DNA of 64,000 nucleotides from assembly GCA_003971905.1 (NCBI GenBank), contig RSEE01000063.1, positions 124,001-188,000 on the forward strand, read 5' to 3'. This document shows positions 1 through 64,000 of this stretch, piece by piece. Positions within the stretch are counted from its first letter, which is position 1, and each line of letters begins with the position of its first letter. The notes under the pieces were generated by a model. It made no database searches. It had not been told where the DNA came from and was given only the letters and a program-made list of their open reading frames with translations. Origin of the DNA: Moniliella sp. 'wahieum' (Eukaryota). The translations under genes were made by a program, and so were the position numbers.

Positions 1-1480
1 TGTTTGGGCTGGTTGGTGGATCCGAGTAGAGCTATTGAGGAATGCGGCCACATTTGGCTTATTGTATAGTAAGCTAGAGGTGTGTCTCTGCGGTTCTTGC
101 TGGCTGTGTCGTGCCTCAGCGAGAGCATACCACGTTCGGGATGAGATATGGAAGGTGTGCCTTTGTCAGTGGGAAATTGGGCAAGCTGTGTATGCGTCTG
201 CCAGTTGGTCTGCAATGGGTCAGGCCAGGTGGCTAAGTTGAAGAAGGCTCGGTGTGGGTTGTTCTTTTCTGCGCAAGCCTGGTACAAAACCTTGGCGGCA
301 GCGCTGCACACGCTGGCCTCTATTCATGCCACGCTTGCCGCTGAGTGCCTCTACATCAAGGACGGTCCGGAGCCAGTGTACCTGTTGTGCTGGGTTGACG
401 ACACTTTGCTGCTGCCGTTAAGGGTGAAAACGCGCGTTGCATCGTGTTCATTGTGCGCGGTCTAATTTCTTTTGTCGGCCTCGCTACTACCACAGAATGT
501 GAGCACTGAACGTCGTCTTGGACTAAGGAGCTTCTGCGACTTACTCGTCCAGAAGACTGGTGCGAGCTCGGAAGGAATGAAACGTGACTCAGGGTCGGCG
601 CGGTCCTATGGGACGGATGTCAAATCTTTGTGTGTTGGTTGAGGAACTCGGCCCGTTTGAGCAAATTGCGGGACTCGATGTTAAATAAGATCGTGTTGCT
701 GATCGGGACCAATATGCCAGTGTGGCTCCGCTCCTTGTGGAGAAGGGCATGGCTGGGGCTTCCGCGTTTTCTGCCTGTGACCAAATTGGGGGCCAGTGTA
801 TTGCGTGCGCAGCGGACCGAGGAGCAGGAGGAAAGGACCAATCCCAAGCGCTCTGTGGTGGAGTACCAGTCACTGGTGGGTTCGAGATCCACAATGCGGC
901 CCAAGGAACACACCGTTTGCTGCTGGATTTGTGGGGCAGTCTAATGACAAAAAGGCCAAGCAGTCATGGGAAGTCGTGAACGGGATTATTCGTTACCTGG
1001 TCGGTCACCAACTCAAGCTAGGGTACACCCACCAACCGATCGAGTTGATCCAAAGACGGAAGGACACTGAGACCTCGCTGAAGAGTTGGATCGGAAGTGC
1101 ATCGGAGGCTGCGTATTCAAGGTGTCTGATGCTGCTGTGTCATGGACAAATTGTGAACAGACCAACCTGACCCTGTCTATTATCGAGGCAGTGAGCTCAA
1201 TGCTGCCTTAGAAGGATTTCGTGAGGCAAAATGCATCTGCTCAGGATCGCAAAGTACTTTGGAATGAGTCAAAAAAGAGCATAACCATTGAAGTGGACGA
1301 TCAGCCTGCTTTGGCTTACTTGGCGGCAACTGAGAAGCATGATTGCAGTGAGCACTGAGGCGTCGAGCTCAAGGCAATACGCGAATGGGTGCAGGCCGGA
1401 ACAATTCAGTAAGAGGATTGTCCCACCCAGTCCATGGTGGCCGACTTCCTTGCGGAGGCCGTTCCTGGTCCTGCGCATGT
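1..1480 (+). mobile_element. Degenerate Ty1/copia retrotransposon relic (RT and RNase H region)
   Basis: Fragments LKKARCGLFFSAQAWY and VYLLCWVDDTLL (148-465) match copia RT motifs LKKALYGLKQ..WY and YVDD. IIRYL near 985 and MVADFLAEAVPGP (1434-1472) match the copia RNase H end (ADILTK). Many stops and frameshifts. Confidence 0.8.
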
Positions 1481-1499
1481 CAACACTACGGACCACATT

Positions 1500-2935
1500 T
1501 TGATATCAGTGATTCCAGGGTGTCCGACGACGTCCCTCCCCGCGACCCCTCCCTCGGGAACCAGAGGGGACCTGGGGTATCACAGCGATATCAGCATGTT
1601 CGACGATATCCAGACTGCCCGAGAGGTTCCCAGGCATTTCAGCGAAATCCTGCACGGCTGCGGGGTTTGTATGGGATAAAACCACGTTCCCGGAACAAAA
1701 ATGGTTTAACGGCCATAAGCTGTAGTGGGTTTGGCCATTATCCAAATCTCGCTATAATAGAAGTACTTAGTTAGCTTAACCTCACGTTTGCGCCAAGGTT
1801 ATATATCCAAGCAATTCGCACTTGTTTAATCCTAGTAAGTTCGATCAAATGCATTTTTTGGGTGGGTTAGGGTGTCCATTCTGTCCTGCGGCCACATCAA
1901 CTTTCGCCATCGCGGCCTTAAATTGCGCTTCAACTCTTGATGCCCCTTCAGCACCAAGGACCACACATCCACTCTCTCTCCTGTGGCCACCTTCTCCTCC
2001 AAAGCAATGGGTTAGGTTAGAGGGTAGCAAAGTCATGACCAGTGTAAGCATAAAAACGTACCGCCAAATCGAAAAGCGACGACGCATGGTCGACCAAGTC
2101 GGCTTCAGGAACACCGTCAACAGAACTTGGACAAAGTTTTTGTCACACGACCGATATGGGCCAGGAGTTGACCGTCAAAAGTAAACTCTTCCAGACCTCG
2201 CGGGGAACAAGCCGCTTGCGGACGGAAAACCAAGCCTAAATCCTTATTGTTGCCGATCCTGCTCTAGGGATGCAGACAAACCCATACCGCGAAGAGTCAT
2301 TTGTACCATTTCTGTCAGTGGCGAGTCAGTATAGCACAAAGTGATCCTGGGGTGTGCGGCGAGAGCTGATGGTCCTGACCTTTTTGTGCTCCAGCAAGCG
2401 TTTGAAATGCTGGCGTGGTTTGGACATGGTAAAGCCCCTAGCCAACGATTCCTACTTCACATTGCTTGACAAAAAGAACACCCGAAGAGTCTTGATGTCG
2501 CACCATAGACTTTCCTCGATGAGTATGCATGTTGCCCAACGGCGCTCTCTTCATCAGTGTCCATTGTGCGGGGAACAAGGTGTCAGCGTCAAGACCCAGC
2601 GCAAAACTTCTTCGTTGTTCATCGTCATCGTTTGCGGGTTCAATTGACCCCGCATAGTCATTTCACGAACCAACACGGGAACGAGGGGGGGAGGAGGGAC
2701 TACAACGTAACTCTCGCTCGTACTCCTTTTTCCCTCTCCTCCGTCGGAGTCGCTGCCGGAATCGCTGTTGACCCCACTCTGGTGCCACCAGGTGGTTCTT
2801 CAGGGGACGGTTCGTCACCTTCGAAAGCAGTCTCCACCACGGGCTCCGGCTCAGGGTTGATACGTCGTGTGTCCCTCGGGCGGCGAGCGGCATTGCTGGT
2901 TACTGGGTTGTCCTGACGGTGCGGGAGGGAGGCAT
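1500..2935 (-). pseudogene. Decayed gene or transposon ORF of unknown family, with an intron remnant
   Basis: Protein-like reading from ATG at 2935 (..RRINPEPEPVVETAFEGDEPSPEE..) with several in-frame stops. GTACGT...CTAAC...AG intron at about 2061-1997. Family not recognised. Confidence 0.3.
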
Positions 2936-3423
2936 TGTAGAGTGGCAGTACTGGCTCAAGAGAAAGATGATGGCGGGAAAGGTGGTGAGCGGGGGCAAGC
3001 AGTTCGCCTCAAAGGGATGCAGCTGTGTGGTTGCTTCTCCACCAGGGGTCGGATTCCAAGGGGTCGATCGAGCTGAGATTTGCGGAGCGTGAATTGACTG
3101 TACACCTCAAATTGAGGCCTGGGGCCGCTGTTTCAGCGATCATCCTGCATCATGCATCACCCCCCAAACAGAAGCATGGTGCGGGAGAGCATGCTGTGCT
3201 GCTCTGCGACGTGAGGCGGCTGAAGCCCGTGCGGGGCAGGGTCGCTCGCACGAAGCATGTTAAAGTACGTTAAACGTTAACGAGTCACCGGTCACTGGTA
3301 GACGTACGGTAACCAGTAACCTCAGCCTTCGGGCTCCGGCTCAGCGAGCGCCCAGCCCTGCAAAATAAGACCCGTATACTGCCTGGCATGGGGAGAAATA
3401 GGTAAACGGACACAGACAGTTCA

Positions 3424-3770
3424 TGTTGAACCATCGGGTGGCTAGTGTTTTGGCCAATGTCCATTCGCTCCTCCTCAGGCCTGGGAGTTCTGTTGTTTTC
3501 TCTCTCCTGTGTTTTTCCTTGTTCCGCAGCTTAGCCCCCGGTGGCGACTCGCTGCTTGCTGTTTCTCTCGAGGTATTGCTGGTTGGCTTAGAACCACCAC
3601 CAGTGCGATTGCACCACCCTCAAAGACCATCCACACTCCAGGTCTCATCAGTTCAAGCCCACTTCCGGACAGAGAGACACGTGTTCACCTAGCTGAACTC
3701 TCCTACAGCGACACCATCACCATCTCCCCAAGAAACAAAATCTGCCAGCCGCATGCGATATCGCCAGAAC
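3424..3770 (+). repeat. Dispersed LTR-like repeat, copy 1 (starts TGTTGA)
   Basis: Reverse complement of 5230-5589, 10583-10792 and 58116-58393 (shared core ggtggcgactcgctgc, cttagaaccaccaccagtgcgattgca). All copies share the TGTTGA/TCAACA terminus. Confidence 0.8.
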
Positions 3771-3799
3771 CTTACCTCAATGGGAAGGAAACCAAAGAG

Positions 3800-4880
3800 G
3801 GTACAATTCCTTCGCCCCCCAGGTGCGCCGAATCTGATCGCTCTCAATGCTTGGCTGATATCAGGATCAAAACAACGCCTGGTACGCTCCCTCCGCAAAA
3901 CATTTGGCGATTCAATGGTTGCTCGAGGCTAACCGCGCGTGCATTGCCTGACAGGATATGTTACCTTCAAAGCCATCGGCATCAACCAAATCTTGGTTTA
4001 AATCGGTACTATTCGGCATGTTGCGCATCTCCACCATAATGTCCTGGTGGAGTATGCATTGAAAATCCCTCCAAAGGGCCAGAGTAACATCAATTTGCGC
4101 CTGGGACAAGCGAGCACAGAGAGCGCGACGCCTAAACACTGGCCCAAGTGATAGCTCAACGCCGCCAGGCTGCTGTGGGTGCGACTCCTTCAGCATACCG
4201 CTAGGAGGGCGCGAGACGGCGTAGGCCCATTACGCGGACCATTCGCCCGTCCCACGCAACTGTTTTGGACGCTACCAACGAGGATGAAGAGTCTGAATAG
4301 TAATGCCGCATCAACTGTGAAGCAGATGTATGAACCACCAGCGACGAAGACAAAACTCTCTCTGTTGGGTATATAGTCGAGCACTGGAACACCAGTGGCG
4401 TTGATATATTAGTAGCCAGCATGCAACCTATAGTAATAAGCAATGAAAAGATGTTCCTTGTCGTTGTGGACCAGGTCACCTGCCGGGTACCTTCAAGCGG
4501 GCGCCTGCAAAATCAACCGCAGAAACCACAGGGCTTCTCAACTCGCGCTGGTTCCGAAGTCACGGCCCTCCGGAAGTGTTGACTGCGGACAACGACGCCG
4601 TCTTCCACTCACATGGCTTCAGCGAAGAACACTTGGCCCAATGGGGGGCTCAGCTAGAGCATTCGTTGCCGTACCACCCACTCACAGGGATTGAATGCTC
4701 CGGCCGAGGCGGAGGTCAAGCGCTTGGAACCAGGTCTGGAAAAAGCACTGTGTGTGACGAGCGGACGCAATATTCCTCTGCCAAAAGGTGGCCGTTCCTG
4801 CTGGAATGGGTAATGAACGCATACAACACCATCCGGGGTGAGGGAATTGCACCATCTTGTTTCCTGCCATTGAGGTAAGG
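3800..4880 (+). mobile_element. Degenerate Ty3/gypsy-type pol relic (RNase H and integrase core)
   Basis: AKHLAIQWLLEANR (~3895-3940) resembles gypsy RNase H ELLAIVWAL. MFLVVVDQ (~4451) and LTADNDAVFHS...LPYHPLTG...WPFLLEWVMNAYNT (4576-4878) resemble the rve integrase core. RNase H-before-integrase order is gypsy-type. Confidence 0.7.
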
Positions 4881-5229
4881 CGAAACCACGGGTCAAGCAA
4901 CAGTGTTGGATTCCTTCTTTGCGCAAAAGGACGTGTGGATAATGTCGCGGCTGATGGGGTTGTGTCCATTTGCCCATGTTGCGACACGTGCACGCCCTAC
5001 TTTGAAAACGGGAGAATCTCTGCAAGACATCAATAGTGATGCCCTGGTATCAGATGGTCCCTCATCTGTTGTGTCTTTTGGCCCTTGCGTGCCTGGCGGA
5101 TTCTTGATGTGCCTGTACATGGAACCCAAGCGTAGCGGGGGGGATCTTTGGACAACACACATTGATATAGTAGGGTTTCACGGTTGGTGACGGGGCACCA
5201 ATGGTTTCCGTTTTCCGGATCATTTTCCG

Positions 5230-5589
5230 GGTTCTGGCGATACCGAATGCGGCTGACTGGCAGATTTTGTTTGTTGGGGAGATGGTGATGGTGTCCCTGT
5301 AGGAGAGTTCCTCAGGTAGGTGAACAGGTGTTCTGTCCGAAAGTGGGCTTGAACGGATGATACCTGGAGTCCGGATGGCCCTTTGAGGGCGATGCAATCG
5401 CACTGGTGGTGGTGGTGGTCTAAGCCAACGAGCAACACCTACAGAGGAACAGCAAGCAGCGAGTCGCCACCAGGGCTAAGTTGCGGAAGAAGGAAAAACA
5501 GGAGAGAGAAAACAACGGGACTCGAAGGCCTGGGGAAGAACTGAAGGGACGGCCAAAGCACGAGCCACGTGATGCATGATGGCTCAACA
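5230..5589 (-). repeat. Dispersed LTR-like repeat, copy 2
   Basis: Inverted copy of 3424-3770; ends ggctcaaca at 5589. Confidence 0.8.
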
Positions 5590-6431
5590 CAGGCCTTTCC
5601 TGAATCCAACCCTCAGGCCCTCAGGCGTCACAATAAATTCCTGCTTGCTACTTGACAGGACTCTTATGATGATTCTCGAGGGGCACGGGACCCCACGCGT
5701 CTCGAGCCTTGAGGGAGCGTCCTACCGCATTATGATGGAGGTTGTGAGCCAAAAGTTGAAGCCGGATGTGACACGTTGGTTTATAGGGAAGACTGTCGCT
5801 GTCACTCACTGGTCGGGGTGTCCATATTTGCTGTCCTATTCGCGGCGCCCGGCAGCTGTAGATCCCTATCGGTAGGTGCTTGTGGGCCGGAGCTCCCTGA
5901 CACAGTATCAACTGAACCTCGTGCTTTGAGTTTTGCCGCTGGCATGAAAAGAAGGTTATGCAATGGGACAAGAGAGACGGCGCTTGTCGTTCTAGTTGGC
6001 TCTCTTGCCCCATCTCTGGGTGTGTTTGCGACGGCCGTTTGTTTTTTGCTGGGTCTCCCGTTGGGTCCTTTTGCACCTGGCAAGCCAGCTGTACGGAGAG
6101 GCCATTTCCGATCTGCTTTAATGGCCCAGGCGGTGTAAGAGCCGGGCGATACGAGTCTGAGGCCAAGCACCAAGGGAAGCAACGGATGCACTGGTAGGAG
6201 CAAGGAGGTGAGAAGATTGGCCTAATTAGCGACAAGGACCGTGACAGGCGGGTGTGGGGGCGGCGCGACGTGTGACGCGAGGGGAATGGGGGCGTTGAAA
6301 TGTTCACGCGGGGGGCGCCGAGCCGCCTGCGTGTGCTCGCTCTGCGCCGCACTCGCCCGCCGCCTGGCCCCTCCCCCTAGCACCGCCGCCGTGGCGCCAG
6401 CCACGCCCGAGTGGCGGCGGCGCATGCACCC

Positions 6432-8650
6432 ATGCCTCATGCCAGGGGGCGCCCACCGCCCGCCAGCGCCCCCGTGCCGCCCCGCGCTAGGGTTACTCAG
6501 CACCGCAGCCGCCTGCAGTCCGCGCTCCCCCTCGATGCGGCTGAGGTAAGCCGCGCCAACGCACGCGAGCGGGTGCCGGCGGTGCGCCGGCGAAGCTGCT
6601 TCCCGCGGCTAGCAGCCCCGCCCGACCTTGGCCACCGCCATCGCCACCGCCATCGCCACCGCCATCGCCACCGCCACCGTCATCGCCATCACCCCCACCA
6701 GCCCCACCAGCCCCACCGCCCTCGTTCCCCCCCACTTCGTCTCGCGCCATGCCCCCCCCACCCAATCCCCGCCCCTCTTCCCGGCATTCGGATTCAGATC
6801 CCGCGCCTCACACCCCGCCATCCCCATCCGCAATCCCACCCCCGCTCTCAGTCCCCCCTCCAACCCCAACCCCAACCCCACTCGGAGACCGAGCATCAGC
6901 CCGAACCCGCACCCGAACCTGAACCCACCCGAACCCAATGTCCCACTAACCGATGCCGATGCCGCCTTGGCCGCTGCTGCTCGCGCCTATCCCAGCCCCT
7001 CCGTGGATTCATCCCCCCTCCCGACCAGGCTTCCCCTGGGCCCTTCTTCCCGCCCCCCCGCCACGTCGTGTGGCACAACAGGCGCAGAAGGAACAGGCCC
7101 AGACGCAGGCATCTGACCATGCACAAACCCCGTACCCGAGCGGGAGCATGGCCATCAGAAGGAGCGGGAGAAAGAACGAGAACAGGTGCTTGAGCAGGTG
7201 CATGAACACCAACACGAACACGAACATCAGGCTGCCCAGAAGAAGGAAGCCATTCCCCCCTTAACCCCATCCCACCCCGGCGAGAAGGGGGAGCGGTCTC
7301 CGTCCTCATCCGAGGAAGAACCGTCCTTGGCTCCCCCCCCGCCCCGCAGTTGGGTCGGTCCAGTCCACCAGGGAGGCGAAGCGGGGCACTGGGGAGAAGT
7401 GGGAGTGTGTGCACTACCGCCCCGCGTCGCGCCGCAGAAGTTGGTGCGCATTACAGTGTGCACCAAACCCACTTCCCCCCGCTGGTGCACCGCTTGGTTT
7501 CCTCGCCTGCCTCCCCCCATCCTCTAGGCGCCCTTACCAACTCTACTACCTTTTCTCTTGGGACGCTGAAGATGCTCCCCCTCCCGAGAAAAACAGAACG
7601 ACAGGCGAACAATTTAGCCGCCCCTGTGCCGGTCGTCGCTCAGCCATCCCCCGAATCGGAACGAGGAAGAAGAGAAGCAAGAAGAGAATGAAGAAGAGAA
7701 TGAAGAGGAGGACGAAAAATTGGTCGTGCGTGATTTCGCGTTTGCAGCGCAAGATCCGCGGCATGTGGGGAGAGCCCCACCCGGACCTTGTCGCAGCGCT
7801 AGCGAGGCAAGCTGAAGCCGAGCGGCTGGAACTGCTCGAAAACGAGAGGTTATCCTACCAAGATTACGACGCCGATCCGCACACCTCCATGAACGAAGCG
7901 GCAGCGGCGATTGCCGCGGCCGAGGAGGCTGCAACTGCCCCTCGCGCTGGGGGAATACGAAGTGATGTACCCCTTCGAGGCAGAAAGCGGGCACGAACTT
8001 AGTTGCCTCGTCTGGCGAGAGCGCATCCTGGTGGTCGGTTCCCTCGAAGGCGGATGGGCGATTGTCGAGAAGTTCGCCTGGTGAGGAGGGTGCGCTTCTG
8101 CGCGGTTTGGTGCCTGAGTCCTACCTAGGTTGGGTAGAGAATTATGAGCAAGCAGAAGAGAGTGCCTCCAATCCTGTTCCTGCATCTGACTCCGCCATGG
8201 CCACGCCAAGGGGCGAGGAGGACCCGGTCGGTCGGATGGACGAAGACGCGAACAAGTACCCCACCGCCTTTGTTTCTGCGGAAGCTAGCACTCTGCCCTG
8301 GCAATGCGCGTTAGGCATGTTTTGTTGTTGTTGTTTCTGCCGCTTGCGGCATCTCCATTTGCTCGTCCCTGTACCCCACGTATTTTCTCTTGTGTGCCCC
8401 TTTGAGCCGGCGTTCTCTCTATCGCCTGCTTGACCGCGCCACACCACACCACGTCATGTGGACCATCATCGTTGTGTACGCCGTATGCACTCGTGTGTAG
8501 TGCTTTTCCTTCTGCTCTTGGTCTCTCGTTTTGTGGGTTGTCCACCGGGCTGGCGCAGTTGCTGGACCCTCTATGTGTTGGCTAAAGGCCACATCGAAAT
8601 GGACACGTTGGGCTCATCGATGGCCAAACTAAAGGGAAAGGCCAATGGGG
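6432..8650 (+). CDS. Hypothetical low-complexity protein (spliced, frameshifted; 3' end uncertain)
   Basis: ATG 6432 (MPHARGRPPP...LPLDAAE), phase-0 intron 6546-6995 (GTAAGC...ACTAAC...CCCAG), then protein-like segments in shifting frames (QVLEQVHEHQHEHE; IRGMWGEPHPDLVAALARQAEAERLELLE). No family recognised. Confidence 0.45.
6629..6720 (+). repeat. (GCCAYC)n and (CCCCACCAG)n microsatellite blocks inside a predicted intron
   Basis: Direct reading of gccaccgccatcgccaccgccatc... followed by ccccaccagccccaccag. Confidence 0.85.
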
Positions 8651-10582
8651 GAGGGGAAGAGCAAGTTTGAAGGGATTATAGCGGTAACAAGCCCTGGTAT
8701 ACCCAAACATATGGTAGGATTGATTCAAGAGCATTGGCGGATTCTGGCACTACTTCCTCTATCCCTCTCGTCATGCAATAAGGGCGCAACCACGAGGAGA
8801 TGGCATCGGAGGTTCAGCTGAGCGGGCAATAACATACAGCAGACACTCTACCTAGTGTCAGCGCTGTAGATTTGGTACAAGTTCATCGACCGTAATTAGA
8901 GAGTCTGGAAAATATGTGCTGATGTAGGAAAGGGATTGCTTTGGATCATGCCGATGGTATTCATTCAGGCTCCATGGAATGGTGCCTGCCATATATACCC
9001 AAGGAAAGGGAGAAGCAATCACACGGTAAACGAGACGTGCGCGTGATAAGAGGAAGAGAGACACGAAGGGGTCGAGGAAGATCTAGAACAGGGACGAGAC
9101 TGCTCTTTGACCTTTTGTGTGACTACTACGGACTTACTATTTAATGCTCATCAAGGTAAGCATGTTGCCTTCACGGGGAGGGAGAGGGGGGGGGGGCGTA
9201 AAAGGCGGTAAGGAGAAGAAGTGAGCTTTCATTGTTGTTGGCCTTAAGAGGTTAAGAGAGGATTGAAGGCGTGCGATGTTGTCGATACAACTCCTGTCCG
9301 GTTCCATAGTGGGGGTGTGGTAGTGCCCGAGATGGACGGTTATGAAGTGAGTGCCACTCGCGGGGGAATGTGTCAACTACTCTTTCCCCCGCCCCCACCC
9401 CCACCCCCGTGTTACGGACTGTGTTGGATCCGAGATGGTCCGATCCCGCCTGTGCTATGCACATACCCAGTAGGGCGCGCTCCGAAGTCCAACCCAAGTG
9501 TGAGTGATGATGGTTGGTTAAATCAGGTACGGTGCGGCCCGAGGGGCCATGCATCCGTGCGGCAATAGTCGCCCCCCGCCCAAGTCCAAGTCGGATGACC
9601 TAAATAAGGCCATCGGAGTTTTGGTATCTTGCGGCGACTGCCGCCTCCGTCACCGCTTCCTTTTCCTTTCTCGGTGCGCGCCTGCCGCGACCAACCCTTT
9701 TTTGACGTGTGTTTCTTTCTACACCCTATTATTGTATCTGTTTTCCCTTTGATCTAGCCTGTACCCCTGACTGATGGGAATCATTTTCCCCATCTTCTAT
9801 TCTCGTCTCTCGTCTATTCTCGTCCTTTCTCGTCTTTACCCTCGTCCTTTCTCTTCCTTCCTGCATAGTATGCTGTTCAGCTCCTGCCCATTTTCCAGAC
9901 AATTGATTCAGTACAGGCAGCCTCCTCTCCACTTAGCTTCCACACCTCCTCTTCGACCTCGTCCTCCAGCTCTCCATTTATCCAGTCGCGCGAGCCTTCC
10001 TTCAACCGCGTCGATTCCGGTGCCAGCTCCTCGCATGGGCTCCATACCAGCCACCTCGATAGCCGTCCCTGTCCAGTCTCAGCTCTGGCAGTGTTTTTCC
10101 GCCACTGCCTCTACCCGTCCCTAAGCCACGCAGCCTTCAGATACTACAGCCCAAGCCGGTGCATACTCGATCTTGCCACACGTTCAGCCGCCCCACGAAA
10201 GGCCTCTCCTCTTCGTCCCTAGCTCCGCTCATATCCACCAACTAGCAGCCCCCTGGCGGGGCCAACCCCATGGCATGGTTTCCCCTGTGCCAGTCAGTCA
10301 ATCACAATTTTTCATGTTTTGTGTACATGATAGTTTACGCGTTACGCGTTTTTACGCTTGATGTTCACATTTGATGTTCAGATCACTCCCCAATCTTCCT
10401 GCAAGGTTAATTTTGGGGGAAGAAGTGTCCTGTTCGACCATGCCCACATCATCTGCATCATCGAGCATCGCGTTGTTTACATGTTACAGGCCATCGGTGT
10501 CCCTGCCGAAGAAACAATAAAACCTGATCGACCTGATCGAAAAACAAGCCGTCGTCGCGTGAGAAAGCTTTTGACGATGCAT

Positions 10583-10792
10583 TTTGATGAGACCTGGAGT
10601 CCTGATGGTCCTCGAGGGTGATGCAATTTCACTAATGGTGGTGGTGATATAACTAGCTAACCATCAACGCCTACAGAGGAACATCAAGCAGCAGCGAGTC
10701 GCCACCAGGGGCTTAAGCTGCGGAACAAGGAAACAGGAGAGAGAAAACAGCGGATCTCCCAGGCCTCAGGAGGAACTGAGGATAGCTCAACA
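10583..10792 (-). repeat. Dispersed LTR-like repeat, copy 3 (truncated)
   Basis: gagacctggagtcc...gcgagtcgccaccagggg...caggagagagaaaac...gctcaaca; same orientation as copy 2. Confidence 0.8.
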
Positions 10793-13700
10793 CATTTTGA
10801 TCACGTTCCACCATCGTTCCATGCGCTTTCCCACTGCATATTCAAAAGACGCGTAAGGGGTTGGACCAACTGAACAAGCCCTCCTGGAGACGCCCCCACA
10901 AAAATGTGATTTCTTCACCACTGAGTTAGTGTCGACTGACGCGCTAACGGGGTAATCAAGAAAGTTTGTGGGGTCGAGTGGGGCGGAGGCTACGCTCAAT
11001 GTATATACTCTGCTATAAGCCTATTATATGTCATTATATGTCATGCATCATGTATGTTTGACTTCGAAGATAGTATATAGTTACCAAAGCTATATATTGT
11101 GGCTTAGAAACCAATTGCAGTTCTTTTTGGCTGATGTACAAAATCTTTTAGAGGTCTCCGGTCTCACCAGTGTGTGAGAAGATGGTATAGTGAGTATATA
11201 TAGGGTTCCCCCACACGGTCCTCAAATTGATCGGTAACGCTCGCTTATCGGGGGAAGAGTTCCACTGGCTGGCTGCGCCCCTGCTCGCTATCAACTCTGC
11301 ACCTCCCTTCTCTGCCTCCCGTATCCTTTTCCCTTTAGACGGTTTCGAAATCAGGGAGTAAGAAGGCCGGAGCAACATTCGAGACCTCTGTGAGGGTAAC
11401 TGACCAATGATTAATGACCCAAACGAAGCCGAAGAAGCAGAGAGACGATTGAATCAAGTTACATTAAGCTTTAAGCCTCAATCTAATAGCTCGATCATCG
11501 ATATCATTATACTGCCTCAGGCCTCAGGAAGCCTCGGGCCTCAGTATGTATTACGCATCCTTTAGCACTTCGCGCTTTAAGTTAGCGCTTAGCGCTTAGC
11601 CATTATTCATTGGCCCGTCAGTCATTTTTCTGGTTCATACTGTAGGGTTAAGTAACTGAGCACTGCTCCACAGAGGGAACTCGGATCTCCATGATGCATG
11701 ATGTCTGATGTATGATGACCTTACCAAGGGGCTTAACTAGTAACTGGTGCTTAAATTAATTGAAGCCTGAGGCCCACCCTGAGGCCTGAATATTGCTGTT
11801 GCGTACTTCAGAAATCTGTTAATGGATTGGAGATCTGACGCACTGACGCACTGACGTCTAACGATCTGACGCGTCTGAAATCTCTGACGGTTCTGAAGCA
11901 TTGATGATGCGGTGGCACGCTTTTGACGCACGATGTATGAAGGGAACGGCTCTTTTCCTGATGTGTCACTTGTTGCCACATATCACATGCCATATCCCAT
12001 TGCAGTTCGACAAGCGGCTATGCGCATCTTCGGTAATATCAACCCGATATTGTGTAGTTACTAATTGCAAGCTAAAACCTCTGTAAATGATACGACAGCG
12101 ATATAGCGATGTTCTGAGTATCTAAGGCGGAGAGCTGTCGTGCCCAATATGCCGATAAGGCATTGCTGCCCGTCGCCCTTGGCCACATATAGTGTAATGG
12201 TGGCCTCCCTGGTGATGACAACCTCACCTGAAAAGCGTGACGGAGGCCGAGAGGAATCGAACCCTCTGGCTCGTCGGTCAAGGGGACCTGGCGTAGGCAC
12301 GAAGGCACGAAGCGCGAGCTTTTCGTACCAAAGAGTCGCCGTCCCTCTGCTCCCTCTGCCTTGCACAATAGAGGTAGTTCTCCTTGTGCTATCCTAGCGA
12401 AGGCGGTGCTGAGGCCTGACGGAGGACGTAGAACAGTTTGTTGTTAGAGATGATCGATGAGGCCTGAGGACTTGGAAAACAAGCCGATTGGTCGCTTTTG
12501 CCTCCAATGCACTCTTAGGACAGAGGCGGGTCTTTATATAAACAGAGACAAAGGCCCGCGAGCCATGCAACAATATAGGCAAGCGGCCAGGCTGGTCGGT
12601 TGCAATACCACTCAGCTGAAGGTAGCTCCCGTGCACGCGACGGAGCACTGGCAGATCTCAAAAGCCGAGAGTAGTAAGGCACTAGTAAGCACGGCACAGT
12701 GGCACCAACGGAAATCTTTCCAGGGGCTGCTGCGCATCTTGGCCCTGTGACATGTGACGCATACTTGGTGTATGGTGACTAGGACTAGTGACTAGTGCTC
12801 GATGATCGATCTGGTCTCGGACTGGGGCTAGACCTGTTGACCACAGACTGTTTCCGGAGTATGTCCCACGGTTTAGGCCTTAGGCCCCTTAGGCCTTAGG
12901 GCCTCAGGGGTTCTCTCCGTTTTCGAAAAGGATAGACCACATTCAATACCGAAAGTCACTAGTCACGTGTCACGGTTCATTGAGCCTGCAACATGTAACG
13001 CGTATAGCGCATGGACCGGGGGCATATATAAGACCCCAGATCCGGAAGCTTAATAATTCCTAAGGGGCTCTAATGGAAAGGGAAAATGATCCATTTGCAC
13101 GCAACGGAGTGTACATGCCATTACTCATTCGGGTTGTTTAAGGACGGAATGAGAAGAATGGGGGAAACGTAGGATGAGTAACGCCACGGAATAGCAGGAG
13201 GGGCGCGCACGTGATAGAGGCACGTTACAGACACCATCCATAATGATGCGTGACGTTGGGCTTTTTAGGGTATGCCCAGTTGAGCGCTCAGCCTAAAATG
13301 GGTTCGTTTGTCGGGGGTTTGCCACAGCAGTGGCCCCGTCGAGCAGGGGTCCGCGCCGTGATACGCACGAAGGCACAGTTTGGCAACACATTATCAAGAC
13401 CTCGAATGTCCGGCCGAAGGAATCAGGCATAGTGCATAGGATCTTGCCGTCAGGCCTCGGCCTCACTGACGTCTCCGTGCAAGATGTCCTTACATGCCGA
13501 TGAGTATACTGAAAAGGCTGTGGCGTCGAGTACGTTGGGCGCTCTAAAGCGGCCGAGAGCACAGAGCACAGAGTCTTCATGGAGTGATACGAAGATATGT
13601 GGGAGAAGCCAAAGGGCGATCAGGCCCAACAGGCCTCTCAGAATGCACACAGAGAAGCGTATGCCTTTGTCAGTCAGTCCTCAGGTACTCGCTACTCTGT

Positions 13701-15572
13701 GCTCGACGTAAACAGCCGCCGTGGGATGCCGAACAATTAAGAATGATATACAAATGGTGATGCACGCTGTGACATGTGGAACCAGCAATACACAATGTGA
13801 GAAAGTAGTGCCTGCAGAGATTCGTCGGTTACCGGGGCCGGTCACCAGTCACCGGGTCACCAGTCAGTACTCAGTACTCAGTGTATTATATTCAGGTACT
13901 CACAATACTGAAACTCAGTACTCACAGTGTACTCAGTCGCCTGAAGCGCGAGCACTCTCTCAGATCTCACATCTCACATCAAAAAGACGAGTGGTGCAGT
14001 AGGTGACTTGTGAGTGTGACGGGTGGCATATAGACGTCTGTATAGTACTATCTTGTAGGATACGTTTCTATTGGGGTGGACTTGAAGCTGAAGTTAGGAA
14101 ACTTGAAAAGCTGTAGGAAGCAGAAGGTTATAAGCTCTCGAAGCTTGAAGCTGGAAGAAGAAGGTTAAGCTCTCGGTTCAACGTTCAGGGAGAGGCCCCT
14201 GCGTAGAATGTGCTCTAATTGCTGTATACGACGTACCACACATATCATATCCCCTTCCCACTTGACAGTGGCTAATGATTGTGTGACCAGCATACTAGTG
14301 TCTGCTCCTCTCTTGGTCCCATTTCGACATGTCATGGTCTCCATCTGTATACCACACCGTACAGAGACAGACGCAAGCACGTAATGGATGGCTCCACGCA
14401 CTCAAACGGGCCCTGAGGCCCGAGTAGGTACTGAGGCCTGAGGTGGCCTCAAGTGCTAACCGGCATCCTGTGCCTCATATACATCACACATGCGTCGTAG
14501 CGCTGAAGCTTCAAGTTTCAAGCTTCAAGCTTCAAGCCTCAGGGTCTACAAGATGGCGAAGCGCCAGGCACAGATACGGAAATGCTGATGCGCTCAGGCA
14601 TCTCCTTTCCCCAAGGGCACAGACAATCCTAGTGATGGCAGCGGGTTCAAAACGTTCAACGTTTTGTTACTTCACGTGTTGTAGCCGCTGTACGCCAATA
14701 AAAACATGAACATCAGAGAGAGAACCACTTTTGGTACCCCAAAAAGTATCAATGTCCCCATTACCATATATATACACTTTGTTGGGGAATTTTTGTGGGG
14801 AGCCTGCTGGCCACATACACGGGGGAGCGGACAGGAAAAGCGGGGAGTCTCGCTTCCAGCTTTCCCAGCTTCACTGCAAGCAAGCCAAGGCTGTCAAGCT
14901 TCAAGGCACAAAGAAAGATGCAACATTGAGCGTGTGGGACAGATGGTGATACTGGATACTGTAGGTAGGCTGCTGGCACGAGTAATACTGAGCAGCGCAC
15001 TAGCACTGAAACTGAGCACTGATGCCTCGAAGACCTCGGTGACCGGTGACCAGTATCGGGCGATATCGATCGGATGTGACATGTGAGATGGCCGATGATT
15101 AGGACTTGTGATGGCCCTGAGATCCCTGAGATGCAATGTGATATTGGGGCTGGCCGGTTTTTGTTCCGTCAACTTCATCAAACATCATCGATGATGGTCA
15201 TCAATCAATATCATGTGGGTATATGAGGAGTAACTATAGCAAGGCATCTCATTGGTCGGTCGTCGTTCACTCCTTTGCTTAGAAATTACGTGGCACCATC
15301 CCCTCTTTTCCTCGCTCTTGTTATCCGACCACCACCACTCCTTTAACCACAAGCGAACTGGCACAAAAGCTACACGACGGATTGCACCTTTGCCGTCAGC
15401 GAAAGCACCTCACTCGTTTCCACTTCCGCGAATAAAGGCAGCCAGATTAATCGAAGTGATCAATCGGGATTGCGACGAATATTGAGTGAGAAAGCCCCAT
15501 TATTGCTGCTTTTCGGCCGCCATTAACATATTTCTCTCAGGTTCAAGCATTGATGGCCTCTGCTGAAGCACT

Positions 15573-17880
15573 ATGGACGAACCTGTAGTACAGAAGAGTG
15601 TTGAGACCCAGTTCGAAAACACAAGGGGAAGAAGGAAGTCGATATCGGGGTGGAGGCCTTCAATAATGAAGAAGCGGTCGGTCCAACTATGTGGAGAAGA
15701 ATCTCAAAATGGCCAACGAACCCCTACGCTTGCGAATAAGTCTCATTGGCAAGCGAGTCGAGACCATTCTCGATCTCGCAAGTCTATCAGCGACCTGAGG
15801 TTCTCAACCGCATCTAAAACATCAATGAGTGCCAATGCCACCGATCAATCACCCGCCACTTCACTGCACACGGGGGGCTGGATGGATGAGTTACGATCGA
15901 GAATGTCCAGCAGAAAAAGTCGGGAAGTGCCTCGGACCTCGATGGACCCCGCCTGGGGGAAAGAGAGTGCATTGCGACATCCGACAACGCTCCTGATTCC
16001 CCCATAAAGGCAAAGCCCTGGTCTTCTCGACGATGGTGGAAACCGGCAATTATCGTCTCTGGTCCTGATTCGGGACCGACTTCCCCGACCAATCTGAGCA
16101 ATGCGTGGACCCCTGCTGGTGAACAGCGTTCAAAGTCCTCTTTTCATCGGGCTCATTCATTGGATGCAGTGGCATTTTCAGAGAAGGGGTGTAGAGAAGA
16201 AACGGCCGGGAGAGCGCAAGATCATGTCTACCTCCTCCTCGACTCCCTCTTTTCGTCCAGACCGAATATATTCTCTCGCATGTCTATGTCACAACACCGG
16301 AGCGAAACGAGGTCCCTGTCGATGGATGCTGGTACCACATTGGGCGTAGCTCAAGGGCCTAGGCATTCGTTCGGATTCAAACGCAAACTTGCCATTTCGC
16401 TCTCGTGTAAGCATGTCCAATGATGCAGAGTCTACAACAGCACCACCGGTTGTTGAAGCGGAAACGACACTTACTGGCGAATCAAACCGCTCCCAAACCG
16501 CTTGGGCTCCGTCGGCGGACACGAACCTTTCTAAAACGATGGAGGAGGTCTATTCGATCCCTGCCCCGCCCAAAGGGGAAAAGAAAAAGCGCATTGCCCT
16601 TCTCCCCACCCGCTTGCTCCAATTCAAGTCCATCAAAACACGGGCCGGAAGAAGCGCGGCATCAATGGCCCTTTCACGAGTCACCCACCTCGATATTGCC
16701 GCTGTTCTTCCACCGCAGGATCTCGAATCCGAAATATCCACAGTATCAGTGATACGCGCTCTTCTCCAAGGACAGAGCTATTCGCGCTTGTCCTGATGAT
16801 GGGGGTTCGAGTTCCATGCACGATTCAGTGGAAGTTTCCGAGACAGGATTGGCGTCCATTGGGACGACAAGATACCAAGCAAGCCTCCGCGTGGAATTCC
16901 CGCAGAGGTAGAGGGCCGGAAAGAGACTTCATTGGAGCAAGCGACTGTTACCGACATTCTTTTAAAGGAATGGAAACAAAGTTGGGACCAGTCATCAGGA
17001 GAACAGCAAGTTGCTCCTTCCGTTACAGCGAGCGGACCATCAGCGGATACCTGTTTTTCCCCGCCCACCTTGGATGGAGGATCACCAAGAATCCTCCACT
17101 TCTCTACTTCTTGATTTCGATCTGCAAATGTTCCCTACACCTACATCCCGAAGCATCTTTTCTGTACCGGAACGAAACCGTGATCGTCCTACGAATCTCG
17201 CCCCCGTCAGTCGTGCGTCTTACACTGGGCCCCAACACCGCCCCACCCTCGTTTCTCACCCCCCTGTTAGCATTTTACGATCATCCACGTTGGGAAGACG
17301 GGGCGTCCCCAAATGCCCGGGTCCTCCTCCTCTTGCCCCTTTGCCACCCATCCCCGAACCCAAATCCTTTTATTCCTGAAGACCTACTGCCAGACACCGA
17401 ACGGACACTTGACATATATATGCTTGCCTAGAGCAGGTCGATGCCCACCCTCCACGCAATCCACCAACGAGCCGTATGGTGGGTCCAATACGACTCTCGA
17501 TGCCTTCATTTTCCTGCGGAGGAATGTGCCATACTCATAATGCCAAGCCTCGACGACAACACGAGATGATGTGAATAATCCGAATGAGACACACGTTCGC
17601 TTGCAATGGTTAACGATAGCTGTGAGTAGCAGCAGCGATTTTGGCAGGTTCTTATCTTGACTCTGTAGCATCGATGCTGCACACAACTTTGGACAACAGT
17701 GTACATCTACTTCTCAATAGTAATGAGAGTAGGCCGCAGCCATCCAACTTCCTTCTCAATAAGACCGATAACCCGTTGAACTACTGGACTACGCCAACAG
17801 CGCGTAGCTACTGTTGGACGATGGGGAGACCGTTCTTGGCATGCGTACGGCAAAAGCGGACTCAAGCGGTCATCTAGAGA
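15573..17880 (+). CDS. Hypothetical Ser/Arg-rich protein (frameshifted; end uncertain)
   Basis: Chain of same-strand protein-like ORFs starting MDEPVVQKSVETQFEN (15573-16007, 16160-16423, 16389-16796, 16932-17114, 17641-17877). No domain recognised. Confidence 0.45.
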
Positions 17881-18314
17881 GCTGGGCCGGCTGTCGTGTG
17901 CAGGAAAAAAAACAAGTAATCCCAATGCGAATCATTGCCGCCCCGACTGTGAAGAGGAAATGTCCATAAGGAGCCCAGGATGCAAACTCGTATTCATCCT
18001 GGGCCCTTCTACCGCAGTTGCCGGAGCTCCTCCATTTGAGATAGATCCCTACGCCACGTTCGCACCCAGCTCAACATGATTGCATATATAGAACCGCAAG
18101 CACAGAGGTGGCCGGGGCACACAAATGTATTGGAGTGCGGTGCCGATACAACAGAAAGAAGCAGACGGTAACTGATAACAACAGAGGTGAAGGGGGGTCT
18201 CCAATGAAAAGCAAACGAGGAAAGGGGAACGGGGCAGTATAACACGGTAAACGTTATCGCAGCAAAATGTAGATAGAAATGGTGGCCATGGATGCCTTAG
18301 AGGCCAACGAAGAC

Positions 18315-19505
18315 TTAGTAGTGCGGCATGAGCGGTCCCGGGAGTCGAATGTCGTAGTAACAAGGCTCTCGCATGGCCAATGCTATGGCAGTAACGAGAA
18401 GAAACGATTCACCGGGCGCAACTGGTGGTGTCAGCGGATGCATCTATTGGACGTTTGGAGAGTGGGAAAGTGGGAGAGAGGGGGGGTGGGGGGTTTGAGA
18501 GCGTACCCGTGACGCGCATGTTACGCCGAAGTCCTACATCCTTATCCACCAGTCCCACGAGGCGTCCCGAAGGGTGTGCCCGGATGGACCAGCGGCCATG
18601 AATGGTGCGTTGTACATCAAGGCACGCATAGGGCTGATGCTGTGAGAAACGAACGTGAGCACCCGGGTTGAAGATATCGTTGGGTGCGAGGCGAAATATG
18701 AGGCTGTTGCTGAGGGGAGAGCGGGCGGTAAAATCCATGGCCCGGGGCCCTTGGATGAGACATAGTGCAGGCACGCCAGCCTCATCTTTGATTAACGTTG
18801 TGATCGGGAGGGCTTGGAATGACCATCGATGGGTACTTTGTGAAGGGTCGTACTGTATCTCTGGTTTGAACACGAGCTTTCCTTCCTTGTCCTGGGAGAT
18901 GGGTCAGAATGGTGGGCTATGGCAGATAGGAAGGTACGTACCAAGACGACCACCTCGGGCCGAAGACGACCCTGGGTGGTGATTTGCAGCTTGACCACGG
19001 CATGGTGTACGAACCGGTCCTGGTCGTACGCAGGCAACTCCTCCTCGTGACCGGCCTCATCCACAATGGCAGCCAAGTCGGAGAGATAATTGGGGGGATC
19101 GAGAGGCGCAGGGTTAGGTTCAGAGAGGCGGCGTGACGGCGAGGAGGTGGACGGGCGGCCGCCTGCGGGGTACTCTTGCTGGGAGGGGGGAGGGAAGAGG
19201 TCATAGTCGTGGTAGCCGGGAGGATGGTCGGCTGGGAGCGAAGCGGGTAGTGATGCACTGGGACCTGGTGCCGAAGTCGAGAGCCATATGGCCTGCTGGG
19301 ATGTGGAATGCCGGCCAGGTACTCGGGCGGGGATTGGGGGGGGAGGTGTCTCCCCCGCGTCGCTGGCGGGAGGAGAGGCAGTGGGCAGGATGGCGGTGGG
19401 TGCGGCGGGTGCGGCGGGTGCAGCGGAAGAGGAGAAGCGACGCCATATGTTCCAGCTGGCGCGGCGTGGTGGTGGCGGTGACGTTGTTGGGGCAGGACGG
19501 CCCAT
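18315..19505 (-). CDS. Pro-rich N-terminus plus LURP-one-related/Tubby-C2-like domain protein
   Basis: ATG 19505 (MGRPAPTTSPPPP), two GTACG introns (donors ~18941 and ~18506). Spliced C-terminus MRVT-VAPGESFLLVTAIALAMRE resembles the LOR/Tub_2 terminal strand-helix motif. Stop at 18315. Confidence 0.55.
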
Positions 19506-20613
19506 GGCGGAGAAGAAGCGGTGGCGGCAAGGAAAGGACAAGCGAGAGACTAAACGATCGCATCTTGATGATGCCTATCCATGCATCATCCATCATCCAT
19601 CATCCACCATCCTGCCCCCGAGCGTGATTGCATGGTGATAGCGGTGATAACATAGCCACAGCAGGCCACAGCCCATCAGATGATGATACCCAACAGCGGC
19701 TCTCATCGCTGGGGCCAAGCCCCGTACCCGAGCGTACCAGAGTAGTGGAGACGAAAGGGCGGCGACAACAGAAATGCAGACACCACCCCTATTTGCAAAG
19801 AAGGCGGGTAAGCAGTAAAACAGGAATGGCTATATGCCGCCCAAAATCGAGTTGAGAGAAAAAAAAAAGACAGAGAGCGATGAGCTCATCCCCCGGCGAG
19901 AGCTTTACAGCATCATGACACCACTACGCAATCTGTCCACCCGTAGCATATCAAAACTTATTATGTGTGCTTGGGCACTCCCCTGCTCAGAGTCCATCCC
20001 AGTTTGCATTTCGAGCTAACACAAAAGATACAGAGAGGGACTGGCTCAGAGAAAGACGTGATATCAAGCTGTGAGGCGAAGGGATCATGATCGATGAGCG
20101 TCAAGACCGGAAAATAGAAGTGTTGGGCGCAGTGGGAGGCAAAACGCGACTTGTTGAAAGGCATGAAGTGGAGGAAGAGCAAAGGGGAGACAAAAGTGCG
20201 AATGGCATTTGGATTTTGGTCCATGGCATCCATCGCTTTGGACCGAGAGACAGACCCATGAGAGTCGTACGGTGTGCTGGCTTATAACCAGGCCCGGGGG
20301 GGGGAAGGCCGACAATAAAAGCGCCAGTGAAATAGCGATCCTTCTGCTCTTCCAGGCCTGCACTGGTTCTTTGAGGTGAAGAGTTGCAGTGAAGAATTGA
20401 AGAATTGGACAGCGGGCATTGTTGAACGTTGTAATGACGTAGGACGCCCGTCGAACCAGGTCGAAGGGCACGTGGGTGACGTAAGGCAGCCAAGAACGCT
20501 GGGGCAGTGGCAGCGTGGCAGCGCAGCAATGGGCGCATGGGCAGCCAGGCTTCCGTGCCGCTTCCTGCTTCCGCTTCCCGCTTCCTGCTTCCATCTCCTC
20601 TCACCTTGCCGCC

Positions 20614-21807
20614 ATGGGTGACAACGGTACGTTCAGCGTTCACCCCCCTCCCCGCCCCAGCGCCCGCGCAGGGAGATAGGCGCCCCACCGTGCCCAGCCC
20701 TCCGCTCCGCACCACCCACCTCGTGCCCACCCCCCACCCCACCCTCACCTTCGCCCCCCCCCTCTCATTCACCCGTACTGACCGCCAAGCCGCCGCTGCC
20801 TCTGCGCCCGCCTCTGCTGCAGAAGCCTGGAGTCCTGGTGGACCTACCGCCTCCCGCCGCGCCGCAGCTTGAGCCCTCTCCCGCGCCAGGAGGACGCGCT
20901 ACAGCCGCCGTGAGTATGAGGACCGTGACAACCCGTCGTGAATATGACGACCGGCGGGACGAGCGGGACGAGCGTCGTCCCCCCCCGCCGCGGTCCGATG
21001 AGGCGGACAAAGCAGTTTCGCGAACCCAGGCAACAACTTGCATGTGTCTGGCGTGTCCAAGTTGCTTGATGATGGGCAGTTGGAAGAAGCGTTCCTCAAG
21101 TTTGGCAAGGTACTGTTTGGTTTTCCTTCCTGTTGACTGAACACTCCGCACGGCCTTCTGACCATCTGACCTCGTGTTTCTTTCCTGTTTTTAGGTGACC
21201 AAGACGCAGGTGATGTATGATCCGCACACGCGTGAGTCGCGGGTTTTGCTTTGTGACCTTTGAGACGTCCGAAGAGGCGGATGCAGCGATCGAAGGGATG
21301 AATGGGGTGGAACTGTCGGGCCGGACACTTGTGGTACAGAAGGCGCGCCGGGCGCGTGCCCGCAGCCCCACGCCGGGACGGTACCGTGGGCCTCCGAAGT
21401 GTACGTTTTTTGGGTTTTCTCCCGCGGGTGCGCCGTTGCGTAGGTAACCGAGCAACTGACGTGACCACGACTGATGCATGCTTGTTTTTAGCCCGGGACC
21501 GCCCGGAGGAGGAAGCTACGGTGGTCGTGGAGGAGGCTACGACCGATGGGGCCCGCCGCCGCGCGGGTACTACCCGCCTCCGCGGGACTACGATGGTTGG
21601 GGTCCGCCTCCCATGGACCGCTATGGCCCGCCGCCGCGTGGGTACGACCGGTACGGCTATGGCCCGCCGCCGCCGCCGCCGCGGGACTACTTGCCGCCGC
21701 GCGGCGGCTACCGTGATTACAGCCCGCCCCCGCGCCGGTACGATGACTATGCGCGCCCGCCACCGCCGCCCCGCGGATACGACGACATGCCGCCGCCGCG
21801 TCCGTGA
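20614..21807 (+). CDS. Transformer-2-like RRM RNA-binding protein with Pro/Arg/Tyr-rich tail
   Basis: NPGNNLHVSGVS...FGK|VTKTQVMYDPHTRE..RGFCFVTFETSEEADAAIEGMNG..GRTLVVQKARRARARSPTPGRYRG (RNP2, RNP1 and Tra2 linker). Three GT-AG introns; PPPRxY repeats. Confidence 0.85.
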
Positions 21808-22066
21808 GCGAGCTGGTGCGTCCGTTGTAGCCCGAAATGCCGCCGCTGAATCGAATGGAGAGTTGCGCTATACTTAGTTTGGAGGAGGTTTGGGGGAGGA
21901 CGCAATTCGTACCGTTTGCCACATGTCCGTAGAGCCGACCGAAACGCCTCACTCGGGTTCGTTCCCCCGTTGGGCGATTACATAATGCCCACACTCACGC
22001 ATCACACGTCGGCCGCGGGGGAACGGTCCCTTCCTGGTTCCCCCCACCACCGCCTGCACGCGCGCC

Positions 22067-23421
<1,355 letters not shown>

Positions 23422-23962
23422 CGCACCGGGATGCGCGATGACGCGATGACGACCACCGAGGGGCAATGGCTATTGGCGCTGCCGGTGGCCATAGCGGGCT
23501 GTGTGTGGCCAGAACTAGCTAGTAGGATGGAGACGATGCATAAGCGAGGGCGACGCTGGCCAGATGGGATGCAACACGGCGGGCGTGGTGATCGATGCGA
23601 CGGGCGGCGAGAGAAGCGACTGTCTGTCAGGCGGCCAGACAGCTTAAGCTGGGTGTGCGTGCGCGCTGCCCAGGGCGTGACGGGTGACGTAATCGCTGCG
23701 CACGCGCCCTTCGTGGGCCAAGGGCGCGTTAGGTAAGACACGGTGCGCAACGTGGATGTGCTGACACGCTGAGCTTGGTTGGGCGAACGCTGAGCTCAGC
23801 CCGGGCGCCGCCGGCGCAGCCCACGCACCCCGCCAGTGTGTGGCGTCGGCGCTAAATGCTTCGGACAAGTGCGCGCAGCGCAACCGCCATCTGTTCCTCG
23901 CCACCACCACCACCACCAACCACCACCACCGCCAGCCACCCCCTCCCTTCCCCTCGGCCACC

Positions 23963-26478
23963 ATGGGCACCACCCACGCTGAGTACGGCTTCATCGAGGC
24001 CTGGAAGAAGAACACCACTGCCCCCCCCCGCCCAAGGTGGAGCTCTACGGCGGCCCCCTGCGCGGCGACCAGCATGCCAACCACGTCGCCCGCGACGGCG
24101 CACAAGTACAATGTCCGTCTCGACACGCCCGGCGGCTACTCGCATGCGCCCGATTCGCTCGCGGTGCACAATATGGAGAAACGTCTTTTCCTCCCCAACC
24201 GCGAGTACAAGGCCAAGGGGCGGGACTACGACTACGACGCAGAGATCCGTGCGGTGCGTGCCCAGCGGCTGAAGGAGAAGCGCGAGGCACGCAAGCACTC
24301 CCCCTTTACCCTCGACGATGATGAAGAACAAGAAGATGAGGCAGCATTCGTGGCCTCGTCTCTGCTCCCATCTCGGTCGACCCGGACGAACCTACAGAGG
24401 CCCAGAAGTATGCGGCGACGATCGCAGCGCAAAAAGCTGCCGAGGCAACGGACAATGACAGTGCGCAGGCCAGCGAGTCGCTTTCGCTCCCGGCTATCCC
24501 GACGAGTCGGCGCAGCCGCAACAGAGACCCACGAAAAGAAGGAAGCGGAGGAAGGGGGAGGCTAATGTCCCCGACCTGATTTCGTTGGACGATGCTGCGT
24601 CGGACGCGGGCCAGACAGATGGAACGGCGCGGGCGCCGCAGCGCCCCGACGGCGCGGTTTGCCCCTACCCCTGAGGTGCGGGAGTACGAGCCAGAGAGTT
24701 CGGAGGAAGGCAAAGGTGTGGATACCCGCTCGCTCGTGGTCTTCCTTTGCCTCTTCTTCGCTTGCACCTTCTTCGATGGCACCTTCCACTGCCACAGCCC
24801 GCTCCACCGGCTCAATGATGTCAGTGATGAGTGTGTCGGAGCGTCAATCGGCTGGGCTGAAAGATGAAGATGGGAACTTGATGCGCGCGGCGCTCAAGAG
24901 CGAATTGAAGCGTGGTTCGATCACACCGGGGATTGTGCCGCAGAAAAGGTACCGTCCAACTCGGATCCTTCAATGGGGAAGGTGCCGTGGAAAAACAAGA
25001 TTGAGTACTCGACGCATCCCAAATTTGAGCGCCCGACCCAGCTCGAGCTCAATCGCGGGTACACTAGGTTCGAGGAGCAGAGCGGCAAGGGCGCTGTGCC
25101 GTCGTTGGGCGAGCTAACGGGCAAAGTGTATGCCGATACGGATACGCTCCGTAGCGTAGGTATCAGCCAAGACCCCGACTTTGATCGCAAAGTTTCGCGC
25201 CAAGTACGGTGGTGAGTGACAAGTTGTCATTGGCCCAGTGCGGCCCAAGGACCTGTTCATGCCCGACCCTCGTCCGTTCCGGCCGCTGCGCTACGTGCGT
25301 CGCACGGACCCGCGCAAGTCTTGCTCCTGTGTGCCGGGGCGTGTCTAAGCGCGACCCAGGCAGCTAGTATGCAAGCTGCCAAAGCAGCGCACGATGCGGG
25401 TGTTGACGAGCTCACGCCCGAGCTGCAGAGCGCAATGCAAACCACCATTCAGCAGATCAAGATGGGCTATGCCGATGCCGATGCGAAAGCCGGTATTGGC
25501 ATGGTGTTTTGTCCGCCGAAAGACCCGTGGCTTGATATGGCCCTAGAATCCGATACCGATTCGCTGTGGACGACGGGTACGTCCGGGTCGAAATCGGTGT
25601 TTGCCGCACAGGGTACGCCCGGGCGGGTGGAGCCGAACCTATCCCGTCGCCTAGAGAAGGCCAGTGAGTACTCGCGTACTACACTGCAACGTGCGCAGCT
25701 GCGTGCAGTCTGTGCTGCGCTCGAGTTCAACAAGTGGGAGAACGAAGGGTTCAACCAATTGTCATCGCGGTGTCGCAGCGCTGGTTGGTACGCGGTGCGT
25801 CGGAGCAGGTGTTTGCGTGGAAGTCGAATGGGTTCAAGTTGACGGGGGTAGAGCCGGAGGTGTTCAATGTGCTAGGGGAGGCGCAGGAGGATGTACCTGA
25901 CCAAGATTTGTGGTTGCTGCTGGACCACCTGGTCAAGAAGTACGAAGAGGTGGACTGCACGGTCCGGTTCTGGTACCTCCCTGAAGACTCGTGCAAGGAG
26001 ATGCGGATGGCGTCGCAACTTGCGCTCGATGGTGCCCTCAAGACGAAGCAGCAGCCCATGACAGTCAAGTGGAAGCGCAAGCAGACAGGGCGCAAGTACT
26101 TTGAGCTGGACGAGGAGCAGCTGGCGCTGATCAACAAGGCGGCGCGGGGAGACGAAGGGCGTCCCTGGCGTCCGGTGCGTCCCAAGCGTCGGCCGTGACG
26201 ATCAAGCAGATGAACAAGGCAGAGAATGGGCCGGGCATCTCGGACATTGTTGCACGGGAACTGCAGGAGAAAGCGATGAATGCTCATATGCCCAATGCCC
26301 AGTTGATCAACTACCGGCCGTACGCGGACTTGGAATCGCGTGCTGTCCCAGCCCCGCCCGTGCCCCCGCGCGCTGAAGCTGACGAACCTGTGCCGGAAGA
26401 ACATGTGCCGAAGAGCCTGTGCAGGGAGAACCTGTGCCGGACCTGTTGACGGACCACGAGTCGGAGCCGGTGGTGTGA
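23963..26478 (+). CDS. Protein with C-terminal Dikarya-type RNase H-like domain, predicted catalytically inactive
   Basis: LLLCAGAC...AGIGMVF...TLQRAQLRAVCAALEF..WENEGF..IVIAVSQRWLVRG...WKSNGF...DQDLWLLL...VRFWYLP matches the fungal RNase HI-like fold. Joining it to the long N-terminus from ATG 23963 assumes correction of frameshifts. Confidence 0.7.
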
Positions 26479-28883
26479 GTTGCGCTAGCGAACGAAACGA
26501 GTTCCCGTCCCCCTCGCACCTATGGCTTCTATGACATTGATTCTCTTCGTCTCTCTCGCCGTGCCCAGTTAGTCTTTTGCTCTCATCCGTTTCGCCTTCT
26601 CATTGATCTATGCATCTATTCTACGAGTCGTTGGCACATTGTCTGTAGCGAAGTATATAGATAGGGGGTGGCTGAGATGGTCTTTCCATAACCAGCATGA
26701 ACTTTAGATTTCTCCTCGGCCCTATTGTAGAACTGTACCGAGAGCTCTCTACAGGTCCGGATTTCCTTGTACTGTGCCTCCGTTGCAATGTACTGCGCCC
26801 TAGGTCTCAGCAGGTGTGCCTCTCTGCCCGATCTGTTAGATGTTACAGGGGGAAATAGACCACAACAATTGAGTACTGGATCTCAGATCTCACGCCAGTA
26901 GACTGCATAACGCTTGATTCTTCTGCGAGAGCGAGATGACTATAGTTTTAGTTCCGTGTGGGGCTGAAGTAGCAACTATGATCTATCTGCAGCATCTCCG
27001 CGTCCTCGTAATGCACGTAATGCATAATGCTGCATTGTCCGCTCGATCCATCGGGTTGGCTATCATATATCAGCTTTGTACTGTATTAGGCGTGGCGTGT
27101 TGCGACATGGTATGTATGTTACGTTGTGTTACGTGTTACAGGGGTGCCAAACCCGCTCAGGGCATCTGCTCTACGGTGAACCGGTGAACGTTGAACGCAG
27201 TAGAGGTGTGGGGAGGGGGCGGTATGCCCTGGTAAGCCGCCTATACTATCATGTCTCTCGTTGCAGCGAATCATCAACCGTGAGTACGTGAGTACTGGAG
27301 TACTAAGTATTAATTGAATCCCCACAGCTCAAGCTTCAAGCCCGCCAAGTGGAGTAACATGTAACACCAGTACGGAGTACGAGTGCCTGAGTAGCAACCA
27401 TAATGCATAAATCACGCCAGCCTCTTTCTTATCAAGCTTTACCAGGATCCCCGATAGTCGATAGTCGATCAATATAGTCTTTTGATCGATGGCGTGGCTG
27501 AGAGATGTGGAGAGCGGAGATCTCAGATACGCGCCGACGCCTGCCAACGGTAATCCGGTAATAGGAGCGGTCGCGGCGTTGCTAGTCGCGTTTTGCTAGT
27601 ACGCTAGGATTGGTGCGCTGGTGTGGCTATAGGGCGCAGGTCCCTTGCGCCAAGACTTATCCAAAAAAAGATGTGGTCGCGCCAGCTCGAGTTGTCCAGA
27701 ATAGAGTGGCTGCGCAGAACAAAAGCTCTCATCCTCAACTGGACAGTGGTTAAGTTGGTTGAACGTTGGCGCGACGCGTGGACGTGGGAAGCCTTGCGTA
27801 GCCCCCTCTGGCTGGGCACGGGCGGGCGTTGTCGACGTGTCAACGTTCAACGTTCAACACCCTCTGCAGCAGCTCTTTGGTAACATGGGCGCGTCATGAT
27901 GAACACGAGAGGAAAGAAGAGGGAATGTGGGTGAAGCGTGAGGCGAAGGTCGAGGAGAAAGAGGGGACAGGGCAGTGCAACACGTATTCCAATTTCACGT
28001 CACGCCTCACGCGTCAGTTCTCCGGCCAAGGCAACGTTTGTGGTGGGTGGAGCCTGGTGGGCTCTTACACCTTACGTTTGGGCGTACTGGGTGGTACCTA
28101 GAAACGGCCGCCAGTATGTACGACTGACGTGAAAAGTGGAGAAGAGCGGCAGGCCCAACGGGTTCCGAAAGCAGCGCCAGTGCGCCAGTGGCCGATTCCT
28201 ATCTGGGCCTCAGCGCATTGTCCCGATTGTCCAACTGATAAGCCCTCCATTACGCACTGGAGCAGTCACGGGGAATTCCTAAGGAAGCCACCGGAAAAAA
28301 GCTCGAGAGGTATAGCACTAGCCCTGTGTCCCGCACACTGGTGCCCAGGGGCCAGCCACGCGCCACGGGGCCACAGCTGCAGAGAAAAATCCGGTGGGCT
28401 GGACACCATCCAGGGCAGCAGTGGGCGGCGTCACATTCACACGTCGAGCGTCAAGCTAAGGTTCAAGCTTCAAGCTTTGCGCCTCAAGGCGTCTCCCGGA
28501 GCAGGGTCCTGTCCTCCCTCTCTGGCTGGAGACGGCAGTGGAGCGCAATGGTTAGTTGAACGTTGATGGCTTCTGGTAGGCGCAAAGGGCTTGCCACCAG
28601 ACCCACTCCTCTCCTGTCTGCGAAACCATTGGCGCGCGTTCAACATTTCTCATTAAGCATTCCTCAGGCCTCCGGCCTCATAAGCCATCGCCCATCTCGC
28701 CCCCACTCTCCTTCATCCCGCCCTTGCTCCACCACTTTTTTTCGTCATCAAGCGACCTCTGCAGAACACGTTGACGCTGCCGCTGTCGTTGCTGCCGTCG
28801 CAGTTCGCTTTCGCTTTCGCTTTCGCTTTCGCTACCTCGTCGACCCTTACACTCTACCCCTCTTACTCTTCCTCACTACCAAA

Positions 28884-30563
28884 ATGGTTAACATCACGTA
28901 CGTCTGTTACTGCCTCTTACCCCATCCAGCCCTGGACTGACACTGGGCCGCTTGTTTCCAGCTACGGACTGTTGTATGCCCCCGATGGCACGGTCACACA
29001 TCCCGTCTTCTCTCGGCCCAAGGAACCGACATGATTGTCACCTACGGCGATGGTCAGATTGCTGCCTACAATCCCGGCGACATTGCCTGGATCCTGACGT
29101 GCACCGCGCTGGTGTGGCTCATGATCCCAGGGCTGGGTTACCTGTACTCGGGTCTAGCCCGGCGCAAAAATGCGCTCCATCTTCTCATGATCACATTTGT
29201 GGCACTGGCGATCGTGTCTTTGCAGTGGTTCCTCGGGGGTTACTCTCTTGTCTTTGCCTCCAAATCTTCTAACTTTTGGGGAACGTTGACCAACTTTGGG
29301 TTTATGCATGTGTTGGGAGAACCAGTCGCGGCAGCCAATTAAGTTGCCCAATATTGTCTTTTCCATGTACGAGGTACGCATTCCCCCTCTCTCCACCGCC
29401 GCCACCGCTGCCGGCGCCTCTCCTTTTCTTTCTTCTCCATGGATGGCGCTAACGTGGTGTTGCAGCTCATGTTTGCCTGTCTCGTACCAGCAATCGCGCT
29501 GGGGGCCGCATGCGACCGCGCCGTCTCTGGCCGTTCTTCATCTTCACATTCTTTTGGACCACATTTGTCTACGACCCCATCGCTATGTGGATCTGGAATC
29601 CGAACGGGTGGGCGGTCAAGTGGGGCATCCTCGACTACGCCGGAGGTGGACCGGTTGAGATCAGCAGTGGTATCACGGGTACAGTCATCTCGATCTACCT
29701 CGGTCGTCGGTACGGCTACGGAACGGAAAAGCTACTGTTCAAACCACACAATGTCTCCAACGTGATTCTTGGCACTGTTCTGCTCTGGGTTGGCTGGCTG
29801 GGATTCAATGGTGGTTCGACGTTTGCTGCCAACTTACGTGCCGGGATGGCAATTGCGACGACCAACCTTGCCGGCTCGGTAGCTGGGTTGACGTGGATGG
29901 TGATGGACTACCGATTGGAACGCAAATGGTCTGTGGTTGGATTTTGCACAGGTGCGATTGCTGGGTTGGTGGCCATCACGCCTGCGGCGGGCTTTGTGGG
30001 CATGCCAGCTGCGCGTGTTGATTGGAGTTGTGGCTGCGTTTTGCTGCAACTTGTGCACGGGGCTTAAGAACCTGGTACGCGTGGACGATGCGATGGATGT
30101 ATTTGCCGTGCATGCGTTGGCTGGCATCATTGGTCTCCTTCTTACTGGGATTTTTGCCCAAAAGAGCGTGGCCAACAACGATGGCTACCTCGAGATCAAG
30201 GGTGGTTGGCTCGACGGGCACTTTGTTCAGCTTCCGCTTCAGATGGCCTGGTGTGCAGTGACGGTGTGCTGGAACGCAGCCGTTACCTTCCTCCTGCTCT
30301 TTGTGATTGACCACACGCCCTTCATTGGCCCCTTCCGCCCTTCAGAGCTGGGCGAGATTGTGGGCATGGATGTGGACCAATGTGGCGAAGCCGCGTACGA
30401 CTTTGAAGAAGCGCTGGAGAATGCTAATTCTTCACATCGCCTCAGCCGGATCGATTCGCGCCCGGCGGTGGATGTGGAAAAACAGCAGCATTGGAAGGTT
30501 CAGAGGAGGACCATGGCAAACCGCTACCTCCCTCAGTCCAGACCTACCCCCTGGAAGACATGA
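28884..30563 (+). CDS. Ammonium transporter (Amt/Mep family)
   Basis: GDIAW..LVWLMIPGLGYLYSGL.RRKNAL, LDYAGGGPVEISSG, FKPHN, LWVGWLGFNGGS, GLVAITPAAG, DDAMDVFAVH, E.VGMD. GTACG introns after MVNIT and after FSMYE. Stop approximate. Confidence 0.95.
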
Positions 30564-32702
30564 CCCACAGCAGCCAAAGGGTCCAAGCGCCTTCGTCGGT
30601 CGCGACAGAGAACCCTTAAGACGTGTTTTCGTGACTCTCTCCCTCCACCAAATAAGGGGACCCTTGTGCCCTTTGTTCGCATTTATTCCTTCGACACTAC
30701 CTTTTACGATCCCTTTACGATCGATGTTTTCCTGATGCCCCCACTTTCTTTTTTGCCCCGATTATCCCGGCCCCCATCCCGTTTCTTGGGCCTCCTTCTA
30801 ATTCTTAGCCCTTCAAGCTTCAATATCCGTCGGCCTTTGCACCGTGCTACTCAATATTCATCCACCATTTGAATGTTCTGTTCCGTTCTGGGTGCTGATC
30901 CAGCGCTGAGCCCACACCCACACATCTCTGAAGCATTCCTGTGAGCTCCGCCCTAGTAGCCCTTTTAATTGTCAAAGCCCACCTGACGAGCGTCAAGAAC
31001 GATGAACGACGAACGATGTCGATGAACCTATAAATGTCATCAATTCTCAACGCCTTTGAACATCAAACCTCTCAAACAGGCTCAAATGCAGCCCCCGCCT
31101 CTTTTCAGATAGCCAATAGTACGCCCTATGGAAATCCCGATTTGGCTCTCTGTTACCTCCTTCTCAATGTCGTACCTAATACGATGGAGAGGCTGTTGTG
31201 GATGAACGGTGAAAACGCACGCCTGACAAATTCTTTTGTGGAAGCGATTGCGTGTAGTCGGCACTTAGTAGTAAGCAGTGCATATTAGTGCGAACACAAA
31301 TGAGAGCTCTTTCTTCACAGTCGTGTGGTCAAGGGTAGGATGATTAATGATTAGTGGCCAAAATGTCTATTCCAACACTGAGTCTGGGATTCAAAAACGT
31401 GTGGTATGCTCTTTTTCGCAGAGATGGCGCCCGTCAACCAGGGGATGCTGAAGCGCTGAAGGCGCTGCGCAAAAAGATAACGTGCAACAGGGGACCGTTG
31501 GTTGCAGGCGCGTAAACGCAGAGCCTGGTTGAGCGCCGAGCGTACGTGGTGGCACCATTGCGTTCGTTCCTTTTTCGTCTTGACCATATGCCAAACGTTA
31601 TGAACATCTTTGCATGAGGCCGGCCGAAGAAGGCGGAGGAGTCAGAAGGAGCATGGTATGCCGTTGGTGCGAGTGCCCCATGTGCCACATGCCCTTCAAG
31701 TTTCGCTGGGCCTGAGGGATGCGGAAGGGTGCTCAGGCTGAGCGCTCAGGCTGAGCTGAGCGGCGCATATTCAGCGCTGAGGCTCAACGCGCTCAGGCGC
31801 TCTGGCTGGACAAGGTTGCACTCGATGGTCTCGCTGAGCGCTCGCTGAGCACTGATGACCTCGTGCGACTGCCAACGTTGAACAGTTCAAGTGGAAGTTG
31901 AACGTTCAAGTTGAACCTCGTCTTCGCTTCTGCCCAGTGCTCAATCGGGGTTATCGATTAGCGATCTCATCCATATCATCCACCATAGCGTGAATCACGC
32001 GCACGGCGCGCCACACCACACGGGTTCTGCCGTGGCGGTGAGGCGCTGAGGCCAGCGCCCGTGCTCAAAAGTGCTCAACAAGTTCTCAAGCTGAATATAC
32101 AAGCGAGGTTCCACCGCCCCGCCTGAGCGTGCCGTGCCTGGGCCTCAGCCTGAGCTCAGCCTCAGCCGCGCTGAGCTCAGCGCTCCTCGTCCCTCTTGTC
32201 AAGCGAATCATCAGGCTTGACTTGTAACATGTAAGCTTAGGCGCTTAGGCTAAGCGCAAGCCTTCGCCATGGCAGCGCAGTCACTAGTAGAGTCTCGTCA
32301 TGAAAGTCATCGATCATCGACCACACCGGTTGGAAATTCTCGAAATGCGCAGCGCCTGCCGCCTCTTCGCAGCTCTTTCCCTCGCCTGTCACATGTCACA
32401 TGTCACGTGTCACGTGTCACCGGCACGGTGACATATAATGACCCTGTCATCTGCCCTCTTCAACGCAACCAACGTCCAACCAACCGTTCAGTAATCCATG
32501 TTCATCCATGTTCATGCATCATGACAGTAACGCGTAATGATCGAGATCGATCGTCTGCGTCAACGTTCAGTTCAACGTTCAACGTTCAACGAACGTTTAG
32601 CCGTCGTCGGCTGGCTGTCCTGTAGGTTGCGACCCTGCGGCCCCCGCAGATCCCCCAGGTACCTCCCATACCTCCACCTCACCCGCTGACTCTCCGCCCC
32701 GT

Positions 32703-34879
32703 ATGGCCGCCGACGCTATCTCTCCAGCTTCTCTCAACCAAGCGAGCGGCACTGGAGCTCCAGATGCATCCTCCTCTGCCTCAGCCGACCCACTGAGAGC
32801 GCTTTGCTCGGTCCAGGTGCAGGTAGATGGCAAGCCGGCTCAGCTGGTGCTGGATGACGAGCTACTCTACCTCTTTGCCGGCACTGTCAACGTTACTCCC
32901 GAACTCACCTGGAACGGTACGCCCTCCCCCTCCCCCCTTCCCTCCCCGATTGCTACCAAGAACATGTACAAGCCTAATTTCGCCACGGTAGAATCGTTGC
33001 TGGACCAGGTAACGATCGCGGTGCCGCCACACTTTTGGTGCTCAACGCGTCGGTGGAGACGGATGTGGACGATGTGGACAAGGCGGACAAGACGGACAAG
33101 GCGGACAAGACGGACAAGGCGGACGGAGTGAAATTGAGGATTCGGACGTTGGTTCCACCCGTCAAAGTAGTGCGTTCCTCAGTTGGTTGCAAACCAAGAC
33201 ACTAGGTTCTCATCCCCCTTCCGGTGTATCTTCGCCCTCTTCCAATTCGTCCCACGTGCTCTGGACGGGAACGAGCGGGTACGCCAGCTGCTCACGGGTC
33301 CCTTTGCTGAGCTGCACTTGCACACGATCGAAGCGCGCGTGGCTGTGGGTACGTCCGAGGCCGAGGTTGAGGCTGAGGTCGAAGCAGCGCGTACGTTTGC
33401 CGCTACATGTTTTGCCCGAGCGTACGTCTCGCCTGACGGGCCAAGCGATCCAGCCGTACCGGAGCTTGCGTGTGCTGGTCAATCCGCAGGGGGGACGTGG
33501 CCAAGGCGAGCAAGAATGGAACCAAACTGTGCGTCCGATCCTTGAGGCGGCAGGGTGCGAATTGACCACGACAGTCACGTCGCATCGGAACGACGGGATG
33601 GAAATTGTCATGTCTGAGCCTGGGTTGGGGAGCAAGTACGATGCGATCTTGAGTGTGTCGGGGGACGGGATGATGCACGAGATCTTGAATGGGTTGGCAG
33701 CGCGGGAAGATGCGGCACAAGTGTTGAACGATATTGCTGTGGTGGCCATTCCGACGGGCAGTGGGAACGCGAGCAGTGTCAGTCTGCTCGGTCCGGCCCA
33801 AGGGTTCAACTTGGCCCAAGCGGCGCTCAATGCAATCAAAGGGCATTGGCTCGATTTGGACATTTGCATCGTTACCCAACCCGCTTTGGCCGCCCAAGTC
33901 TCGCCGCATCTAACGTCGATGCTGGATCTGGTCCGGTCAACCCAAGGAGCGAATGGAGCGAGGCGGGTGGAGGAGGATGAGAAAAGGGGTTCGTACGGTA
34001 CTATTCCTTTCTGTCCCAAGCTGTTGGGTTAATGGCCGACCTGGATATTGGTACGGAACATCTTCGTTTGCTGGGGGATACGCGGTTCGTGTATGGGTAC
34101 CTGCACGGTACGCTCTTCAACGTCCGTACTCCAGTCACGGTCGACGTGAAGCTCGGCCCGAACGGGACGGTGAATCGGGCTGAGATGCGGAAACGGGTGG
34201 AGGCGCACCAACGTGACACGGTGCATCAGCACCACTCTTGGCCCGAGTTGGAGGAGAACGAGAAGGAACGACGGAGGGGTACGTCCGACCCAATGCCGTC
34301 TACGAAACAGAGCATGCTCATGCTCGCTCATGGCACCGTACTGGATTGGCTGGGGACGAGGCCCTGCCTTCGCTCGACCTGGTTGATCCATCTTGGCCAC
34401 CATCGCAGAAGTACTTGCAAGGTCCGCCTCAAGCTGCGGCAGAGGGCGCTGCGGCGGGCTGGGCGCGGTTGCGCAAGCCCATCTCGAGTTTGTATGCGGG
34501 CAAGTTGCCGTACGTGGGACGGGATCTACTGCAGTTTCCATTTGCTGTGGCCGGGGACAAGTTGCTGGATGTGGCGGTGATGTTGCATGAGGCGGGGCGA
34601 ATGAGCAAGCTTCGGATCATCCAGGGGGCAGAGAGAGGGGAAGAAATGTACGACGAGAGCATGGCCTACTGCAAAGTCGAAGCACTCCGGATCACGCCCA
34701 CCCTTCCTGCCGGGCATAGGTCGCTAAAAAAGGGTGGGATTATCTCGATTGATGGGGAACGAGTTCCCTATGCTCCGTTCCAGGTCGAAGTGGCAAAAGA
34801 TACGCAGCTACGGACCTTGTCTCTGTACTGCAACTTTTCATGGAACACCATTACCCAGGGGGAGAGGCGTAACGCGTAA
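32703..34879 (+). CDS. LCB4: Sphingoid long-chain base kinase (DAGK catalytic family, Lcb4/Lcb5-like)
   Basis: LVNPQGGRG, SGDGMMHEILNGL, IPTGSGNA, LMADLDIGTEHLRLLGDTRF, LYAGKLPYV..LLQFPFA, ISIDGERVP are the sphingosine kinase C1-C5 motifs. Confidence 0.92.
33062..33125 (+). repeat. Coding 9/18-bp minisatellite (DVDDVDKADKTDKADKTDKAD)
   Basis: ggacaaggcggacaagacggacaaggcggacaagac read directly. Confidence 0.85.
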
Positions 34880-35237
34880 CAAGTACCTTTTGGAGAAGGA
34901 GACGCAGCCCTCCCCCAATTTATCCAACTCCATCCCCACATATACACAACTGCATACGATTCTCAAACGCTAACTACTGTCATGGTGTTCTGTGCCTTGC
35001 AGGTCTGGGCTGGGACATCTAACAAGTGGGCGAGGACCCAGCAGCGATCGCAAGCGCAAACGGCATGGCATTGGACGAGGTTGAGCGCAGCATAGCAAAG
35101 GTACCCAGCTTGACGATCTTGAGTGTCCTTTGGGTCATAGCCGCTGCACCTGAAAATGGGGAAGGGAGGAGAGGAGTGGGCAGGAGAGGGGGAGGGGGAC
35201 GGGGGATTGCAAGGGCGAGAGTGACAAGATTCGTATT

Positions 35238-37034
35238 TTACGCCTTGACAGCGGGACCCTTGGCGTACACGCTCTCAAACGTGCGCGGCGGGTGGGGTGG
35301 AGGTTGCCATGGGAAAAGACGCCCTCGATGCGGTGGGTGGCATTGAGGTTCTTAGTGCAAGTGATCTGGAAGACAGACGAACCGCCTTCGCGAGCAATGA
35401 TAACGGCCGAGGCAAGGAAGAAGAGCCAGATGCGGTACCACTTCTCACCGTACTTGGCCTTGACCTTGCTCTCGTTCGACTTCCAGTTCTCGAGCCAGCG
35501 CAAGATGGTGGCCGAGTAGTGCACGCCCAGCACATCGGCCGAACGCACTTCGAACCCAGCGTCCTCGAGCTTGTTGATCACCCAGCCCAAGTTGCAACTG
35601 GCATCGGCACCAGGGAAGAGAGCGGTTCATAAACATGCCCCAGATCAAGTCCCAGTACTGCCACTGCGGCCGCAGCCCAGCGACCTGGAAGACAAGCGTG
35701 CCATCGTCGTCCAACAAGTTGTAAACGTTGCGAAGGAACTTGGAGTAGTGACGGATGCCCACATGTTCCGCCATCTCCAACGACACAATTTTGGTGTAAT
35801 GGCCCGGGACCACACCAATTTCACGGTAATCCTTGGTCAAGATGCGCGCGCGCGCGGGTTCACCCCATTGAGCGCAATTCGTTCGTTTCCAAAGGCAGTC
35901 TGGTTGCGGGAAAGCGTCACGCCGTCGTCGCACCCAAAGTTCTTGGCCGCGTACGCCGACAAGGTGCCCCAGCCACAGCCAATGTCCAACACACGGTCGT
36001 CCTTGGTCAAACCCAACTTGGAGCACACGAGAGCCAACTTGTTGTCCTGCAGTTCTTCCAGCGTCTCCTTCTTGGTCGGGTCCGAGACCACGCCCGAGGT
36101 GTAGATCATGCGGGCCGAGGAACCAGGAGTAAAAGTCATCGCCTCGGTCGTAGTGGTCGCGCACCTGCTCCTCATCTTGCTTCTCGGTATGCATAATCAC
36201 ATCGGGGATAAAGCGGAACAACACATCTTTAAAGATGGTCCAGGTGAACCGCATGTCGGCCCAGTCCCACCGGTACTCCAATACCTCGAGCATATCTCCG
36301 TTGACATCAATCTTGCCCTCAAAGTAGGCATCGTGGAACGTCTGCATCGGGATCTTCTTGTGGCCATGGTACTTGGCCTTGAGGGCAGGGTCGTGGATGG
36401 TGATGTAGTCCTCAATCGGGCCTGGGAGATGGTCAGAACAGAAAACGAAGGGAAAACAATCCCAACGGCAGCCGCCCGATCGTCAGCAGAGAATTACACG
36501 TACGGCCAGCATATCAACCTTGGTGTTCTTGCGCGGGCCATAGATGCTCATGATGGTCCAGTAAGCGATCGCGGACGGCACCCCAGTCAGGGCCACAGAA
36601 GAAGTACCCAGTCCACGAGACGGAGGAGAAACTGACAAACGGCAGCAGACGCAACAGCACAGCCGGGACGAGGAGGATGACGGCTGCCAACTGGTAGTTG
36701 GAGAAGTAGCCGTTGCCCTCGGCCGGGAGAAGAGCATTGGCAATGGTCGGCTGGATAGGCCAGGTGGTCAGCATCCCTGTGGTCAGGTCGTGCACCAGGG
36801 ACGGGCGGCTACAGCAGCTCCGGTGCATCAGCGGAGGGGGGGAGGGGAACGTACATAGTCCGTCAGGCGCACTTTGCCACCCGGCGCAAACTTGAGCGAC
36901 GGGTTGGCCTGCGCGAGGATCTGGGCGAGAGTGGGCAGGGCGGCCGGGAGCGGGGGCACAGGGGCCGACGCACCTTCGGCACCAGCCACCAGCACACCAG
37001 CAGCACCAGCAGCACCAGTGGGCAGAGTCGACAT
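35238..37034 (-). CDS. MTS1: Sphingolipid C9-methyltransferase (CFA synthase-like SAM methyltransferase)
   Basis: KVRLTDY|PTIANALLPAEGNG, FHDAYFEGKID, QDEEQVRDHYDRGDDFYSWFLGP.MIYTSG, VLDIGCGWGTL, SLEMAEHVGIR, QVAGLRP.WQ..DLIWGMFM, GVHYSATI.RW. Confidence 0.92.
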
Positions 37035-37436
37035 GGTGGTGAGAAGAAGGCGTTCGTCTCCCGTGGTTGGCCCGTTCTTCTTGCGCCTGCGCCCGGCCCG
37101 GCAACCACGGTGGAGCCACACTGGCGTGGTGCGGCCTTGATCTGTGCGCCGCATCTCGCCGCCACCACGTCACACTGCCCCCGTCCCCGGCCGGACCAGT
37201 GGAAATGCAACATTTCATTGCGTCAGGTTGCCACGCAGGCAGGCGGCGTCGCCTATCGACGCTCGCATGTCGCCCGGCAGGTCACGTGCCACCCCGGGCG
37301 ATTCCCCCTGCGCATCCGTCTCTCCTCTTCGCTCCGCGCGCGCCCTGTGACAAGTAGTGATGGTTGAGCTATACTATATACAACCCGCTCAGGCCTGGCT
37401 CAGACTCAGGCAGGCCTGACCTCAGGCCTCAGGGTT

Positions 37437-37647
37437 TGTTGACCACCAGTGGTCTAGAGCCCATCGGCCTTCAGTGACACGTGGCCCGATCCACACAGTG
37501 CACCGGGGCAGTGAGTTCCGACCCTTCCACGGGTTTCCACTGGCCTCCAGGCCAGGAGCCTATCAAGGCCCATAGCTCTAGCTCTCCTTAGCTCTTGAAT
37601 GCCATCTCCATCGACCATCGCCAGCATCGCTAGCTAGGCCTGTGACA
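37437..37647 (+). repeat. 5' LTR of the copia element
   Basis: tgttgaccaccagtgg...ggcctgtgaca, repeated at 42487-42697. Confidence 0.97.
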
Positions 37648-37666
37648 GAGCTACAATCTGAAGCAC
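37648..37666 (+). promoter_or_regulatory. Putative primer-binding site complementary to an internal tRNA anticodon arm
   Basis: GAGCTACAATCTGAAGCAC abuts the LTR with no TGG. Reverse complement reads TCAGA-TTGTAGC-TC, i.e. stem plus 7-nt loop. Confidence 0.6.
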
Positions 37667-37794
37667 CCCACTGGCGCAAAGGATCAATACTCAGCACCAC
37701 CATCGGCGCCCACCGTCACCACCACCACCCCAACGCCACCATCGGCACCACACACCAACCAATTCAAAAAAAAACAAAGGAAAAATCAGCCACC

Positions 37795-40700
37795 ATGCCC
37801 CCGAACTGGAAGAAAACACCCCTCCTCCCGAAGTCTCTGTCATCGAAGAGGCGCAGGACATCGACGAACCGACCACCACCCCTGTCTCCGACCCGACCTG
37901 GCAACAGGCCCTCACCGACGTCAGAGACAACCTCCTCGCAAGCACCCGCGCGTTCAAGCCCACCAGCGCTGACAATCTCCGCTCCACATGCCGCTCGTTC
38001 GCTACGGATGCACACACGGCGGCGTATGGACCGAAGAGCAAGAAAACACCGGGCGGAAAGGAAAATTGGATCTACACGCTCACCCTCGCGTTGGAGAAAT
38101 ATGTATTGGCCGTTGAATTCACGAAGCCGCAAAACACCCGTGAGGCCCTTGCATCCGCGAGTGAGGACATGGCCGAGCTTCGCCACGCTGAGAAACGCGC
38201 GTCAAAAGATCGAGCGTACCAACGCGACGCGCAAGGACGCCTTCCGCGACCCCACCGAATATGTGCTCTGGGAGCCCTCCATCCTCAACATCCTGGACCG
38301 CATCCACCCCGCCGCGAAGGACATCGTTCGCTCCGGTCCATCGTCACCACACTACGACTCGTCCCTCGATCTACGCCTCCAGAACCTTCTGTGGTCCCAC
38401 CTCCCGAACGACGTTCAATCTGCCATTATTGCACAGGACAACGTTGACACGTCAGCTGACTTGCTCCGTGCCCTGCGAAACAAATACGGTACGGTCGACT
38501 GCAAGACGTATCATGAATTGTCCAGTCGCTTTCACCACTGCTACCAAAACCGGCGCAGCGGGAGCGCGTTCCTATCTGAAATGGGGACGCTCCGCAACCG
38601 GATCAGCGCAACCACACCGATGTCGGACGAGCAATTCCGCCGTATCCTCGTCGGGGCCCTCCGCGACCCTGGTGACCGTCGCCGCCTAGAGCACATGACT
38701 CTGGCGGAGACAATGCAAGACGTGGAGAGAATCCCAGCGGACCCAGAGTACAGAATTCCGTACCGGGGCCGTCACCCCCGGACCGCCAACTCGGGCGCTG
38801 GCAAACACGACAGCGCGGGATCCCAGCAGCATAGCGGGGGTCCTCCTGCCGGTGCATCTCCCCGTAGCGGGGGTGCTCTTGCGAGAAAGCCGTCCGGCCA
38901 CACCGGGGTTCCTTCGAACAACAAATGGCACCGCAACAGCTCCGCGCGAGCGCACATTGCCACCGAAGACGACGTCTCCGAAGGGAGACCCTGTCTGTGG
39001 ACCTTGCCCTATCTGACAAATAGGAACTCGCGGGCAACCAGGACATCCAGTCTCGTCACGACTCGGGCGCGGATCCTAGCATCTGGAAGGATCTCAGGGT
39101 ATTCAAAACCCTCAAGCCCAGCAACCGCTCAATCGAAATCGCTGATGGAAAACATATTAAAGCCAGTGGACGCGGAACATGTAGCATCGGTATCAAGTGT
39201 ACCGACGGCAAATGTATCCATGTAGACCTACCCGGCAGTCTATACGTCCCCGGCATAGCAAGCAATCTCACGAGCGTAGCGCAAATAAGTGACGCAGGCC
39301 ACGCATCCTGGTTCGCCCCCACCGAAAAGGTATCTGGTTAAATGACAAGCATGGCAAATATCACCAAATCGCGGATTCCTCATACAAGCTGAACATCGTC
39401 CCGAAACCGACACCCACAAACGAACACGCGGCCAAAGCTGCCGTCGCCACCCAACACACCGCAGCCAACACCATCGAGCACGTCATGTACGTTCACCAAC
39501 AGTACAACCACGCCGCGCTAGACCTACTCCCGACACTAACCGCCAACGCGCGAGCGAGCCTCCGCGTCAGCCCTGCCCAAATCCGACGCATCCGCCCCTT
39601 CTGGCATTGTCCCACCTGCACAAAAGCTCTGGCCAAAGCGCCCAGCCACCCTTCGCGCCACGGCCGCCGCATTTCGGAACGTCCTTTCGAAGTACTGCAC
39701 GCCGACGTAGTCGACCTCCCTCGCATCACTGGCATGGGACATGGATACGCCCTGGTCGCGGTTGATGACTGGAGCCGTTACACCTTCGCTGTTCCCCTAA
39801 AGACGAAAGGACAAGCCACGGCGGAGCTGAAAAAACTCATCACCCGCGAGCAACGCATCGGAAAGGACCGTCTGCTTCGCATCTTGAAGACAGACAATGC
39901 CCCCGAGCTCACCAGCGCACTCCGTCCGTTCCTTGAATCCGAAGGTATCACGACGGAAACCACCATACCAGGCCAAAGTCAATCAAATGGGGTGGCCGAG
40001 CGAGCCATCCAGGCAATCACCACACACGCGCGCGCCAACTCATCATCGCCTCGGGCCTCCCGACATCAAACTGGTGGCAGGATGCCTTGCTGGCAGGGTG
40101 CTGGACGCACAACCTCATGCCACCGACATCTCCACGCCAGGGCACACAATCTCGGGCTGAGCTGTACAAGGGGTCACCCCCACCGCTGCCAATGCACGCC
40201 TTCGGATCCTTGGCGTACCTTCACCTGGCCCAGGACCAACGTGACCATAAGCTCAGTCCGCGGGCTGTCGAAGCCATGCTCGTCGGGTACGACGCAGGTC
40301 GAGGTACAAAGGGTTGGCGCTGGGCTGTGTACGACCCGTCCATGGGCACGTTCCGATCCCAATGGGCAAAACCATACAAGTGGACCCAGCGCCAATACCA
40401 CGAGGTTTTCCCCGACCGCTTTCCGCCTGACGTATCTCGCTTCCCCTCAACCCCTGCCTGACAGAACTATGACTGACACTGAAACCAAAAAGGGAGAAGA
40501 AAAAATGAACAAAATTGAAGTTGCAAATCCCAACACACCACCGAGAATCAACACTGATACTGACGCGACCATCGCAAGACAAAACGACACCCATCCAACC
40601 ACCCCCACCACCAGACGGTACCCCGCCCGGACCCACCAGCGCCGTTTTGACCTTGACTGGGCACAGCTCCCCGTAGCGGACGACCCTCATGATGGTGACT

Positions 40701-42492
40701 TCCACGCACACGCTGCCGCGCTGCCTCCGGTTCCCCTCCCTGACGGTAGTCGTAGTCCTGCGATCGGCCTACGCTTCCCACTGCCCGACACTGCCCTGCC
40801 CGCGTACAGCGACGGTCTCCATCCGCCTGAATACAAGGCGATGATCGCCCTTAGCGAGCCAGGGCCGCACGAGCGCATCCAGCTCACCAAGGACGGAGTA
40901 CCTGTTGCACCCAAGACAATGAAGGGCCTCCAATCACACCCCTCATTCGAACCAGTGCTGGAGGCGATGCGCACGGAAATCGACACCCTAGCCCGCTACG
41001 GCACATTCGAAGTCGTCACGCCCCCTCCAGACGCGCAGCTGCTGATTGGTCTATGGCGCATCAACACCAAAACGGACGCGGACGGAAATTTCCTACGCTA
41101 CCGAGCCCGTCTCGTTGCCGGGGGCCACCAGCAGGATGCTGACACATGGGGACAAACATTCGCCCCTGCCGTGCGCACTCCTGCCATCCTCAGCCTTATC
41201 GCCCTTGCTGGAAAGTTCGGCCTCCACCTCTTCACTGCTGATGTGCACTCTGCCTATTTGAACGCTCCCCTCACGGAAAAAGTGTACCTCCGCCCACCCC
41301 CATTCTTTCCCGAGGAAAAAGGCAAGGTCTGGCGTCTCCGGAAAAGCCTATATGGCCTCCACCGGCGCAAACTGGGCGGTATTCATCCGTGACTTGCTCC
41401 GCGGAGACATGGGTTTTGTACAATCTCTGGCTGAGCCGTGCTTGTTCATCCGACCCCGTAAAGGCGACACGGTCCTCCTTGCCGTGCACACCGACGATCT
41501 TCTCATCGCCTGCACGTCTCACGCACGCTACGATTCCTTCCTCACTGAGATCAACACCCATATCGAGGTGCGGGGAAACGGCCCCCTACACTACCATCTT
41601 GGCTGCCAGTACGACACCATAAACGGGAAACTGTACCTTAGCCAGCCAAAATTCATTGAGGAATCCATTGCCAAACATGAGGTTCCGCCACCCCTGGTTA
41701 TGGGCCTCCCCCACCCCAGCAAGATGATCCCCGCGCGCACCGACCCCGAACCGCCCGCACTGCCCGCAGAGACGCGACTATCAAGCCAAAGTAGGATCTG
41801 GGCTGTGGGCTGCCCGCATGTGCCGCCCTGATGCGCTGTTCGGCATCTCAGCTCTAAGCCGAGCAACTGCCGATCCCTCCAAGGCCCACCGCGCTGCGGC
41901 AACAAACTTCCTCCGCTACCTCTACGGTACCAAGGGCTACGGTCTCCGACTAACACCCGAGCCTAACGCACCCGCTCTCGCGCTATACACGGATGCCGAC
42001 CTGGCTGGAGACCCTGACCAATGGCGTTCCACGTCGGGATGCCTGCTTTTCGTCTACGGGGTTCCAGTGTCCTGGAGGAGCGTGCGTCAACCCAAGAGCG
42101 TCACCAACACTGCTGCGGCCGAATATACGGCGGGATATGAGGGCCTCATTGATGCGAACTACGTTAAAAACATCTTACTGGAGCTCGGTGCCATCACCTC
42201 AGACGAGCCCATACACTGGTACTGCGACAACATGGCGGCACTTGCCTTGGCCGAAAAAGTGGGCAGCACGGGCAAACTACGTGAGCTGAACATCCGGTAC
42301 CACAACGTACGCCAGCATGTCGACTCGGGCGAAGTCAAAATCGCGCACATTGCTGGAAACGAGAACCCGGCCGACATCCTCACCAAACCAGCCACTAAGG
42401 TCTCACTCCTGGCCAACTTGCCTCGCCTCAAGCTTGAGGACGTTACAACCTTCCATCGTACCACTGAGACCTCTGGCCAGCGGGGGTGTTGA
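37795..42492 (+). CDS. Copia Gag-Pol polyprotein (split by apparent 1-bp errors)
   Basis: Gag ADLLRALRNKYG; protease DSGA (39060); integrase HQQYNH..CPTC, HADVVD, TDNAPE, NGVAERA; RT YRARLVAGG, DVHSAYLN, KSLYGL, VHTDD; RNase H YTDAD, AAEY, CDN, NPADILTK. Stop lies inside the 3' LTR. Confidence 0.93.
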
Positions 42493-42697
42493 CCACCAGT
42501 GGTCTAGAGCCCATCGGCCTTCAGTGACACGTGGCCCGATCCACACAGTGCACCGGGGCAGTGAGTTCCGACCCTTCCACGGGTTTCCACTGGCCTCCAG
42601 GCCAGGAGCCTATCAAGGCCCATAGCTCTAGCTCTCCTTAGCTCTTGAATGCCATCTCCATCGACCATCGCCAGCATCGCTAGCTAGGCCTGTGACA
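42487..42697 (+). repeat. 3' LTR of the copia element
   Basis: Identical to 37437-37647; preceded by cagcggggg and followed by the GGGTT duplication. Confidence 0.97.
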
Positions 42698-44371
42698 GGG
42701 TTGACTAAGTTGAGTCCTGCCCCCCATTCAGTTTTGTAGGATTGAAGTTGGAAGGTGCCGGTGTGTTTTGAATTGGTTCAAAACGTTCAAAGGAACCTCG
42801 CGCATCACCCAGTTCGTTCTTCAGTGTACCACTCAGTGTACTCAGGTGCATATCTGACCGCACAACACGACGCTAATGAGATCGCTGACATCGATCCTGT
42901 CCCACTCGACGCGATGAGGCGCGCAGTGATGAGGTTGTGAGGTGGGCTCTGAACTGAGATTACAGTGTACTCAGTACGCTCAATACTCAGTCTGAGTACT
43001 CAGTCCGAGTACACAGTTGAGTTCAACACTCAGTGGACGTGGAATTATCGGAATTATCGTTCTTTCCAGAGATCATCCCGTTCGCGTTCATCCCTGCTAA
43101 CGCGCTCCCGCGCGCTCGCGTTGCGGCTCCATCACACGCACGGAAGAACTGTTGGGGTGTATACTTAGCAACTGTGAGTTACTTCTGTTTTCTTGAAGGG
43201 ACACTCAAGCTGCCCCTCCTGCTCACCGGTCACCGTCGACGACCGACTGCAAACAACTTTCAAAATCCATCTTGCGGTTGGAGCGGCCACTCGGATACTC
43301 CTTGCGCTGATCCGAACGTGTCAACGACAGGCATACGACACCGTGACGCGTGATAGGGCGCAGGAGAAGATTTGAGTTTGCACAACGTTAAAGCACGTCA
43401 AACGTTAAACGGTAAACGGTAAACGTCAAACAGGCGGATCCAGAGGTGAGCGCGGGTGCGGGCCAGTGCGGCATGCGAAGCATCCGAGACGCGAGGTGAG
43501 TGCTCCGGCTGAGGAGCGCGCGGGTGCAGGCGGGGGGGCGGTGCCGCGGCCGGGATCTGCTGGGACTGAGACAGACACAGGCGCCGTGGGGACGGGCCAA
43601 GCCGCCCGCAATGCAGTGGATCGCTGTGTGCGGAGTAGAGCATGGGTGAGAGGGGGTGATCGGTGATCGCGGTTTGAGGATGGGAGGTTGTGGATGGGCG
43701 CAGGCAGCTCCACCAGAGCGCACCAGGCCCCAGGGCGGAAGCCCGGCGGCCGGCACTCGGCAGGCTGCCTGCCACCCTCGTGCCTCCGTGGGGCGTGGGG
43801 CCAGCGGGGCAGGGCAACAGCTGGGGGCAGGAACGAAGCTGCGTCGTGGAAGGCCAGCGGGTGGCCCTGGCGCGGGCGGGGCACTGCAGCGCGCTGCCTG
43901 GTGCCTTCGCATCCGGAGCTCCTCAGCACCCGGCGGGAGCCTGGCGTGGCTCGGCGTGTTCGTCTTTGTTGACGCACGTTGAAGTTGACGTTGAGCCGTT
44001 GGGCGCTTCGAGGGCGAGCACGCAGGCACACGCACTGGTCCGCTGTGCCCAGTCTGTCGCCCCACCCCCGCCCGCACGCCATGTCGTACGGCACCGCGCA
44101 GCACCACACCGCAGCACGCCGCAGCACCTGTCACATGTCAAGATGTCAATGGCAGACAGGCACGCACGGGGCCAGCAGCGGCCGGTACCTGCATTGCGGC
44201 TGTGCGGGCCCCCGCCGGCCGATCGTCCCCCCACGGCGCAGCGCCAGTGTGGCCAGCGGCGTTCGGCCCGCTGAGACGGCCGCCGGTCTCTTCCTGGATT
44301 AGCGCTTGGCCCCAGACAGCACCCTCGCCTGCCTCTCCCCGTCCACCCCCCCCACCCCACCTCTCCTCACC

Positions 44372-45829
44372 ATGCCCCATCTGGCTTCGCTTGTGCTTGT
44401 TGGCGGCCTGCTCGCTGGCCACGCCGCCGCCCATCTCGGCGCCGGCTTCCCCGGCCGCCTGCCCTCCGCGCTCCAAGCACGCGCCGCCAAGCGCGGCATG
44501 CAGCGCCGCCAGGCCGCTTACAACGACCAGACCTGGCAGTCGGTCACCGTGCCCTCCCAGGAGTGCACCCCCTACAACTACGCCCCCTCCTCGGGCTTCT
44601 TCAATGCCTTCCCCCCCATCTGGCAGATCGCCGACATCATGCACAGTGACCAGGAGGCCAATGCCGTCTGGGCCAACCTGCAGAAACAGGTCTCCATCCC
44701 CAACATTGCTCCCAAGGGCCAGCCCTTTAGCTCCCAACAGGGCACCACCTACAACATCGCCCAGGACCCTGACTGTTGGTGGACCGAGACCAAGTGTGTC
44801 CATCCCAAGGCCGCCGGCATCCCCCCCGACGTGTACACCTGTAACGAGCCCGAGACCTGGGGCCTGACGTTTGACGATGGCCCCAACTGCACACACAATG
44901 CGTTTTATGATTTCCTCAAGTCCAAGAACCAAAAGGCCACCCTGTTTTACATTGGGTCCAATGTGATGGACTGGCCGCTGCAGGCCCAGCGTGGTTTGAC
45001 GGATGGTCACCAGATTGGCGCGCACACCTGGTCCCACCGCTACATGACCGCGCTGACCAACACCCAAGTCTTTGCCGAGCTGTTTTACACGGTCAAGGCC
45101 ATCAAGTGGGTGACTGGCGTGACGGTCACCGCCTGGCGCCCCCCTATGGCGATGTGGACGACCGTGTGCGTGCGATTGCCTACGGTCTCGGTCTTGACAC
45201 GGTCATCTGGACCGACGACACGAACGACTGGAACATTCAGCCCCAAGGCACTGCCGCCATTCGGCCATCCAAGCCAACTACGCGTCGATCATCAGCAAGG
45301 CCAGCAATGGTGCCGGTGCTACGGGGGGTGTGGTGGTGCTCACCCACGAGATCAACGGGAACACGATGGCCATGTTCCAGAGCGAGTACCCTACGATCGT
45401 AGAGGCCTTTAAGTACCTTGTACCCGTCGACGTGTGCCGTAACAAGACTCAACCCTACCACGAAGCCAACTACGTGTACCCTACTTTGACCAGTACATCG
45501 CTGGCAACACCATGCCCAGTGGTCTGCCTCTGCCACTAACATCACTGCCTCCCCGGTCGCCTCGGTCCAAGTCGGCATTGTCTCCGCCAGTTCGCAAGCC
45601 ACGTTGAGCGCTAGCATCGGTATCTCTTCTTCGGTGCCTGCTTCGTCGTCGCCTGCTTCCTCGGCCAGTTCTTCTGTTTCCTCGGCCGCTGCTTCTTCCT
45701 CGGTCGCTGCGTCGAGGTCGAGCGCCAGCGCCCATGACAAAAGGGGCTGCCGCGGGGACCTTCCCGCTTGCTGCAGTGGGCTCGGCGGCGCTCGCGGCGG
45801 TAGGCGGTGCAGCTGCCTTGTTGATCTAA
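44372..45829 (+). CDS. Chitin deacetylase (CE4/NodB), secreted and probably GPI-anchored
   Basis: Signal peptide [50 protein letters not shown] motifs; Ser-rich tail and hydrophobic C-terminus (..[14 protein letters not shown]). Confidence 0.93.
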
Positions 45830-45942
45830 TCCAATCAACCTCGCCTTGGGTGGGTGGTACCTTGTGGACCTGAGTTGAGCTCAACAACTCCCTTGTCGTC
45901 TTTGTCCCTCTTGTCCCTCCTTTTTATTGTCGAGCTTCTGCT

Positions 45943-45998
45943 TTGATCTTGATCTTGATCTTGATCTTGATCTTGATCTTGATTCTGATTCTGATTCT
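45943..45998 (+). repeat. (TTGATC)n/(CTGATT)n microsatellite
   Basis: ttgatcttgatc...ttgattctgattctgattct read directly. Confidence 0.9.
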
Positions 45999-47105
45999 GT
46001 CTCTACTTAGTTTGTGCCTCCCTCGCCTCTCCTCTTCTCCTGTTCTCGTTTCTGTTACGGTCCTGTTCCGGTTACGGTCCTGTTCTGGCTACGGTCCTGC
46101 TCCTGTTCTGGTTCCTGCGTTCCTAACCTATTCCTACTCCTATACTCCAACTCCTGCTCATTTCATCCTACTCATCCCGCTCCTCATCCTTCACCTTCTC
46201 CCTCCCTCTTCGAACAGCATCCTGCACCAATCCAATCCGCCGTTGTCCTCCTTCTTGTGGGTGTCCTTGTTTTCCCTGCCGTTTCAGGCGGTTGGTCTCC
46301 GTTCCTTGTTTTTCAGACTGTAAGGGGTTTGTACTTAGCTCCCTCTTTTTTCGAGCTATGTTGTAGCTGTTTTGTTATCCGTCCGTTCTTTCACTTGAGC
46401 GCCGAGCCAGGCTCAGTGCTAATAATCCAAGGATGACAGACCAACGACGAAGGACAAAGGACCAACGAGGTGGGAAGGGCTGAATCCAACCGCGCTGAAC
46501 CTGTCTCCGTGCATACAGGTGCACCAGTAGTGGACGACCTGACTAATACGGCCCCATCCCGAGACACAGTAGATGTGGATATAGAAATCGATCAATCCAC
46601 CTGTCCGCGCCCGCGCTTTTCAGTACCGGGTATGGATACCGTTCCCGCTGTCCTGGCACAGCCAAGTTCCTCGAAAGCAAAGCAAAGCAAAGCAAACTAG
46701 CAAAACGAAGAAGCCAGGCACCTAACGACCTTCTCTGTCACTCTCAATCTACCGTGGGAGATGTGGGGGAAGCACAATGGGATGGCGAACCGAGGTAGCA
46801 CTACATAGGATGCAGTTATAATATGCGTAGGGCGTAACATGCAGGGCGCAGGGTGTGGGGTGTAGGGTGTGGTCAAGTCGAAAGAGGTCGACAGGACGAT
46901 GGAATGAATGGATCCAAAGGTAGAGGGAGGCAGAAGGCATGCGCCAAAGAACCCCCCAGTGGGTGTGGTATGTGCCGCGCAGGGGCAATACGAGCTGCAC
47001 AGGACTTGTCGGGCTAGGAGAGTGAGGGGCGAGGTTTGGTTTTCGCTGATCCCTAAGGAATATTGCGATGGGAAACGCCTGTGCACTTTTTACATAAGCC
47101 TCACG

Positions 47106-50091
47106 TCAGCCACCGGGTGGCGCAGCCACCCGTCCCAGCCACCAGCAACAATCGGTGATATTATTTCGTCTTTCCAGCGTGGAAGGGTTCCAGCGTGGAA
47201 CGGTGGCCGGTGGAACGGTGGCTACGGTGGCGACGGTGGAACGGTGGCTACGGTGGCGACGGTGGACGGGGGAACGGTGGCTAAGGTGGCGACACAGCAG
47301 ACCGGGCCGTAGGCCCGGTGGTCTCCTCGTAAAAAAGACGACGACGATGACGAGGCGCGGAAAACGGCGTTCAGTATTTGCCTCATCGGTCCCCCTCAAT
47401 CTTGGCCGCAACATTGTTGGCAGTCTCATATGCGGGCTGGGTCCAGCTCGTACTGGCCACGCGGCTGGGCACCTCGATGGAAAGCTACCCCGAGAGGCAG
47501 GAAGGGGTGGAAGAGGAACTTGTGCGACACATGGACGGGGGACAAGGCGAAGGCGACGATAAAGCTGAAACTGAAGTCGAAGTCGAAGTCGAAGTCGAAA
47601 CCGATGTTGAAGTCGAAGTGGACATCGAAGTGGAGCTGGGGCAGGAAGTAAGAGTGGCCGACACGATAGGGCGCAACGGAGGTCGCGAGGGTTGGGTCGG
47701 CAGCACGTGCAAATGGGCTTTGGGGGAGCACCAAGGGGCGGTGGTGGAGAAGGTGGAGAAGGTGGTGAGACGGAGGAGGAGGAGGAGGAGGATGGTGAGG
47801 TAGCATACGTGTCCATGACCATTTTCAACCGTCGACCTACCGTTGGTTCCAGCTCGGTCCCATCGCGCGACACTTTGATTGGCTTGTTGTCACGCCAAGG
47901 GTTGCGCAGCTGGCGCGCCTCATAAAATGGCATGCTACCCACCTGGACCCATTCCACTCGGAACGGTCGTCCCATCTGCACGGGCGGAGCGCCACGCCAA
48001 CTCATCTGGGTTCCTTCTTCGCTGCACGCCGTCGAGGCATACGTTGTCCGAGGAGCTTTGCACCGTCGGCCCTTGGGGCGCTCATCTCCAAGGTGCGCGG
48101 CCAGCGGCGGAGAGGTCACTTTCCCTTTGGGACTAGGGGCGGTGGTCGGTGTCGCCAAGGTGGCAGTGAGAGTGGGGGAAGGGGCAATATGATCAAGGGG
48201 ACTGTCATTCTCCTGCTGCTCGGCCTGCTCCTCCTCTCTAGTGGGACAAGGAGATGAAGCAAGACGAGCGTAGCCAAACCATTCTCCACTTGGTTGGCCG
48301 AGAAGAACAGATACACCTGTTTTGAGTGACGAAACGCTTGGTCCAGCACGTGCTCGTTGTGGCGCTGGGTAGTCCAGAGGCCCGACTGGACCGAGCGGTG
48401 CAGATCAGCGACGGTACGGGATTTGAGAATGAAAAACCGTTGGTAACAACGCAGGATGGGCCAATATGGGTCCCGAACGGTCCCTTCGATTTGGTCTGAG
48501 TGCAACCCCTTTCCTCCGCCTCCTGCTCCTCCTTGCCCTCTGCGGAGACCAAGCCGGCGTCATCCCCCCCCACTCCTCCGGTGTCCGTCTCCATCGGGCC
48601 AAGAGGGGGGTACGCCGTCTCGCACTCGTCCATACAAAGACGACGATCGTAATCCCGCACAAACGCTTGGTGGTGGCCCTTATTGCGTTGACCCAGCACC
48701 GAAGCATCCACCTCCTCTTCCTTCGAGCGCACGCGCACCACCAACGGCGCCTGGTCCTTCTCGACCGGAGGGCGTAGGTGAACTCCATCCAACCGCGTAA
48801 CCATGCGCTGCAACGCCTCGTGCGTGCGTACATTGACAAACGCACAATTCGTACCCTTGATAACAGATACGAACAATCTCGCTCGCCCTCCCGCCCGGCT
48901 TGGGAACCCAGCGAGACGGCTGGGTGCCCTCTTGTACCAGCACATGGTCCGTACCCGGCGCCGAGCACTTATTTTCACCTGTTCTACCTCCACCACTTGC
49001 ACCACTGCCGCGACCCGCATCGACCGGCACCAGCAACGGCGGTACGACGCTTCTTCGAGGAAATGCCACAGCTGGAGCGCGGTGATGCTACCCCCCTCCT
49101 GCCCTCCCGCACCGGGTTGGTTCCACCACGAGTCCCAATCCGACGAGGCAGACCCACCGGCCCGAGTCGGGACGTTCTTGGGCAAGTTGCCCACCCACAG
49201 TACATGTTCCTCAGTCCGTTGCCCTCCCTTCACCGAACCGGACGTGGGCGGAGGAACCAGCGTCCAGATCCGGATGGCAACTGTTCCGCTTCCTCCCAGT
49301 TGGGAAGGGAACAGTCAAAAGCGCGATCGGGTCTGGTTGAAGGGCTATTCGAATGGCTGGTCGAATGGCTGGTCGAATGGCTGGTCGAATGGCTGGTCGA
49401 AGGGCCCGGTTCAAGGGGGAGGAGAGAGGGGTATTACCCAACGCTTCTCCAACCGGGGGCAGTGGCTGCCCTGCCAGTGCTTGACGGGCCAACCACCCGG
49501 ACTGCGCATGTGCACAGGCACATCCTGGTTCCGGTTCCGGACGCGACTCCGGTTCGGGTGCTGGTTCTGGTGCTGGTTCGGGCGCTGGTTCGGGCATTGA
49601 CGCTGAAAGTGTTGGGGCCCAGGGACAGCCGACCAGTCTGATCGTTGAGAAGGAGGAAGAACAGCGGCGGCGGGGCGGGCCCCAAGTCCAATTCGCGATG
49701 GAGTGGGACGGATCGGGTGGGGACGAAGCACTCTTCCTCCTCCTACACTTTGTAGTGGCCCTGGTGTGTCGCCACAAGAAGCAGAGGAAGAGCCAAGAGG
49801 GGAGTTTGGCTTGATGAGATCATGATCCAACTCCGTGTTTTTTCCTGGGAAGAGGGCGGGAGTAGGGGTCAGGGGGAGGCCGTCAAAGGAAGAGCGAGGG
49901 CGGAAAAGGCCGCCAGCGAGGAGATGCCCATAGTATGGACGCATGAACGCGTACGATGGACGACGTACCTGTCTGGTGGGGCGGGGGTACCTTTTGGTCC
50001 ACGGAGAAGGCGCAGAGTGTCTGAGTGGCGCCTTGTGGTGGGTGGCCACGCCATGGACCGGATCATGGCTCCCTGGCCGGGGGGGGCTCAT
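47106..50091 (-). CDS. RRM plus YTH (YT521-B) domain RNA-binding protein; ends uncertain
   Basis: RRM: VLWVGNLP..LWHF..TNCAFVN..LVVRVR. YTH: RFFILKS..SVQSGLWTTQRHNEHVLDQAF..VYLFFSAN..GYAR and GRPFRVEW..LRNPWRDNKPIKVSRDGTELEP.VG. Confidence 0.85.
47194..47293 (+). repeat. Degenerate 9-bp-based minisatellite (ggaacggtg/gctacggtg/gcgacggtg)
   Basis: Units read directly in 47194-47293. Confidence 0.8.
49349..49401 (+). repeat. 12-bp tandem repeat (TCGAATGGCTGG)x4 within the YTH gene
   Basis: Read directly. Confidence 0.9.
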
Positions 50092-51008
50092 GTTGTTCCA
50101 CGGTGGGGAGAGCCGAGCGCGTGCAACAAAGGATGCGGAGGGCGGGGAGGGTAGTGGTAGTAGTAGTAGGAGGAGTGGCAGCAGAAGAAGGGCCAAAAAA
50201 GCACGAAGGAAGGCCGACGAAGCCTGGTGACCGAAGAGGGGAGAGCTGCCGTCGAGAGTCTATAGACAAAACTGTCGTCGTAGAAGCGAGTGGCGTCGGT
50301 CTTTGCGAGGCTAGACAAGGGAGGGGCCGTGTGGAAACAAGGAGAACACTCTGCGCGCATAACGCCTCGTGCGGCTGCGCTGCCACGCGCGTGCCATCGC
50401 ACCATGGCTCCATCCCAAAGTCTCCACGGGTGGACGATGGACTACGGCAGAGAACGCTGGGACGGTGGCGGACAGAAGTGGACAAGGGTGGAGACGAGTA
50501 GCGGCGGCCGGTGATTGATGATTGGGGACTGACGCGGTGACCCGGTGACGGAGCAAGAGAGTATGAAGAGCAGGGGGTGCAAGTGATGCATGATGGGCGA
50601 TAGGTGATGATCGATGTGGTACCACGGGGACAGTATCCACTCCAGCAAGTTATCCACACGCCTGGGATCACTGCCCCTCTGCGGGTGGGGCTAGTTTCGG
50701 TTAGTATATAGTACGGGTGATGTCTTCTATCCACGGCCCACGTCCACCGCGGCAAGTGAATGAAGTCACATGCACATGTCACAGTGACTGCTGCTCGCGC
50801 TCATCCAACTCTTCTTACCCCCCCCCAGCAACTGCCATCTCTGTCGGAGCCGGCTTCGTAGAGTGCATCGACAATGGGGCATTGCATACGGAAGTAAGTA
50901 ACTGCTCACGCGTCCTCTCCTTCCCGCCTTCGGAGCGGGGGGAACGAGTTCGTGTTCCATCTGGTCCTTGGTCCTTGGTCCTTGGATCTTGTTGTTATTA
51001 TGGTGGCG

Positions 51009-52973
51009 CTATGCTCGACCGCCGTCCGACAAAGGGCGAGGAGGCGAGGAGCTGCTTACCCGGATGCGCTGCAAGTCGCGCACAAATGAGTTACCCCACC
51101 AAGCGGCGGTGTGTTTATCGACAAACGCACGTAGCTGGTCTACATTCTTCGTGCGAGTTTCGAGCGGCATGGTGAGTGCCTCGACAATAGCATCGGCCAC
51201 TGCTTGTTTGTCCCACGGGTTGATGATCAAGCTTCCATTGAGCGACTGGGCTGCGCCAGCAAATTCCGAGAGGATCATCACGCCCTTGTGTTCGGCTTGG
51301 CACGCAATGTACTCGTACGACACGAGGTTCATTCCGTCCCGGGTCGAGGTGACCAAACAAGCGTCTGACGCAGCATAGAGAGCCACCAGTTCATCAAAGT
51401 CCACGGATCGGTGGAGAAAGTGGATGGGCATGTGCAGTGCCGAGCCATACTCGGAATTGATCCTGCCTACCATCTCATTGACCAAGCAGCGCAACGACTG
51501 GTACTCCCTCCACATCCTGCCGCGACGGCACAGCGACCTGGATGAGCACACAAGCTTCCTCCATTCCGGGTGCTGTTGCAAAAACGTCTCGAAGCCCAAC
51601 ATTTTTTGGGGTACGCCCTTGATGTAGTCCAACCGGTCTACACCAATGATGATTTTTTTCTGGTGGAAATGGGCTTTGAGCTCTGCGATGCGTCGTTGCA
51701 CACGATCGCGTTTCAAAGCTTGGTAAAACGACTGGGGTTCAATCCCAATCGGGTACGCGCCCACATGCACATAACGTCCTTCGAACGCCAACCCATTGGG
51801 GCTGACCTTTTTGTTCAAAATGCGCGTGCAAGAGGCGAGAAAGTGGCGGGCATAGTCGTAGGTGTGAAAGCCAATCAAGTCGGCATGCAGAATGCCCACC
51901 AAAATCTCACGCCGCACGGGAAGAATCCGATAAATCTCGCTGGACGGGAACGGGGTGTGGAGGAAAAACCCAATCTTGATCGCACCAGGGGAAAGAAACG
52001 TGGTGATCGTCCTGTTCCAACGGATCGTCCGCTACGCGCGGCACGACCCCTTCTTCAAGAGCAGTGGCGACACACAGGTTGGTGTTGAGACCTCGACGAA
52101 TATGGTCCAAGCCGAGGTGGGAGGTACGTCCTTGTTGTCCGCTGCCCTCGACCAGTACGCGCAGCAAGAGCGGGAGTAGCATCAGGTGGTAATCCTGTAC
52201 CCACACCATATCGCCTGGCCGAGAGACCGACCGAACACGCTGGGCAAATCAAGTTGGCCAATCGGTAAGCCAACCAAGACGCCTCGGTAAAGTTCATTTC
52301 ACCGGGGCGGTAGTGGCACAGAGGCCACAAGACCGAGTTGGAAAACCCATTGTAATGGCCATCTGCCACATCGTCTGGCAACCAGACCGGTTCGCAACTG
52401 TACTCGGACCGTAACTTTTCTTCCACATAGGCCCGATCGGAAGGGGGGACCGACAATCCCGGCCAGCCAAACCAGATGAAGGGAGTGGTCTTCTTAACGC
52501 CAGCCAGGGCAGATACCAAGCCTCCGGAAGAAGCAGAAAATGTGTATCCGCCCTCCGAGGTAGGATCGCGCTTGATGGTCACTGGCAGACGGTTGGACAC
52601 GACCAAGAGCGGGACTGCGCCGCGTCGGCAGGGCCGGACCAGAGGCGGAAGCGGACGTGTCCTGAACGTGCAGGGCAGCGTCAGGGTCGGGGTCATGGCC
52701 AGGCCATTGCTGTGAGGTAGAGACGTGCACGTCGTTCTCCAAGTCGGCTGGGTGAAGCCCAGGAGCGAGGGCTTGTTCGAGTGGTGTCGGGACGCAGCAG
52801 CCGTGGCAAAGCCGCTGGCCGAGGGCGAGGAGGAGAGACGAGGCGTGTCGTACTGGCTTGCTGAGGCGGGTGAGTCAGCAAGCGGGTTGCTGGGCACCGG
52901 ACGCATGCCCAGGGGGGGGGTGGAGCGGGCTGAACGGCTCCTGGTCCGCGGGGGGGATCCCACTGGGTACCAT
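51009..52973 (-). CDS. TPS1: Trehalose-6-phosphate synthase (GT20)
   Basis: VVSNRLP, SSGGLVSAL, WFGWPG, YNGFSNSVLWPLCHY, WVQDYHLMLLP, FLHTPFP, GFHTYDYARHF, VDRLDYIKG, RDGMNLVSYEY, LSEFAGAA. No phosphatase domain follows. Start is approximate. Confidence 0.95.
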
Positions 52974-54220
52974 GCTGGGGGGGGGGGGGGAGGAAAAAGA
53001 AGAGGAAGAGAAGGAGGAGGCGCAGCCGATGGAAGCAGGAGATGGGGGATGGGGGATACTAGATGCAAGATGCACGATAGACCAGCCTAACCGGCCTAAC
53101 CCCTGGGAACATCGATGCGATAGGCCATCATGCATCATGCATCATGCATGCCATCCGCAGGCAGCAGCCAACAGTGCCATCAGTGTATCAGCTTTATGAC
53201 AATGGGTGATCTGTGACGTATGACGCTGCTGCTTACATTTAGAATTGTTTCGATTTCAATGCATGCGGAGTTAGATGCTCCGTTTCCCGTTTTCCATTCG
53301 CCCTTTTGCTCGCCACCATCGTTTGGAACGTGGCACAAGGTCCAGCAACCGTTAACAGCGCCCGGGATGCCATGTGTGCGATCCAACCTCGCTGCCCGCA
53401 ACAGGATTCAGCGTCCTCAGCCATTTGTACTGACTGTGAACGCATGCAGCGGGGGTAATGTATCATCTCTCCCTTTTTTTGATCCCCGCATGTGGATGCG
53501 TTTTGGGGGGTGTATAGCGACAACCGTTTCCACCTCGCCCTGCCAAGTAAGCGAGGCTTCTTCGGTACGCGCCCTCGCATTGTAACATCTCGTTCCCTTT
53601 CATTTATCCTCTCGAAAGACAGTTGCGGTTGTGGTGCCCTATTCTGGGGTGTGGTAGGTTGCAGTGTGACATGTGAAGGTCGGGGGCTCAAAAAGGAGTG
53701 GCGCGGTGCCCTTGTCGTCCCAGCTGTGATTGGGCCTTAGAGAGAGAGGGGAAAGAGGGCGAAAGATGACGAAGCCAGAGACGGGGAGTCGTGCTAGAAT
53801 AGCGTACTATAGGTGAGATGTGAGAGCCAGGTGCGATGGCATTTGGGGGCCAATCGTTGTATTATAATTGCGCACCTGTCTGGGCAGCCCACGCGGCACG
53901 GCGCCTCTGCCTGCGTGGGTGGGTGGGCGAGAGGCGAGGGTTCGGCTGTGCGGCGGGGTTCCGGGTGTGCGGCGGTGCTAGGTCGGATTAGGCAGTCGCA
54001 GCCTGCGAATATACGCGCCCTCCTTGCGCGTCTCTGATCCCACAGCCGACAGACCGCGGCGCGACGGCCTCAGACTGCCGCCCATGTCCGATGCCCGCCG
54101 CCCCACATGTCCGACACCAGCAGACAGCCGTAGGATGCATCGCCCCGCGTCACCCCCCCATCGGCGCGCCCCCCCACCACCTTCTCACCCGCAACGTCAC
54201 CCCACCACACACACCACACC

Positions 54221-56523
54221 ATGCCCATCCCCGCCCCCGTCCGCAAGCCCGTCCCCAAACGGCCCCCCAGCCGCACCCTCCCTCCCTCCTCTTCAGACCG
54301 CAGCACAAGCACACCACACCACACCCCGTCTCCGCGCCCTGCATTCCCCGCCCCCTCCTTCTGCCTCTCCACCCGCTGTCCTTGCTTCATCTCAGCATGC
54401 AGCCTCGTTGCACCAGCACAGTGACCCTCCTCGTCGCCCGGACACCCACCAAAGCCAGCCGGCACCCAGCACAGCAGTAGCGGAGCACGAGTCTCCCATC
54501 AACTGGCAGTTCGTCTCCTTTGACGAGCGTCCGTCTGAACGCGCCCTCTCCACCATGAGTCTCACTCGTCTCACGCCACCCCACCCGTGCAAGAAAAAAG
54601 CGAATCCGGCTCACACACCTGCTCTCTTGGTGAGGAGCACCATCATCACTCATTCTGTCCCTACTCTGTCCCCCGCCAGCTGTACCACCCACCCCGAACG
54701 CTTGATTACCTCGCTCCCTCTTCCCATGAGTAGGACCAGCAGCCCGACGATGGTGGGCATAGTCACGCCACACACCTCGAGGAGCACCCACGGACGTTTT
54801 CGGGAGAGTCTTCGTCGTTGTTTGACAGGCCCTCCTCAACGTTGGTGTCGGGTGGCGAGGACGATGAACCGAGGCTCGAATCGGACCTGATGCACGCACC
54901 CGGCTCCCCCTGGGTTGGGGAGGACGAAGAGGGGAACCGGCCGTCGGTGGGCCGCTGGGCCGGAAGAATGGGAGGAGGCAGGAGGGTACCAATGATTTCG
55001 GTGGGTCTCACAGCGTCTCCAATGGGAACAGTGAAGATGCTTTAGCGGCTGAGATTGCTCATGCTCAGGCAGTGGCCTACTTTGTCGAGCGCGGTTGGAA
55101 CTGGAATCCGTCCTCTCACCATTCTGCGCCTTTTATTGCGCGGTTAGGAGAGAGGGCGTCGTCGTCGTCAAGTAAAGTTCCTTTTGTAACGGGAACCGGT
55201 TCGTTCTTGGTCCGTTCGTCTTCTCATGCCTCCCATGCCGCTCCTCGACCAGGTCGAAGACCCGTTGCCCCGCTCAAACTCAAACATAGTCTCACCCAAC
55301 ACCTGTCCCATGGGCACGGGAGGACCACTCCGTTCCGTCGGCGTCCGCTTTTTGGTGCCGAAGCAGCTCCTTCCTCAACTACGAATCCTGTGCCTGAATC
55401 TAGAATGGCTTCCGGTCTGCCGGTACCAAGTACCCCTTCTCCGGGTCTCTCTCCCTTGACCGAGCCGGCTCGTAGCACGCCCATCCGCATGCCCCTCACC
55501 TCCCTGAACCGGTTCCGCTCCGTGTCCCGCACGCTCTCCGTACGCCTGGGCGTACGTCCACGCGGTGCAGAAAGTTCATCCGGTGCTGACCTGTCCACTT
55601 CGCCTCCGACTGGGACCAACATGGCCAACCCAGGAACGCCTTGCACACCCAAAGCGTGTCCGCCTCCGCAGCCGCTCCCGCCACCACCGGCTACGCCCCA
55701 TCGGCTACGCCAGCTACGCCACCACCACAGTCGAGGGAGGAGGCGAATGGGGCCTCGGACACGGCGCGTCTTCTCTCAGGGTCGTTGTACCAGCTGCGTC
55801 GGCTGACGCGATCGCGTACCTCGGTGGGTACCTGGCGCCCGCGCGTTCTTTCGGATGGATCGCATCGACCCTCGACAATGCGTTCTTCGATCGCCACTGG
55901 CTCTCTCGCCCCGTTTCTCTCGACGGATTCCAATACGCCAGCACAAGCACCAGCACCGACACCAGTACCCGTACCATCTCCGAGGCGACTGGCAGCGAGT
56001 GCGACCCTAGGACGTCCACGGGGCCTCAACTGGACCACAGCACTAGAGCCTCGTCCCACCCCACCCAAAGCGAGGGGGAGTGTACGTCGGAGCAAGAGGT
56101 GCTCGAGTTGAGTACGGAAGACGATCGCTTCTCCTCCGGGGGGGGCGTGGAGGATACCTTATTCGTCGTTGGTTCCACCGGTTCTACGGGAGGGTTGTTG
56201 TTAGGGGACCGGTACTCTGGTCCGATGACGTCGTGTCCCGCTGCCCCTCCACCCCCGTCGGACACTACGCTTACCTCCTTTCCCTCCCTAAGTCCGCTGT
56301 CTTCTTGGGAGCAAGAGTGCCGCCGCCACAGCTATCACAGCCACCAACGTTAGTCGTTCTTCTTCGCCCACTCTTCCGGCTGATGACTACCGCTCCCTGC
56401 CACACAACCACAACCACCAGGCCCAAAGTCCCAGTCTGGGAACGGGTACACCGACGGCCAATGCACTTGTGCACGACACGACCAGTCCCTCGCCCGCCTC
56501 ACGTTCACGCCCGAGCAACCTAA
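54221..56523 (+). CDS. Hypothetical Ser/Pro/Thr-rich protein (frameshifted; ends uncertain)
   Basis: Chain of + strand ORFs with ordered islands (ESPINWQFVSFDERP; AYFVERGWNWNP; AIAYLGGYLAPARSFGWIASTLDNAFF). No family recognised. Confidence 0.45.
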
Positions 56524-58115
56524 CTGATCCATCTGGGACCGATGGGCCATCGGCTTTAGGTCCAGGTCGAGGTGGGGCGCGGACTGTGCGTGTAGGTTCG
56601 TCATCGGTTTCGACACTGTCGTCGTCGTTTTCGGACCCGGTGGGATCTGCGCTGGGGAAACGAGTGCGGGAGCGGAAGCTGATGCGGATGCGGATGCTGG
56701 TGCTGGTACTGGTGCGGGGCGTGTGGAGCGAGCCTTGTCCGATACGCCGTTGTGGTCCTTACCGCGTCGGTGGGGGCGCGGGGGGGGTGGTCGCGTCGCA
56801 TGGGCGTGGGCTTGGGCTTGGGTGAAAGGTCGGCGTAAGACCAGAACGTAATTGCAGGCAGGGACGAGGACCGACACTCAAAAGGGACAGCAGTGTACCG
56901 GAGGGTACCGGAGAGCACAGCGGAGCACAGCGGAGGGTAGAGAGAAGATGTGACTCTTGTTTTGGTTATGTGCAAGCGTCGGGTCTCTTCCTCTTTTGTT
57001 GTTGGGGTGGTGCGTTGTTCTGCGCGTGAGCTGCATCGGTGAGCTGGTGAGCTGGTGAGTTGGTGTGTGAGTTTGTGTACACTTGAACCCCTCTCTCTCG
57101 TGTTGGTGTGGCTTCATCAATCTCAATCTCATCCTGTTTAATCCACCTGCACACCCGTTTGTCCGAATCTCTGCACGGCTCACCTTGACATTGATTTTTT
57201 CCCTTCGATGTGTTGGCGGTACGCATGTACAGTGTTCCTGTTCCTGATCCTGATCCTGTTCCTCTCTATCTTGAAAACTTGAACCCTCTCACTCGGCTCG
57301 ACTCCAATCCAGGGTACGTGGTACACTTATCCGAGCCCTCCTGCTCAGCGTGTTGCTCCATCGATCCTCTCGTTTCTCGGGTTTGCCAATACCTATGCAC
57401 GAGGGACTCGAGAGAAGATAGAGGAGCGGCGTTGGCCGCGCGGCTACATGGTATGCCACAGTACCAGGATATCCGAAGTACACGGCGCACAGGTTTCGAA
57501 GGACACGAAAACATTACCTATTGACTATTGAATCCTCCTCTTCCACATGAACCTTCCTCAAGCACTCTTCTCTTCGGACCCTCTTTGTGCTTCTCGGGCG
57601 TAACGCGGAACGCGTAATATATGATGGCAGGCAGCGGTCCTGAACACGAACCCTGCCCCTCTATCCAATTGGGGGGGACGAGCGCGCTACCGAACGCGAG
57701 AGGATGGTGAGATCTGAGACCAACAGACACGAATACGTTACCGGGGGAGCACGCTGGACTATGAATGACATCCAAATAAGCCACAAGTTCACAGAGCACA
57801 TGGGGGGAGGTGTCCATATGATGCTTTCTTTGCCATAAAGAGAGCAGCATGCTAGTGTCTACCAAACAGCCCCACCGCGGCACCCGAAAGGACCTGGTCA
57901 GCTGAGACAAGGACGCAGAGGAGGTAAGAGGGAGGGGGCGTCAGACTCAAGACGTGCTCGCTAAGGCCGGTAACCGGTAACCTTTGGTCCCACTAGTCCG
58001 GTATGCGCGGCATGGGGTTACGTGACAGGTGATTAAGATTCCTATATCAGTTGGATGATCCTGTTCAATAACGTTCACCTCACGACTGTGCCCCCTTCCT
58101 TCTGAGGTACATATA

Positions 58116-58393
58116 ATGAGACCTGCAGTCCGGATGTGGTTGGTCCTCGAGGGTGATGCAATTGCACTGGTGGTGGTGAGGGTCTAAGCTCTAAGCCTAG
58201 CAGCAACGCCTACAGAGGCACCATCAAGCTTCACGCAGTGAGTCGCCAGCAGGGGCTAATAAACTGCGGAACAAGGAAAACAGGAGAGAGGAAACAACGG
58301 AACTCGTAGGCCTGAGGTTCAGGCCTGAGGAGGAACTGAAGGGACGTTGGCCACGTTGAAGAGCCAACCGGTATCATCGCTCGTGGCTCAACA
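58116..58393 (-). repeat. Dispersed LTR-like repeat, copy 4
   Basis: gagacctgcagtccggatg...gggtgatgcaattgcactggtggtggt...gagtcgccagcagggg...ggctcaaca; homologous to copies 1-3. Confidence 0.8.
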
Positions 58394-60757
58394 ACATATA
58401 TACCTCCACATGCACACCAGAGTCCGTCCATAGATGTATCCAATCCATCTGCTCCCTTTTCTCCATCTCACGTTTCCTGACAGGGAAGTGCCCCGGGCCT
58501 TCTTGGTCGCGGCTGCAAAACCTTGGCCGTCAGTCTGGCCTGCACGGCGTGCTGGACAGAAACCTCCTTGGGGATCGCCTTGGAGGGGGCGAAAAGGATG
58601 GGCTGGTGGGAGAGGGGGCAGTCGTCATCGCCGTTGTGGACGTTTGTATTGTGTTTGTGTTTGTGTTTATGCTTGTGGTTTTGGGGTTGGGCTAGACTTC
58701 AAGCTTGAAGCTTGATCGATGATCAGGCTCACGGGCGTGCGCTCGGCAGCGTTCCCCTCGAGGAGGCGCCGCAGTGACGCGGCAGGACAGGGCGGCGTCC
58801 AACTTTCCCCTCAGTTACTCATTTCACGTGGTTGCCGTGTATTGCTTGGGCTGGCGAGGCAGCATTCCGTCCCACCCCCTTTTCCGCTCGTCGCGTGATG
58901 CAGCCAAGCGAGGGCGGCGCACCCAGGCACAACAGCGCACTATTCGTTGGTCCCAGATTGAACGTTCAACGTCTTGGAGGCGTGTGGAGGTCTGAGGCTC
59001 AGGGCGCTCAGGTTAGAACTTGGAACCCTGAGGTTAATGGAAAAGCTTTCTTTTCCCCATTGAAAAGTTCTTAAAAAGCTCAACTCGTGGAGGTAGTATC
59101 TAGTAACTAGTGACTCCTCTTTTGGTTAGCTTTGTGGGCGGCGGCTGCAGACGTCGGTTAGAGCGGGGTGGAGAGGAGGATAGGAATAGTTGGAACCTTC
59201 GCTGTGTTTGCCATATCCTTTGGGTTGGCGGCTGTTACCATCCGGTTACCTAGGGGCTCCCTTGGCGCGTGATGTATGACGCATATCTGAAGCTTGAATT
59301 TGAAATTTGAGGCGAGCACCACAGCGAAGGACGAGCCAGTGCGAACAGCTCGCACGAGAACCAGTCCACTGTAGCTGCACTAGGCACTAGGCACTGGAGA
59401 CTGGACAGGCGAGACTGGTGCTGCGCCTGGTCAGGCAGTTGCCCAGTTGGCGCTGTTGGGTTGGCGCTCGGTCGACGAGAGCGCGAGCTCCTATCCCACA
59501 TTCAACGTTGACGTTCAACGAACGTTCAACTGTGGCTGAGTGGACCGTTCCATTCGGTAACCGGTAACCGGCCGGTAAATACCGATGGTGGAAATGCAAC
59601 GATACATACTGCATGATCGATGATCGCCCTTGCGCCCCGCGGAGGGAACACTGCGAGCCCCTCCTGCTGAGCCTCAGCGCTGAACAACGGTGACCTTGCG
59701 AACGGTTCAAACGATACCAGCCCTACCCACCGTACCTACCGTACCAACGGCCCGTCGGATTGGAGATCCATTTTCTCAGCCCGCAGCACACATTCCGTAT
59801 GAGGTTATCGGTTACTTTCAGTGCATCCGAACAGGACTCGGTCCAGTCTCAGTACACTCACCCTCGCCGGCTCGCCATTTCATAGCGCGTGGCTGGCCGG
59901 CCGACATGGCGGCCAGAGGTGGCCTGTCGCCGGGCAGCTGTCGGCGGGGCAGAGGGGCCAGGTGCCCGTAGCAGATGCGAATAGCTGCGGCCAGTGCGAG
60001 GTGCGTTACGGTGTGCTCTGCCCCACTGCCAGACCCTCCCATGTCGTTCTACATGCCGCGCTGCGCTTACGTACCACGCCCCACTCAGCGATCAGCGCGA
60101 TCGGCGCAGTGGCCCTGTGCGCCGCCGGCGTCCCCAGCCCTCCACCACCGGTTGCCGGGGGCAGCCGGCGCAGCAGCCCCCAATCGAACACCCGTTCCTC
60201 GATCACCGACGATCGCCAATCGGAGGAAGCGCTCTGCGGCGGAGCCATGCCACAGGCCACAGGTCACCGGTCACATGTCACATGTCACCTGCATGGCCAC
60301 AGCAGCATCAATGCACCACACCACACCACTCTCCGACGCCTTGGTCACTAGTCACTAGTCACTTTGGCCCGCCCACCCACCTCCTCCCACCCCGCCCGTG
60401 TACCCGCACACTGCCCCCGGGCGCAAATCGCTGCGGTCCGAGCTCCCTAGCCCCCGCACACGGCCAGTGTGGCGCCGGCGTGCGAGCATGCACTTCTGCG
60501 GCGCATCGCCACAGGGGCGCTGTGCGTGGCTCCGCCACGTCGCCAGTGTTGTGTCCCCTTGCGCGCCCGCTGATTTGCGCCGCCACACTCGTCTGGTGCT
60601 GGTGCCTTCTGCGTTCTGTTTTGGTGCCGACGTGGGTGCTGCGTGGGACATGTGAACCAGAGGCACTGGCTGCTACCTTCACCCTCTCGCCACCTCCTCC
60701 CCTTTCTCCTGCCACCACCTCCACCTCACCTCCACCTCCCTCTCCCTCTTCCACGCC

Positions 60758-62125
60758 ATGCACCTCCCTGGCGCTTCTCTCGTGACTGGCCTGGCCCTGG
60801 CCAGCAGTGTCTCTGCCCGTGCCCTCGTGTACCGCGGCAACGGCGCTGCTGCTGCCACGCCTGCCTTTGACCGCCGTGCAGCCAAGACGTCGTCGGTCAG
60901 CGTGGTGACCACCATGCCGCTTGCCTCCAGCGCCCACGGAGCCAGCAGCGCCGGCATCTGGTCCACTGCCAGCCCCCCACCCTTCTCGTACGGCACCCCT
61001 AGCAACACCTTCTTTGGCGTCCAGGGTCGTGGCAAGAACGGTCCCACCAACCCCGACCAGCCTTCGCTCAACACTCCCCTCAACCAGTCGTCTGATGCTC
61101 GTCTTGCTACCCTCAACTCGATTGACGACTGGTGCACCTTTGGTCCCTCTCCTCTCACAACACCGATACCCCCTTGGGGATCTGGAGCAGACAACGGTGG
61201 CCTACTGCACCAAGCAACGCAACAACGCTCGTGTCATTGTACGTTCCTTCAATCTCCCTGTTTTCTTACTGTATGGCTCGATGCGTGAACGTTTCTGACA
61301 TGTGTGCTTTTCTTTACTTTCTTTTCTGGTTAGCCCGACGGCACCGTGACTGCCGTTCAGTTTGTCAAGACACCCCTCTACATCCAGCTGTATGCGCTGG
61401 GTGACTTTGCCAACATCAACCTTGCTCCCGGCGACTCGGGCGGAGAACTTGACCCTCACGGTGCGACCAACATGGGCAACCCTGTGGGTGGCAATGTGAC
61501 GTCGAACATTGTCGATGGCAAGACGGATGTGTTTTACGAGGAGTGGATGAACTACATTTCCTCGTCGGAGATTTGCTTCCGTGTGTGCATTGCCGGTTCG
61601 GACCAAGCCACTCCGTCAGTCGAGTGCCAGCACACGCTGGACGAGATGGGATGCTCGTTTGTCATGGCCCAGCTGCCCCTTACCAACGGGACATTTGAGT
61701 CGTGCGAGGCGGATGCTGCGTACCCTCCTGGTCTGTACCCTCAACCCGACGGGTCCACCTCGACGTTCCAGCAATACTTTTCGGGCATCTACACTGTTGG
61801 CGCTACGGCCTACTCGTTCCAGAATGCGCAGTCGGACCAGGTGACGCCTTCTGCGCCGTACTCCTACCCCACTCCGAGCTCCTGCACCACCACGTCGTCC
61901 ATCAAGAACGGGCTATTGGGCATTGGCTACGTTGCCCCCGCGTCCTCGAGCAAGTCGGCGTCCAAGGGTGCCAGCGCATCGGGCAGTGCATCCAGCAGTC
62001 CATCTGGCTCGGCCTCGGGCTCTTCAAGCACGTCGAGCAAATCCCCCGCTTCGGGCCGAACGTCGTACCTGGGAGCTGGTGTGGCCTTCACCGCTGCCCT
62101 CTTGGCTGGTGTGGCACTGTGTTAA
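60758..62125 (+). CDS. Secreted, probably GPI-anchored MP88-like mannoprotein
   Basis: Signal peptide; LNSIDDWCTFGP, VAYCTK..NARVI|PDGT, GDSGGELDPHGA..GNPVGG, EWMNYIS..CFRVC, C.HTLDEMGC.FVM, FESCEAD resemble Cryptococcus MP88-family proteins. Intron ~61239-61333; Ser-rich tail and hydrophobic end. Confidence 0.85.
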
Positions 62126-64000
62126 CTCGCTTTCCCGTTCCTGGGTAGTGAGCGCGGGGTGGTAGACGCCGAGCGGAGGGAAGAGGCGCGCCATCGCCAT
62201 CGCCATCGCCCACGTTCCCGGCCCTGTTACTTTTTCTGGCTCGCTCCTTCCGCCCTTGTGCGGTCACCTCTGTTGTGTTGTTGTGCGGTGCGCGTTTACC
62301 GTTCACCGCCACGCTCAGTGGGTCCCCAATGTGACCTACTCAGCCTATAGTATCCCCCGTACCTCCCCCCCCCCCCTTCAACCTTTCCATACACACACTG
62401 TTGCCCTTGCCCTTGCCTTTTCCTCGTTCCCCGTTCCCACCATTCCCCCTCCTTCGTTCCCCTTTCTGCCATGTTTCTTATCCCCTCTTCTTCACCGCTC
62501 ATGTGACGGACATTGATTTCTTTCCACCCCACTGACCTAGCCTGAGCTAGGAGATACGTGCCTCATGCATCGCCATATACAATAGACGCTCTTTCCTTCG
62601 TTTTGTTTTCGGTTCAGCGTTGAGTTCAGCGTTCAGCGTTCAGCTTTGTTCTTGTTGTGGTATGTGGTATGTGGTTCGCATCGTTCTTCCCATCCCACTC
62701 CGTTAGGGTGCGGGGGAGGGGGGGTAGAATCTCCCCACTCGTTTTTTTTGCGTGCACACTCAAGTACTCACGCGCGTTGGTCTGCTCTTCCTCGTTTTGG
62801 GTCCCGCTTTGCCTCGTGAAGGTAGTTTGTCTTTCTTTGTCTCTAGGTCTTTGCATCTGTGCATCTGTGCATCTGTTTTCCGCGTGTGGGCCGCTCGGGA
62901 CGCGGGGTTTCCCTGTTGCCTGCGTCTCGGTCGCCTGGACGCAAGTGAAGTCACTAGTCACTTTCCCCTGGTCCAACTTGGAGCGTCTGGGAGCGTTGGA
63001 TCGTGGGAGCGTTGGAACGTTGGTGGCGGCACTGGAAAACAGAGGTGAGGAGATGCGAAGATGTGAAGACGTGGAGATATGGAGATGTGGGGACGGGGAC
63101 GATGTGTGGATGCCAATGAGTTAGAGGTGTGCTGGGTGTTCAATATAGTCTGCACGCTCGTTACTTGCACCCATCCATTCATTTTCGGGGGCGCACAATT
63201 GGGGGCGGTGATGCAGATGCATACGAGGCCATGATCGAACCGACCCAGGATAGATATATACATGGAATAGCTGAGTGTGTAGGAGAGCAGGTGGCGTGAG
63301 AACGATGTGGTTAATGTGGTCGATGGTGACTAGTGACTTCGCTTCCTAGTATACCTGTGTACCTACCTGCCTTGTTAACCTTTTTAAGCGTGCGTTGTTT
63401 GCGGAACAATAAGCGGTATCGTTGCTGGTCGTGGCCATCATATGCACATCAGGACGTATTCGGACAACTTATGGCACGCGGGATCTCCTTGCCTTCCACA
63501 CCTTTCCGCCATCCCATCGTTGGCGTACGCACAAGTCCTACGAGCCCCGAGACGGACGCTGCTAACCCTGGGATTGAGGGGGAGCAGGAGTTTCATCCGC
63601 CACCTGTTAGTCAAGACGGTGTGGAGAACAGACGAGTACAATGAACGTGGTCAGCGGGGGAACAAAACTAAAGATGTCAATATAGCACGGTCACATGGAA
63701 GCGAGCGAGGCTGTACCGAGATCTTCATGCGGCTATAGGGGTCCCAACAAAAAGGAGGCCCCTAAGAGGTAAATGCGGATATTGCCAAGACCATTTCGAC
63801 GCTCGCACGTCCCGTTCCCCAGGCCAGCTTGAGATGGCCCGGCTGGTCGTACCCTTTTCGTCCAACCGCCTTCGCCAAACGGATGTGGTGCATCAGATGT
63901 GAGAGCTTGAGGAAATGGAACGGCTCGCATCGTTTGTTGATGAGCAGAGAGTGGTACGACCGTGTGTACCGGTACAGGATGTATGTCTTGTGTCTCGTTC

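Follow-up and report, generated by a model that had tools for sequence, protein, structure and literature searches.

Why does intergenic DNA of the smut-like fungus Moniliella sp. 'wahieum' contain many different 7-bp tandem repeats with T-N-A at their centers? We addressed this question in a 64,000-nucleotide stretch of contig RSEE01000063.1 (the window), where a sequence-only reading had ascribed such repeats, together with 10-bp TNANN-NNTNA palindromes, to repeated insertion and excision by a hairpin-forming enzyme with a 7-bp stagger. Our results support that reading overall. We consider it about 80% probable that cut-and-paste transposons with terminal inverted repeats (TIRs) left these repeats as excision footprints, and that the transposons belong to an EnSpm-related (CMCT) lineage that makes a 7-bp target duplication.

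The heptamer pattern and its classes

The intergenic, TNA-centered 7-bp pattern is real. The window contains 59 exact 7-bp tandem duplications compared to 2.9 expected from block-wise order-2 Markov shuffles; observed/expected counts for other unit lengths in the same shuffles were 73/17 for 6 bp, 14/1.3 for 8 bp, and 14/0.3 for 9 bp. Odd 7-mer palindromes with a T-N-A core were also in excess in the window (284 observed, 164 expected), and those with other cores were not. All eight examples quoted in the sequence-only reading (8/8) lie at the positions it gave, and a scar excess was seen in 20 of 20 genome stretches counted.

The claimed excess of in-phase 7-bp duplications stands, but most are not plain repeats: in 428 kb, the typical unit was a TNA, a 4-bp palindrome taken from one flank, and the same TNA (331 observed, 2.4 expected), compared to 40 plain copies. 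By product class, the 428 kb held 114 left-type, 133 right-type, 84 palindromic-site, 40 plain, and 7 double-P hybrid scars, with ~1 expected for each. The claimed 10-bp TNANN-NNTNA palindromes are likewise enriched in the window (13 observed, 1.8 expected; 13 of 75 perfect 10-mer palindromes), but perfect inverted-core 10-mers are a minor class (26 versus ~1.4 expected). All 16 palindromic spacers are present, and each matches its local flank. The one-flank unit occurs 84 times in the whole window, 25 of them within 11460–15210, with none in nine Pfam-bearing reading frames of the window (9,081 bp) and none in a young 5.2-kb copia-type insert, in keeping with the predicted depletion in coding and young-transposon DNA.

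Scars with 0, 1, 2, and 3 extra target bases retained numbered 415 (+7), 43 (+8), 34 (+9), and 0 (+10), respectively, and the class retaining both palindromic (P) additions numbered 3 (0 expected). The presence of +9 and absence of +10 products indicate a duplicated target of exactly 7 bp and a flush tip that contributes two palindromic bases. Even palindromes centered two bases from TNA were strongly enriched (780 versus 24 expected), as the proposal of flank hairpins predicts; odd-centered palindromes numbered 43–60 (~25 expected). Among 54 chains of units, 35 were uniform and could owe their growth to slippage; the other 19 mix spacers and so cannot be made by slippage.

Scars are gains that differ between chromosome sets

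The scar pattern is common to a second, diverged, independently assembled chromosome set. The general background is roughly 2% of TNA sites carrying a scar. Old scars are shared by both sets and new scars differ, and with solo-LTR copies as an outgroup, scars are gains. Individual sites in the window were as follows; Rfam and tRNA scans gave no match.

11462–11475: single right-type +7 scar (CA TTA AGCT TTA AG); the homeologous copy is an empty site
11515–11528: +7 scar at a palindromic target (CC TCA GG twice); one copy in the homeolog
11580–11600: three-unit array at a palindromic target; common to the homeolog (older)
12193–12752, plus strand: old solo LTR belonging to a multi-copy family; outgroup showing that scars are gains
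12408–12421: right-type scar within the solo LTR; missing from the homeolog and from seven other aligned copies
12449–12469: two-step compound; left-type scar common to the homeolog, right-type scar added here only
12871–12900: array with a +9 scar (12878–12893), a whole 7-bp target on either side of two palindromic bases
13862–13882: acTCAgt array of three units
14502–14543: six-unit array; different unit mix at the same place in the homeolog
15116–15131: +9 scar (CC TGA GA, TC, CC TGA GA)
15185–15194: inverted-core 10-bp palindrome of the minor class; similar ones at 31771, 58699, and 59502
37438–42698, plus strand: young copia-type element, a control outside the scar system; absent from the homeolog, no scar within

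The comparison of indels that had been suggested between strains was run between chromosome sets, and their sizes peaked at 7 bp (68, compared to 47 at 6 bp and 35 at 8 bp). Sixteen of 31 clean 7-bp indels fit exactly neither the scar model nor slippage, 3 of the 31 were exact events with non-TNA cores, and 9 of 13 exact-fit indels were not tandem copies. A slippage control (13 versus 7.8 of 64) did not separate the model from slippage and was poorly designed, because the sites tested already hold arrays. Polymorphic inserts of 170–220 bp between the chromosome sets were considered as MITEs and rejected; they are solo LTRs with 5-bp duplications.

That the repeats are ordinary microsatellites, transcription-factor sites, or an assembly artefact is barely credible and largely refuted. 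The uniform chains and the enrichment of 6-bp repeats fit such an origin, but flank-matched spacers of all 16 kinds, exact-fit indels that are not tandem copies, and the sharing of old but not new scars between chromosome sets do not.

A resident TIR family is one source of scars

The sequence-only reading had left the cutter without an identity. A source family was found elsewhere in the genome: 4.9-kb TIR elements with ends CTCACTGA and a decayed EnSpm-type transposase. Five of six facing end pairs are bordered by a perfect NN-TNA-NN 7-bp duplication and one by unequal flanks, which bears out both the 7-bp stagger and the NNTNANN target that had been put forward. The termini, with the edge set by the duplication, read CT and then CACTG. 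In the C11 copy, the TIR is 83 bp long (93% identity), and sub-terminal 11-bp repeats lie in opposite orientation at the two ends. Three collinear pieces of this copy align with a profile built from 46 Transposase_21-type proteins (best E 1.2e-10); the alignment covers the cysteine-pair, histidine-motif, and last-E regions but, in this decayed gene, does not recover the first D region. A Pfam scan of six reading frames of the C11 copy matched no family.

Homeologous look-ups of three resident elements returned one empty site, one scar, and one site (C38) falling in a repeat. The C35 copy, 99.3% identical to the C11 copy, corresponds to a single 7-mer in C46, and the C29 copy (94.5%) corresponds in C53 to exactly the predicted right-type scar, the single pair that constitutes the element–scar comparison. 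This pair and the 19 mixed chains agree with the claim of repeated insertion and excision. Copies that are 98.9–99.3% alike and the empty homeologous site show that the family moved recently. The CTCACTGA-ended family is at least one source of scars.

All ten resident half-sites from five duplications are GA, CA, or GT, dinucleotides that account for just 124 of the 390 scar half-sites. Because the scars have a broader range of targets than the resident elements, the 4.9-kb family alone does not account for them; many were probably made by related families that prefer other flanks. Genome searches found no intact transposase, and a scan of ~0.9 Mb of partly overlapping sequence, made before the family was known, found no resident element. 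Relatives of the element's reading frame were absent among longer proteins and metagenome contigs, a weak negative. A first end candidate, on C1, was dropped as single-copy, and the matches listed by a loose TIR-plus-duplication scan were all chance pairs.

The broader target, and the excess of scars over resident elements by thousands, would also fit a host-kept, TIR-less EnSpm-type protein that cuts DNA, or moves a tiny unseen cargo, and made most scars without the 4.9-kb family. No TIR lies within 10 kb of the Transposase_21 genes on C17 (homeolog C62) and C34, and the C34 gene covers most of the transposase profile. All three genes are nevertheless broken across frames, resident elements with the right duplication exist, and a cutter alone gives no target duplication before flush hairpins, as insertion and fill-in are needed first; we regard this explanation as improbable. 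No TIR was found at decayed relatives on C65/C17 and C45, and the C17 frame has no relatives among longer proteins (a weak negative).

An element-free replication or repair error, a fold-back or template switch at T-N-A of the small inverted triplication type, appears quite improbable. The scar is formally a duplication/inversion/duplication, and the three exact events with non-TNA cores are in line with such errors. In known triplications, as described in the accessible text of PMC13334657, median arm lengths are 148/160/148 bp, with spacers of 30 bp and 6 bp of homology at the junctions, whereas the inverted piece here is always two bases, with zero spacer and no homology. An error of this kind predicts neither the sharp stop at seven duplicated bases nor the element–scar pair.

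Proposed route from insertion to scar

For a target XY-TNA-ZW, insertion duplicates all seven bases, as seen at the resident elements. Upon excision, each flank would be closed into a flush hairpin without losing a base, as by RAG on coding ends, a geometry that we infer from the even palindromes centered at the duplication edge. A host Pso2/Artemis-type nuclease would then open both hairpins two bases 3′ of their tips, so that duplexes ending at TNA carry 3′ overhangs of four bases, ZW W′Z′ and Y′X′ XY; Pso2 and Artemis cleave two nucleotides 3′ of a hairpin apex, according to the accessible text of PMC3299998. End joining in which one overhang is retained while the second is dropped or overlapped would give the observed +7 products, XY-TNA-ZWW′Z′-TNA-ZW or XY-TNA-Y′X′XY-TNA-ZW. 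Partial trimming would give +8 and +9, no trimming +11, and loss of both P pairs a plain duplication. Each scar creates new TNA targets, and repeat visits plus slippage would build arrays, as the mixed chains in part reveal. We considered joining via T-N-A microhomology but rejected it as the principal route, since the core base of TNA is preserved in 331 cases and inverted in 26; it may underlie the minor inverted-core class.

Relation to known systems

EnSpm/CACTA elements have TIRs plus sub-terminal repeat arrays. The accessible texts on these elements and the fungal CMCT clade (PMC12730594, PMC12810828) describe further likenesses to the resident family in the CACTG within the end and in Transposase_21-type proteins, of which remnants survive here. 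The 7-bp duplication differs from the 2–3 bp of EnSpm/CACTA and the 2–5 bp described for the EnSpm/CMCT clade in the accessible text of PMC12730594. Known termini are 5′-CA..TG-3′ (CAC, CACTA/G), whereas CT precedes CACTG here, and the hallmark DDE triad with C(2)C and H(3-4)H motifs is only partly alignable in the decayed C11 gene. The accessible parts of PMC12730594 and PMC12810828 contain no footprint description for EnSpm/CMCT, and the words "footprint" and "excision" are absent from those of the latter. A literature search, mainly of freely accessible texts, returned no account of either this scar or an EnSpm duplication of 7 bp.

The predicted structure of a family relative (not this element) is closest to RAG1 (Z 17.8, rmsd 4.4, 475 aligned), followed by Transib (Z 14.9), with Hermes far lower (6.7). 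Transib makes a 5-bp target duplication, compared to 7 bp at the ends here, and hairpin tips in RAG/Transib reactions are flush, a feature apparently matched here to judge from the even palindromes at the duplication edge. V(D)J coding joints and Transib excision, as far as the accessible texts describe them (PMC5499845, PMC12216023), share flank hairpins, host opening, two palindromic nucleotides, and end joining with the proposed route. Here, a fungal germ line carries the joints at tens of thousands of sites, and they are far more uniform.

The sequence-only reading had invoked hAT-type hairpins, and this part of it did not hold. Ac/Ds footprints in Candida albicans and yeast share short palindromic additions from flank hairpins, with short arms, but are centered on the complement of the bordering base and accompany an 8-bp duplication in the accessible text of PMC5873905, whereas palindromes here are even and the duplication is 7 bp. 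In basidiomycetes, hAT7 and Kyakuja make 7-bp duplications (PMC12730594, accessible text), and the narrow targets of the resident family leave room for one of these to have made most scars, with the EnSpm-like family a bystander. We judge this very improbable given that hAT palindromes are odd-centered and those here predominantly even. Both belong to other transposase superfamilies, as described in that accessible text, and Kyakuja is described there as lacking TIRs, which are long in the element here. Searches of this genome with PF05699, PF13359, PF10551, PF18758, PF18759, PF14372, and PF20231 gave no match, four of them without control signal and hence no proof of absence; controls were silent for hAT (PF05699, PF14372) and Kyakuja KDZ (PF18758).

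Repeats of 10 bp in the smut fungus Ustilago maydis were suggested to be transposon footprints (cited in PMC4081816), a case of many small intergenic repeats read as traces of vanished elements; the accessible text describes no palindromic rule or source element. A rice survey compared elements with footprints at orthologous sites and found mostly messy excisions (8 of 94 perfect, mean loss 18 bp, 13 bp of filler; accessible text of PMC4423477), whereas one product dominates here.

Implications

On our best reading, a genome-wide indel signature is linked to a named kind of element through one element-versus-scar pair, and the duplication length of the CMCT clade is extended to 7 bp. To our knowledge, the chemistry of EnSpm-type cutting has not been settled biochemically; the scars offer in vivo evidence on it and tie it to RAG coding ends. 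With tens of thousands of joints and known input ends, basidiomycete hairpin opening and end joining become measurable from sequence alone. The scars also show one route by which tandem repeats arise, and repeat annotation would label them microsatellite.

More speculatively, and with considerable doubt, a distinct lineage of RAG1-like transposons whose stagger is 7 bases may have acted here over the long term as a hit-and-run mutator, and an end-less, host-kept transposase may have driven it in trans. If so, the roughly 24,000 scars per chromosome set would rank as a main origin of both new intergenic DNA and heptamer repeats. They would also be the first natural record, at genome scale, of EnSpm-type cutting through flush flank hairpins.

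Genome setting and repeat counts

The assembly holding the window (C63:124001–188000) comprises 69.5 Mb in 223 contigs from a eukaryote, and the window's trehalose-phosphate synthase frame is 70–72% identical to Ustilaginomycotina proteins, indicating a smut-related host. Contig C107 carries a second, diverged copy of the window region (~90% identity including gaps), and we used the window and this homeolog as a natural before/after comparison of sites. The two chromosome sets of the assembly differ by 2.6–4.1% substitutions and many indels and represent a hybrid, a dikaryon or a mixed sample; window 1754–4436 is inverted relative to the homeolog.

All of the 7-mer arrays and 10-bp palindromes quoted in the sequence-only reading were confirmed at their coordinates. 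Exact 7-bp tandem duplications numbered 59 in the window versus 2.9 expected, with observed/expected values of 73/17, 14/1.3 and 14/0.3 for units of 6, 8 and 9 bp. Odd 7-mer palindromes were in excess with a T-N-A core only (284 versus 164), as were TNANN/NNTNA 10-mers (13 versus 1.8). A motif consisting of TNA, a 4-bp palindrome and the same TNA occurred 84 times in the window, including 25 times in 11460–15210. This motif was found 0 times in nine frames with Pfam domains (9,081 bp in total) and 0 times inside a young copia-type insert, but 68 coding-like alignment bins still contained 6 motifs, compared to 129 in 518 non-coding-like bins. Its excess was present in 20 of 20 stretches counted elsewhere in the genome; 17 stretches chosen blind to content held 126 motifs in 180 kb compared to ~4 expected, which extrapolates to roughly 47,000 per assembly. 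Scars clustered above random (variance twice the mean), for which open chromatin and local hopping are candidate reasons.

Other repeats were also observed.
Window 37438–42698: the young copia-type LTR element, with integrase and reverse transcriptase frames, LTRs 97.4% alike and a 5-bp duplication; missing from the homeolog
Window 12284, 13725 and 17743–17925: solo LTRs of 170–180 bp, polymorphic between chromosome sets, the third with a 5-bp duplication and without clear TG..CA ends
Window 3432–5574: 340-bp inverted pair containing a dispersed 230-bp repeat
Window 10585–10782: 230-bp repeat
Window 58116–58353: 230-bp repeat
L033:7888–7968, L040:4417–4497, L014, L038, L062, L067 and L075 (assembly stretches): 81-bp dispersed repeat, copies 85–95% alike, with one inverted pair, on C107

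The start of the 230-bp repeat resembles a hammerhead ribozyme core; an Rfam scan gave no match for it, nor for the 81-bp repeat (L040 scanned).

Scar rule and product classes

Over 147 kb, the window and its homeolog showed 2,068 length differences, including 68 of 7 bp, 47 of 6 bp and 35 of 8 bp. For a site XY-TNA-ZW, with primes denoting complements, we defined the right-type product as XY-TNA-ZWW'Z'-TNA-ZW and the left-type product as XY-TNA-Y'X'XY-TNA-ZW. Among 31 clean 7-bp events, 13 were exactly one of these products, 3 more had a non-TNA core, and 15 did not fit exactly, several being off by one substitution. Exact-geometry events at the off-consensus cores TAC and TAG (window 6095 and 50707) demonstrate that the T-N-A rule is strong, not absolute. 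Slippage would yield tandem copies, which 9 of the 13 exact events cannot be; as a control, slippage simulated at the same places failed to discriminate between the models (13 versus 7.8 of 64).

In 428 kb of non-redundant sequence, we counted 114 left products, 133 right products, 84 palindromic sites, 40 plain 7-bp duplications and 7 double-palindrome hybrids, each versus ~1 expected, and 26 members of an inverted-core class to which the 10-mers of the sequence-only reading belong. With the palindrome held fixed, the amount of target repeated on its far side was +7 in 415 cases, +8 in 43, +9 in 34 and +10 in 0; shorter classes were +6 (54 versus 6.8 expected) and +5 (49 versus 32). The +9 class has the whole 7-mer on either side of two palindromic bases, and 3 cases of +11 kept both palindromic pairs.
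Window 12878: +9 scar
Window 15116: +9 scar
Palindromes centred at the edge of the duplication were even in 780 cases versus 24, and odd centres numbered 43–60 versus ~25. Thus, duplication covers a 7-bp target, and its edge is the centre of an even palindrome.

Direction of change and repeat visits

An old solo LTR overlaps 11460–15210, and we compared its copies. Neither the homeolog nor any of seven other LTR copies carries the scar at window 12408, which was therefore gained. A left-type scar at 12449 is common to the window and the homeolog, and the window has a right-type scar in addition. Exact scars occupied 324 of 15,334 TNA sites (~2%). Of 324 chains, 54 were multi-unit; 19 mixed spacers, which is beyond what slippage can make, and 35 were uniform, with lengths that may be due to slippage.

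A TIR family with 7-bp duplications

Transposase_21 was the only match in transposase family searches of the genome, four other searches being without a working positive control, and its loci had broken reading frames and no TIRs. One near full-length gene (G000:C34:513000–517000; L030, L096) is single-copy and in several frames, which could reflect decay or assembly error; neither a TIR nor a homeolog was found for it. A second, unrelated gene (G000:C17:555900–559500) lies in both chromosome sets (homeolog on C62); decayed relatives were located on C65, C17 and C45, and no TIR was found.

Pattern searches recovered, elsewhere in the genome, TIR elements with 7-bp NN-TNA-NN duplications. The end pattern of the copy on C11 gave 51 matches compared to 36 for a control pattern, so many are chance, and 12 formed six facing pairs. 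Five of the six pairs (C20, C23, C29, C34 and C35) had a perfect 7-bp NN-TNA-NN duplication by matched letters, C20 and C23 being known from ends only. The C20 copy (G000:C20:546811–547188; <400 bp) has both ends and, judged from these, appears to be a MITE-size derivative. The C11 copy (L144:1741–6589) spans 4,849 bp, with an 83-bp TIR at 93%, 11-bp sub-terminal repeats, four scars of its own and the 230-bp repeat inside the element. Its flanks, with open frames on either side, are both NN-TNA-NN and unequal, possibly owing to a deletion next to the element or to exchange with another copy. In a search with a profile built from 46 EnSpm-type proteins, three collinear pieces of the C11 copy matched (best E 1.2e-10); its frames gave no direct Pfam match. 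Genome searches found no intact transposase, although copies moved recently.

Over 1.5 kb, the C35 and C11 copies share 99.3% identity. The site on C46 that is homeologous to that of the C35 copy contains no element and a single 7-mer; this recent insertion proves the duplication. The C29 copy (94.5% identity) is flanked on both sides by GT-TGA-TG, and the homeologous C53 site reads GT-TGA-TGCA-TGA-TG, the exact right-type product. For this single case, with ~2% of TNA sites scarred, the probability of a chance match is small but not nil; even an independent visit to a favoured C53 site would mean transposon origin. A third look-up (C38) landed in a repeat. GA, CA or GT account for all 10 half-sites in the five resident duplications, compared to only 124 of 390 scar half-sites, and there is little preference for particular flanks among isolated scars; either further families contributed or the surviving elements are biased.

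Excision model and relation to known systems

We conclude, with a probability of about 0.8, that the scars are excision products of a 7-bp-duplicating transposon; the observation in the sequence-only reading is confirmed and its interpretation supported and sharpened. The 7-bp duplication, product classes, gains and one element–scar pair are direct observations. To account for them, we propose that excision would leave flush hairpins on both flanks, which would open two bases past the tip and be sealed by end joining. RAG leaves a flush hairpin. The predicted model of a family relative (P0143; pLDDT 82.7) resembles RAG1 most (Z 17.8, rmsd 4.4, 475 aligned), followed by Transib (14.9), P element (10.4) and Hermes (6.7). 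The scar system would work like RAG/Transib excision. For both Pso2 and Artemis, the cut is described as lying two nucleotides 3' of the apex (PMC3299998); such cuts on both flanks would end the duplex at TNA and leave an overhang of 4 bases on each side, and retention of either overhang would yield left or right products in near equal numbers with an unchanged core base, as seen. The second overhang might be trimmed, or overlapped and resolved later. Flank hairpinning is described for hAT, Transib, RAG and Muta1 (PMC5499845), but hAT-type geometry was rejected because hAT palindromes are reported as odd-centred (PMC5873905), whereas these scars are even. An 82-bp insert with scar-like ends, present in the homeolog at a TNA site (window 26706), may represent filler DNA taken up where excision broke the chromosome.

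The element's protein is EnSpm-related, but the element differs from the EnSpm clade, described with 2- to 5-bp duplications and CA..TG termini (PMC12730594), in both of these defining features; the CNEST duplication is given as 2 bp (PMC12810828), and 7-base duplications are listed for hAT7 and Kyakuja (PMC12730594). Rice excisions are described as mostly messy (PMC4423477), small inverted triplications as far larger than these scars (PMC13334657), and a RAG system has been described in yeast (PMC12216023). A 10-bp repeat of Ustilago maydis, suggested to be footprints, provides a smut precedent (cited in PMC4081816). The literature searched, supplements aside, yielded no account of this scar.
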